DNA of 63,935 nt, the filler included, from Hausera hauseri (Eukaryota): NCBI GenBank assembly GCA_046269625.1. It is 11 parts of 11 records of this genome, joined end to end, with 100 filler letters (N's around TTAATTAATTAA, not from the genome) between each part and the next. Parts side by side here need not be neighbours in the genome. Positions count along the whole stretch, not along the records: positions 54,295 to 59,619 come from JBJURY010279063.1; 10 more parts are not named here. One strand, written 5' to 3'. Numbering within the stretch: position 1 is the first letter of the stretch; each line of letters begins with the position of its first letter. Position numbers and translations under genes: made by a program. This document shows, piece by piece, positions 1 to 63,935 of the stretch. The notes under the pieces are model-generated. The model had not been told where the DNA came from and did not search any database. It saw only the letters and a list, made by a program, of their open reading frames with translations.

Positions 1-360
1 TTTTTTCACAAATTATTCCAGACCTTATCCGTCTTCTTATTTCCCTAAGAGCAACTCTGATTTTCTGTTTTTTTTTATTCAGTACAAATTTGCAGTGAAA
101 CAGATGTTTTTTTCACAAATTATTCCAGACCTTATCCGTCTTCTTATTTCCCTAAGAGCAACTCTGATTTTCTGTTTTTTTTTTATTCAGTACAAATTTG
201 CAGTGAAACAGATGTTTTTTTCACAAATTATTTCAAACCCTATTACACCTTTCTTCTTTCTTTGAGAAAAAAAAAAAAAAATTAAACCAACTACCTAGTT
301 ACATTACTCCCCCTTACCTCTCCCCTCTAATTCTTTTTTTCCTTAAGATTAGAGGGGGAA
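1..360. repeat. Mitochondrial control region: ~108-bp tandem repeat (2+ copies), poly-A run and stem-loop
   Basis: CACAAATTATT recurs at 7, 114, 223; hairpin CCCCTCTAAT (322-331) / ATTAGAGGGG (348-357). Confidence 0.8.
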
Positions 361-412
361 GGGGGTCTCAGGAATCTTTTCCTTTTAATTTTTTTAAATA
401 TAGCTATTATAG

Positions 413-1549
413 CTATTCGAGACTTATTTTAGGTTTACTGTTACTTAGGAAGTTGGTTGTTTTTTTTTTTAATAAAGGATAGCAGATAAAATAGCTAAAG
501 TAAAGGAATGACAAGGTTTGCCCTGTAATAATATAAGGGTCTTCTACTTTTTTTGCCCCAATTCAGGAAAGTAAGACAACAGTTGTCCTAAATCTCCAGA
601 ACAAGATTTGTTGTAGTGGGTTTGTAGAAAGAAGTTTATTAGTTCCGGAGAACAAAAAAGGTACTAAGTACAGTAAGAAAATAGAAGTGAAGAGAGCTAG
701 TACTCCTCCTAGTTTATTAGGAATAGCTCGTAAAATAGCATAAGCGAATAAGTAGTACCATTCAGGCTTGATATGAGTGGGGGATATTATAGGGTTGGCT
801 TTATTAAAATTTTCAGGGTCTCCCAGGAGGTCAGGAAAAAAAATAGCAAAAGAGAGTAGGAGCCAGATAACAATAAAACCTCTTAAGATATCTTTGACCG
901 TGAAGTAAGGGTGGAGAGGGATTTTTATTATGGAGGAGGAAAGCCCCATCGGATTGGTAGAACCTGTTTCATGAAGGTAAAAAATATGGAAGATAGCAAA
1001 AAGTAGAATAAGTATAGGGATTAAGAAGTGGAGTGCAAAAAAACGGGTAAGAGTAGGCCCTCTAACGGAGGCCCCTCCTCATAATCAGACTACAAGGGAG
1101 CTCCCTAAGTAAGGGATAGAAGAGAGTAGGTTGGTGATAACAGTAGCGCCTCAAAGAGATATTTGCCCTCATGGGAGAACGTAACCGAGGAAGGCAGCTG
1201 CTATAGTTAGAAGCAAAAGGGTGACTCCTATAAATCATGTTTTGAGGAGAGTAAAAGACCCATAATAAAGATTTCGTAAGATATGGATATATAAGCAAAA
1301 AAAAAAAAAAGAGGCTCCATTAGAGTGTAGGTTTCGTATTAATCAGCCTAACCCCACATCTTGTCTAATATGAAGGGTGCTCAAAAAAGCTAAAGAAATT
1401 TCGCTAGTGTAGTGGAAAGAGAGAAAAAGACCTGTTAAGATCTGGGAAAGTAAGCAAAACCTTAGGAGGGACCCTATATTTCATCAGAGAGAAATATTAC
1501 AAGGAGCCGGTATTCTAACCACAGAGGATTTTAAAAGACTAACTATTAT
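413..1549 (-). CDS. cob: Cytochrome b
   Basis: Code-5 translation has [32 protein letters not shown] and HIKPEWY; ends approximate. Confidence 0.95.
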
Positions 1550-1597
1550 TAAGATCTCTAAATTACAAAAATAGAATTTTTTTTTAAACTAATGAGT
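1545..1597 (-). tRNA. trnT: tRNA-Thr (TGT)
   Basis: Anticodon arm CTATTTTTGTAATTTAG on minus strand between cob and nad5. Confidence 0.6.
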
Positions 1598-1604
1598 CTA
1601 CCCC

Positions 1605-3299
1605 CTGGAGAAAGAAAGGATTTGAAGAAGGGTTTGAAGGTTTTTCTTTAGAAGAGTTTCTATTGTTTTTTTTTTAAAAAGGTTTCTAATAAAAGAGAGC
1701 TACTATCTAGAGTGAGTTATGCTGTTAAGAAGAAGAAGAAGAGAAATAAAATTTATTTTATATTTTGATTGAACTTCTTTATTGTTTTTTAGGGTAGTTT
1801 CTTTGATTTCTAGAGCTGTATTGCTTTTCAGGGGAAGGTATATAAGTAGAGATATAAAAGTACGCTCATTTATTATCTTGATTTTACTATTTGTTTTAAG
1901 AATGTTTTTTTTAATTTTTAGGTTGAATTTAATTAGGCTTTTACTAGGGTGAGATGGGCTGGGTTTAACATCTTACCTTCTGGTAATACACTATCAGAAT
2001 AGGAAAACAAGAGCAGCAGGGATAATTACTGCTTTAAGAAACCGAATCGGAGATGCTGCTTTAGTCGCTAGAGTAGCCTTATTTTTAGAATTCGGGAGAT
2101 GGGATATTTTTTCTTTCAAGGACTTGGATGAGAAGGTTTGTTGTTTACTTATATTGGCTTGCATTACCAAAAGAGCTCAGATCCCTTTTTCTGCCTGGTT
2201 GCCTGCAGCTATAGCTGCACCAACTCCTGTAAGCACGCTGGTTCATTCTTCTACTCTGGTTACGGCAGGGGTGTATTTATTAATTCGTTTTTACCCCTGA
2301 GTAAGAGAAAGATCTGCTATAATAGTGTTGATAATCTTGAGAGCAAGAACTTCTTTTATAGCTAGAATAAATGCTATTTGTGAAAGAGATTTAAAGAAAG
2401 TAGTAGCTTTCTCTACTTTAAGACAATTGGGGATTATGCTTTTTTCTCTAAGAGCAGGTTTCCCACAGTTAGCTTTTTTCCACTTGTTAATACATGCTTT
2501 TTTAAAAGCTTTATTATTTATATGTGGTGGAAAATTAATTCACGTTTTAGGGGAGGAACAGGACCTTCGAAAAATAAGAGGACTACTTTTCAATCTACCT
2601 ATTAGGAGAATATTGATAAATTTATCAAATCTAGCTTTGGCTGGTTTTCCTTTCTTAGCTGGTTTTTATTCTAAAGACTTATTAATAGAAGTTATGCTTA
2701 TAAAAGACCATAGAATTATTCTTTTAGGGGTTTATTTTAGCATAGTAGGTCTCACAGTTATTTATTCAATGCGATTGATCTACTTTTCTTTAGTAGGGAC
2801 AGTAAACTATATACCTTTTTTTTATAGGGAGGAGGAAGATAAAAAAGTGTTAAGTGCAAGATTGTTATTAGCTGTATTGACTTTAAGAGGAGGGGCTTTG
2901 TTATCTTGAGTTTTGGGGGGGAGTGTATCTGTTGTGATATTGTCTGTTTCTCTAAAGTATTTTGTGTGCTTAGGTGTTTTATTTGGAATCCTTCTAGGTA
3001 TTTGATTAATAACTTGGGAAGAGAGGGTAAAGAAGAGGTTGTTTAATTTTTTGTTTGTTGAAATAAATACCTATATATGGTATTTGCCTGTTTTAAGGGG
3101 GAGTAAAAGAGTGGGATTGATAGGAGGAGGCAGGGGTAAGGTTCATTTTTTAGAGAAAGGCTGATTTGAGTATTTTGGAGGGCAAGGGATTTCTAGGGGC
3201 TTATTAACTATAGCAGGGTTAGAAGGACAGTTTTCAAGGACTTTATTCAAGGACTTTTTATTTTTATTTATTTTTTTTGGGAGGATTTTAGGTCTCTAG
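1605..3299 (+). CDS. nad5: NADH dehydrogenase subunit 5
   Basis: [29 protein letters not shown] and FLAGFYSKD motifs; TAG at 3297-3299; start uncertain (CTG 1605 or ATT 1620). Confidence 0.93.
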
Positions 3300-3302
3300 A
3301 TA

Positions 3303-3358
3303 TTCAGTTCGAAAGTTTTATAAATATGATTTTGAAGCAATCAAGAAGAGGCATTCAT
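3303..3358 (+). tRNA. trnF: tRNA-Phe (GAA)
   Basis: Anticodon stem-loop TGATT-TTGAAGC-AATCA. Confidence 0.7.
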
Positions 3359-3397
3359 ATTTAAGACCACAACTTAATATTTTATTTAAATTACCTT
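3345..3397 (-). tRNA. trnH: tRNA-His (GTG)
   Basis: Minus-strand TTAAG-TTGTGGT-CTTAA anticodon arm just downstream of nad4. Confidence 0.7.
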
Positions 3398-4733
3398 AGT
3401 AAAATGTCAGAAGGAAAGAAGTAGGGATTAAGAATAAAGTGTTTAAAGGAAGTCAATGGAGTAATATTAATAAATGCTCTCGTAAGGTAAGGGAGGATGG
3501 AGAAAGGAAGAAAAAAGTTGATTTGTTGTGCTGGGTAGATCTAAAAAGATAAAGGGAGTAAACAGCAGCTATAAACACAAGAATTATTATAAAAGGTAAG
3601 AAAGAAAAGAAAGAAGCAGTTACTGCTGAAATGGTGTATAGCTCTCCAAGAAGGTTTAACGAAGGAGGGTTTGCTATATTACCAATACATAATAAGAATC
3701 ATCATAAAATAAAAGAAGGGAGGAGGAAAGAATTTTTAAATATAAATACATTTCGGCTAAGAGTACGTTCATATCTTATATTAGCAATACAAAATAAACC
3801 TGAAGAGCAAAACCCGTGCCCAACCATAATACTTTGGGCCCCTATCAAACCTCACCCGGAAAGGGAAAACACTCCTAAAGATACTAAAGACATATGAGCG
3901 ACAGAGGAGAGGGCAATTAGTATTTTAACATCTGTTTGAAATACACAGCTGACTCTAGCCAACACCCCTCCTAAGCAAGCCCAGGTCATAAAGAAAGAGT
4001 TCATAAAAGGGATAAGACTAAAAAGGAAAGTAGCTATACGAAAAATTCCGTAACCCCCTAGTTTTAGCAAAATAGCAGCTAAGATCATAGAACCTCTCAC
4101 AGGGGCTTCTACATGGGCTTTGGGGAGTCATATATGCGTAAAATATAAAGGTAGTTTAACTAAAAAGGCGAAAAACAGAAAGAAGGCCCATATTTGAGTC
4201 AGTAAAGAAAGTTTGAAATAAGTGTGAGGGAGGAAAAAGGAAGAGCTAGAAAATTGCTTATAGAGAATAAGTAAAGAGATTAATAATGGTAAGGAAGAAA
4301 ATAAGGTGTATATTAAAAGATATATTCTTGCTTGTTTGCGTTCTGGCTGGTAACCTCACCCTAGAATTAAAATAAAAGTAGGGATAATAGAAGCTTCAAA
4401 AAAAATATAAAAAGTTAGAAAGCTGTTTATGGAGAAAGCTAAAAGCAGAGTTAATAAAAGGGAAATAACTAAGGGATTGAATAATACTTGTGATTTCATT
4501 AAAAGAGAGTTTGATATACTAGCGAAAAGTAGACAGATAACAATATACAGTGTTAGTATACTTAAGGAGAAAGATAGGGAATCTAATAAAGAAAAAGAAG
4601 TTAAACTAGGAAGGTTTTTTAGGTCAAGAAGGAAAGATGACACACATCAAAGGCAAGAGAGTAAAAAAACCCTAGTCTTTACCCTGTTTGTGAAAACTAT
4701 AATTAAAAAAAGAGGGAGTAAAATTTTTATCAA
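3396..4733 (-). CDS. nad4: NADH dehydrogenase subunit 4
   Basis: [28 protein letters not shown] motifs; TAA at 3398-3396. Confidence 0.94.
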
Positions 4734-4736
4734 TAG

Positions 4737-5000
4737 CTATTTTAACAATAACAAATCCTTTCCTTTGGAGCGGACTATTGTTACCAGAATACTAAGCCCC
4801 AATGCTCCCTCACAGACTGCTGTCGCAAGAAAGTAAAAAACCCTAAATCTATCAGAGAGGGGTATAAAAAAGAAAAAAACAATGGATATATAGGTAGTTA
4901 GTATTAAGAATTCAATTCTAAGGAGGATAGACAAGAAATGTAATTCTATTTTAGAAAGAGTAAGGAGAGCTAAAGTAAATATAAGAATTAAAAAATATAT
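4737..5000 (-). CDS. nad4L: NADH dehydrogenase subunit 4L
   Basis: AVCEGALGLSILV motif; immediately upstream of nad4. Confidence 0.9.
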   Translation of the reverse strand: MYFLILIFTLALLTLSKIELHFLSILLRIEFLILTTYISIVFFFFIPLSDRFRVFYFLATAVCEGALGLSILVTIVRSKGKDLLLLK

Positions 5001-5004
5001 TTGA

Positions 5005-5060
5005 TAGGAGATATTTCTCTTCTTCAAAATCCAAATTTGATATTTTAAAAAACTATCTGG
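5005..5060 (-). tRNA. trnP: tRNA-Pro (TGG)
   Basis: Minus-strand TCAAA-TTTGGAT-TTTGA anticodon arm. Confidence 0.7.
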
Positions 5061-5560
5061 TTTTAGAGCTTGTCTTTTCTGTGAGTTGTTGCTTGATCTC
5101 TGCAATAGTTCTAGTTTTAGAAAGCCCTCATTGAATGGTTTTGAGATTAATTTGCCAGACCCTTTTTTTTTCTATCCTAATCAGGTTGTATAAAAGGGCA
5201 ATTTATAGTTATATTCTGATTTTAGTATTTATAGGGGGTTTATTAGTAGTATTTACATATGTAGGAGGGTTAACAATAAATATATCCTTGGAGTATTATT
5301 TAAATAGCGTATTTTTTAAGTACATGTTTTTACCTATTTTTCTTTTTGGTTTTTTCCTTTATTGACAATTAGGAGAGGGGGAAGGGGGTCTCAGGGAGGT
5401 TTTATTAGGAGAGGGTCTTTTTAGAGAAGAATTCTATAGAATTGGCTTCGAATGAAGGTTAAATTCTTTTGCTTATTGTATTATCTATTTACTCTTAACT
5501 TTTTTTTGTATTTGTTGACTTGTAAAAGGCAAAGAAGGACCGTTACGGCGTTTAGGTTAA
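5057..5560 (+). CDS. nad6: NADH dehydrogenase subunit 6
   Basis: YILILVFMGGLLVVFTY and C-terminal GPLR motif; TAA 5558-5560; start approximate. Confidence 0.9.
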
Positions 5561-5620
5561 AGCTGTTTAGCTATTGAAGTATATGTTTTGAAAACATAAG
5601 ATAAGTTTACTTAGCAGCTT
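5560..5620 (+). tRNA. trnS2: tRNA-Ser2 (TGA)
   Basis: Acceptor stem AAGCTG...CAGCTT; anticodon arm TATGT-TTTGAAA-ACATA. Confidence 0.8.
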
Positions 5621-6635
5621 GATAAATTAAGTTTATTTTATAAAGTTAAAAGGTCCTTACGTACTATTATAACTTAACCTTACCCAGAAGATAGAAACTA
5701 ACCTGGCTCACACCGGTCTGAACTCAAATCATGTGACTTTTTAAAGGTCGAACAGACCTACCCTTGCGATCTCTGCTTCTGTAGGCTACGTCAATTCAAC
5801 ATCGAGGTCTTAATCTTCTCTGTTAATAAGGTCTTTCAAGAGAAATAAAGCTGTTATCCCTAGAGTACCTATTTGTTTTTTATAAAGCTAGTTATATTCC
5901 TTCAGTAGGTTAAGTTTCAAACTGTTTTGGATTTTATCTCCCCAATAAAATATCATTATAAAGGTTCTAGGGTCTTGTCGTCTTTCTGGGAAGCGAGAGC
6001 TTTTTTACTATCCTATCAATTTCATTGATAAAAGGAAAGAAAGAATTTATTTCGTCCAGCCTTTCATACAAGCCGCCAATTAAGTGACAAATGATTATGC
6101 TACCTTAGCACAGTCAGAATACTGCGGCTCTTTAAAATTCAGTGAGCAGGCGAGACCTGCGGTAGACACAGGAGATGTTTTTGTTAAACAGGCGAAAAAT
6201 AGGTTTGCCGAGTTCTTTTCCTTGGTAATTGAATTTGAGAGTGCTTTTTTTTCAACAAGATTAAGAATTACTTATAGGTTTATTATTAAGTATTGAAGAA
6301 GTTTTTAGGACCAGTGAAAAGTAAGAGGATATTTTAAATCTAGTTTGCCAAAGCAGTTCAGAAAATTTTTCTCAAAAAGAGAAGAAAGGTTTCCTTTCCT
6401 TAGTGAAAATAAAGAATTACTTGAAAGTAAAGTGAAAGGTACTCAGGTATAATACAATGTTAAAGTATCTTTTCTACAAAAAAATTGATTTACAATATGC
6501 TACTTGTAGAAAGAATTTAAGTAGCTCTGTATGGTTCGGATTGGGCTTCCTTAGGGTTTAAACCTTCCTGATACCAAAGGTAGAAATTTTTAAAATTTAA
6601 ATTTTTTAACCTTTACAGTAAATATATAATAACAC
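5621..6635 (-). rRNA. rrnL: Mitochondrial large subunit (16S) rRNA
   Basis: Contains conserved CCGGTCTGAACTCAAATCATGT and TTTTTGTTAAACAGGCG 16S sites on the + strand; ends approximate. Confidence 0.95.
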
Positions 6636-6697
6636 CCTTGCTTCGGTTTACCCTCCTTTTCAGTGTAAATGAACTGTAACAGTTACTGCCTGTGTAA
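6635..6697 (-). tRNA. trnV: tRNA-Val (TAC)
   Basis: Minus-strand TTCATTTACACTGAA, typical arthropod trnV anticodon arm. Confidence 0.65.
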
Positions 6698-6746
6698 ATT
6701 TTATTTCCTTAAGCTTCAAAACCTTATGTGCAAAACACCTTACGAA
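6695..6746 (-). tRNA. trnQ: tRNA-Gln (TTG)
   Basis: Minus-strand GGTGTTTTGCAC D-arm and TAAGG-TTTTGAA-GCTTA anticodon arm. Confidence 0.65.
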
Positions 6747-6800
6747 GATAAGCTATCTAAGCTACTGGGCTCATACCCCACTGAAGAAATATTTATTTGA
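6745..6800 (+). tRNA. trnM: tRNA-Met (CAT)
   Basis: ATAAGCTA..TAAGCTA.TGGGCTCATACCCCA canonical mitochondrial trnM. Confidence 0.88.
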
Positions 6801-7796
6801 ACTTTACTCCCTAAAATTGGCTTGGGGGTTGGGGTGTTTAGAGGAGCCTTAATTACTATCTTAAGAAGGAGGTGATTAGGTGTCTGAGCGGGATTTGAGA
6901 TAAATACTCTGTGTTTTATTTGCTTAATTAGGCTACCTTTGAAATACCAAAAAGAAGCGAGGATGAAATATTTTATTATTCAAGCTTTTAGGTCTTATAT
7001 ATTACTGTTTAGTGGTTTATTTATTCTTGAAGGGCAGAAATACCTTAGGGTTACTTTAAGATTGGCCTTGCTTTTAAAGAGGGGAGCAGCCCCTTTCCAT
7101 TTTTGATACCCAACGGTTGCTGAGGAGTTAGAATGAGCTTACTATTGAATACTAAGTTCTTTGCAGAAGTTAAGTCCTTTGGTTGTGCTTATGTACTGTA
7201 TAAGGTTTCTTCCTAGATTATTGTTGTATTTTAGTCTTTTATTAAGATGCCTTGTTGGGGCGTATTCCAGCTTTAATGAGTTGGCACTACGTAAATTACT
7301 AGCTTATTCTTCCATCCATCACTTGGGATGGATTTTTTTTCCTATGTTAGAAGAAAGAAATATTTGATTGATTTATTATTTGATTTACTGTGCCACAAGA
7401 GGTTTTGTAATTTTAAAACTAGATAGTTTAAGAATTTTTAGCTTTATCCAGTTTTCCAGAATCAAACTAAGGGGTTTGTTTAAAGTGTGTTTAGTTTTAA
7501 GACTTTTATCTTTAGGGAGTTTTCCCCCTCTGTTAGGATTTTACCCTAAATGACTTTTACTCCAAGAAAGGTTTTCGTGAGGCCCAATGGTAATTCTCTA
7601 CCTTATACTACTTCTAAGGGTAATTCTTCTTTATGTTTATCTTCATTTTAGGGTAGGTGTATTCTTATTAGCCTCCTACAGTTCTTTCTTGAAAAAAAGA
7701 GAGGTGAAACCTTTAAATAAAGTATTATTAACCATCTGCCTGCTTAATTTGTTTGGTTTTTATTTGAGAAGGAGATTCTCCAGGTTTTTGCAATAA
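6795..7796 (+). CDS. nad2: NADH dehydrogenase subunit 2
   Basis: WAGFEMN, KSGAAPFHFW, KLLAYSSIHHLGW, LGSFPPLLGFYPKW in code 5. Confidence 0.93.
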
Positions 7797-7832
7797 TGCT
7801 CTCTTTGATTTGCAATCAAATAATAAAAACCT
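7784..7832 (-). tRNA. trnC: tRNA-Cys (GCA)
   Basis: Acceptor AGGTTTT/AAAACCT; minus-strand TTTGA-TTGCAAA-TCAAA. Confidence 0.7.
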
Positions 7833-7876
7833 TCTGCAGGTTTACAACCCACCGCTTTAGAATAAGCTATTGTATT
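7828..7876 (-). tRNA. trnY: tRNA-Tyr (GTA)
   Basis: Minus-strand GGGTTGTAAACC anticodon arm before cox1. Confidence 0.7.
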
Positions 7877-9410
<1,534 letters not shown>

Positions 9411-9412
<2 letters not shown>

Positions 9413-9471
9413 CAGGGCAGCAGTAGAGTGCAAAGGAGTTAAGATCCTTATATGACTAAGGTCCCTTCTGA
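9411..9471 (+). tRNA. trnL2: tRNA-Leu2 (TAA)
   Basis: GGCAG..AGTGC D-arm and AGGA-GTTAAGA-TCCT between cox1 and cox2. Confidence 0.75.
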
Positions 9472-10154
9472 TATCAGAGGGGGGTAAATTAGGGTTTCAA
9501 GAGGGAAGCACCCCGGTTATAGAACAAGTAATTTGATTCCACGATTATATCATAATTGTTCTTATTCTAGTGATGGTTTTGGTAGGGTGGGTGTTAGGAA
9601 GAGCTATTTCAAACTCTTTTGTTAATCGATTTTTACTAGAAAACCAAGTAGTAGAAGTATTATGAACTGTACTCCCTGCAGTAGTATTATTGTTTATTGC
9701 TTTCCCTTCCTTGCGTTTGCTTTATATGATAGATGAGGTCCATCAGCCTTTTTTAACTTTAAAGGCGATTGGGCACCAATGGTACTGGAGCTATGAGTAC
9801 ACGGATTTTAAGGAGATAAGGTTTGATTCTTATATAATTTTAGAAAAAGATTTGCAAAAAAGAGGGTTCCGAAGATTGGACGTAGACCACCGGGCTGCAA
9901 TTCCTTTTTTAACACAAACTCGGGTTTTGGTAACATCGGCAGATGTTATCCATTCTTGGGCTTTACCTAGCTTGGGTGTTAAAGTGGACGCTGTCCCAGG
10001 ACGGTTGAATCAAGTGAGAATCTTCTGTACCCATAGGGGGGTTTACTTTGGGCAGTGTTCAGAAATTTGTGGGGCAAACCATAGGTTTATACCAGTAGTG
10101 GTGGAAAGAATCCCTTCTAAAAAGTTTCTGGCCTGGGTCTTAAAAATATCCTAG
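9471..10154 (+). CDS. cox2: Cytochrome c oxidase subunit II
   Basis: GHQWYWSYEY, DVIHSW, GQCSEICGANH CuA motif. Confidence 0.97.
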
Positions 10155-10202
10155 CGGTGTGGCTGAGGAGAAGCAAGAGATTTTTACTTTCTAGACGGGA
10201 GA
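10153..10202 (+). tRNA. trnK: tRNA-Lys (TTT)
   Basis: TGGCTGA..AAGCA D-arm then AGAGA-TTTTTAC-TTTCT. Confidence 0.65.
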
Positions 10203-10250
10203 AGTTAGTTTACTAAAAATACAAGGTTGTCAATCTTGAGAAGGAGAATA
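10198..10250 (+). tRNA. trnD: tRNA-Asp (GTC)
   Basis: TTAGTTTA..AAAA D-arm, CAAGG-TTGTCAA-TCTTG. Confidence 0.75.
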
Positions 10251-10403
10251 CCTCAGATAATACCTTTGCCTTGGGTTGGGCTGTATCTGTTAACAATATT
10301 CTTAGTATTACTAACAGCGACCCACCTTTATTTTACTTTAGAGAACAAAAGGCTGGTGCGAACCTGTGGAAAGCTTCGAGTGGAGGGAAGGTGGTGTTGA
10401 TAA
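10248..10403 (+). CDS. atp8: ATP synthase F0 subunit 8
   Basis: MPQMMPLPW N-terminus, 156 bp, 7-nt overlap (TTGATAA) with atp6. Confidence 0.9.
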
Positions 10404-11065
10404 CCAATTTGTTTCTATCTTTTGACCCCTCTTCGGTCTGGGGTGGGAGACTGAATTGAAGGATTTTGGTCTTAGTCTTTCTTAGATATCCCTTAAATAA
10501 AGGGTTAGAAAAAGCCCGTTGGGGGGCAATAATTGCAAAAGTATCTATTTCTTTAGCCAAAGAAGTTGCTATTTTGCTCCCAAGGAAATCAAAAGCCATT
10601 ACTTTTATTTTACTATCTTTGTTTACTTGGGTGTTAGTTAATAATAGAAGAGGCTTATTACCTTGGGTTTTTACCAGAACCAGACATCTTGCCATTAGCT
10701 TAAGCCTTAGGCTACCTTTATGAACAGGTCTTTACTTACAAGGTTGATTTTCTAGTTCCACTGCTATACTAGCCCACCTGGTTCCCCTAGGGACCCCAAA
10801 AGGTCTAATACCTTTTATAGTGTTAATTGAAAGGGTGAGAGGGCTTATCCGTCCTCTGACTTTAGCTGTTCGGTTGAGAGCCAATTTGATTGCAGGGCAT
10901 TTATTACTTACCCTTCTTAGAAGATCTGTAAATTTTTGGTCTTGGGGAGAAAGAACAAGAGTATTAAGAGGGCAAGTTTGTCTTATTCTCTTAGAGATAG
11001 CTGTAGCAGTTATCCAGGCTTATGTATTTATAACCTTAAGGGCTTTGTATGCTAGAGAAGTCTAG
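10397..11065 (+). CDS. atp6: ATP synthase F0 subunit 6
   Basis: MTNLFLSFDP start; IRPLTLAVRLSANLIAGHLL; LEMAVAVIQAYVF. Confidence 0.95.
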
Positions 11066-11852
11066 ATGATAAAAACCCACCACCCTTACCATTTGGTGGA
11101 TCCTAGCCCCTGGCCTCTCACTAGATCCCTGAGGGCTTTCCTAATAACATCGGGGATGATCCAGTGGTTATATTTAAGAAGGTTAAAATTATTATTAGTA
11201 GGGTTAGTTAGCTTAATTCTATCAATAACCCAGTGATGGCGGGATGTGGTTCGTGAAAGTACTTTTCAAGGGTTACATACTTTAAAGGTCCAAAAAGGAC
11301 TGAAGTGAGGGATAGTTTTATTTATTATTTCAGAGGTTTTGTTTTTTTTTTCTTTTTTTTGGGCTTTTTTTCACAGAAGGCTGAGGCCTTGTATTGAAGT
11401 AGGTGAAATATGACCCCCTAAAGGAATTACCCCTTTCAACCCTTACCATATTCCTTTATTAAATACAGCTATTTTACTGGCTTCTGGGGCTACTGTAACC
11501 TGAGCTCACCATAGCCTTCTTTATCAAGAACATAGTGAGGCTTTTTTAGGATTAAGGACCACTATTTTTTTAGGGGTGTATTTCACTAGGTTACAAGGGT
11601 TGGAATACTACGAGGCCCCTTTTACTATTGCAGATTCTGTCTATGGCTCCACTTTTTTTGTTACAACAGGGTTCCACGGGCTTCATGTACTTATTGGCAC
11701 TAGCTTTCTAGGGGTGTGTATATTTCGATTGATCAGGGCTCATTTTTCATCCGACCATCATTTTGGGCTAGAAGCCGCTATTTGGTACTGACATTTTGTA
11801 GACGTAGTATGGTTGGCTTTGTATATCTCTATCTATTGATGAGGGGGAAGTT
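11066..11852 (+). CDS. cox3: Cytochrome c oxidase subunit III
   Basis: [30 protein letters not shown]; incomplete T stop before tRNA. Confidence 0.96.
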
Positions 11853-11910
11853 ACCTTAGTAGTATAAAAAGTACAGCTGGTTTCGATCCAGAAGGTTTAT
11901 AAAAGATTAG
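11853..11910 (+). tRNA. trnR: tRNA-Arg (TCG) at the ancestral trnG position
   Basis: CTGG-TTTCGAT-CCAG anticodon arm; D-arm TAGTATAAAAAGTAC. Confidence 0.75.
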
Positions 11911-12257
11911 GGCTCTAGTAGTTTTCAGAGGTATTTTGACCGTCATTCTTGCCAGGGTCTCATGGGTTTCTTTCAGGTTGGGTAAAAAGAGAGAGAGGGA
12001 GCGGGACAATCTCTCCCCTTTTGAATGTGGGTTTGATCCTTGGGGAAGAGGACGTCTAGTGTTCTCTGTGCGGTTTTTTTTAATTGCTATGGTTTTTCTG
12101 ATCTTTGATGTGGAAATTGCATTGCTCTTACCCCTCCTTCCTCTTTTACACACCTTAAGTTGAGGGGTTTGAGAAAGGCTAAGAGGAGGGTTTGTCCTGG
12201 TATTGCTTCTGGGGTTTTTTTTGGAGTGGGAGAAAGGGGTTTTCGAGTGGAAAGAAT
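11906..12257 (+). CDS. nad3: NADH dehydrogenase subunit 3
   Basis: [29 protein letters not shown]. Confidence 0.95.
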
Positions 12258-12312
12258 GCTGTATTAGTTTAATAAAACACCTGATTTGCATTTAGGAGAC
12301 GCGACAGCTAAG
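12257..12312 (+). tRNA. trnA: tRNA-Ala (TGC)
   Basis: TAGTTTAA..AAAAC D-arm, CCTGA-TTTGCAT-TTAGG. Confidence 0.78.
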
Positions 12313-13225
12313 TAATGCAAAAAGAAAACAATAAAGCTGCAAGAGAAAAAGGTAGAAAAACTTTTCAAGCCAAATGTATCAATTTATCATACCGTAGGCG
12401 GGGGAGAGTAGCACGGGTTCAAATAAACCTAAACAGAACCAAAGAGGTCTTGAAACTATTTCTTACCCCTATGGGAGAAGGAGAGAGGAATAAAACGGTG
12501 AATAAATACCTTATAAAAAGAACCCTTCTGTATTCAGCAAGAAAAAATATTACAAAAGGTCTTGCCCTAAATTCAGTGTTAAATCCCGAGACCAGTTCGG
12601 ATTCGCCTTCGGCAAAATCAAAAGGGGTGCGCTGGGTCTCTGCCAAGGCAGAAGTAAACCAGATCAAGGCTAGAGGTCCAAATAAGGTAATCCCCCACTG
12701 AGAACCAGGGGGGTAGAATGAGTTTAATCTATAAGAGGTTTTTAAGATTATTAAACTAAGGGTCAATAAAGCAAACCTCACCTCATAAGAGATGGTCTGA
12801 GCCACAGCACGAAGTCTTCCTAATAAGGGGAATTTGGAATTAGAGGCCCAACCGGATCATAACACTGGGTAAACCCTTACAGATAAACAACAGAAAATAA
12901 AGATCACAGCCAAGGTGAGGTCCACCCTCCCAAAAGGGGAGGGGTATGAAAATCACACCACCAAACTCACCAGTAACCTCAAGCAAGGGCTAAAAGCAAA
13001 GAGCATAAAGTTTTTAGAGCAGAAGGCAGCAGGCTCTTTGAATAATAATTTTAAAGCATCCCTGAAAGGTTGGAGAACCCCTATTGCCGCTGTTTTATTA
13101 GGGCCCTTGCGAAGTTGTCTATATCTTAAGATTTTTCGCTCAAATAACGTAAGGAAAGCCACCCTGATTAAAACACACACTAGCAAGATACTTAAGTTAA
13201 ACAAAGGGGTGAAAACTTTAATCAA
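12308..13225 (-). CDS. nad1: NADH dehydrogenase subunit 1
   Basis: QLRKGPN, AQTISYEV, RTPFDFAEGESELVSGFN. Confidence 0.96.
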
Positions 13226-13282
13226 GTAAAGCCAAATCAGCGGCAAACCTTTGTTACAGGCTTAATTGTTTATAGGTTTAGT
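13226..13282 (+). tRNA. trnN: tRNA-Asn (GTT), probable
   Basis: AAGCCAAA..GGC D-arm and CCT-TTGTTAC-AGG. Confidence 0.55.
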
Positions 13283-13284
13283 TC

Positions 13285-13980
13285 TAGCCTATTAGGTTAA
13301 GGATAGCTGAGCCTACATGGAAACTTTAGTGAGGAGATTCCCTGGGGATTTTTAAGAACTCCCAGTAGGGGTATTTAAAAAACAGTTGGACTGGTTTTAG
13401 CAGCGGGCTGATAAAATAAGTGCCAGCAGTCGCGGTTAGACTTTGAGCCAAAGCCTTAGTTTTAGGAGGCAGGTCTTAAGGTAGGATATAAAAAACCAGG
13501 GTAAAATCTAGATTTTTAAACCTTTAAAAAACCCTGTAAAACCTAAGATAAAAACAAGGATTAGATACCCTTCTATTCTAGAGGTATTGCACTTCAGGTA
13601 GTAGTTGTTATAAGCTTGAAACCTAAAGAACTTGGCGGTGCTTAATCCAATCAGAGGAACCTGCCCAATAAGCGATACTCCACGATCCATCTTACCTGCT
13701 TAAGGTTTGTATACCGTTATCGTAATACCTTTGGGAAAAGGTTATTGCTTTTGGTTAAACCAAGGAAGTTAGATCCAGGTGCAGCTTTGGCAGGGTGTGG
13801 TGGGTTACAATTTAGTTAGAAGTATGGAAGAGGATTTAAAAAGAATCAGAAATAGGATTTGAAAGTAATCCAGGTTTAAAAACCCTAGATGATTAACCCC
13901 TTAGGTATGTACATATCGCCCGTCACTCTCTTACAGAGAAAAGTCGTAACAAAGTAGAGGTACTGGAAAGTGCTTCTTTG
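13285..13980 (+). rRNA. rrnS: Mitochondrial small subunit (12S) rRNA
   Basis: GTGCCAGCAGTCGCGGTTA, AGGATTAGATACCC, TACATATCGCCCGTCACTCT, AAGTCGTAACAAAGTA. Confidence 0.95.
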
Positions 13981-14030
13981 ATCAAGCAAGCAGGAATGAT
14001 GTTCCTATCTTAGTACACAGTACCTTGGTC
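13980..14030 (+). tRNA. trnI: tRNA-Ile (GAT), possible, reduced arms
   Basis: AGGA-ATGATGT-TCCT anticodon-like stem-loop after rrnS. Confidence 0.4.
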
Positions 14031-14032
14031 TA

Positions 14033-14087
14033 ATAGGTTAGGTTAGGAAAACCTTAACCCTTCAAAGGTTAGAACGCAGAAAATGTA
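14033..14087 (+). tRNA. trnW: tRNA-Trp (TCA), truncated by contig end
   Basis: TAACC-CTTCAAA-GGTTA anticodon arm. Confidence 0.75.
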
Positions 14088-14187
14088 NNNNNNNNNNNNN
14101 NNNNNNNNNNNNNNNNNNNNNNNNNNNNNNNTTAATTAATTAANNNNNNNNNNNNNNNNNNNNNNNNNNNNNNNNNNNNNNNNNNNN
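14088..14187. other. Artificial contig linker (44N-TTAATTAATTAA-44N); also at 21729, 26137, 30236, 35118, 39328, 45243, 49973, 54195, 59620
   Basis: Identical 100-bp N-flanked six-frame-stop spacer occurs ten times; flanking sequences change abruptly in content. Confidence 0.98.
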
Positions 14188-14892
14188 AGTGACATGTGAA
14201 GCAACTCCTTGTGGACCAACAATAAGTTTGTTTGAAGCAATTGGCCACTCAGTGTCCTGTAAGTGAATTGCAAAATGTTCTTTATAACAATCATCAGAAT
14301 CTCGGTCATAAAAAAGAGTAACGTGAAGAGGGTCTGGAGGGGAAATGTAAGGTCGCAGAGCATCCAACCAAGGCTTCCAAGACAGGTAGGCAGAATAAAT
14401 GCCAAGCTGCTGGGTGTTTTCTGGGCGTAACAATGCCCAGTAGATGTCAGCAACTTCCTCCTGTATGGGTTGGAGTAAACATTGTGAGGTAGAGGAGGAA
14501 GACGAAGAACAAGTCCAATAAGTCCCATTAGGAAGAGTCACTTTCAGTCCCGTTTGTTCACACAAGATGGTTGCACCCATCTTTTTTAACAAGTCTCTGC
14601 CTAGCAGGTTAACCGGCACATCCTTAGACAAAACAAAGGGATGAGTCAACGATTGAGGCCCTGCTTTAATCAGGAGTGGTTCAGTCAAAGGCAGATTTTG
14701 TTGTACTCCAGAGAATCCCATCACTGAAACGGTGTCAGAAGTGGCGTGCTGAGAGAACTCTTGATCACTCAGAGTAGAATAAGTAGCACCTGTGTCCACC
14801 AGAAATGAGAAGTCTTTATTCATGACCTTCATTCTCACCATAGGGTCTGCTCTCCCCCCCCCATGGGTTGATTTCTCTGTGAGGTGTGTCAT
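14188..14892 (-). CDS. pol: Retroviral aspartic protease plus downstream 2H-phosphoesterase-like segment (pol 5' part, truncated)
   Basis: FLVDTGATYS and NLLGRDLL; then PLHVTLFY HxT motif. Confidence 0.88.
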
Positions 14893-14958
14893 TGCTGATA
14901 GGAACCACTAGGAGCTGCACTTGGAGCCCACTCTCTCTGTAGAGCTGGGTGCTGTCCA

Positions 14959-16967
14959 TCAGGCGCCATCTGGGGGGTTGGGAGCTGAATGAAGATGCTC
15001 ACCCTGCTGCATTTGAGCTTTTCTATGAAAACAATCTCTCGCCCAATGTCCAGGCTTCTGACAATAATGGCAGACATCTTGTGCTCTGCTTCCCTGCCTG
15101 TAACCTTGGCCATAACTCCTGCCCCGAGCTCTACCTCCTCCCCTCCATCTTCCTCTGACCTGATTCTGAGGATAAATATTAGGTTGTGGTTGAGAAACCA
15201 CTGTATACTGAGAGGCATTGTGTGTATTTTCATTCACAGCCACCATCTGTTTAGACTCCTTTTTAGACTGCACATCATCTCTAACCTGCTTCAATTGCAA
15301 CTTAATTAGCTGAGTTTGCATATCTTTCAAATCAGCTGAACTTTTTACCTCATCTGCTGCTTCCTGCAGATGATGGATTAGGTGACGTTCCCATTTTGCT
15401 GCATCAGCAGTGGGAAGGTCTGGATTAGTTCTCATTATTTTACTTACAGCTGCTGGAACACCATCTAGTATAGCTTGTCTGAAAAAATATCTCTGACCTT
15501 CACCCTGTCCGTGACAATGAGTTCTGCCAAACCAATTCTGTTTACACTGGTCCAGATAAGTGGTGGGGTTCTGTCCAGGTTTCCAATGAAACTTGGGCAC
15601 ACCTGTCCCTTCAGGGAGCGGGTAGGCCTCCCTGAGGGCCCTTGCTAATCTGTGGAGGTGATTTATCATAGGCTCTGAGTCAAGCACTTTATGATCCCAC
15701 CCTGCTGCACGCTCCAACTCATCCATCCTAGTGGATGTCACACACATGCCCAACAAGGCCCTCACATCTCCTACAGCTAATGTGATCCCTTTTGTTAGAC
15801 TGTCTACTGCATTTAGCCACTTACTGCCCCCCTCCGTCAGTGGGGGCAGCTTCTCAACTAAAGACTGAATGTCACCAAGTGCAAAAGATTTATACCTAAT
15901 CTGTGCACCTGCCTGAAGCAAAGGAAAGCTGCTGCTAGAGATGGAAGGTTGATCAAGTTGGTAAAACTCCTTATTCTCCTCATGTTCTAAAGGAACAGAT
16001 GTACTGGAGTGTGGTGTTAGAGAGAATGGTGTACTGTGTGAAGCTGGAAGAGACGTCACAATGTCTGAAGTGATTCTAAGAGGAACTTCAGCCAAAAAAG
16101 GATTCCTCTGAGGTCGTGCTTGGTTCTGAAGTGTCAAAGATGGCATCTGATCAGAGAGTAAAGGTCTATTTCCCCATCCTGGGACACCGGAAAAAGCATA
16201 AGCACCTGAAAGAGGATGTCCTCGCTCCACCCCTGTACTTAAACTAAGTGTGTGAGTGTCCGATGCTGATAGGCGAGGAAACGATGCCTGTGAGACTGGT
16301 GGAGTTGTGTAACTATCCTCAGCTGTCTGTGTTTTAATGAAATCTCTAAATTCAGAAGAATTCACTGATCCCACCTCATCTGTAATTATCAATTTATCTG
16401 GTCTTTTAAGCTCCACTCTCTCTAACAAGGGAGGGGCTTGCTCTATCTCTACCCTACCCTCTCTCACAGGATACACTGGGTAGATCCCTCCAGCAGGGGG
16501 AGCTGTTGAACTGTTGCTATCAAAATAAGGAGGAGGTGCTACACTCCCTGCTTTCTCCACCTTCTCATCTACCAACAGATGAAACACACCCTGAGCGATG
16601 AGGACTAGTTTAAACCACTCCTTGGAACAGTCATCTGACGTCACCATCAACTTCTTAAACTTCCCGCGTTTTAGGGTGTTGGCTGCTTTCCTCCTCTGTC
16701 TCCTGTTTGCATTTTTTTTATTTTAGCCCATATTAAATCTATGGCATTGTCTGAAACTACATTCTCACTTATTATTTGTAAATTTTTTATGAGCAATTCC
16801 TCCTGTTTTTTATCTTTCACTGACATAGAGATTGCTTGTGTGATTGTTTTTATTTGCTCATTTAAAGATTTAAAATTCTCATTCTCATACTGTTGCCTAC
16901 ACTTCTCTGCCATTTCATCACTATTTTTCTCCATCCTTTCAAAAAGAAATGCACTCATACAGCACAC
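14959..16967 (-). CDS. gag: Retroviral Gag (frameshift at A8 run 16712-16719)
   Basis: PPPY late domain, CHYCQKPGHWARDC zinc knuckle, RGG-rich NC; the 98-aa upstream ORF joins the 563-aa ORF by a -1 shift. Confidence 0.85.
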
Positions 16968-17897
16968 AGAACTTTATTTTGGCTGGAACTGTCAGGAACT
17001 CTTTTCTTGTTCACATTCACACTGTTGGCCTTATGTTGACAAGACAAACAACAAAGTTGACAAACAACACAAGACAGACCAACTTTTCACCTTTCACGCA
17101 AAACTCTGACGCCAGAAAAATTCAACAATGGTTTCCCAAAACTCCAGTTTGATTAAAAATTTTGTTTTAAAAGAAAATGTGTGTTGACTCCTTTTGTTTT
17201 AACCAAAGAGGTATTCAATCCGTGCTCTGTGACTATTTGTTATATGTAAAAGAAAAAATAACAACAATTAAAAAAAAAAATTATTATTGCCATTTTTTTT
17301 CTCTAATTTATTTATTTATTTTTTATTATTCTACTTTTATTTCCTTATCGATCGGCCGATTTTCACGTTTTTTTTTAAAAAATATTATTTAATATTATTT
17401 AATATTATTATTGATCGATCTGCTTTCCGTACGTATTTTTGCGCTTTTACTTTAATGCCATACCCAGTCCCGCACTTATTTAATAAACTTTTCTATTTTA
17501 AATAAGCTTAATTGACGCTGTTTTCCGTTGATCACAAAGTTAACGATGTTTACAGCAAACATGATCTCAGGGTTTCAGAGTGAGCGGCGAATAAATTATT
17601 ATATTTATCCTAGAACCCCCACCCCCCTGTTACAAAAGCTCGTCAGCCTTTGTTTTGCTCGATCACTGCGTGATAATATCTGGGACTGGTTTTACGTTAT
17701 TTTCATTCCTACGCGCTTCCGAACGTAAAAACGTACTTATTCTTGTTTAATGAGTCCAACACACTGAGTTTTAATTTGCCTAATAAAAGCCCAATGCAGA
17801 TTTAGATTAAACAAGGAACTGCGTACCTGTTCTTTGATGACGGCGCCGTTCGGTCAGTATGCTGGACTCGCTCCCCCTCCCTGCCTGCATCAAACCA

Positions 17898-17915
17898 ATC
17901 TCGGTGGGACCTCCA
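17898..17915 (-). promoter_or_regulatory. Primer binding site complementary to tRNA-Gln
   Basis: Minus-strand TGGAGGTCCCACCGAGAT = complement of vertebrate tRNA-Gln 3' end (ATCTCGGTGGGACCT-CCA), 2 nt after LTR CA. Confidence 0.88.
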
Positions 17916-17917
17916 AT

Positions 17918-18758
17918 TGTTGAGCGTTAACGTCGTCTTCTCCTCCGCCCGAGTTCGTTGTTTTGGTTCTGAGCTGGATCAAGGAAGGAAAACAGTTCAC
18001 CGAAGGATACGACAGACTCACTCTTTAAAGTTCTCAAGTTATGTTTAATTGTTTACTCGATTAAAATAGTCACAGAACATATCATATGAATACAATTTGG
18101 TTAGTTAATCATAGTTTAAAGTATAAAACAAAAGAAAAAGTTTATGGAGGCCTCCATGTACAAAACACATACGACCTGAAAACTGCTGCTTCTCCTTCGG
18201 ATGCCACGCGCTGCTCTGATCTGCTGTGGGGGAAGTGGTCAGTTTCTTTGTCTGAAATCGGGGCGTGACCCTGCTCCGGACAACGCACACACACACACAC
18301 CTCCTTCGAGAAGGTTCTGTCCCTTCAAGAGAGTTCTATTCCTCCTCCCCCTTTGGGCCCAGCTCTCTGGTGAGTGAAAACAGACGCTTGCAGCAACAGG
18401 AAAATGCCTGCATGTTTTTTCAGCTCACACAGACTTTGTGAAGTAAAATAAAGCTTTCACCAGCTTAAAAATATAATAAAGCACTTATCAGTATGAAAAT
18501 ATATATTTTAATCCACATCACTAACTATATCTCTCATGTTTTTACCTTCATATTAATGAATACTAAAAAGGACTCCAAAAGAGTGTTAAAGAAAAACAGG
18601 GTCATATATTAGCCCGTCAGTAGAAAGAATGTATAAACTTCCTGCTGACCCTAAGGTAACCATAGCAACGTAACCAACTCCTGTGATAAGCTGAAGCCCA
18701 GTGTTACTCTGCAGAAGACAAGATGTAACTCACACAAATATGATTTTATTTCACAACA
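17918..18758 (-). repeat. ERV long terminal repeat (841 bp)
   Basis: TGTTG...CAACA termini; preceded by PPT AAAAGGGGAAA (18759-18769), followed by PBS. Confidence 0.85.
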
Positions 18759-18823
18759 TTTCCCCTTTTGGACCTAAATTCCTTAGGTCCACATATAGAA
18801 ATAAAATCATAAAGTCAACATCA

Positions 18824-20788
18824 TCATTTACGCGGTGCAGACATCTGAAAATCATTCAGATCGTAACCTTTCTGCAGAAGTAATTGTCGAAATACTTCCG
18901 GATCATGTTTCTCCAGGGTGGACGTAATAAGTCTAACAGCTAAAGATCGCATACAAGGAATGCAACAACAGCCACAAGTCACCAAAATTGCAATAAAAAT
19001 AGACAAAGACACTACCAAAGATATAATCACTTGTCTCCAAGGGCCAAAAACTTTCAAGAGCCAATCCTCAAATTTGTTGTCAATACCAGAATGACTTTGC
19101 ATCTCATTAGAGAGTGTCCTAAGACCTTCTAATGCTCTAGTGACCTTTCCATCAGGGGCGGTGTTGTTTGGGATGAAACTACAACAAAGATCTCCAAACA
19201 TACTACAAACACCTCCTTTTTCTGCCAACAACATTTCAAGAGCCATTCTGTTCTGCACTGCCATCAGAGACGTAGGAGCCAATTGTTCAGCCAATCCCTC
19301 TACAGCATCTCTGGTGAGATTAGACAAACGCATAACATTATAATGTATATAATTTATTCTGTCAACATTTTTGTGTGGGAGAACAGGGAAAATCTGTGAA
19401 ATAATCGGCAAATGCTCAAAACCTGCTGCAATCTGATTAACTAATTTGTGTTCATTTGGTACACCACGGGAAACTCCTATCGCATCAATGTAAGTAGGTG
19501 AACCTACCGTGGGATCAAAGTTATGTGTAGACCTCTTTGACCTAGACGTAGTAGTGGTGAAATTCAACTGCTCTAGTTTAGGGCCTATCAGTGTAAGAGG
19601 GGCAGCTAATCGCACCAGGGCGCAAAGTCCATCGGTGTTGTCCAAGATGCGAGTTAGCAGCCTTTTGTCACCACAAAAATAATATAGCCCTGATCTGACC
19701 AAAGGGCCAATCACAGTCCTTTCACCTCTCCTAGTATCAACTACAATAGTGTGATTGCACCAGGTTTGATCAATCATTCCAACATTCACCTTAGCATTAG
19801 AAGAGATAAAATTGAAACAGAAATAATCATGTCGTTTAACTGCTTGAAAAGGACCTGCCTTGGTATTATTAGCAGCCAGAGGGAATACCTCACCCAAAGT
19901 AGCACAATTAGCATTTACCGGTATTCTAGTCAAGCTTAACATACACTCAAAACCCTAAGTATCCTCAGGGATCAGGGGTGCAGGTTCAATATACAACGCA
20001 GGACGCGCAGCTGCACATGCTATGCATTCCGACAGCGAGGCTTGTCTTGCAGCCTCCGCTAACCATTCCAACCATATATTGGTCTCACTGTAACCAGTAG
20101 ACATTGCAATCACCTGGGTGGGAGTCAAAGTGGTGTAATCCACATTTGCTAGATTTGGTACAGTGTTATTATCCAACTGGAAGAGTGGTTCGTTTTCCTG
20201 GGAGGATGCGTTCGTTGGCGGGTCAATCATTTTTATAATGATTGTTCGAGAAGGGTCTCTGTGAGCGACATGAGCCTGAACAACAAAGTACAATGCATCT
20301 GCCTGTGGAGAGTTGCCATAAAAAGTTGTGAGCAAATTTATGGACAACAGAAGATTATTCAAGCCGCTACTATTACCCTTTGCTAAGGTAAATCCATGCT
20401 TCCACCATTGGTAGCGAAGGGGGACCCATGATCCTGTATACAGCACGATGCTACTCCATATGCAGGTGGAACAATGGAAACTAGGGTGGCACGGACACAT
20501 GTAATAATCTACATTGTGACCTATTCTACTGTCTGAACACTCAAATAATTCACAAATGGGCAATGACAAGGTAGAGGTGGTTCCTCTGACATAAGATACT
20601 GTAAGCATCTGTTGGCCATAATAATCCTTATCATTTAGGGCCACCTGAAGAGCTCTGCTCGATCTATGAAGATTACAATCCCTTCCCCCAGGAATAACAC
20701 AAACATATTCTAGGAGAAAAATCGAAGACACCACAGTCACAACAATCATCCCAACTCCCAGAAAGACCTTCCTATCTGGCCACCACAT
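18824..20788 (-). pseudogene. env: Retroviral envelope glycoprotein with one in-frame TAG (19955-19957)
   Basis: N-terminal hydrophobic segment, RSKR furin site, QNRMALEMLLAEKGGVC ISD, CSMFGDLCC, TM and CGCCCIPC; two ORFs in one frame joined by EDT*GFEC. Confidence 0.92.
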
Positions 20789-21224
20789 TTTTGTTTGGAG
20801 TAACTGGGAAAATTGCTGAGATAATAGGTATATTAAAAAAATGTTTCAAAAATATTACTAATGTAAATATCAATAAAAAATGTTTAAAAAAGATTAAAAA
20901 GTTTAAAAAATATTAAAAATTGTATGTCAATAAAATGTTAGTACATTAAAATGTGCCACACATACTCAGAGGCATTCCTCTGGGGTGCTCAGGGATATTG
21001 AATCCTTCCTATGTCCCTGAGTTTTCTTCATGAAATGTGAGACTCTAAATATGTAAGTGTTTTCATCGGTTTTAGGTGTCTGTACTATGTGTGAATATTC
21101 CAGCACCAAGTGACCCTATAAAACTTAGTCCTTCTGGGCCGGCACTCAACTATACTTGGCTGCTTTGGTCTAACAAGACATTCAAGTTCAAGTTACGATT
21201 TCTTTAGTTGTTCTGGTCCGGCAT

Positions 21225-21728
21225 TCAGCTCCTTCCAGGCTCACGAGCTGGTGCACACTGGCTCCAGTGATACCACGTTTCTCCTTTTCCTCTCAACCGG
21301 ACTGCATGAGAGGTTCTCTCCATCACCTGAAATGGACCTGTCCACCTGGGTTCCTGCCACTTCCTCTTAACGACCCTCAGCAACACCCACTCAGCTGTGG
21401 GTAAGGCAGGGTCCTCGGGCAGACCCTGTTTCTCGTGGACCTGCTGAGTAAAGTTAGACACCAAGGCTTTTAACTCATGAAAGTATACCTTGTGGTCCAA
21501 CTTACGGTCCCCCTCATTTGGCAGAGAGCACGCATTCGGTCCAGGAAACGTGCGACCTGTGGTTAACTCATAGGGAGAGAAGCCAGTACCATTATTAACA
21601 GAATTTCTTACAGTCATTAATGCAATAGGTAAAGCATCTACCCAATTTAATTTTGTCTGTGCACAGATTTTACTCAATTTTTGTTTTATATTTTGATTCA
21701 TTCTTTCAACTTTACCCTGTGATTGAGG
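21225..21728 (-). CDS. pol: Retroviral integrase, C-terminal part
   Basis: PQSQGKVERMNQNIK, SPYELTTGR, PRWTGPFQV, WYHWSQC. Confidence 0.9.
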   Translation of the reverse strand, partial: PQSQGKVERMNQNIKQKLSKICAQTKLNWVDALPIALMTVRNSVNNGTGFSPYELTTGRTFPGPNACSLPNEGDRKLDHKVYFHELKALVSNFTQQVHEKQGLPEDPALPTAEWVLLRVVKRKWQEPRWTGPFQVMERTSHAVRLRGKGETWYHWSQCAPAREPGRS

Positions 21729-21828
21729 NNNNNNNNNNNNNNNNNNNNNNNNNNNNNNNNNNNNNNNNNNNNTTAATTAATTAANNNNNNNNNNNNNNNN
21801 NNNNNNNNNNNNNNNNNNNNNNNNNNNN

Positions 21829-22520
21829 GTTTCGTTGTAAATTCATCAACACCGTTCCTTTTGTTTCCGTTTGCAAGTGGTCGAATGGACATGAATAAAC
21901 CGCTACTTTGGTGTCCTTTACTTCTTCAATGTTGCCCTGAGCTTCACGAACGAAAACCAAACCGTTGAAGACCTGAAAAGAAGCAACTCCAATGCCCAAA
22001 ATTTTGACAACTCGTATATTGTCGATATTGAAATGCAACGTACTGGACAAAGTACTTATGCATGCCTCCATTACCAAATCAGCAATGTGATTTTCGAATA
22101 TTTTCAGCTTAACAGCAGTTCGTATAATCTTCCTCACAGATTCTTCATCTCTTAGTTCTGAAACTTTGTCAACGACAAATTCCTGCAAAATATGCAACGC
22201 ATGTTTCGTAGCAATTTCATATCCTTCAGAAATACTGGGTACGGACAAACCCATTTTTAACAAATATTGGGCTTTATCTAACAAAGCTCCACAAAGTAAA
22301 ATAACGAAATTCGTTGCTTCGCCAGATTCTTGTTCTTGTCGTTGAGCAGCCATTACCATCAATTTTGCTGCTGGATGTTCGACTTCTAATTCTTTTAAAA
22401 TGGTACCGGCGTCCTTTGTAACGAACTATTGGCCGACATGGTTTGTAACCATTTTTCTCATTCCCAACGAGCCGAATGTTTATGCTTCTCTGCTAATAGT
22501 ACAGCCCTTCAATCGGTACC
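21829..22520 (-). pseudogene. CCT8: T-complex protein 1 subunit theta, intronless fragment with stop and frameshift
   Basis: FGSLGMRKMVTNHVGQ*FVTKDAGTILKELEVEHPAAK, FNIDNIRVVKILG, TETKGTVL; in-frame TAG near 22426. Confidence 0.85.
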
Positions 22521-22578
22521 GTTTGTAGATCGGTAGTCGAGGACTGAAGGTGTTTTTAGGAATAAGCACGTAGTAGAT

Positions 22579-23778
22579 TTAAACGGATACTGTCAGACGA
22601 TACATTGCTAAACAACGTGGAAGCAGCGTTTCACCGTGTCGATCATACGATGACGAAGTCCATTGATCAATGGTACATCCAGTGCCGCTGGTAAACATTG
22701 TGATGAAATTCTCAAATTGGTTGACAAGTTTCCGTCGCAGCTGAATTCGCTCACGAATATCATCGATCAATTGACGTAGGATGGTAATTTGCACTTTCAT
22801 ATTGATTGCAATATGAGTTTGTTTTCCAGATGACACAACAGACGGCAGCAAATTGCGGAAATTACCAACCAATCTTTGACACCAAATGTATGGAATGCCC
22901 TTGGACAAATTCAGTCCAGTTTCATTTGACTTTTCCTGTCTCGCACAGACCCACGCAGAATCCATAGGACAGCCCTTCTCATCACCGAGTTCCGACAGCA
23001 AGTCTGAAGAATCCAAAAGACACTGGAATGGTGACTTAGTCAGAAGTTGCAGATGCGGTTTAACTCTCACCAAATTCAGACAAGAATTCCAAAAAAATTG
23101 AAGTTCCAACGATGATATGGTAACAACGACATGTATTTCGGCTATGTATTCAATATACATGGTCATATCCGTATCAAAGACGTCAGGATGAACAAGCATT
23201 TGAACGAATAGAACATAAAGTGCATGTGGCAATGACTGAGACAATTCGTCTTGTTTTTCGTGGTAATCAAGAGGCAGCCGGAATGTATCTTCCAGTGGCT
23301 TGGTAGCCTCAACGACTGCTCGTAAATCGTCTGAAATATTTTCAAATGCACGATTTTTCTTGTTTATTTCCATTATTAAGCGCTTTTCTTCATCTTCCGC
23401 CTCTCGGATTTTTTCGATAAGTCTCCGTCGTTCTTCTAACACCCAATGCATACGATTAAGGTACAGCTCATGTTTAGAATTGGTTTCTCGTAAATTTTCC
23501 GGTGCTTTGTATAAGAAATTCTGCATATTTAGATGGTTTTTGTTGATTGAATCTTTTGTTTCTTTTGTTTTTTTACGGCAGACATTCAAACGAAACTGAG
23601 ATTTTCTATTTAAATATTTGAATTTCAGTAAAAAATTTGACGTCTTGGCCGGATTTATTTTTTTCTTTTTATCAAGAATTTCTGTTGCAAATTTGACGAA
23701 TTTGTCATACCATTGAATAAATTCATCCACGTCATTTTTAATACCATCGACGTTAAAATATCCCACTTCTGATACCAT
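22579..23778 (-). CDS. THOC5: THO complex subunit 5-like (FmiP/Thoc5), divergent, probably decayed
   Basis: KYLNRKSQFRL..TKETKDSINKNHLNMQNFLY, RMHWVLEERRRL and LPHALYVLFVQ resemble the THOC5 N-terminal domain; no introns. Confidence 0.75.
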   Translation of the reverse strand: MVSEVGYFNVDGIKNDVDEFIQWYDKFVKFATEILDKKKKINPAKTSNFLLKFKYLNRKSQFRLNVCRKKTKETKDSINKNHLNMQNFLYKAPENLRETNSKHELYLNRMHWVLEERRRLIEKIREAEDEEKRLIMEINKKNRAFENISDDLRAVVEATKPLEDTFRLPLDYHEKQDELSQSLPHALYVLFVQMLVHPDVFDTDMTMYIEYIAEIHVVVTISSLELQFFWNSCLNLVRVKPHLQLLTKSPFQCLLDSSDLLSELGDEKGCPMDSAWVCARQEKSNETGLNLSKGIPYIWCQRLVGNFRNLLPSVVSSGKQTHIAINMKVQITILRQLIDDIRERIQLRRKLVNQFENFITMFTSGTGCTIDQWTSSSYDRHGETLLPRCLAMYRLTVSV

Positions 23779-24515
23779 TGTTTGCTTGTTAACTTATAGA
23801 GAAATGAGAAGAATAATCCCTTTAAACGAAATTTCAAAATTCGATAATAGTCATAACATCGAAACAAACAAGTCTGAATGATAAATTTGATCGTAGTGTT
23901 GTAGAAATTTCAAAGTACTGATTTTGGACTGTGCAATTACGTTCCATTGTTTAATCAAATGATTTAGAATTGTTGAAGTCGATTTTCGGTGAACGAATCA
24001 AACGTTGTTTGAGATCGGTTTGTTGATAAATCGATCTGTTGTCGGAATATTCGGTAAATTTGATCGTGGCGTTGTAGGAATTTTAAATTACTGATTTTGG
24101 CTAAACTGTATTAAACTGCGGGTTGCAGCGCGTGCGTCCGTGGCACCACACTACCCCCCCATTACGGAAATGACACCGCATTAATAAAAAAAAGTTATAA
24201 TAAGTTAATAAAGTTAATACATGCGTATCTTCAATAGCGCGTGATGTTTGTTTGATCAAAGTCTAATATACATATTTGATTTCGGAATCAAACCAAAGAA
24301 CATTGATGCTGATAACTTCATAATCTTTGTTTGGAATAAACAAAAATCGCAATTAGTATTCTGAGATTGTTAATTGGTGAACTTTTGTGAAGACGTAAAT
24401 TATTGAAAACATTTTTTGTTTGAGAGACTGTCGTAAATCACTTGACTTGTGGCTGCTGGATCGTGGCGACGTTAAAGTCCGCGGCACCACACTACCACCC
24501 GTTATAAAATGACAC

Positions 24516-26136
24516 TGTTGGGGCGAAAGCAGAAAGACAAAGCAGTGAGGTGTAGACGAACTATTGAAAGAAGCAAGTTTTTTATATGATTAAAACAGAA
24601 TGTGGAAAGAATACGTTTTGTAAGCTATTGCATCTTTGTATGGACAAGGTGTTGAATTTTGTCGACATTCTGTTCTCTACTGTATTTGCTGAAGGTAACC
24701 GTCTTATGTTTCTTACTGTGTTGTTTGATTGCTTGCTGAGTTGGTTGGGAAGAAGTTAAATTTTGATTTGATGTGTCAGCAGCTTGAGAACTAATCAGTA
24801 TAGCGTTTGGTGTAATGTTTTGAGTTGATGCAGGCTTTGGAGTAGCAGGTTGTCGTGCATGTAAAATGGGAGAAGAATTGAAAGAATCGAGAAAGTTTTG
24901 TGTGGATTCAGCTGAAAATTTCGGTGTATCAGCGACAAAGAATGCTGGTTTTACGTTATTTATGTGCACGTTTTGCTCTTTACCGTTTTTGAGTATGGTA
25001 ACTGTGTGTGAACTTAGGTTGAGGACTTTAAATGGTTCTAAATAGTTTGGTTGGAAACCTGTAGGTGAAGGGTTTTTTATCCAAACGAATTTTGCGTTGA
25101 ATAATGAATCAGGTATGTTTTGTCTCCATGTAATATTTTGCAAAAAGAATCCTGGCTTAACTGAACGAAGTGATTTTGTGCAGAACTAATTGTTTCGTCA
25201 GTTGGTGTATTATCCAAGTCGGTGAGCTCAAAAAGTGCGCGAATTGTGGTACCGAAAAGCGCTTCAGTGGGTGCGCAACCGATGGTAGTAGACGGCGTGT
25301 TGCGCCACCCGAGTAAGACAAAAGGGAGGATGGTTGTCCAATTTTTATGAGATTCGGCCAGGATTTTTAACGAGATCTTGAGAGTGCGATGGAAGCGTTC
25401 CAATAAGCCTTTCGACTGGGGATGATATGGAGTTGTGTGTATATGATTCATGCCCAGCCGATTAACTAAAGATTTGAATAGGTTCGATTCAAATTGGGGA
25501 CCTTGGTCTGTAATTATGTAGAGAGGTAAACCGAACCGGCTAATCCAAACCCTTATGAATGAGTCGGCATTGGCATCTGTATTGATGGAGCGCAAGGGGA
25601 CGGCTTCAGGCCAACGAGACGTGCGGTCCATCATTGTTAAGATGAATTGGTGGCCGTTATCGGAAGGTAATGGGCCAACGATATCTACATGAACTGACTC
25701 AAAACGGGATGTACATGGGGAATGAAATAATGGCGGTTTAAGATATTTAGCAACTTTGAATTTTTGGCAAGCTACGCATTGCCTAACCCAAATCTGTACA
25801 TTAGATCTCATGGATGGCCATGTTACATGGCGTTTGAGAAGGCGGAATGTAGCCTTGGAACCTGGATGATGAAAAGAATGGACATGTTTAAATGCAGTGT
25901 GTTGAAGGATAGATGCCAAAATTGGCAAATACTGTTCAGGTGTCGAAGTATCCATGGTTATTCCGTCGATGATTTGCACGAATTTATATTGTTTCAAGAT
26001 TTCGTTGGCAGGTGGATTTTGAATTAACTGATGCTTTGAAAATATTGGTGTGACGCTAGTTGCTCCAACTGACCGTGATAGGAAGTCAGCTATTAAATTG
26101 TCTGTTCCTGATATATGACAAATTTTGAAGTTGAAT
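24516..26136 (-). mobile_element. Ty3/gypsy retrotransposon 3' part (RNase H end, integrase, frameshifted C-terminal tail)
   Basis: HHPG zinc finger, CVAC, VHVDIVGPLP, ITDQGPQFES, YHPQSKGLLERFHRTLK, VHINNVKPA. Confidence 0.9.
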
Positions 26137-26379
26137 NNNNNNNNNNNNNNNNNNNNNNNNNNNNNNNNNNNNNNNNNNNNTTAATTAATTAANNNNNNNN
26201 NNNNNNNNNNNNNNNNNNNNNNNNNNNNNNNNNNNNAATAAGACCAACACTACTAAGTTCACACAAAACAGTAGGCCAAACTCACCAGCTACAAAAAACT
26301 GATTTCGCCGCTATGACACACTGCAAGTCCTAGCAAAGGCACCAACCTGCAAAAAGATAGCCTTTACATTTCCTTTGCT

Positions 26380-29300
26380 GTATTCACATTGGAAGCAGCA
26401 GTCGTCACTCCAACAAAGCAAAACATTAACTTTCTTATGGACACTGGCGCTGCAATCTCTTCACTGCCATCAACACAACACATCTAAAACAATTACACTT
26501 CACAAAAGCAACTGTTCACTGCGTCCGGTGAACCTTTACAAATTTTTGGAGTTACCAAATTAACGTTCACTCTTCCACACTTTTCAAACACATTCACATA
26601 GAAATTTACAGTAGACAATGTACGCACACCCATAGTGGATACAGACTTTCTGTCCCACTACAATTTACTTGTAGATTGCAAACAATGTTCCTTAAAGTGC
26701 GGAAATAATCCTAATCAAATTAGCAGCATTTCGATGACCACCCCGGCGATCGCTTCCAACAAGTCAATACCGAAGCAAACGACTTCCGATTTAAATTATT
26801 TTTATAATCATTTATTATACAGAAATTTTTACTACCGTAACAAATACGATATTGCCAACTGCGTGGCACATATTACTGATAGCACAGCTGCCAACACAAT
26901 CTTCAACACGAATATCCTGCACCAAATACCATCCAGTCACAACACCTCGTCTATAACTCATACCTCAATTGCATCCAGTCACGATGCATCGACACCATCT
27001 GATAACTTTTCATCGTTGCCTTCTGATCTACATCGATACATTTCGTCTTCCTGCACGCGTCTGTTGCAGAAGGACAAATCATACGTACCACCCCAATACA
27101 CCTTTCATCACATAGTAACAGTACATCAAAGATCAATTCGGCAAAAGGTCCGTACTCTATCGACTCGTCGCAGACAGGCAGTGGAGGCTGAGTTTCTCGA
27201 ACTGGAAAGATTAGGAATCATCAGAAGATCCAAATCCCCCTGGTCTTCACCATTGCATGTGGTTCCAAAAAAGATGGTACCTTTTGCCCTTGCGGTGATT
27301 ACCGCCAACTTAACACCATAACAACAATGGATGCCTACCCTCTACCATTAATCAGCAATATCCTTCACAGACTGCATAGTTCGACCATCTTTTCCTGCAT
27401 TGATTTACACAAAGCATACCACCAAATTCCGGTGGCCCCAGCAGACATTCCGAAAACGGCTGTCATTACACCTTTGGGCCTTTTCGAATACCTTTTTATG
27501 CCTTTTGGACTCCGTAGCGCTTCCCAGAACTTCCAAAGGCATATTGATGCAGTCCTATCAGGTCTAGACTTTGCCTATCCCTGTATTGATGATATCTTAA
27601 TTGCATCATATTCTTCGAAACAACATTCTGAACATTTACACTTGATCTTCCAACGCTTGCACCAAAACAACTTGCAAATCAATTTTTTTAAATGCTCCTT
27701 TTTTCAACATGAGGTCAACTTCCTAGGACATGTTATTAGTTCCTCCGGACATTCATCTCAACCAGAGCGCATCACACAGCTCAAAATCCTACAGCTACCA
27801 CGTACATCAACAGAGATGCGTTCTTTCCTCGGAACCTTGCATTTTGTTCTTAAGTACGTTCCGCACTGCTCCACTCTAACCGCTTCATTTGCATTATTAA
27901 GCTCTGGCAAGAAGAAACAGCCTATTCAACGGACCGCTAAGCTAGTCAACGCTTTCGATCACCTCAAAGACAACTTAAAAACCGTGGAAATCCTATGCTA
28001 TCCAGACTCCCATGCAGAGCTCTTCTTAACCACGGACGCATCTACCAGAGCAGCAGGTGCTGTCCTCCATCAAGTCAAAAATGGATCCCATGAGCCATTG
28101 GAATTCTTTCTCGAAAATTCACAGTACAAGAGCAAAAATATTCCACCCTTGATCGAGAGTTGATTGAAATGGTTCTTGCCGTAAAACACATCATTTATCT
28201 GCTAACTGCACGAACTATTACAGTACAAACAAACCACAAGCCCTTGCTCCAAATTCTTACCATGAAATTGCCTTCTCCGCGTCAGGAGAGGCAAATATGG
28301 TATTAGTCAAAGTTTAATTTTGTAATCAAACACCTAAATGGAATTGACAATTTAGTAGCTTACTTCTTGTCCCGATCGGTCAGCTCGATTGATTTCACAC
28401 CAAGTTTTCCTCAATCCAAACTTCAACAAAACCAGCCACCTCCTGACATTCTTATATCTTCCCAATTGTGAAAAACCATCGACGATGTGGCCTTTGACAC
28501 TTTCAAACCTAATAATCGTAAAGTCATCCTTTCTGAATCGCTTCAAAATGAAGCGTTCAACAATTTTCATTCATTGCATCATCCCGGTGCCAAGGCCATT
28601 TTTCGACTCTTACGACGCCAAGTAGTATGGCTGTCGACGCGCTCTGATGTGCAGGCATGGTGAGGCAGTGTGTGGCATGCCAAAATTACAAAATTACTAA
28701 GCACTTAAAGCCATCACTATTTCATTTCCCCTGCACGTCTCGTTTCGAATCTGTTCACATTGACCTTGTTGGCCCATTACCCTTCGACAACGGACATCAG
28801 TTCATCCTCACTATGACGGACCGTTCCCCGTGATGGCCAGAGGCCGTCCCACTTCGGAGCACCAACGCAGAAACCATCGCAGACGTTTTCATCCGCACTT
28901 GGATCAACAGGTTTGGATCACCTCGCCACATCATCTCGGACCAATGTCTACAGTTCGAATCCAACCTATTTAAAGCCCTTGTCAATCGATTGGAAATTAA
29001 CCACATTCACACGTCAACATATCATCCCCAATCAAATGGCATTCTCAAACGCTTTCACCGAACTATGAAAACGTCTCTCAAAGTCCTCGCTGAGTCCAAT
29101 CGCAGTTGGACTACACTCCTTCCGTACGTTCTGACTGGCTGGTGGAACACACCATCTACTTCTACAGACTGTTTATCTGCAGGAGCATTATTTGATACTT
29201 CTATCAGACCATTATTCGAGCTGACTGAGCTGGACAATATTCCTACAGACGAAACCATACAAGCGGCACAGAGACACTTCGTTGAAATCAGCAAAGACTC

Positions 29301-29607
29301 ATTTTGCAGATTGTTACACTCAAATAAACCCTACATGCCCGACGATTTATATACTGCCAAGTTCATTTGGTTAAAGAATCAGACGCCGTGTGGTTTTCAA
29401 CCTCAGTATTTCGGCCCTTACAAAGTAATTCGCTTGCACTCTTACAACATCATCATTCTCAAAGACGACAAAGAAGTAACAGTCCACATCAACAACGATA
29501 AACCGGCTTTCTTCATCGACGATACGTCTCCCATCGAAGCCACTTCTCCACTAACATTTTTATACGACGCACAGCAATCCAACAATTCACCTTCCATCTC
29601 TCCTTAA
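26380..29607 (+). pseudogene. pol: Degraded Ty3/gypsy pol (protease, RT, RNase H, integrase)
   Basis: FLMDTGA, SPWSSPLHVVPKK, MPFGL, CIDDILI (YxDD mutated), LTTDAS, YHPQSNG; several frameshifts and stops. Confidence 0.92.
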
Positions 29608-30235
29608 TGTCTTAATCCACTTTCCCCTACGTTTTCTGCTAAAACTTCCACTTCAATTTCTTTTCACAATTCAGCCGCTTTCTCCCCATCCGATTTTGCA
29701 CCTTCAAGACTTCAAACACCTCCTCCATCCCCTGGTAACAACCTGTTTTTTCCTCTTACAATACCTCCTTTATCAAATACCATTTCGACTTCACCAATCT
29801 CTCCATGTACACCTTTCATCATTCCAACCTCTTGCATACCACCCGCCAACTATTTTTCTTTGCCTTCTCCATCTTATCGCTCTCTTTCGCCGTTTTTTTT
29901 CTCTCTCTCTATCCTTCTCCATCCACACCTTCGCCATCTTCGGCGCTTTCTTTCTCCTCACACGTCGTCTTCTACTCCTTTCATTTCCGTTCCACAACAC
30001 CCTTCTCTCTTTACTTCTATCCATATTTCTCTTCCTCTCTCTACCACTACCTCTCTTTCGTCTTCCACTCCAAATCTTTCTCGCAGTTCCATTCCGGCTT
30101 CTACTCCAACTTCTTTCCCTCCTCCTTTATCCACCACTACACCTTTAATCATCTCTTTGTCTTCAACAATCTCTCTTCCTCCTTCACCTTCTCCTTCTCT
30201 TTATTCTGATTCATCTTTGCACGACACAACACTCA
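29608..30235 (+). repeat. C/T-rich low-complexity tail (Ser/Pro/Thr-coding extension of integrase)
   Basis: Pyrimidine-rich and continuous with the integrase end. Confidence 0.55.
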
Positions 30236-30335
30236 NNNNNNNNNNNNNNNNNNNNNNNNNNNNNNNNNNNNNNNNNNNNTTAATTAATTAANNNNNNNNN
30301 NNNNNNNNNNNNNNNNNNNNNNNNNNNNNNNNNNN

Positions 30336-33300
30336 TCATTCTTTCGTTTGTGCTTTCGTTCGATCTTTCTTTCTTTCTTTCGTTGGGTCGTTCATTCGAT
30401 CCTCCGTTCGTTCTCTCGTTCTTTCGTTCGACCGTTCCTTCCTTCCTTCCTTCGTTTGTTCGTTCGTTCTTTCTTTCGTTCCTTCGTTCGTTCGTTCATT
30501 CTTTCGTTTGTGCTTTCGTTCGATCTTTCTTTCTTTCTTTCGTTGGGTCGTTCATTCGATCCTCCGTTCGTTTTCTCGTTCTTTCGTTCGACCGTTCCTT
30601 CCTTCCTTCCTTCGTTTGTTCGTTCGTTCTTTATTTCGTTCATTCATTCCTTCGTTCCTTCATTCGTTTGTTCGTTCGCTCGTTCTTTTGCTTCTTCCTT
30701 CTTTCCTTCGCTTTTTCGTTCATTCATTCATTCCTTCGTTCTTTCTTTCGTTCATACATTCTTTCCTTCTTTCCTTCGTTCTTTCGTACCTTCGTTCGTT
30801 CATTCTTTCGTTCGTTCTTTCGTTCGGACAATTGGTTGATCGTTCGTTCGTTCGTTTCTTCATTCGATCATGCGTTCTTTCTTTTGTTCGATCTTTCGTT
30901 CCTTCTTTCCTTCGTTCCTTCATTTTTTCATTCTTTCCTTCGTTCTTTCTTTCATTCTTTCCTTCGTTCCTTTGTTCCCTCATTCAATCCTTCTTTCTTT
31001 CTTTCGTTCGTTTTTTCCTTCGTTCTTTCTTACGTTCGTTCGTTCATTCTTTCGTTCCTTCTTTCGTTTGTACACTTATTTGCTCGTTCGTTCGTTCGTT
31101 TCTTCATTCGTTCGTTCTTTCTTTCTTTCGATCTTTCGTTCCTTCGTTCCTTCGTTCCTTCCTTCATTCATTCATTCGCTCTTTCATCCTTTCTTTCATT
31201 CTTTCCTTTATTCATTCGATCGTTCGTTCTTTCGTTCGATCTTTCGTTTTTTCATTTATTAGTTCGTTCTTTCGCTCGTTCTTTCGTTCGTTCATTCTTT
31301 CGTTCGTTCTTTCGTTCGTTCATTCATTCGTTCGNNNNNNNNNNNNNNNNNNNNNNNNNNNNNNNNNNNNNNNNNNNNNNNNNNNNNNNNNNNNNNNNNN
31401 NNNNNNNNNNNNNNNNNNNNNNNNNNNNNNNNNNTCGTTCGGTCGCTCATTCGATCCTTCGTTCGTTCGTTCGTTCTTTCGTTCGACTATTCCTTCCTTC
31501 GTTCGTTTCTTTTTTCTTTCATTCGTTCGTTCGTTCGTTCGTTATTCGTTCCTTCCTTTGTTCTTTCGTTCCTTCATTCGCTCATTCTTTCGTTCCTTCT
31601 TTGTTTCATTCTTTCCTTTGTTCTTTTGCTCGTTCGTTCGTCGTTTTTTCGATGATTCTTTCGTTCATTCGTTCTTTCTTTCCTTCGCTCCTTCGTTCCT
31701 TCATTCGTTCACTCGTTTCTTCGTTCGTTCATTCATTCCTTCGTTCTTTCTTTCGTTCGTACGTTCGTTCCTTCGATCTTTCGTTCTTTCGTACGTTTTT
31801 TCGTTCATTTCTTCGTTCATTCTTTCTTTCGTACAATTGTTTGCTCGTTCGTTCGTTCGTTTGTTCATTCGTTCATGTGTTCTTCCTTTCGTTCGATCTT
31901 TCGTTCCTTCTTTCATTCGTTCCTTCATTCGTTCATTTATACGTTTGGTCGTCCTTTCTTTTATTCTTTCCTTCGTTCATTCGATCGTTTGTTCTTTCGC
32001 TCGTTCGTTCTTTCGCTCTTTCGTTCGTTCTTTCTTTCTTTCTTTCGTTGGGTCGTTCATTCGATCGTACGTTCGTTCTCTCGTCCTTTCGTCCGACCGT
32101 TCCTTCCTTCCTTCGTTCGTTCGTTCGTTCGTTCGTTCCTTCGATCCGTTGTTCGTTCCTTCGTTCGTTCATTTATTCCTTCGATCTTTCTTTCTTTCGT
32201 ACGTTCTTTCGTTCATTCCTTCGTTCATTCTTTCTTTCGTACAATTGTTTGCTCGTTCGTTCGTTCGTTTGTTCATTCGTTCCTGTGTTCTTTCTTTCGT
32301 TCGATATTTCGTTCCTTCTTTCCTTCGTTCCTTCATTCGTTCATTCGCACGTTCGGTCGTCCTTTCTTTTATTCTTTCCTTCGTTCATTCGATCGTTTGT
32401 TCTTTCGCTCCTTCGTTCTTTCGCTCTTTCGTTCGTTCGCTTGTTCGTTCCTTTTTTCGTTCCTTCATTCGTTTATTCGTTCGTTCGTCCTTTCTTTGAA
32501 TCGTTCCTTCGTTCATTCGATCGTTCGTTTTTTCTTTCGTTCGTTCTTTCGCTCGTTCGTTCGTGCGTTTGTTCGTTCGTTTGTTCGTTCCTTCGTTCGT
32601 TCTTTTGATCGTTCGTTCGTGCTTGGGTTCGTTTGTTCGTTCCTTCCTTCGTTCCTTTGATCGTTCTTTCTTTAATTCTTTCCTTCATTCGTTCATTCTT
32701 TCGTTCCTTCTTTCTTTCATTCTTTCCTTCGTTCTTTCGTTCGTTCGTTCTTTCTTTCGTTCGTTGTTTCGTTTCTTCGTTCGGTCGTTCCTTCATTCGT
32801 TTGTACGCTCGTTCGTTCGTTCTTTCTTTCGTTCCTTCATTCCTTCGTTCCTTCATTCGTTTGTTCGTTCGCTTGTTTTTTCGCTTCTTCCTTCTTTCCT
32901 TCGCTTTTTCGTTCATTCGTTCATTCCTTCGTTCTTTCTTTCGTTCGTACTTTCGTTCGTTCATTCTTTCGTTCGTTCTTTCGTTCGGACATTTGTTTGA
33001 TCGTTCGCTCGTTCGTTTGTTCATTCGATTATGCGTTCTTTCTTTCGTTCGATCTTTCGTTCCTTCTTTCCTTCGTTCCTTCATTCTTTCATTCTTTCGT
33101 TCGTTCTTTCTTTCATTCTTTCCTTCGTTCTTTCGTTCCTTCCTTTGTTTCTTCGTTCGCTCATTCATTCCTTCTTTCTTTCTTTCGTTCGTTTGTTCCT
33201 TCTTTCTTTCTTACGTTCGTTCGTTCATTCCTTCGTTCTTCCTTTCGTTCGTACATTTGTTTGCTCGTTCGTTCGTTCGTTTCTTCATTCGTTCGTTCTT

Positions 33301-34697
33301 TCTTTCGTTCGATCTTTCGTTCCTTCGTTCCTTCCTTCACTCATTCATTTGTTCATTCATCCTTTCTTTCATTCTTTCCTTTGTTCATTCGATCGTTCGT
33401 TTTTTCGTTCGTTCTTTCGTTTGTTCATTCTTTCGTTCGTTCTTTCGTTCCTTCATTCATTAGTTCGTTCTTTCGCTCGTTCTTTCGTTCGTTCATTCTT
33501 TCGTTCGTTCTTTCGTTCGTTCATTCATTCGTTCGTTCCTTCGTACGATCTTTCTTTCATTCCTCCTTTCCTTCGGTTGTTCGTTTGTTCTATTGTTCTT
33601 TCGATCGTTCGTTCGTTCATTCTTTCGTTCTTTCTTTCGTTCGATCTTTCTTTCTTCCTTTCGTTCGGTCGCTCATTCGATCCTTCGTTCGTTCGTTCGT
33701 TCTTTCGTTCGACTATTCCTTCCTTCGTTCGTTTCTTCTTTCTTTCATTCGTTCGTTCGTTCGTTCGTTATTCGTTCCTTCCTTTGTTCTTTCGTTCCTT
33801 CATTCGTTCATTCTTTCGTTCCTTCTTTGTTTCATTCTTTCCTTCGTTCTTTAGCTCGTTTGTTCGTCGTTCTTTCGATCCTTGTTTCGTTCTTTCGTTC
33901 TTTCTTTCCTTCGCTCCTTCGATTCTTCTTTCCTTCGTTCGTTCCTTCGATTGTTCTTTCGTTCCTTCTTTCGATCCGTCGTTCGTTCCTTCGTTCCTTC
34001 ATCCGTTCATTCATTTCTTCGTTCTTTCCTTCATTCTTTCGTTTTTTCGTTCTTTCCTTTGTTCGTTCTTTCATTGCTTCTTTCGTTCTATCGTTCTTTG
34101 TTCATTCGTTGGTTCTTTCGGTCGCTCATTCGGTCTTTCCTTCGTTCGTACTTTCGTTCGTTCCTTCGCTCGGTCATTAAATCGATCGTTGTTTCGTTCG
34201 CTCATTCGATCCGTTGTTCGTTCCTTCGTTCGTTTATTCATTTCTTCGTTTTTTCTTTCATTCGTTCGTTCGTTCGTTCTTTCGTTCGTTCGTTCGTTCG
34301 TTCTTTCCTTCGCTTCTTCGTTCGTTCTTTCATTCATTTTTTTGTTCCTTCTTTCGTACGATCTTTCTTTCATTCCTTCTTTCGTTCGTTTGTTCGTTTG
34401 TTCTATCGTTCTTTCGTTTGTTCATTTGTTCGTTCTTTATTTTCTTCTTTCATTCGTTCGTTCTTTCATTCGTTTTTTCATTCGTTTGTTAGTTCCTTCC
34501 TTCTTTAGTTTATTCGTTAGTTCATTTGTTCCTTCTTTCGGTCTTTCTTTCTTGTGTTCTTTCTTTCTTTTGTTCAATCGTTCTTTCCTTATTTCGTTCG
34601 TTCATTCGTTCTTTCGTTCTTTCCTTCCTTCATTCTTACTTTCGTTCCTTCGTTCATTTGTTCCTTTTTCCGGTCTTTCTATGGTTCGTTCGTTCAA
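30336..34697 (+). repeat. Degenerate (TTCG/TTCN)n tetranucleotide satellite with higher-order duplications
   Basis: Continuous TTCG/TTCT/TTCC/TTCA units; 158-bp near-exact tandem duplication at the start; internal 100-N scaffold gap 31335-31434. Confidence 0.95.
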
Positions 34698-34967
34698 ATG
34701 TGCATTGATGTGAACGTCAACGGTCCGATTTTTGTCGGTGGAGTACGTGTACCGTTATTCCGTGCAATTTATCCGGAAAGGAACAAGTATACTGCTTGCG
34801 ACAATATCATTGTCAACCTCGATAATCCAATGTACCTACCTGTGGGATCTACATCTCCAAACAATGTTGAAGTGAATATCCGATGTGACGCGGGCTACCT
34901 CATTGAATTTTCGTACGGTACCACAACCAGTCTAACTCTTCATTTCCGTCAAATCCAACATGATTGA
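34698..34967 (+). CDS. Polinton/Maverick (adintovirus) minor capsid (penton) protein, C-terminal fragment
   Basis: VGGVRVPLFRAI..NPMYLPV....NNVEVNIRCDAG..I.F..G.TSLTLHFR matches the Polinton penton C-terminal signature. Confidence 0.78.
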   Translation: MCIDVNVNGPIFVGGVRVPLFRAIYPERNKYTACDNIIVNLDNPMYLPVGSTSPNNVEVNIRCDAGYLIEFSYGTTTSLTLHFRQIQHD

Positions 34968-35117
34968 TTCCGAAATCGTTTCCATTTACAGTAAACCCCA
35001 GCAGGGCGGTGAACTGCCGTATTTCGTTGGTAAGCAGTACGGCTCTGGATGGTTGCGTACATTGGCACGTTTAGCATTTCCGGTGTTGAAGCGTATTGGA
35101 GCCGTGGCAGCAAAAAC
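34960..35117 (+). CDS. Polinton/adintovirus virion core or membrane-active protein (QxGG / QxGxG type), truncated
   Basis: QQGGELPYFVGKQYGSGWLRTLARLAFPVLK, motif typical of the ORF following penton; 8-nt ATGATTGA overlap. Confidence 0.7.
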
Positions 35118-35244
35118 NNNNNNNNNNNNNNNNNNNNNNNNNNNNNNNNNNNNNNNNNNNNTTAATTAATTAANNNNNNNNNNNNNNNNNNNNNNNNNNN
35201 NNNNNNNNNNNNNNNNNATAAGATAAAATCAAAAATATAATAAC

Positions 35245-35885
35245 ATGAGAGTAGCATATGAGGAGATGAAGGAAATTGTTGATAAACTACAAACAGGGAG
35301 TTTGGAGACAAGTCAACGTAGTACAAAGAAGTCTATGGCAACTAAGGAGGACCCTATGAAGAAAGCTTTAGATGCGATTGAATCGATGGTAGAGAAGACT
35401 GATCTAAACAACAAATATCAAAATCTGAGAGCATCTGTTCAGTCTTTCACGGGAAAAGACCCGACAGCATTTCAAGTTTGGATAAACCAAATTAAACGTT
35501 TCTCGCATTTCGCAAAGTCGTCAGACTTAGAGAAAAAAGAAATTGCCTATATGTCTTCCGATGCGTTAGTGAATGATTTCATTCGCAGAAGATTGCAGTC
35601 CCACCCGATTGAAACATGGGAAGAACTGAAGAAAACTTTAGCTAGTAGATATGCAGAAGGTACGGACATGCAGTGTGCAATAGCAGCTTTACGGCGTATC
35701 CGACAGGACAAAGATGAACTTCCGCAGATGTACGGGATAGATTATTGAATATGGCAGAATCTGCGTATGTTACATTAGATCTCTCGTCCGATACTATCAG
35801 CCAGACACTGATACCTATTTTTACGGATGGTCTCCGGTGCAAGCGGACACGTATTAAGCTGATGAAGGATGAACATACCACTTAA
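35245..35885 (+). pseudogene. gag: LTR-retrotransposon gag (capsid) remnant
   Basis: SFTGKDPTAFQVWI, TWEELKKTLASRY, IRQDKDELPQMYG then frameshift to DRLLNMAESAY..FTDGL. Confidence 0.8.
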
Positions 35886-36594
35886 ACTCATAGGGAGGGA
35901 AGAGAAAGATGAATTATTCGAAAGGAGACAGTTGCGAGTAAAGATATAGCAACTGTTGGGAGGAGAGAAAAACATTGTAAAAACTTTTTTTTTCTTTTTT
36001 TCCCTTTATGTGGATTCGTCAGTGAAGCACACTGCGATTAATGAGTTGGAATCGTATAATTTTTTCTGATTGTTGGAATTGTGTTGAATTTTGTTTTGTG
36101 AACAATGAGAAATGATAATGAAGTATATATATACTTAGATGGAGTGCGAAATTTTTTTGAAAGTGAAGTGTTTCCTTTTGTACAACAATTGTAAACTTGC
36201 AGCACATATGGGAATATAATAAGATGAAAAATGTCATGAGAACATTTTGCTGATGTATGAAAATTTTTGTGACAAAATTTTTGGGTTATATCTGTATTAT
36301 ATTTTGATGAAGTTGTATGAAATTGTCAAATTTTTTGTTGTTGTTGTTGAAGAGGCATTGTAAAAATTCTTTTGATTGAAGATGGATTGTAAAAATTCTT
36401 TTGGTTGAAGAGGCATTGTAAAATGTTGTTGAAGAGAAATTGTAAAATTCTTTTTTTTTGCTTTTGCTTCTTATTGAAGAATTGTAAACTTAAGACGGAA
36501 AAGGGAGATAGAATAACAGGAAAAAGGGAAGTCAGAAGATCGCCAAATACCTGAGGGTAGATGTCTCTCTTCTTTTTGTGAAGGGAGGGGCATG

Positions 36595-37073
36595 TGTGGT
36601 AGGAATGAGAGACGAGGCAAATAAGTAAAGAGAAATAAATAAAACAAGTAAGGAAAAGTAAAGAGATCAGAATTAGACGAGTAAGTTCCCCTGATTTCTA
36701 GACGCTTCTGGAAAGATCGCGTTAGTGGTGAATACGCTGATCCGGGTTTTTCTCTCGTGAGTCACGTGAGAAAACAGAGGCCATTTTGTTTAACTGAACC
36801 AGGCAAGAAGAGTTGGAGCTCGTTTGTCGAAAAAGAAAGTAGTATTTGTTGTGAAGAAGTAATAAATGATATGTTAATAGTAGTTTTACAGAAGCTATTT
36901 GAATTGTTGGGAAAAGAATGAATTTTTGTTGTGATGATATAATGAATCTATACATTGGTTGTTTAGTTCGACCCCTGTTGTGATTTGAAATATAAATTTA
37001 GTTTATATACTAAATAAATGTGAGGATAGTGAACTCTATAGGTGATTATGATTTATAAATTGCTCATCCTACA
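36595..37073 (+). repeat. 3' LTR of internally deleted retrotransposon
   Basis: PPT GAAGGGAGGGG at 36580-36590; TGTGGTAGG start, probable CATCCTACA end; first 77 bp identical to 54118-54194. Confidence 0.7.
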
Positions 37074-37515
37074 AATCCCTCCGTACACCTATGCTCTTCA
37101 TGCCAATGTACCTTAAATGTATTGTAATTGCACGTATCGATTGTTAAAATGCGCAGTTTTAATTGTGATTTTATTCATTCCTTGCTGCAAATTTGTCGCA
37201 AATTTATCCTTCAAACAATAAATCTGTTCACTCAATGATACAAGTGTTTCTGAGTCTCATAACCTGCTGAAGATGAAAGGGTTTTTGCTTGTGCATGTTT
37301 GTTCATTTGTCCCTACCAAATATCTTCTAAACCACTAAAAACTTTGGATGAAATCAAAAGTGAGCTTTTTCTTCGTAACCCAGGTTGCTTTCACCAATCA
37401 ACAATCAAGCTGGTCCTAACTCCAGGGTTCCCTGTATCCTTATTTTCCGTTTAGCGGATTAGCGTTTTCGCTAACTTTGGAAACCCATGTGGGGGTTATA
37501 AGAGATAGTTTAGAG

Positions 37516-38657
37516 CAGAGATTCTTAACCAATGGGCCGCGGCCCAATTGTGGGCCGCGAGCGCCACCTTGAGGGCCTCAAAAGAACAACGGTTTTTAAC
37601 ATTGGGCCGCAGAGGGCCACGGGACTGAATTGATTTTGAATAAGGTGCAATACACTTTCTCACCACTAGTAGCGGTAGTGCGCCACTCAGATGTTGAACA
37701 ACTTTTTTAATTCGTAGAAGAAGAACCTTAGCTAATAGCTACCCGCCGAGAATGGAAACCTATTTTAAACGAAAAGTAGAAGGCAAAAATAAAGGCAACC
37801 CTTCAAAAAAGTCCAAAGTTGTAGGAAAATATAACGCAGACTTTATTAAATATGGTTTTGTGAACGGAGGAAACGAGGTAGAGCCAAGAGCTCAGTGTGT
37901 GGAGTTGTTGTTGATGTTACTGTTGTTGTTTATTTGTCACTAATATGAAGAGCAGCTTCTGGTTCCACCATGCAACATTATATAAGTTCAAAAGATTATC
38001 AAATACATTTGCAGATACAGATATATTTTCATTTGCATTTTATTAAATTTATTCTTGTAGTTTATTTAATTTAAAACATTTTGAATGTATTTATTTAAAA
38101 AAAACTTTAAACTTGTCAAAAAGCTGTTGTTGATGTTACTGTTATTTTTTGTCACTACTATGAAGAGCAGCTTCTGGTTCTACCATGCAAAAGTTTAAAA
38201 AGCCTATATTTTCATTTGCACTTTATCAAATTTATTTTTACAGATTTTTTTTATTTGAAACACTTACATTGAACATTTTGAATGTATTTATTTTATGACT
38301 ACAATTTTATTTATTGAATTGTCTTGTTATTGTTTATGTTGTTAAAAATGTATTTTTGTGTTGATAAGCCTGAGTGGTCTGTTGACTGACCGTTGTATTT
38401 GTTCAAATAATTGTTATGGGCAGGTTACAATATAAAAAAATGTTTGTCATATTCATGTATTGCGATTATTCGACAGGATTTTTACTTTTAAACTGTAAGT
38501 GTATTTAATTTAGTTATAATGCAAATACAATACAAATTAAACCAAGATTTAGAATAATTATCATTTTGATCAGTACATTGGTAATATCTAACTGGGCCTC
38601 GTGCCACTTTATGTTCAACAAATTGGGCCCTGGGGTCAAAAAGGTTAAGAACCCCTG
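37516..38657 (+). mobile_element. Non-autonomous hAT (Charlie/Buster-type) DNA transposon
   Basis: TIRs CAGAGATTCTTAACC / GGTTAAGAACCCCTG, GGGCC subterminal motifs, transposase N-terminus KYNADFIKYGF..PRAQCV at 37752. Confidence 0.82.
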
Positions 38658-39436
38658 CTCTAATGCTTTTAGGTACATCAGAAACACAGAGCACAAGTGA
38701 TGCTGGTGATCTAAGACTCTTTCAGAGCTTGTAAAAGTTCTGTGTAAACTGCGGGGGTTGTTTGTGAATATGTCGTATCTGCAGGCAGCCTCGCGGGCCA
38801 GCCGAGTCTAAACGATCTCTGGAAGCAAAACACTCAGCGAACATCCTGCTGGGTGGCTGTGCTCTTTCACCCCCTCGTACAACCTACCTTTGTGTGTGTG
38901 AGTGTGAACGTGTTTGTTTGCTAGCGTGCTGAGGGAGGTTCGAGCCAAGTAGGCTGGAGCGTTTGAGTAGAGGAGACCTTGCACATTCCTGAACCCCTCC
39001 CTTTCTGTGCCTCCGAACTTCCTACTCCAGTAGGGACTGTGGGGGGCAGCAGGGATGCCGCTTTGTGCTCTGTCTTTCACAATACATCTGACACAAGTAA
39101 TCAGGGTGCTGCTACAAGAAACTTGTGGGAGAAAAAAGTAGGAAGCTGACAGAATTCAAACTTTTAGGTGGTCAGTTACAAAAACACAATGCTGCATCAA
39201 AGATGTAGGATGCTTATTTAACTGCCGGCTTTTGTGGCAGCTGACACATATCAGATAAAGTCCAACCCCAATGTTGGCTTGAAGCAGGGCTGTAATTGTT
39301 TCTATCAATCTTAGAACCTACATAGGCNNNNNNNNNNNNNNNNNNNNNNNNNNNNNNNNNNNNNNNNNNNNTTAATTAATTAANNNNNNNNNNNNNNNNN
39401 NNNNNNNNNNNNNNNNNNNNNNNNNNNCCGATCTGC

Positions 39437-40399
39437 AAGGCCTGGATTTGTTTATACACATGTGCCATATATCGAGCGGTTCATCTGGAACTTTTATCTT
39501 CACTAGATACTGCAACATTCCTTCAGAGTTTTCGTCGTTTTATTGCCCGCAGAGGCAGACCTTCAGTGGTATACTGTGATAACGGAAAAAATTTTGTTGG
39601 AGCATCGAACTACCTAAGATCCGTTGACTGGAATGATATTGCACGATACAGCACGACCAAGAAAATCCATTGGTATTTCAACCCTCCTGCTGCTCCTTGG
39701 TGGGGTGGTTTTTGGGAGCGCCTGATAGGTTTGGTAAAGAAAATACTAAGAAGGGTTTTAGGACAAGCTCTTCTGTGTTATGAAGAAATGACTACTACTT
39801 TGTGTGATGCAGAGACTGTCATTAATTCTCGACCTCTCACATACCTATCGGAGTATGACAGTCAATTTGTTTGTTTATCACCAAACTCCTTTTTGAATGA
39901 TTTTCGTCAAGTTGACGTTCCTGACTTTGACCAACTTGATGGTAAAGTTTTAAACAACCGACTTCAATATCGACAAAAATTGATCAGTGATATCAAAAAA
40001 CGTTTCAGGTCAGAGTACTTGGGACTTTTAATACAACGAAGAGACACTGGAAAACATGAGCACCAAATCAAAGTAGGTGATATTGTATTAATTGGGAGTG
40101 ACAACACCAAGTGTATCGAGTGGCCTTTAGGTCGTGTTACTGAAATATTTCCCGGAAAAGATAACGTCTGTAGATCAGTTTGTTTGAAAACAACCAAGGG
40201 TTTCATCATAAGGCCAATTCAAAGACTCTTTCCATTAGAAGTCTGTGCGTCTTATCCTGAAGACAATTCGGAAGACAAAAAGAAACCCACAGAGGCTTTG
40301 TTTAGAATCAAGAACCATGATGATAATGATACCCGTGACATAGAGTTCCGGACCACAAGCGGACGAAAGGTTAAAGTCCCTCAAAAACTGGACTTGTGA
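39437..40399 (+). CDS. BEL/Pao integrase core and C-terminal domain (3' end of polyprotein)
   Basis: KAWICLYTCAIYRAVHLEL, RFIARRGRP, CDNGKNF, APWWGGFWERLI, WPLGRV, RPIQRLFPLE. Confidence 0.93.
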   Translation, partial: KAWICLYTCAIYRAVHLELLSSLDTATFLQSFRRFIARRGRPSVVYCDNGKNFVGASNYLRSVDWNDIARYSTTKKIHWYFNPPAAPWWGGFWERLIGLVKKILRRVLGQALLCYEEMTTTLCDAETVINSRPLTYLSEYDSQFVCLSPNSFLNDFRQVDVPDFDQLDGKVLNNRLQYRQKLISDIKKRFRSEYLGLLIQRRDTGKHEHQIKVGDIVLIGSDNTKCIEWPLGRVTEIFPGKDNVCRSVCLKTTKGFIIRPIQRLFPLEVCASYPEDNSEDKKKPTEALFRIKNHDDNDTRDIEFRTTSGRKVKVPQKLDL

Positions 40400-40491
40400 A
40401 CACTTTACTTGCTATCTTAGCAGACTTTTGAATATATTTTTTTCTTTTTACTTATGTTAAGTTGCCTCCCGACAACTTAAGGTGGGAGGAA

Positions 40492-40784
40492 TGTTACGTT
40501 TCATTTCATGATTGCGCAAGTAGCGTCGTTGTGGCTATTAGTTCATTTGTTTTGTATTTTTACTTGCCTGAGAGTGGCAACGTTTTGTTTTGTTTTTAAG
40601 AAGCTACAGTTGTTTTTTTATGAGTAGTTAGTTCTTCTTGTAATGTAGAAAAATAAATGATTTGTTTTTTTGTATTAAGATTTTAAGTTCTGTATTTGTT
40701 TTAATCTCAGGATTACTTCGGTTTTTAAGAATTTGCATTGGACTCGGAATGCTGGTAGCATAATGAAAATTCTCGAATTCGACA
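40492..40784 (+). repeat. BEL/Pao LTR (~293 bp)
   Basis: PPT GGTGGGAGGAA then TGTTAC; AATAAA at ~40652; ends CGACA ahead of the PBS. Confidence 0.8.
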
Positions 40785-40790
40785 TTTTTA

Positions 40791-40808
40791 TGGTACCCTC
40801 GGCGGGAC
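40791..40808 (+). promoter_or_regulatory. Primer binding site (tRNA-Arg-like)
   Basis: TGGTACCCTCGGCGGGAC; complement GTCCCGCCGAGGGTACCA resembles tRNA-Arg(CCT) 3' ends. Confidence 0.6.
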
Positions 40809-40876
40809 CTTTGTAAATAGAATCCTGAAGGTTAAGGCCCTAGAGGTAAGCCTATTAAATTTATTTAAGTGCAATA

Positions 40877-43800
40877 ATGGAAAATTTAAAAAAGAATCGT
40901 ACGGCTCAGAGAGCCGCCTTTACGAAGGCTTATAAAAGATTAGATGAATTGATTGTTAAAGAAAATGTAGGTGCCGATGAACTAGAAACAGAACTACAAA
41001 TTTTTATTTCGAAAGAAGAACGATTGGAAGAAACTCATAAAGAAATTTTGACCATGGTAGCAGAAACCGAATTTGAAATGGAATATGAAGTTGTAGATGA
41101 TTTTCGTGAAAGGGCATTGAGACTTAAGTTAAAAGTAAGGGGATTAATTAATGCCAAATCTGTCGCCAGTAATGTTACTACGTCATCCTCGGAATTGATT
41201 ATTGATAATTTAGATAACACAAGTGTCATGAATAATAGAAAATTTAAGCTACCCAAATTAGAATTACGGAAATTTGATGGGGAAATAAAAGAATGGCTAC
41301 ACTTTTGGAGCCAGTTTGAAAAAATACATTCTGATCCTAGTATTGTTAATTCTGACAAATTCCAGTATTTGTTACAAGCTACGGTCGAAGGCTCTCGCGC
41401 TAGAGAAGTAATAGAAAGCTTCCCGCCAACGGGAGAAAATTACTCTAAAGCTATCGAAAGTCTAAAATCACGGTTCGGCAGGGATGATTTGCTTGTTGAA
41501 GTATATGTGAGAGAACTTTTAAAATTAGTATTAAAAAATGCTTCGTCACCTAATCCACATAATTTGTGCGCACTTTATGACAACTTGGAATCTCAAATTC
41601 GAGCACTTGAAACTCTGGGTGTTACTAAAGACAAAAGTGCTGCTTTACTTTATCCCTTAGTTGAATCGTGTATGCCTGAAGATTTTCTTAGAGCTTGGCA
41701 GCGGAGTCCAAATGTAGACCATGGAGGCGATCCAAAAAACAGGCTTGATAGTTTATTAAAATTTTTGAAATCTGAAGTCGAATCAGAAGAACGAATTAAT
41801 TTAGCTATGGCCGGATTCGGACTTAAAGAGAACATGTATTTTAAGGGAAAAGAACAAAAGAAAATTTTTGAAAGAATTCCCACCGCAGCTAGCTTGCTGA
41901 GCACGAATTCTCATGAAAAGTTATGTGTCTTTTGTAATAGCAAACACGACAGTTTAAATTGTTACAAGGCTCAAAAACTGAATTGGGCAACAAAACAAAA
42001 ATTGTTGAAAGATAAGGGGTGCTGTTTCAAATGTTTTAAGGTTGGACATCGAGCACAAAAGTGCAAAAATTTTATAAGATGTTCTATTTGTAATAAAGCT
42101 CACAGTTTAATTATGTGTCCAGATTTACCTTGTAATAAATCCGATTCAGACAAATCAGAGAAGGTCGGAAAAGAAGGAAAGTCAATAAATTTATCGAGTG
42201 TTTCTAATTCTCCAAAGGTTTTACTACAAACATTAAAAGTTAAGTTAATTGGGAAGAATTGTACCTTATATGTGAGGGCATTGTTTGATTCCGGTTCGCA
42301 AAAATCGTTTATCAGAAAGGCAGTAGCAGCTACTTTGGGTTTCAAACCTTTGCGTCAACAAACAGTATCTCATTCACTTTTCGGGGGAACTAAGACTGGT
42401 AACAAACCCCACAATATATACAAAATTGAGCTGGGAAGTTTAGACGGTGAATTCGTTTGTAACTTTGACGTCCTTGATCAAGATGAGATATGCGATGCTG
42501 TTCCCTCAGCAACAAATGGGCCTTGGATTAATGAATTGGAATCTATGAATATTTTGATTAGTGACATTGAAGATAAAAACGGGCCAATTGATGTTTTGAT
42601 TGGAGCTGACGTTTCAGGGAGATTATTCACAGGGAACAGAAGAATTTTATCCTGTGGAATAGTTGCTACGGAAACATATTTGGGATGGACATTGATAGGA
42701 AAAACTGCCTTACCAGCTGCCAAGGAAGATATAGCGATGGCGACCATATCGATGTTCGTGAAAGAAGCAACTATTTCGGATCTGTTCAGTTTAGATGTCC
42801 TTGGTATAACTGATCCCTCTGATGTGAAAACGAAAAAAGAAAGGGAACTGTTAACGAAACAATTCTTCGAGAAAACTGTTAAAACAAACAAAGATGGCCA
42901 TTATGAAGTAGCTCTGCCGTGGCGAAATGATCATTCTCCTCTTTCAGACAATAAAGATTTAGCACTTAAAAGACTGGAGAATGCAACGAAGGAACTTCAT
43001 TCCGAAAAATTATTTTCTGTGTATAACGAAGTTTTTAAGGAATGGATTTCATTGGATATTATAGAAGAAGTAACTGATGATGCCGTGCCTCATGAACATT
43101 ATCTTCCTCATAGACCAGTTGTGAAGTCTCATGGCACCACTAAGGTACGTCCGGTATTTGATGCTTCGGCCAGAAAAGCTGGATCCCCGTCCTTGAATCA
43201 ATGTCTCGAGACTGGACCTAATCTGTTGGAACTTATTCCTGGTCTTCTCTTAAGATTTAGAGAATATAAAATTGGGATTACAGCCGACATAGAAAAGGCA
43301 TTCTTGCAAATTAGTGTGAGACCTGAGGATCGAAATTTCCTTCGCTTCTTATGGTGGAATGATGAAGAAAAAGACAAATTGAAAATTATGCGTCACAAAA
43401 GAGTGGTATTTGGAGTGAAAAGTAGTCCCTTTCTGTTAGAGGCTGTAATTGAGTATCATTTGAAAAAATATTTAGAAGATTCCAGATTCGACAAGCAAAT
43501 CATTGATAGAATTCTTCGAAGTTTCTATGTGGACAATTTAGTCACCAGTTTGAGTAGAGAATGTGATGTTCTACCTTTTATCAACGAAGTTCATCATATA
43601 ATGGCCGAAGGAAAGTTTAATTTGAGAGGATGGCAATATACAGGGGATGATGATCTAGTTCAGTTTACTCCAGTATTAGGGTTATTATGGGATCGCAAAG
43701 ATGATGTTTTAAAAGTAAACTTAGATTGGTTAGAAAACGAAAGTTTTGAAATTGTATCGAAAAGAATAATCCTTTCTATTGCACAAAAGGTTTTTGATCC

Positions 43801-45221
43801 AATTGGAATTTTATGTCCTGCTTTACTTATGCCCAAACTATTATTGCAAAGGATGTGGAAGGCAGGTATTTCATGGGACGACGAAGTTAACGGTGACATC
43901 AAAGAGAAATTTTTGAACTGGTTTTCGGAACTTAATCTCTTAAAACAGGTATTCGTTAAACGCTGCCTTTTAGTTGATCCAAATTATGTCAATAGAGTAA
44001 GCATTCATACATTTTGTGATGCTAGCATTCATGCGTATGCCGCAGTCGTATTTTTGCGAGTTGAAAGTTCCGAAGGTGTATATATTCAACTACTCGGAGC
44101 GAAATCAAGGGTCGCTCCAGTGAAACGTATCACCATTCCGCGTTTAGAACTGTTGGCTGCAACGGTGGGAGCCAGATTATGCAAATCCGTGATAGAAGGT
44201 CTCAGATGGGACAATATTAAACACTACTATTGGACAGATTCTAGCACTGTCTTGTCCTGGATACAGAGAAGTGATTCTTGGACTGTTTTTGTAAGTAATC
44301 GTGTTCGAGAAATAAGAAGTTTAACTGAACCAACACTATGGAAGCATATTTCTGGAATCGACAATCCTGCAGATTTGCCCTCAAGAGGGTGTTCAGCAAG
44401 CCAGCTGTTTCTAAGTAAATGGTGGGAAGAACTATCTTGGTTGAAAGAGCCTGAAGAAAATTGGCCTGTTACCGAGCAATTATTTAATGAAGATGCGATT
44501 TCACAGGAAAAAAGGAAAACTAAATCAAATCCATCGATTGTTTGTCCTCTAAGTCAACCATCTGTTTGCGAAGTATGTAATGTAACAAGCGACGAATGTA
44601 GACACCACAGATTCAAATGGTATTATTATTATTTTTCAAGTTATGACAAAATGGTGCGAATGGTATCTTGGATTCAAAGATTTATTTCCAATTGTCGAAA
44701 ACCAAAATCTCTGCGAGAAAATGGGGAATTATCATATGAAGAATTTAAAAAAGCTGAAAAGATAATAGTCAGATTAATTCAAGATGAATCCTTTCCTGGA
44801 AGTGTCAGTAAGAAACTAAGCGTATTAGAAACTTATAGAGACGATGACGGAATCCTCAGACTGAAAACGAAAATTACATATAGAAAAGACTCTGCAGATT
44901 TTCGAAATCCTCTGATTTTGCCTTCTGATCATCCAGTTGTAAAACGATTAATATTTTCTGAACACCGGAAAAATTCTCATGCTGGTCCACAAATTTTGCT
45001 AAACATCTTGAGAGAACACTACTGGATTTTGAATTCGAGAAAAACTGTAAGATCTGTTTTGTCAAAATGTGTTATTTGTTTAAGACATGTCAAACGGAAT
45101 CTAACAGCTCCAATACCTTCACTACCAGAAAACAGAATAAAAGATGCAGCTATCTTCGAAGTAATTGGTGTCGATATGACTGGTCCTTTATATTTGAAGG
45201 GTGGAAGCAAGGCCTGGATTT
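40877..45221 (+). CDS. BEL/Pao Gag-Pol polyprotein (gag, 3 zinc knuckles, protease, RT, RNase H, IN N-terminus)
   Basis: LPKLELRKFDG, three Cys/His knuckles, ALFDSGSQKSF, ADIEKAFLQ, FYVDN, FCDAS, TIPRLELLAA, NPADLPSRG; no stops. Confidence 0.96.
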
Positions 45222-47154
45222 TTTTCTCCACCTGTCCCACATNNNNNNNNNNNNNNNNNNNNNNNNNNNNNNNNNNNNNNNNNNNNTTAATTAATTAANN
45301 NNNNNNNNNNNNNNNNNNNNNNNNNNNNNNNNNNNNNNNNNNTGCCAAGTATAATTATTAGACAGACCCTTGTTGATATTTAATTATTGAGAAGTTTGTT
45401 TTATGCGGTTTGTAGTAATAAGGGAAAAATATTAGTTTTACGAGGCACTAGAGAAAAAGTTTCCCCTTCATCCAACAAACCTGTGACGGTGGTACCAAAT
45501 TAAAAATTAAGTGTACAATTTGTAGCATTGAGACGAAGATATCAAAAGATTGTTTGGCTGTTAAACCCCAATTGGGGAGAATAGATAGTTAGTTTAGCAA
45601 CTTGGAACCATCGAAAACTAAATATGATCTAGCTGTTTTTGAAAGTACGTCATTTGGATGGGATTGTAGTTTAAAAAAATACGTATTATGACATTGTTTT
45701 ATTTGGAGATGGGACATTTGAATTCTAGAATCCACGAATCACTCGAATGTTGAGAAAAGATTTGAGAATCGAAAACTAATCTTCGCACTTTTTTCGTAAT
45801 TTGGAATCCTTCGAATCTTTATGGGAAAAAATGCCTTTTACGTTTTAAATCAAAAGTTTGGAAAGATTAGTTTTATTAACGTCCAATTCATTAAAAAGGC
45901 ACGCAGTTGTTGCAAGTTTAGTGGTACCTGGATCGTCAATACCAGCTCGTATCGCTCCTGTTGCCACACTTTTTTAATTTGCCAACTAGCAGAAGTATCT
46001 ATTAATCAGCACGCTACGCTCTCTTTATATTGACTTTCGAACAGTCTCGATATTTCTACATATAGTAACCTACTATTAAAAGCTCCTGGGTTTTTCAAGC
46101 AGCTAATGTCGTATTATATAAACGTTAAATCAGGCAGATGACTCGGTTGTCTGCCAACTGAACTACTCAGCCGCGACTTCTTCACAGCTCAGCGTTTCTA
46201 GTTCTGTTCCAATGTACTTCTTCTAGGAAGTACTTTATTCTCATTAGTCTGCTCTGATTGGCTAAACGTGAGATTAAGTTTTGCCTCTGCTTGGTGTTCC
46301 TTTTCAGTAATGTTTAATAATTTGTTATCAGTGTTAACCCTTGAATTAATCCTGCTCCTTCTACACTTGGTCTGATTTAAACCGTTCTGGAAATTTGTTT
46401 TTAAAAGAAGTTTGACTGCTACAAATATTCTGGTCAAATTATGTTGCGAAAAAGAACCCCTAGATTCAAGCTTTAAATTCAAACTCTTTAACATAATTAA
46501 AACTTGGCCACAATTAACGCTTTTAATCATGTGCTTCTTTTAGTGAATTTCATTTTTTTTTGGTCCTGTTAAGATATAAACGTAACTTTAAAAAATGTAT
46601 TCTTAAATTTTTATTTTTAAACGCAGATTTAAAATTTGGCCTTTAATAGATATTATTTAATATTAGGCAAATGTTTGGTTTTTGTTTCTTTTTATTCTAA
46701 TTTTTATATGAAGAATTTGAAAGAATCAAGTGCTCCATTCTCCTCCATTCCGGAGGATCTCAGCTCCGTGCGCTTGCTCAGCTTCACCGCCCTGCAGGTT
46801 GGGTGGATTTTTCCTAGAATTTTGTTAGTTGGATGACGCTCGGAACGACGGCAAATTCAGCAATAAATTAACTTTATGATACATTCCTATCATTATACTG
46901 CTAATCACAGTTTCACCCGTCTCGAGAAGAAATAATGCTTTGTGTTCTTTGGTAAAGTGGACTGATTTCGTTATTTTTTTTTTTTTTTTGAAAACAAAAT
47001 GGCTTTCTCATTAAAACAATTAGATATCTGTATCGTACAAACACCACCACAGCGCGTATGAAGATGAACTTTTGGCATCAAAAGATTACGAGGTTTAAAC
47101 TTATCGTGAAAATAAAAAGCAGAATCAAAACTGCCATGACCTCATGATAGCAAA

Positions 47155-49972
47155 AGTAGTATAGTACCGACAAAACGATTACCATTTTGCAGGCTGCGCA
47201 GCCTGCGCACATAGCTTATATAAGGAAAAACCTGGCGCAAAGCTAGCGCCATCATTATCATCATTATCATCATCATCATCATCATGTACCTTGGAAGAGG
47301 TCGGCATGAGGCCGTCTAGTGACAAATGTATAAGCCATATAGGTAAATATTTAAGTGTCGTTGGATATATGGTGGGTAAGGTCTTCTTTGTATTATGTAT
47401 TCTGAGCGGCAGGAGGGGGCTACACTATAGCCTCTGGGTGGCGATTATCATCATTATTCTTTTTATGACGTCTGCAGTTAGAGTATTTAGGGTCGATGGG
47501 GCTCTGGTGTGTTGCCTCTTTATGGGGCTCGTTGTGCTGCTTACTTATAGAGCTCTAGTGTGCTGCCTCCTTATGTGGCTCAGTGTGCTGCATCCTTATG
47601 TGGCTCAGTGTGCTGTCTCCTTATGAGGCTCTGTGGGCTACCTCCTTATGGGGCGTACTTCACCTAGTAACCTCTGGCGAGCTGCCCCCTTATAGAGCTC
47701 TAGTGGGTTGCCTCCTTATAAGGCTCTAGAGGGTTACCTCCTTACAGGGTTCTAGCGTGGTGCGTCCTTATAGGGCGTACTTTCCCTAGTAATCTCTGGC
47801 GTGTTGTCCCCTTATGGGGATCCGGCGTGCTGCCTTAGTATAGTTTTCCTAGCGTCTACCTTTATCTACCAACTCATTGTTTTTTATCGTCATCATTCTT
47901 TTGATGAATAGAATAGTTAGGGGTGATGGGGCGGGGGTAATGGTGTGTTATGTGTAGGTAACATCATGTGCCATGTCGTATAAGGGGTAGCATTGTTAAG
48001 GTTATTAGTGACCAAGACCTTCTGAAACCTCTATATCAAGGTGTATCGTTTCCCATGATGAGGGGTGATGAGATGGGGGTGGTGACGTGTTATGCATAGG
48101 TGTCATCACGTACCGTGTCGTATAAGGGGTAGCATTGCTAGGGTTACTAGTGACCAATACCTTCCGACACCTCCATGCTTAGGTGTATTGTTTCCCATGA
48201 GGAGGGGTGATGGGGTTGGGTGGTAGAGTGTTGGGTCTAGGTATCGTCATGGGCGATGTTGTATGAGGGGTAGTGTTGTTAGGGGTTCATATTTTCAGTT
48301 AAGGGTGAGTATCATAAGGGGACTGGAGGTGGTTTAGGTCGTCCTTTTCATTCTAAGACAAGTGTATAGGGACATGTTGGGTATGGTAGGGTCATTTTTT
48401 CTGTTAAGGTTAGCTATCATAAGGGTGCTGGTTGTGGTTTAGGTGGTCTTTGTCATTCTTAGGCAAGTGTTTAGGTTTATGTTGGTGATGGAACGGTCAT
48501 ATTTTCTGTTAATATTTGGTGTCTTAAGGGTATATAGTTGGTTTAGATCGTTTTCTTCATGTTTATAACATGCTTGTGGGAGCAAGTTTGGTCACGGAAC
48601 GGTCATATTTTCTGTTAAGGTTGAATTTCTGAGGGTGCTCGAGGTTGTTTAGGTCATCTTTTTTATGCTTTTACATGTCTTTTTCATTCTTTGGCAAGTG
48701 TTTAGGGACATGTTGGGGCACGGAAGGGTAATATTTTCTGTTACGGTTTTGCTTCGTAAGGGTGCTGGAGGTGGTTAAGCTCATCTTCTTTATGCTTATG
48801 CTTGTTTATGGGAGCATTTCGTCTTATGGAAGGTTCATATTTTCTGTTATAGTTGGGTATTATAAGGATGCTGGAAGTGGTTGAGGTCGTCTTCTTCATG
48901 CTTATGCATGTTTATGGGAGCATGTAGTGGCAGTTTTCATGTCGGCGACTTTTTCATGTTGGTAAGTTTTCATATCGGTGACGTTCCTTGTCTCGAGTTT
49001 TCATGTTAGGATTTTTTTACGTCAGCAACTTTTCATGTTGACACCGTTCATGTCGACAACTTTTGTGTCGAAAACTGTCATGTTGGTGACTTTGGCATGT
49101 CGGTAAGCTTTCATATCGGCGACATTCCACATCTTGAGTTTTCATCTTAGGATTTTTTCATCACGGCAACTTTTCATGTCGACAACGTTCATGTCGACAA
49201 CGTTCGTGTTGATAATTTTCGTGTTAACAACTTTCATTTCAATGACTTTGGCATGTCAGTAAGTTTTCGTATCGGTGACGTTCCACGACTCGAGTTTTCA
49301 TGTTAGGATTTTTCACATCGGCAAGTTTCCATGTCTTCAACCTTCATGTCGACAGTGTTCGTGTCGACAACTTTTGTGTTTACAACTTTAATTTCAGCAA
49401 CTTTGGTATGTTGGTAAGTTTTCATATCGGTGACGTTACACGTCTTAAGTTTTCATTTTGAGATTTTTCACATCGGTAAGTTTTCATGTCGATCACTTTC
49501 ATGTCTACAACGTTCATGTTGGCGACTTTTCATGTCGACAACGTTCATGTCGACAACCTTCATGTCAACAACGTTCATGTCGACAACTTATGTGTTGTCA
49601 ACTTTCATGTAAGTTTTCATGTCGATCACTTTCATGTCTACAACGTTCATATTGGCGACTTTTCAAGTCGACAACGTTTATGTCGACAACCTTCATTTCA
49701 ACAACATTCATGTCGACAACTCATGTGTTGTCAACTTTCATGTCGGTGACTATGTCATGTCAGTAAGTTTTCATGTCAGCGACTTTCCATGTCTCAAGTT
49801 TTCATGTTAGGATTTTTCACGTCGGCAGCTTTCCATGTTTGTAATTTTTCATATCGGTGGCTTTGTCATGGTGGTGACTTCTCATGTCGACGACTTCCAG
49901 GTCAACAACTTTCATGCTGGCAAGTTTTCATGTTGGTATCTTTTCATGCCGGTAATTTTTCATGTCGGCGAC
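47155..49972 (+). mobile_element. Polinton/Maverick-like left terminus (TIR) with nested tandem repeats
   Basis: Begins AGTAGTATAGTA; first ~85 bp homologous to the reverse complement of 63795-63883; followed by ~22-, ~143-, ~88- and 15-bp repeat arrays. Confidence 0.65.
48930..49972 (+). repeat. 15-bp-based tandem array (consensus ~TTCATGTCGACAACG) in higher-order units
   Basis: Recurrent CATGTCGACAAC core. Confidence 0.9.
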
Positions 49973-50159
49973 NNNNNNNNNNNNNNNNNNNNNNNNNNNN
50001 NNNNNNNNNNNNNNNNTTAATTAATTAANNNNNNNNNNNNNNNNNNNNNNNNNNNNNNNNNNNNNNNNNNNNTGGGGCATTTCATTTACCATCGTCATTT
50101 GACTAGAAAAGCAAACACTATGGTCAGATCATTTGACCAATGATTTATCACAGCAGCTA

Positions 50160-53100
50160 TATGGCTGGATATTAGGTATAGCTGTCACATGGTTTAGGTC
50201 GTCTTCATCATGCTTGAGCATGTCTTTGGGAGCAAGTCGGGACATGGAAGGGTGATATTTTCTGTTAAAGTTGGGTTTCTTAAGGGTGCTGGCGGTGGTT
50301 TATGTCGTCTTCATCATACTTGAACGCATCTTTGGGAGCAAGTTGAGGCATGGAAGGGTATTATTTTTTGTTAAGATTGGGTATCTTAAGGGCACTGGCG
50401 GGTGTTTAAGTCGTCTTTATCATGTTTAGTGACATGTCTTTGGGAGAAAGTCGGGGCATGGAAGGGTAATATTTTCTGTTAAGGTTGTGTTTCTGAAGGG
50501 TACTGGCGGTTGTTTATGTTGGCTTCTTCGTTTTTAGGGACACACATGATCATGTAAGAGTAACAGTTTCTGTTAAGGTCGCGTTTTTTAAGGGTGCTGG
50601 CAGTGGTTTAGGTCGTCTTCATCATACTCGAGGACGTCTTTGGGAGCAAGTTGAGGCATGGAAGTGGGATATTTTCTGTTAAGGGCGCGATTTTTAAGGG
50701 TGCTGGTGGTGGTTTAGGTCGTTTCATCATGCTTGAGCTTGTCAGGACATGGAAGGGGGGATATTTTTTCTGTTAAAGTTGGGTATCGTAAGTGCGCTGG
50801 AGGTGCTTTAGGTCGTCTTTATCATGTTTAAGGACAGGTTGGATCATGGAAGGGGGATATTTTTCTGTTAAAATCGGGTATCTTAAGAGTGCTGGAGGTG
50901 GTTTAGGTCGTCTTCATCAGTTTTAGGGGCAAGTCGGATCCTGGAAGGGGGATATTTTCTGTTAAGGTCGCCTTTCTTAACGGTGCGGGCAGTTGTTTAG
51001 GTCGTCTTCTTCGTGTTTAGGGGCAAGGCTGGACATGGAGGGGGACATTTTCTGTTAAGATCGCGTCTCTTAAGCGTGCTGGCGGCGGTTTAGGTCATCT
51101 TCCTCATGTTTGAGCATGTCTTTGGGAGCACGTTGAGTCATGGAAGGGTGATATTTTCCTTTAAGGTCACGTTTCTTACGGGTACTTGCGGCGGGTTAGG
51201 TCGTCTTCATCATACTTGATGTCTTTGCGAGCAAGGCTGGACATGGAAGGGGGATATTTTCTATTAAGGTCGGGTTTCTTAAGAGGGCTGGAGTTGGTTT
51301 AGGTCGTCTTCATTACGTTTAGGGACATATCAGATCATGGAAGGGGGATATTTTCTGTTGAGGTCACGTTTCTTAAAGGTGCTAGCTGTTTTTAGGTCTT
51401 CTTCTTCGGGTTTATGGGCAAGGCTGGGCATGAAAGTGGGATATTTTCTGTTAAGGTCGGGTTTCTTAAGCGCGCTGGAGGTGGTTTAGATCATCTCATC
51501 TTCCTCATACTCGAGCATGTCTTTGGGAGCACGTTGAGTCATGGAAGGGGGATATTTTCTGTTAAGGTCGGGTTTCTTAATAGTGCTGGGGGTGGTTTAG
51601 GTCGTCTTCATCATGTTTAGGGGCAAGTCGGATCATGAAAGGTGGGATATTTTCTGTAAAGTTCAGGTTTCTTAAGCGTGCTGGCGGTGGTTTATGTCAT
51701 TTTCCTCATGCTTGAGCAAGTTTTTGGGAGCAAGTTGAGTCATGGAAGGGGGATGTTTTATGTTAAGGTCGCTTTTCTTTAGGGTGCTGGCGGCTGTTTA
51801 GGTCGTTTTTTCATAATTATGCACGCTTTAGGGAGCACGTGTCAGCAGTTTTCGCGTCATCAACCTGCATGGCGGCGACTATGGCATATCGGTAAATTTT
51901 CATATCGGTGACATTCCACATCTCAAGTTTTCATGGTCAGTTTTTTCACATCAGCAAATTCTCATGTCGACATCCTTCATGTCGACAATGTTCATGGCGA
52001 CAACTTTCGGGTCGACAACGTTCACATCGGCGATTTTGTCATGTCAGTGACGTTTCATGGTGGTGACTTTCTAGTCAACAACGTTCATGTCAACAGTTTT
52101 CATGTCGACAACGTTAGTGGCGACGAATTTTGTGTTGTCAACTTTCATGTTGGCGACTTTACATGTCAACAACCTTCATATCCATAACGTTCGTGTCATC
52201 AATTTTCATGTCGGCGACTATGATAGGTCGACAAATTTTTATGTTGGCATGGAACATCAGTAAGTTTTCATAGCAGCAATGTTCCACCTCTCAAGTTTTT
52301 CATGTTAGGACTTTTTTCATTGACAAGTTTTCATGTCGACAACCTTGATGTCGACAACGTTCATGTCGATGAAAACTTTCGTGTCGTCAATTTTCACGTC
52401 GGCGACTTTGGTACGTCAGTAAATTTTTATGTTGGCGTGGAATGTCAGTAAGTTTCCATAGCGGCAATGTTCCAACTCTCAAGTTTTCATCTTAGGATTT
52501 TTCTCATTGACAAGTTTTCATGTCGACAACCTTGATGTCGACATTTTTCGTGTCGACAACATTCGTGTCGTCAACTTTAATGTCAGTGAATTTGGTATGT
52601 CGGTCAGTAAAAGTACAATGGAAAAGCTGAGACATGAAAGATACCGATATGAAAACTTGAGACGTGGAACACTGCCAACATAAAAACTTACTGACATACC
52701 AAAGTCGCTGACATTGAAGTTGATGACATGGATGTTGTCGACACGAAAATTGTCGACATCAAGGTTGTCGACAAGCAAACTTGTCAATGTGAAAAATCCT
52801 AACATGAAAACTTGACAGTTGGAACATTGCCACTATGAAAACTTACTGACATTCCACGCCGACATAAACATTTACTGAAATACCGAAGTCGCCAACGTGA
52901 AAATTGATGACACGAAAGTTGTCATCAACATGAACGTTGTCCACATCAAGGTTGTACACATGAAAACTTGTCAATGTGAACAGTCCTAACATGAAAAACT
53001 TGAGAGGAAGAACATTGCTGCTATGAAGACTTGCTGGCATTCCACGCTGACATAAAAATTTACTGACATACCATAGTCACTGACGTGAACGTTGTCGACC

Positions 53101-54117
53101 CGAAAGTTGTGGCTCTGAACATTCTCAACATGAAGGATGTCGAGATGAGAATTTGCCAATGTGAAAAAATCCTACTATGAGAACTTGTGATGTAGAACGT
53201 CACCGATATGAATATTTATCGACATGCCAAAGTTGATGCGATGCAGGTTGATGACGCGAAAACTGCTGATACGTTCTCCCTAAAGCATGCATAATCCTGA
53301 AAAAGATGACCTAAACAACCGCCAGTACCCATAAGAAAAACTACCTTAACAGAAAATACCCTGCCCCTTCCATGTCCAGCCTTGCCCTAAACTTGAGGAA
53401 GACGACCTAAACCACCGCCAGCTCCCTTAAGAAACGCGATTTTAACAGAAAAAATACCCCCCCCCCCCCTTCCATGATCCGACATGTCCCTAAACATGAA
53501 TAAGACGACCTAAACCACATCCAGCCCTCTTAAGAAACCCGACCTTAACAGAAAATATCCATCTTCCGTGACTCAACCCAAAGACATGCTCAAGCATGAG
53601 GAAGATGACCTAAACCACCGCCAACACGCTTAAGAAACCCGATCTTAACAGAAAATGTTACTCTTACATGATCCGACATGTCCCTAAATAACCGCCAGTA
53701 CTCTTAAGAAACACGACTTTAACAGAAAATATGACCTTCCATGCCCCGACTTTCTCCCAAAGACATGTCCTTAAACATGATGAAGACGACCTAAACGATC
53801 GCCAGTGCCCTTAAGATACCCAATCGTAACAAAAAATATGACCCTTCCATGCCTCAACTTGCTCCCATTGACGTGTTCATGTATGATGAAGACGATCTAA
53901 ACCACTGCCAGCACCCTTAAGAAACCCAACTTTAACAGAAAATATCCCCCATCCATGTCCCGACTTGCTCCTAAAGACATGCCCCTAAATATGATGAAGA
54001 CGACCTAAACCACCTAAACCACCACCAAAACCCTTAAGAAACGCGACCTTAACAGAAAATTTGACCCTTCCTTGACCCGTTTACGACATGGCACATGATG
54101 ATACTTAGACCTAACAC
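50160..54117. repeat. Large imperfect inverted repeat (foldback) of the same repeat family, centre ~52611-52630
   Basis: ~76-89-bp units and 15-bp units on + (50160-52610) are mirrored on - (52630-54117). Confidence 0.88.
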
Positions 54118-54194
54118 GTGTGGTAGGAATGAGAGACGAGGCAAATAAGTAAAGAGAAATAAATAAAACAAGTAAGGAAAAGTAAAGAGATCAG
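54118..54194 (+). mobile_element. 5' end of an LTR inserted into the repeat arm
   Basis: Identical to 36594-36670. Confidence 0.85.
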
Positions 54195-55567
54195 NNNNNN
54201 NNNNNNNNNNNNNNNNNNNNNNNNNNNNNNNNNNNNNNTTAATTAATTAANNNNNNNNNNNNNNNNNNNNNNNNNNNNNNNNNNNNNNNNNNNNTGTCTT
54301 CATGTAAATATGTTTTATGCTATTTGTGAGTTGATAAATTTACGTTTGTATAACTTTATTGTTCATACATTAAACAGATTATATTTTTAGAATTCCGTGT
54401 TGGTGAATAATTAATTACAATAATTAAATAAGCGCATAATAAAATTGGATAAATTGGTCGACCAGGTCAAAACTACCTGACGACCGTCCGAGTAATAATA
54501 AATAATTCAATAAAATAATAAACATTAGCAAGTAATTGGTAAATAATAGCAGACGCGTCACACATTACTTACTGATTTCTAGGTAAGAAATTAAATTCCA
54601 TCTCTATCAAAAACCTTCTTAACGAATAGATAAAGATAAAAATTTCATTTGTTCTCCATTAATTAACTAGAACCAAATCTCTTCAAGACAATTAGTGGAC
54701 ATTCAACATTAAATGCCGAGACTGTGTTCAATCCTCGTAAATTTAAGATGTGAGAGACTTATCAACGTGGCGTGAAACGTAAATAAATCTACGGAGAGAA
54801 CAAAATTAATCGTCTTTACTGAGGCGCGCTTAGGTAGGAATGCGGAGAGAGATAACGTCAACCTTACCTAACTATATTGTCAGTAATGTGTCGGGGTCGT
54901 TCGTAGGTTAGTTAACAATTACTTACTAATGGTTATACTCCTATACTTTATTGAAATTTAGTTGGGCCGCCGACAAGTAGGGGACCTGGTCGACTATTCC
55001 TTTAGTTAGTCTTTATTTAATTAGACTCTTTACTTGAAAGACAACAAGAACGGATGATGATCAAAAACAATATGTAATTAAAACAAATGCGATACGTTTA
55101 TAAATGTTGATCATGAAAATACTGACAATTATTATACGTTATAAGACTTTACCACACAAACACAAAAGAATGAAAAATATAACTTACAGTAATTCTGATT
55201 ACACGTAGCACGAAAATAGTTTTTTGTTGTTGTACATGAAAAATGAGCAGCTATATATAGTGTAATTTCCATGTGCAGGGTCCAAAGAAAATAGGTCGAA
55301 TTGACCCAAAAATAATGGTGCACTTCAATAAATTCCGTTTATGATACATAAAAAAATAAAACACAATTTTTCACATAAATTAATAACTGGCAGATAATGT
55401 TATGGTTATTTTTAAATGGTCAGCATAATCAATTTGACCATTTATTTTTAGCTGATCACGATTTTCACATAAGTCAATAATATGAGTTCAGGGTTCAAAA
55501 TTTGTTCAATATTTGTCATCGAAATTGGTAAATCGGTCAATTGATGAGGGGCCGAAAGAAATTGCCC

Positions 55568-56787
55568 CTAATTTCCATTTAACGAACGGTAAATTGTTTT
55601 GCCGGACTGGGATTTATATCTAAGGGCGTCAGGGGTATAGATCTCCCCATCCATGAGAACTTCTTCGTCGATTTCTAACTTTCGTTTCTTTGAGACTGCA
55701 TCGTGTGGTCTTTTTAAGACATTATCAGAAACCGTGGCTTCGTCGATTATGTCGTCATTCCAACGTAAGGTTTTGTAGATGGCTTAGTAACATTGTGCCA
55801 AGGCCATGCTGCGGAGTGGCATATTACGAGTGTCGTAAAACTTTCGTGCCAACTCTTTGGAATTTCCAATTTATACTTCGGAATAACCTCTTCGTGATAT
55901 AATATATCACGAATTCCGGCTATTCTACGAAGTGGACATTTGAGATGATTCTGTATCATCTCAAGCACACCGGCTCCGATCACCATCTTGTCATTTAATA
56001 TGGCGGAGATCTTTTGGTAGAAGGTGTTAGAATCCATCTGGTTGGTTGTATTTGCTTCCGCGATTCCTGTCATGTGGGAGTCATAGTTATTAATTCTTTG
56101 TCTGGGAGTTATTATTGAGTAGAATAAGGTATCACCATCAACGTTAATAATTGAACATTCGATAGGAGTTAACTGATTAAACTGGTCGTAAACTAAACTG
56201 ACTGCCACTATGACCATATCTTCATTATTGAGAGTTTTCATCCGTCGGTAGGACTTTTCTTTATATTTTAGATAATCTGGCTCAACCAGATTAAAGCATT
56301 TTCCTTGTATTGGGGTAGACCAGTAATTTTCTTCCTTGATCACCTCGACTCCGATCATAATTCGATTATCCAAAGAACGAATCTTTAGAGAGTTTCTTTT
56401 AACAAATTTAAATTCCAGAGAAATGCCATGGTTCGGATCCAGATTGATTAGATCACCATACTGTTTGGTTCTAGAATCTTTTGTTTTGACCTGAAATCGA
56501 CCGATAATATCATAAATATTAATGTTTATGAATTTGTCAGGTAACTTTATTAAGTCCGATAAGAAAAAGGAGGTCCCTTTTGTCAATTGAATAAGAGCCA
56601 ATGTTCTATTGCTCATACTATACCCTTTTAGGTTGTTGGGTATCTGCTGTACCTGGGAATAGTTAAGGCTGTATGTATTGTTATTCATGATCACGTAGTA
56701 TGGATTGGAAGGGTTGGCATTTATCAAGTGATTTTTCGCATTGTCATACCAATACTTGCTTCTCTGTAGAGTTTGTATTTCGAACAT
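55568..56787 (-). pseudogene. Accessory ORF: unknown N-domain, degenerate REX4/ISG20-like DEDDh exonuclease, acidic NLS tail
   Basis: ECSIINVDGDTLFYSIITPRQRINNYDSHMTGI, ILNDKMVIG, IRDI; after a frameshift near 55860 KELARKFY..RSMALAQCY*AIYK..KRPHDAVSKKRKLE. Confidence 0.72.
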
Positions 56788-56974
56788 AACTTAAAATATA
56801 ATAATCAACATTGATTGATTTGAAAATCTTAAACGCAACACAACGGTTATCAAACATGGTTTATTGGTAATCGTCGTGGTAGTACAATTATTGTTTTGCT
56901 TAGAGGTAACTTTATGACATTTAGTTATCTCATTTAGAAGGGTTGCGTAAACCGCAATCCCTAGTGGTAATTGT

Positions 56975-58380
56975 CAACTTGGATTATCTGTATCCAAGAC
57001 ATTTGGTATACGTCGCATGTCTATTCGAACCCAATTTGGTCTGCGACGTTTCCTCATACTCATAATCATTTTTATAATGAGGGCTAATATAATTATGAAA
57101 ATTATGGGGCTTACTGTACTGATTATAATTAATTCTAATGGAGAATAGGTATAACGTGACCTTGGTAGAGGTGGATTTCTACTCGGTTTTGTACTTATTT
57201 TATTTTCTACTCTGTTGTATTTTGGCTTTTGTCGAAGCTGTTAATAATTTAGTAGAGACCATCGCGTTATCATCACTATATAGTTGTAATGTAACTATAT
57301 ATTTAGAATTTGGGCTTAAATCTGCACATGGTACTATAGCATCATCGGGCGTAATTATACCTTTGGCTACAATCCTTTGGCCTAGTTTACAAGCAAATTT
57401 AACTTTATAAAAATTTAAATCGGATTGAATAGCTATAACTAGGGAGGTCTACGTAGAATATATTGTGGCTTTTTCTAAGATAGAACGTTTATAACGATGG
57501 GATAGTGCATGAGGTTGGATAAGAACAGTCATTTCTCCGGCATTTATTTCTGTTTTATTAAATAATGTAGATATCGCAAGTGGTGTCGTGACACTTAATT
57601 TCTGGTCATCTTCATATTCAATGACATTTTTGAATGGAACATATGTTCTGGGTCCTTGGTAAGTTAAAATTTTGATGCTCTCTAATTCCTTGCGTACTAG
57701 CACAAATTTCAAGTCGTAGGTGCTTCCTCGTAAGGCGTTACAACAAACTCGGAGATGTTTATCATTCAATTGACATTTTATGGGTGTCTTTTGCTTCTTG
57801 TGAACATCAGTAAGTGTTATACATATCACTCTATTCTCTTTCAGTTCTATCATTGTTTTAACTTCGATACAAGTTCGTCCGCTTTTAAATTCTAGCGGCC
57901 TAACGGTGACTTGAGTTACTATTATCTCATCGAGTTTGGTTACGTTTATTGTTTGTCTATTAGGAACTTGTATGATACCTCGGCACTTGGTATATTGCCA
58001 CTGATAACTGCTTTTATGCCTTTTGATCATGGTATAGTATATGAGGCAATTACCAGAATCGTCTACTACACAATCTGTTACGTTTCACCAATACGTAAGA
58101 CCGCAATCATACTTTCGTTGTTTCGGGTTTCTTTCGTAATCATGCTCGTGGATTGCCTGAATTTCTATCATATACTGGTTGGGTAGTCTGTTAAATACCA
58201 TAAATCTGATACATCTTTGGCCTTTCTTCGTATGGGTTATCTCATGATAGACATTTTGCTTCTAACTGTTTTCTAATGTTTCATTTGAAGGGAATGTTTT
58301 CATCCATGGGTCAAATGATTTTGTCGTTTGGGTGAATAGGCCAGGTATTCCTATGAGGACCAATAAGCAAAACCACCCAA
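56975..58380 (-). pseudogene. Type-I membrane protein with FN3-like domains in the env position (3 stops, 2 frameshifts)
   Basis: Signal WFCLLVLIGIPGLFTQT; RYKR furin site; ST*TSLVI...CADLSPNSKYIVTLQ FN3 pattern; TM LELIIISTVSPIIFIIILALIIKMIMSM then RKRRR. Confidence 0.65.
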
Positions 58381-59340
58381 TGACTTCGCAATTTGGAGTT
58401 TTATAACTTTTCTTTTTATCACTGATGGCCCGTACTAACTCCTGTTCGTCATTTCTCAATTCGCTCTCCTTGGGTGCCGGTTTGCACCTGTTAACATGTA
58501 CTTTATTTTGTGTATTGTTTTTCTTTAATACCTGGATGAGCATTCGTCTTTCTTCATTAGATATATTACAATCTCGTAAATTTTCCTCCCAATTAATGCG
58601 AATAATTTTCTTATCTTTATTTATTTTTCCTTTCAATTTCTTCGCCATTAATTTCTCGATCTCCTCTACTTCCGAGATTATTGAGTTAATCGTTTCCTTC
58701 GGTATTTCTTCGACATCCATGGCTTGCCCTAATCTCATATTTCTCTTCAACCACTTCTCCTTGGCTCCCGTATTACAAATTCTTAAGTGAATCTTTCCAT
58801 CTCTTACCTTGTCTATGTGTGGTGCGATTAGAATATTGTATTTCTCCATTATCTGTGGGAATGGTTCAAAATGTACATGGTTCATCAAAGATGTATAATT
58901 TATTCTACCGGGTACTACTATCTCAGAACGTGGTGGAATCAAGACATTTTAATTAATGACACTGATCCTTCATATCGATTTTCAAATGTTTTGAGCTGGC
59001 CACTTTTGACATCTATGTACATGTTATCCAATTGCTGTAATACGTAACATTCGATTAATATTTCGAAGTTAAGTTCTTGGCCACTCTTATGATATGGTTT
59101 ATTATCTGGTCACGAATTTTAATTTTCGCATCCAAGACTGTTTTTATCTCTTCCTCCATACCGAACGCTCCAACGTTAATTAACGTTCCTTCCGGCTTTC
59201 GTAATTTTTTATTAATTCTTTAGGCAATTGACTTTTTCCCATAATTGTAGTAATGGATCCCGTGTCTATTAAAGCTGTTAAGGGATATCCATCTACTTCA
59301 ATCTCTATTTCCAGTCTGAGTACCAGCTGGGGTCCGTTCT
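58380..59340 (-). pseudogene. pol: Gypsy pol remnant: protease and linker joined directly to integrase C-terminus
   Basis: LEIEIEVDGYPLTALIDTGSITTIM; IPPRSEIVV..LRICN..LG; ERRMLIQVLKKN then KVHVNRCKP. Confidence 0.78.
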
Positions 59341-60769
59341 TCTCGTTTGTTTTACACGTAGTCTTACGACTATATAATGCGGGATTTTCTTCGTAATCCC
59401 TCTTTAAACGTAGTACTTAATACGTGAGGTACATTCCTCCATGTTGTACATATTGGAGAGCGACGGACATAGTATTTGTTCGTTATAGATTTGTCCGTTA
59501 TATTCATCTGCCGGATCTAACTGAAATAAGTCAGTAACCAATTTCCGTTTATACTTCTGTTTCTGATATCTTAAGGAAATTCTTCTAAATTTTGTTAAAT
59601 ATCTATCGCTTCTCCGTTTNNNNNNNNNNNNNNNNNNNNNNNNNNNNNNNNNNNNNNNNNNNNTTAATTAATTAANNNNNNNNNNNNNNNNNNNNNNNNN
59701 NNNNNNNNNNNNNNNNNNNTTGTACCCGCATTGTTCCATGTTTTGTTTTATTTACTTAAAGAAATATAGTTTTGTCTGTTTAGTTATAATACTTTGCACC
59801 TATTGAAAATATATTTAACACATTTTTATAACATTAATAGTCCATCTCACTGAGTTCTTTTTTTGGGTGGGGGTGGGAGTGGAAACACAAAATATGCGGG
59901 GAGGTCACCAATTAAATTTCATGTTTCGGTTCTGATAGTTACGTGCCCTTTACTCGGTTCTGATATTCGGATATATCCGGCTCCTTCTAGGTGGGTTCCT
60001 TCGAAGTGAGTACTCGGTTCTGTTCGGATCCTCCAAAACCGAGTATTTGCCCAGGTCTAGTGTTCACTGTTAACATAACAAATTTCCAAGATAACCAATT
60101 TGTAGTAATCTTTCATAAACTTTTTTATATGTAGATATCTTAAAAAGCGTTGGTTGTGTTCATTTAGGAAAATAATGTTACATCTTCTATAAAATGTCAG
60201 CTGTTAAAATAATATCAGCATTTTTAGTACAATTTGATATGTTCTCTGTAATATTTTAGAAATGTTTGTGATTGCTCAGTTCTTAATGAATAACAGAGCT
60301 TTGAACCTTTAGTAAAAATATTACACATTGTGCCCCTTGGGACGAAAAAAAGAAGTAAATTGCCTCCCTTATAATCAAAATAAATTGTTGTCTCCATTAC
60401 TTGAGTTGCTAGCCAGTTCTTGTAACAGATTCCGTCTATTCACAATCATATATGTTCTTCGCTGTTTTACTACGTTCATTGGGCTCCTTGTTGAACTGTC
60501 AAAATAGGTTCCGTATGCATATGAGACAGAGCAACGGTATACCATTTGGGGTTAAAGCTGCAGGGGCCGTCACCTGGGGCTTAGTATTTCTAGGGGGTCA
60601 AACTTTCAAAACATACAACTTAAAACAAAATTAGAAATGGCTCAGATGTAACAGAGCCGTACGGTAACAGGATGATGATGAGGAGCGAGCGCAGAAGAAG
60701 AAGAAATGAAAGCACACACTGAAGAGTAAAGACTACACAGAGAATAAAATATAACTCATACGACTGCAT

Positions 60770-60937
60770 GGGGTCCGCGGTGGCATAGTGGTTACAGCAC
60801 TCTCTGCCGATCGTGTGGCCTGGGTTCAATCCCAGATGTGGGCATTGGATTTTTTTCGACCAAAACGGGTCCAGGGCCCACCCAGCCTCAATGATGGTTA
60901 CCTGAGAAATTCTCTGGGAAAGTAAAGATGGCGTAGC
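60770..60937 (+). mobile_element. tRNA-derived SINE (Deu/Nin-like central domain)
   Basis: A box TGGCATAGTGG, B box GGTTCAATCCC, then CCACCCAGCC..ATGGTTACCTG..GGGAAAGTAAAGATGGC. Confidence 0.7.
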
Positions 60938-60938
60938 G

Positions 60939-61310
60939 TTAGTAGTGTATGAGCCGCAAAACGGTTATTAAAACTGGATGAAGGAATGGATGAGGTATAT
61001 ACCGTATATAAGAAAAAACCTGGATGGGGGGTGGATGAGGCTGGATGAGTATCCAGTCGGGGTAAGGGGGAGATAACTCTTTTGTGAAATTTTGTAAGGG
61101 GAGATAAATCTTGTATATTCTGTTTTTTAATTGGGTAATTAAGTGTAAGGGAGGGGTAAAAGGAGATAATTTATGGATAAAGGGGACCCGTTTTCCCTCT
61201 CCTACACTACTAGTTGGAGGTGCATAATTGCGCAAGTTACTGATTGTTTTTTCTTGTAGCAAGTGTGTCAATACTTGATAGGGGGCTTAATTGAGCTAGA
61301 CAAGTGGTCG
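60939..61310 (-). pseudogene. Possible decayed non-LTR retrotransposon fragment
   Basis: Pro-rich PPYPDW segment resembling the RT-RNase H linker of I-clade LINEs; weak. Confidence 0.25.
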
Positions 61311-61339
61311 TTTGGGCCCATTGTGGCCTCTTCTTCTTC

Positions 61340-63883
61340 TTCTGCGTCGTCGAACATGAGTCAATATTTTAATCATGTATGGTGGTAAAGTTGTAGTGAT
61401 AGTTGTATAGGGACATATATGTTATTGTCTTCTATTAGTTAACATCATCATTGCTTGTTAGTGCTCATCGTTTTAGCTACAAATCAGCATCATCATCGTG
61501 TGTCTTTGGTGGACTTGTAGTGTTGTAGTGATAGTTGAATAGGAGAAATGTAGTGTTGCGAACATGTTTCTTGGTAAAGTTATAGTGATAGGGAAATGTG
61601 GTGTTGGGAAATGTCGCTTGTTCTGTTAGTAATCATCATCATCAGGTGTCTTTGGTCGGAAACTTAGAACGTTCGATGGGTTTGGGTAATGTTGTTGGTT
61701 GCTTTTTGTTTTCATGTATCTTGGTAAAATTGGACTTGTAGTTGTATTGGGGACATATCGATTGTTCCGTTAGCCAACACTATCGTGTGTTGCGGTAAAG
61801 TTGTAGTGACAGGGAAAATAAGGGTTAGGGACATGTTTCTTGGTATAGTTATAGTTGTTTGTTTTGTGGTTCGTGTATTTTGGTAAAGTTTTAATGACAT
61901 TTGTATAAAAATGTTTTATTAGTTATCATCATCGTGTGACGTTGGTTGGAACAACGCTCGTGTCGACAACGAAGATGTCGGCTGTAACAACGTTTGTAGT
62001 GACTTTGTGGTCGTAAACAAACGGGTGTCGTTGTCGTGTAAGGTAGATTTGTGTCCGTTAAGAAACGGGCATGTTGCCCGTATAGTGCGAGCGGGTTGCT
62101 CTTTAACAACGGGCGTGTCGCCCGTACAGTGCGAGCGGCTTGCCCTTTAACAACGGGCATGTTGCCCGTATGGTGCGAACGACTTGTCGGTATAGTAGAA
62201 ACTGTATGTCTTTAACAACGGCCTGTATGCCCGTGTTATACCAACGACGTTTCCGTATAGTACGAACGACGTGTCCGTATAGTACGAACGACGTGTCCTT
62301 ATAGTACGAACGACGTGCCCTTATTGTGGAAACTTTATCCCGTTAAGAAACAGTGTGTTCGTGTAAGGCAGACTTATCATGCTAAAAATCTTTTCCTCTT
62401 GGTCACGAGACAAACAGGTCAAATGTTTGTTTTGTACAAGCCTCGGGCGGCCTTGTCGTTAACGATTGGTCTTTGTCGTGCGTCTTTTCGTCGTGGTTGC
62501 TGATACGGGTCACAAGACAAACTTCGTGTTTGTATAGTGCCGACAAGAAATGTCGCTATGTTTACGGAAAGCCCTTGTCGGGTCTCGATGTGATAATTCA
62601 TTGGTGTATTGCTTATCGACATCGATGGGTCTTAGGGTCGAGCGAAAAAAACGCGTGTTACAAAACAAAAATATCTGGTCCGTATCAAACCAGTTAGTTT
62701 GAAAGGTCGGTTGGTTAGACGAATGTTAAAAGGTGTGTTGTGCTTGAGTGAACAAGAGTCTTTACCCCTTTGTACGCGGCCTAAAACAGGAATGTTGGTT
62801 AGACCTCTGGCCAGACACGGTCACTTGACCATGCAGTTATGTTTCGTTTGAGCGATTCGCCGGACAAAGGAAGGGTTTGTACGCAGACGAACACTGGAAT
62901 GTTGGTTAAACGATTTATTCACATTGGTCGGGCAGGTGTGTTTTGCTTGAGCGATTCGTGGGACAATGGACGGCTTTGTACGTGGACGAACATGTTCCAG
63001 TGTTGCTGGATAAGTTTGGTTAAGAATAATATTTTTATGTTTTGTTCGTCTAATGGGCAATCCGATAAAAATGTGAAAATGTTGGTAGATTTTTGCATGT
63101 CCCTAAACAAGAAGAAGACGACAAACCACCGCCATCACCCTTGAGAAACACGCCCTTAACATAAAATACCCCACTTACATGTCCCTAAACACAAAGAACA
63201 CGACCTACACCACCCCCAAACCCCTTTGAGAACCGCGACATTAACAGAAAATATGACCCTTCCTTGACCCACTATCCGTACACGACACCTGACGATACCT
63301 AACACACTACTGATACAAACACACGGTACCACCACAGCCACATTCACCCCTTACTGCACGTAACTAAACAAATTACGTCATCAAGATGCCGACGTCATCA
63401 AAAATGGTATATACAGCATCTACTACTACAAAGACATAACACGTCCCAATAACCCATCACCCACTACTCCACATAATGCATCTCACGTCTAACTACACAT
63501 GTCACCAAAAAGAATGTTGATAATAATTAAGAAGAACACACCTAAAAATATTTGCCCCATAAAACGTATCATTACATAAAACATACCAGACCCCTAACTA
63601 CACATTAAAAAATGATGATAATTAAGAAATATAAAGAATAATACTACGCCTAAAAATATTTGTCCTACATGGCCCCTTTACCTATAGAACACCTGCCCAT
63701 AAGACTATCTTGACCTAATTTCCTGGTACCAACCACGCGCCAGACGTCACATGACCCCCGCCCGCTCATCTAGCCCGGGTCACCCGGGTGCACCCCTTGC
63801 GCCCTAGGTTTTCCTTATATCCGCTATATTAGCACCCGCTGGTCGTCCGGTAATGATAATCGTTTTGCGTGTACTATACTACT
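61340..63883 (-). mobile_element. Second Polinton/Maverick-like terminus with tandem repeats
   Basis: Ends GTACTATACTACT (reverse complement AGTAGTATAGTAC); shares the ~80-bp repeat at 63121-63270 with contigs 8 and 9; 44-bp and 22-bp arrays at 62060-62320; inner boundary approximate. Confidence 0.62.
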
Positions 63884-63935
63884 AGCTGAGTCCATTCTTT
63901 TCACTTTCAGTTATTACCGTGTTGCATCTCGTAAA

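Follow-up and report, generated by a model that had tools for sequence, protein, structure and literature searches.

A catalytically dead ISG20/REX4-type DEDDh fusion at the 3′ end of a Burro-like Ty3/gypsy element of Hausera hauseri, with two predicted routes of expression

The element copy and its features

The stretch of DNA analysed here (the window; 63,935 nucleotides, filler included) consists of short contigs chained by N spacers and comes from the H. hauseri assembly, which comprises 869 Mb in 909,086 contigs. One contig, JBJURY010279063.1 (positions 54295-59619), carries on its minus strand the decayed 3′ part of a Burro-like Ty3/gypsy element and, within it, the reading frame referred to here as ORF2; because of the N spacers, the adjoining contigs are uninformative about this copy. 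All features of the element given below lie on the minus strand.

Upstream of ORF2, positions 58514..59604 hold a polyprotein remnant with a post-glycoprotein segment, an aspartic protease (LTALIDTGS) and then a further segment that is presumably dUTPase-like and that had no Pfam match, interspersed with stops and frame changes. Near 58514-58528, the protease remnant is fused straight to the post-integrase region, and RT, RNase H and integrase core are absent from this copy. The C-terminal part of the polyprotein (56977..58528), made up of a beta-rich domain, a hydrophobic segment and a basic tail ending in NPS, is broken by three stops and one frame change. Its stop codon, a TGA followed by CAA TTA (56968..56976), lies in a leaky-type context and in frame with ORF2, and the linker behind it contains three hairpins (56940..56960, 56907..56927 and 56839..56878). 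Directly before ORF2, a predicted branch point, pyrimidine tract and splice acceptor AG (56791-56790) occupy positions 56790..56808; the window copy has AAG as its acceptor, overlapping with an in-frame TAA (56791-56793).

The ORF2 frame extends over 55747-56790 (347 codons, ATG at 56787). Its N-domain (residues 1-153; 56329..56787) is predicted to adopt an AlkB/2OG-oxygenase-like double-stranded beta-helix, without the conserved HxD/E...H, and is followed by a DEDDh-fold domain of the ISG20/REX4 type (55760..56220). In the window copy of the latter, A/S take the place of the ExoI D/E (56197-56205), M that of the ExoII D (55957-55959) and L/L that of the ExoIII H/D (55814-55816 and 55799-55801). 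The REX4/ISG20-spaced scaffold quoted in the original prediction can be read in the minus-strand frame (SIINVDGDTLFY..ITPRQRINNYDSHMTGI, ILNDKMVIG, IRD), and the frameshifted tail described there is likewise real: the frame changes between 55864 and 55858, and the tail contains KELARKF, PLRSMALA and KRPHDAVSKKRK (55679-55714). The last part of ORF2 (55568..55759) comprises an acidic stretch, a basic cluster with a monopartite NLS-like KKRK (within 55679-55714) and a conserved short beta-rich end (EEVLMDGEIY..LRYKS.SGK). Two stops, a TAA in the tail (55784-55786) and the TAA directly upstream of the ATG, were called, as was the frame change, against an intact relative. With its RT-integrase region deleted, a frameshift and two stops, the window copy is dead.

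The element ends in a 3′ LTR (54725..55539, the 5′ boundary being approximate) that includes a TATA-like sequence (55252-55259) and a splice-donor-like GTAAGT (55182-55187). A second perfect donor-like AG/GTAAG sits in an inverted repeat of U5 (54862-54890) and is kept in five other LTRs across subfamilies. The expected site of the polypurine tract (55540-55575; L032:8325-8360) holds a small hairpin ending in a C-run (TTCGGGRCAA...CCCCC) and no obvious tract.

Elsewhere in the window, a retroviral TLV_coat envelope (E 5e-10) follows an MLV-type integrase C-terminus (18824-21728), the rest of the assembly looking invertebrate. On one short contig (21829-23793), THOC5-like and TCP-1 chaperonin frames, both free of introns, adjoin each other and are probably captured retrocopies, and about 5 kb of a T/C-rich 8/12-nt tandem repeat (30284-35100) yields many spurious long ORFs.

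A 3′ accessory gene of a gag-env-pol element family

At least 117 ORF2 matches were scored in the same genome from 5,676 candidates, with 54-69% identity when the window itself is excepted. The organisation of the family is best seen on contig C511016, where a single frame of 3,279 codons is followed by ORF2 and then by an LTR. This frame encodes, in order, a Ty3 capsid (gag), zf-CCHC, a Bcl-2-like domain, a Monjiviricetes fusion glycoprotein (E 4e-91), PR, RT, RNase H and IN; the Bcl-2 match is weak, with E-values of 1.6e-4 to 0.03, below the curated cut-off. The LTR pair measures 815 bp and matches at 93.6%, and the PBS reads TGGTGCCGTGACCCGGG. ORF2 thus belongs to a Burro-like gag-env-pol Ty3/gypsy element as its 3′ accessory gene, and its position behind the polyprotein and before the LTR confirms that it is encoded by a retroelement, as had been proposed. 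The element is about 13 kb long and not giant, and five pieces of the polyprotein gave no Pfam match to MATH, BIR or ankyrin domains.

Three further aspects of the family deserve mention. First, the end of the polyprotein (window 56977-58528; L009:1-1314; L030:1-1329) forms a conserved, cysteine-containing, beta-rich domain of 400 aa for which there is no Pfam match; the hydrophobic segment at the C-terminus is likely transmembrane, which would make this a second membrane protein besides the glycoprotein. Second, the gag frame is open for about 35 codons 5′ of its first ATG (L031:2023-2190, L033, L037, L012, L021, L040), and directly behind the PBS these loci share a start-like motif (ATT/ATA-ACx/GCT-ACx-AGR, i.e. 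I-T/A-T-R-x-G, with A at -3), a possible non-AUG start of the polyprotein. Third, contigs with gag after ORF2 and one LTR probably reflect not tandem elements but an LTR across which the assembly has collapsed, since the end and start of C33336 read as consecutive protein with no shared word.

A DEDDh fold whose catalytic residues have been replaced under selection

Searched as single sequences, neither the window ORF nor seven intact relatives (six genome copies and P0001) matched Pfam RNase_T. Profiles were more telling: one built from 22 close sequences found ISG20L2 (E 2e-5), and one of 35 sequences found it again at E 1.7e-25. The model of the C-domain (pLDDT 93) superimposes on ISG20 with Z 19.2 and an rmsd of 2.5 over 155 aligned residues, the next match having Z 14.6, and Foldseek is concordant with an ISG20 fold (E 1e-10). 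Profile search and model together bear out the REX4/ISG20-like identity that had been read from residue spacing.

The catalytic register was fixed by alignment with catalytically intact homologues. Intact ORF2 copies, defined by an open frame of ≥385 aa, make up 47 of 82 distinct matched loci and are 50-96% identical (median 59%); the remaining 35 are broken or cut by contig ends. Among the 47, ExoI D has become A in 46 (L in one) and ExoI E has become N in 46 (T in one), ExoII D is M in 46 (T in one), ExoIII H is L in 46 (F in one) and ExoIII D is L throughout, so that the five DEDDh positions are devoid of catalytic residues in every copy. The replacement of the ExoI motif by AVS (A195, S197; AVN in relatives) had thus been recognised correctly, whereas the proposed ExoIII register was one residue off: the H and D positions are taken by the two leucines of LRSMAL, although neither register has an H or a D.

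Selection was gauged from pairs of copies with 0.1<dS<1, which are not independent of each other. The median dN/dS comes to 0.051 in the N-domain (13 pairs), again to 0.051 in the DEDDh domain (33 pairs) and to 0.15 in the tail (75 pairs). In ORF2, 115 positions are near-invariant, mostly basic and aromatic residues. Because the replacements are found in every intact copy and dN/dS is about 0.05, we regard the catalytic loss as selected rather than as decay, and the DEDDh domain as a selected pseudo-nuclease with high confidence. The alignment of homologous copies thereby answers the question raised at the outset: loss of the acidic residues is conserved and under purifying selection.

An N-domain predicted to be an AlkB-like beta-helix

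The N-terminal region had been described as an unrecognised domain of about 190 aa. Its size needs correction, to about 153 residues plus a linker, and a structural model now suggests an AlkB-like beta-helix; with respect to sequence profiles, it is still without a match. Pfam gave no AlkB or cupin homology, nor did PDB sequences at E<=10, and the scores of all ESM Atlas features for this domain stayed below 0.8. The model of full-length ORF2 has a mean pLDDT of 58.5, with blocks of 61-88 over residues 1-150. The N-domain model matches ALKBH6 (Z 13.5, rmsd 3.1, 148 aligned) and ALKBH7 (12.4), followed by Ofd2, ALKBH5, prolyl hydroxylases (up to 11.6) and small cupins (about 10). The prediction is therefore a double-stranded beta-helix of the 2OG-oxygenase kind, with a specific AlkB identity not proven: the assignment derives from one model built from 22 close sequences, and prolyl hydroxylases lie within 2 Z units.

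By sequence, the HxD/E...H iron triad of such enzymes is not conserved. HxD/E occurs in 20 of the 47 intact copies, 17 times at one site near residue 34 that the family as a whole does not share, and in 6 of 30 distant homologues, and H20 is the sole near-invariant His of the domain. An N-domain without a conserved iron triad, taken together with the loss of DEDDh, would make ORF2 a double pseudo-enzyme, a prediction that depends on the modelled fold.

Distant homologues with and without the catalytic set

A full HMMER search returned 39 proteins, of which 30 distant ones were aligned and 8 short or cellular-type ones left out; word-indexed homologue searches matched only P0001 and P0015, and viral contigs searched with P0010 gave no match. 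In the alignment, the distant homologues are about 17-23% identical to P0002. Seventeen retain the full DEDDh set and one that is truncated has three of three, while 12 have one catalytic residue or none, with differing replacements. The N-domain, too, has common motifs, namely IPNxLK, a His (26/30; Tyr/Phe in the ORF2 family) and a Glu (25/30). It had been held that intact relatives retaining DEDDh residues would mark the loss as mere decay. Distant relatives do retain them (17/30), but all 47 intact family members lack them, a distribution that indicates lineage-specific inactivation and not decay. A tree of the DEDDh domain was built from 35 rows, without the window copy, P0023, P0030 and five short hits; in it, the branches of the dead forms are long and weakly supported. 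A search of the H. hauseri genome with PF00929, which is of low sensitivity, gave two matches and no catalytically intact retroelement copy. One of the two, L051 (G000:C12:41230-44697), is a bacterial dnaQ-like gene of very high AT content that lies on a long contig, meaning that the assembly includes an endosymbiont or contaminant.

Genomic context is available for seven loci of a single metagenome, each of which has its DEDDh motifs intact. Two of them lie behind polyproteins, and the one that was scanned has the same glycoprotein-PR-RT-IN order; the others have RING and TRAF-MATH genes next to them or precede a gag. The distant two-domain homologues with context are thus 3′ accessory genes of such elements as well. 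The loci L094-L099 contain strings of 3′ accessory genes (RING, TRAF-MATH, coiled-coil, DEDDh fusion), mostly directly after a TTTAG/TGTAG acceptor, and L094 has a duplicated protease. P0008 and P0035 add one distant dead homologue with a C-terminal RING finger and another protein with four tandem REX4-like domains, just one of which has the full catalytic set.

Probable expression from a spliced RNA

Several signals around ORF2 suggest how it is expressed. A phase-1 AG after a pyrimidine tract lies just 5′ of ORF2 in 75 of 78 copies, preceded in 68 of 78 by a YTRAY branch motif, mostly at exactly 16 nt; the criteria for these sites were loose and used without a shuffled control. AG acceptors were also found by eye 5′ of distant homologues, at six of the seven metagenome loci. 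No ATG occurs within eight codons of the acceptor in 43 of 75 copies (a few of which were scored at an upstream AG), and that about half of the copies have no ATG there predicts an upstream exon supplying one in phase 1.

A candidate for such an exon lies in the LTR. In 17 of 26 copies without an ATG of their own, the LTR contains a predicted mini-exon consisting of an ATG and 4 or 7 bases followed by GTRAG, always in phase 1 and, where a TATA box was found, roughly 60-125 nt behind it. Among the rest of the 26, one has a donor and no LTR ATG, but an ATG of its own after the acceptor, and eight lack a donor that matches this pattern. Conversely, 13 of 16 copies with their own ATG have the donor, yet none of these 13 has a phase-1 ATG in the LTR (four have ATGs in other phases). 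These counts exclude one short copy per group, and the contrast falls largely between two subfamilies and thus represents few independent events. On the strength of these signals, ORF2 is very probably expressed from a spliced RNA. Splicing from the LTR donor to the ORF2 acceptor would remove the whole 12-kb gag-env-pol region as an intron.

Spliced-leader trans-splicing was considered as another source of the start codon. Flatworm spliced leaders end in AUG, and leaders of this kind misfit a phase-1 acceptor, which is why this candidate was rejected.

Probable expression by stop-codon readthrough

The second set of signals lies at the end of the polyprotein, which could be located in 65 of 82 loci. 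A stop is present there in 61 of them (60 TGA, 1 TAA), followed by CGG in 39, CGA in 16, CAA-TTA in 5 and TGA in 1. In the literature on leaky stop codons, UGA-CGG/CUA constitutes the type II and stop-CAR-YYA the type I context (PMC3159437). The 39 CGG and 5 CAA-TTA cases out of 61 hence conform to a published leaky context, and the family moves between both types.

Between this stop and ORF2 lies a linker of 162-216 nt. Its ORF2 frame is open in 51 of 61 loci, as against 0 and 2 of 61 for the other sense frames and 0, 10 and 0 for the antisense frames; 6 of 65 are out of frame, and in one of these the ORF is otherwise intact. An open in-frame linker is not something that splicing by itself requires. 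The linker also has a mild codon-position bias, the differences at codon positions 1/2/3 amounting to 1034/853/1165 over 87 pairs.

Three short hairpins, not one long stem, stand behind the leaky-type stop. Their 23 pairs are 96.9% paired in 25 sequences, compared with 20-38% in slid controls, and 10 pairs show two-sided changes versus 4.4 +/- 1.3 in shuffles, the structure having been derived from the same alignment that was used for the pair counts. Folding z-scores are modest (mean -1.7 in the 17 tested of 49 intact linkers). Located inside the predicted intron, the hairpins would be present only in unspliced RNA, where they may serve as a readthrough stimulator and/or as a binding site.

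Taken as a whole, stop context, open linker and hairpins make it probable that ORF2 is also produced by stop-codon readthrough. At a low level, this would yield a polyprotein-ORF2 fusion anchored in the membrane, its ORF2 part facing the cytoplasm. A word-indexed search restricted to proteins of 1524-4350 aa, and therefore weak, found no such fusion on record. The two distant loci with a polyprotein do not have this arrangement, ORF2 being out of frame in L094 and 960 nt away, with another ORF between, in L095; readthrough would accordingly be lineage-specific.

What might a predicted double pseudo-enzyme do for its element?

A classical bipartite NLS consists of two basic residues, a spacer of 10-12 and a basic cluster. 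The bipartite signal claimed for ORF2 does not survive scrutiny, as the spacer is 6 residues in the window copy, the upstream basic pair is unconserved and a bipartite-like pattern appears in only 6 of 47 intact copies. A monopartite basic cluster, on the other hand, is present in the tail of all 47. A scan of the tail in the same copies did not find a leucine-rich export signal pattern.

It is likely that ORF2 binds RNA rather than cutting it. The explanation that we favour, if tentatively, is that it acts as an RNA-binding regulator of the unspliced element genome, similar to Rev and CERV and made by splicing as well as readthrough. With a strong LTR donor and a strong 3′ acceptor, the element must still deliver unspliced RNA. 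ORF2 would be imported into the nucleus through its basic cluster, would bind RNA through the conserved basic and aromatic residues and would help the unspliced genome RNA to leave the nucleus or to survive; that export or stabilisation of this RNA is its main job is proposed with somewhat greater reserve. A precedent is the accessory protein CERV of the C. elegans element Cer1, a spliced nuclear protein that is needed for export of the genomic RNA (PMC10309623), and Exuperantia is described as binding structured RNA with a dead Exo domain (PMC5785220). Along with the universal basic cluster, the basic and aromatic residues, the origin of both folds in RNA enzymes and the intronic hairpins, these precedents are why we favour the regulator. 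The anatomy of a spliced 3′ ORF with an NLS and a 12-kb retained intron points more to the handling of unspliced RNA than to the anti-silencing or germline role originally envisaged.

A more elaborate version of the regulator, which in its entirety we consider rather speculative and on balance unlikely, posits two forms of the protein, a free nuclear Rev-like one from splicing and a membrane-tethered one from readthrough, with the same hairpins governing the choice. It would belong to an old family of AlkB-like/ISG20-REX4 fusions that is active in some lineages and switched off in others, and that has become, in this one, a double pseudo-enzyme reading the RNA of its own element.

Alternatively, the dead folds could be decoys against host defence which, by binding to RNA 3′ ends, modified bases, small RNAs or host nucleases, weaken the piRNA, RNAi or decay pathways. 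Both folds derive from enzymes acting on RNA ends or base methyl marks, and such elements do carry host-manipulating cargo (Bcl-2-like in the polyprotein; RING and TRAF-MATH beside distant homologues). Moreover, the active AlkB m6A demethylase of an orchid Gypsy element has been proposed to counter surveillance (PMC9289625), and Maelstrom and EXD1 are named as DEDD derivatives in piRNA biology (PMC5408684). A decoy by itself, however, explains neither the conserved hairpins by the acceptor nor the readthrough arrangement, and we deem it unlikely.

Less probable still is that the readthrough form is the main product, with ORF2 tethered under the membrane by the transmembrane segment of the polyprotein for particle assembly, RNA packaging or as a scaffold. 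The leaky-type stop, the linker open in 51 of 61 loci with its mild codon-position bias and the covarying hairpins would all fit; the strong splice signals, the phase-matched mini-exon and the conserved NLS-like cluster argue instead for a free nuclear protein, and distant relatives lack the in-frame arrangement.

We also doubt strongly that ORF2 cleaves nucleic acids with an active site that has moved elsewhere, the situation reported for Maelstrom, which has no DEDD and is nevertheless called an endoribonuclease (PMC7968707). Acidic and His residues that might form such a site (for example D201, E210, D236, H238, D252, D294 and H298) are indeed near-invariant in the 47 copies. Yet all five canonical positions are hydrophobic or neutral, a conserved ECHC-like zinc motif is missing, and D252 and D294 look structural since they are conserved in catalytically intact homologues too.

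Finally, a captured host exonuclease that is simply decaying would account for the broken window copy, the 35 of 82 loci broken or cut by contig ends and the catalytic residues kept in many distant relatives, but the same replacements fixed in 47 intact copies down to 50% identity at a dN/dS of about 0.05 leave almost no room for this idea, which is true of the window copy only and is rejected for the family.

Relation to known elements and DEDD proteins

Burro/GYPSM1 elements of planarians are gypsy-like and have the gag-env-pol order of the C511016 element (PMC6431247). With these and with the errantiviruses of the GAG-ENV-POL HSV/gB type (PMC13524379), the family shares a single polyprotein with Gag, BCL2-like, a mononegavirus-type glycoprotein between gag and pol, PR, RT, RNase H and IN, as well as accessory ORFs and TRAF-MATH and RING genes, the latter two in its distant relatives. 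At about 13 kb, it is far smaller than Burro (>30 kb) and lacks a MATH/BIR/ankyrin match in the polyprotein. The available text of the two articles mentions neither a DEDDh or AlkB-like accessory ORF nor splicing to such an ORF or readthrough.

Both kinds of domain are already known from LTR elements, as DEDD ORFs in bdelloids and as AlkB ORFs in an orchid Gypsy element (PMC5408684, PMC9289625). In the bdelloid Juno/Vesta LTR elements and Terminons, a DEDD-superfamily protein is likewise encoded by a 3′ ORF of a gypsy-like element; that ORF3 is, however, an RNase D-like DEDDy protein with intact catalytic residues (DEED), whereas ORF2 is of the ISG20/REX4 DEDDh type, fused to a predicted beta-helix and dead (PMC5408684). 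The Phalaenopsis Gypsy ORF (2-ODD) also places an AlkB-type domain on a Gypsy element, as predicted here, but is recent, recognisable and an active m6A demethylase, in contrast to an N-domain that is assigned by predicted fold, lacks the iron triad and is fused to DEDDh (PMC9289625).

With CERV and HIV Rev, ORF2 would have in common that it is an accessory protein of an LTR element, made from a (here predicted) spliced RNA and equipped with a short basic NLS, in a setting where intron-containing RNA must leave the nucleus. The folds are unrelated, and CERV has a candidate NES and a demonstrated function, whereas the tail of ORF2 has no NES pattern and its function is inferred (PMC10309623). 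Exuperantia, Egalitarian and Maelstrom likewise use a DEDD fold for RNA binding without canonical catalysis (PMC5785220, PMC7968707), but these are host proteins and structurally further away (Exu Z 10.6 versus ISG20 Z 19.2), and ORF2 has neither a SAM-like domain nor an ECHC motif. No beta-helix/DEDDh fusion, dead form or dual expression signals are described in the literature consulted, supplements, Repbase and the original Burro paper aside, which may annotate the ORF. What is new here is the pair of predicted expression routes, splicing and readthrough.

Outlook

ISG20 is a host antiviral nuclease, which makes a retroelement that carries an ISG20 fold of interest for the conflict between hosts and their elements. 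The active and dead homologues offer a natural series for studying how an enzyme changes into an RNA-binding pseudo-enzyme, and ORF2 would be an example of a single gene that uses splicing and readthrough alike. Most accessory genes of envelope-carrying invertebrate LTR elements have yet to be characterised, and export of intron-containing genomes is known for few of them, such as Cer1 with CERV. In the ORF2 family, we now have a conserved, multi-copy candidate for this task.
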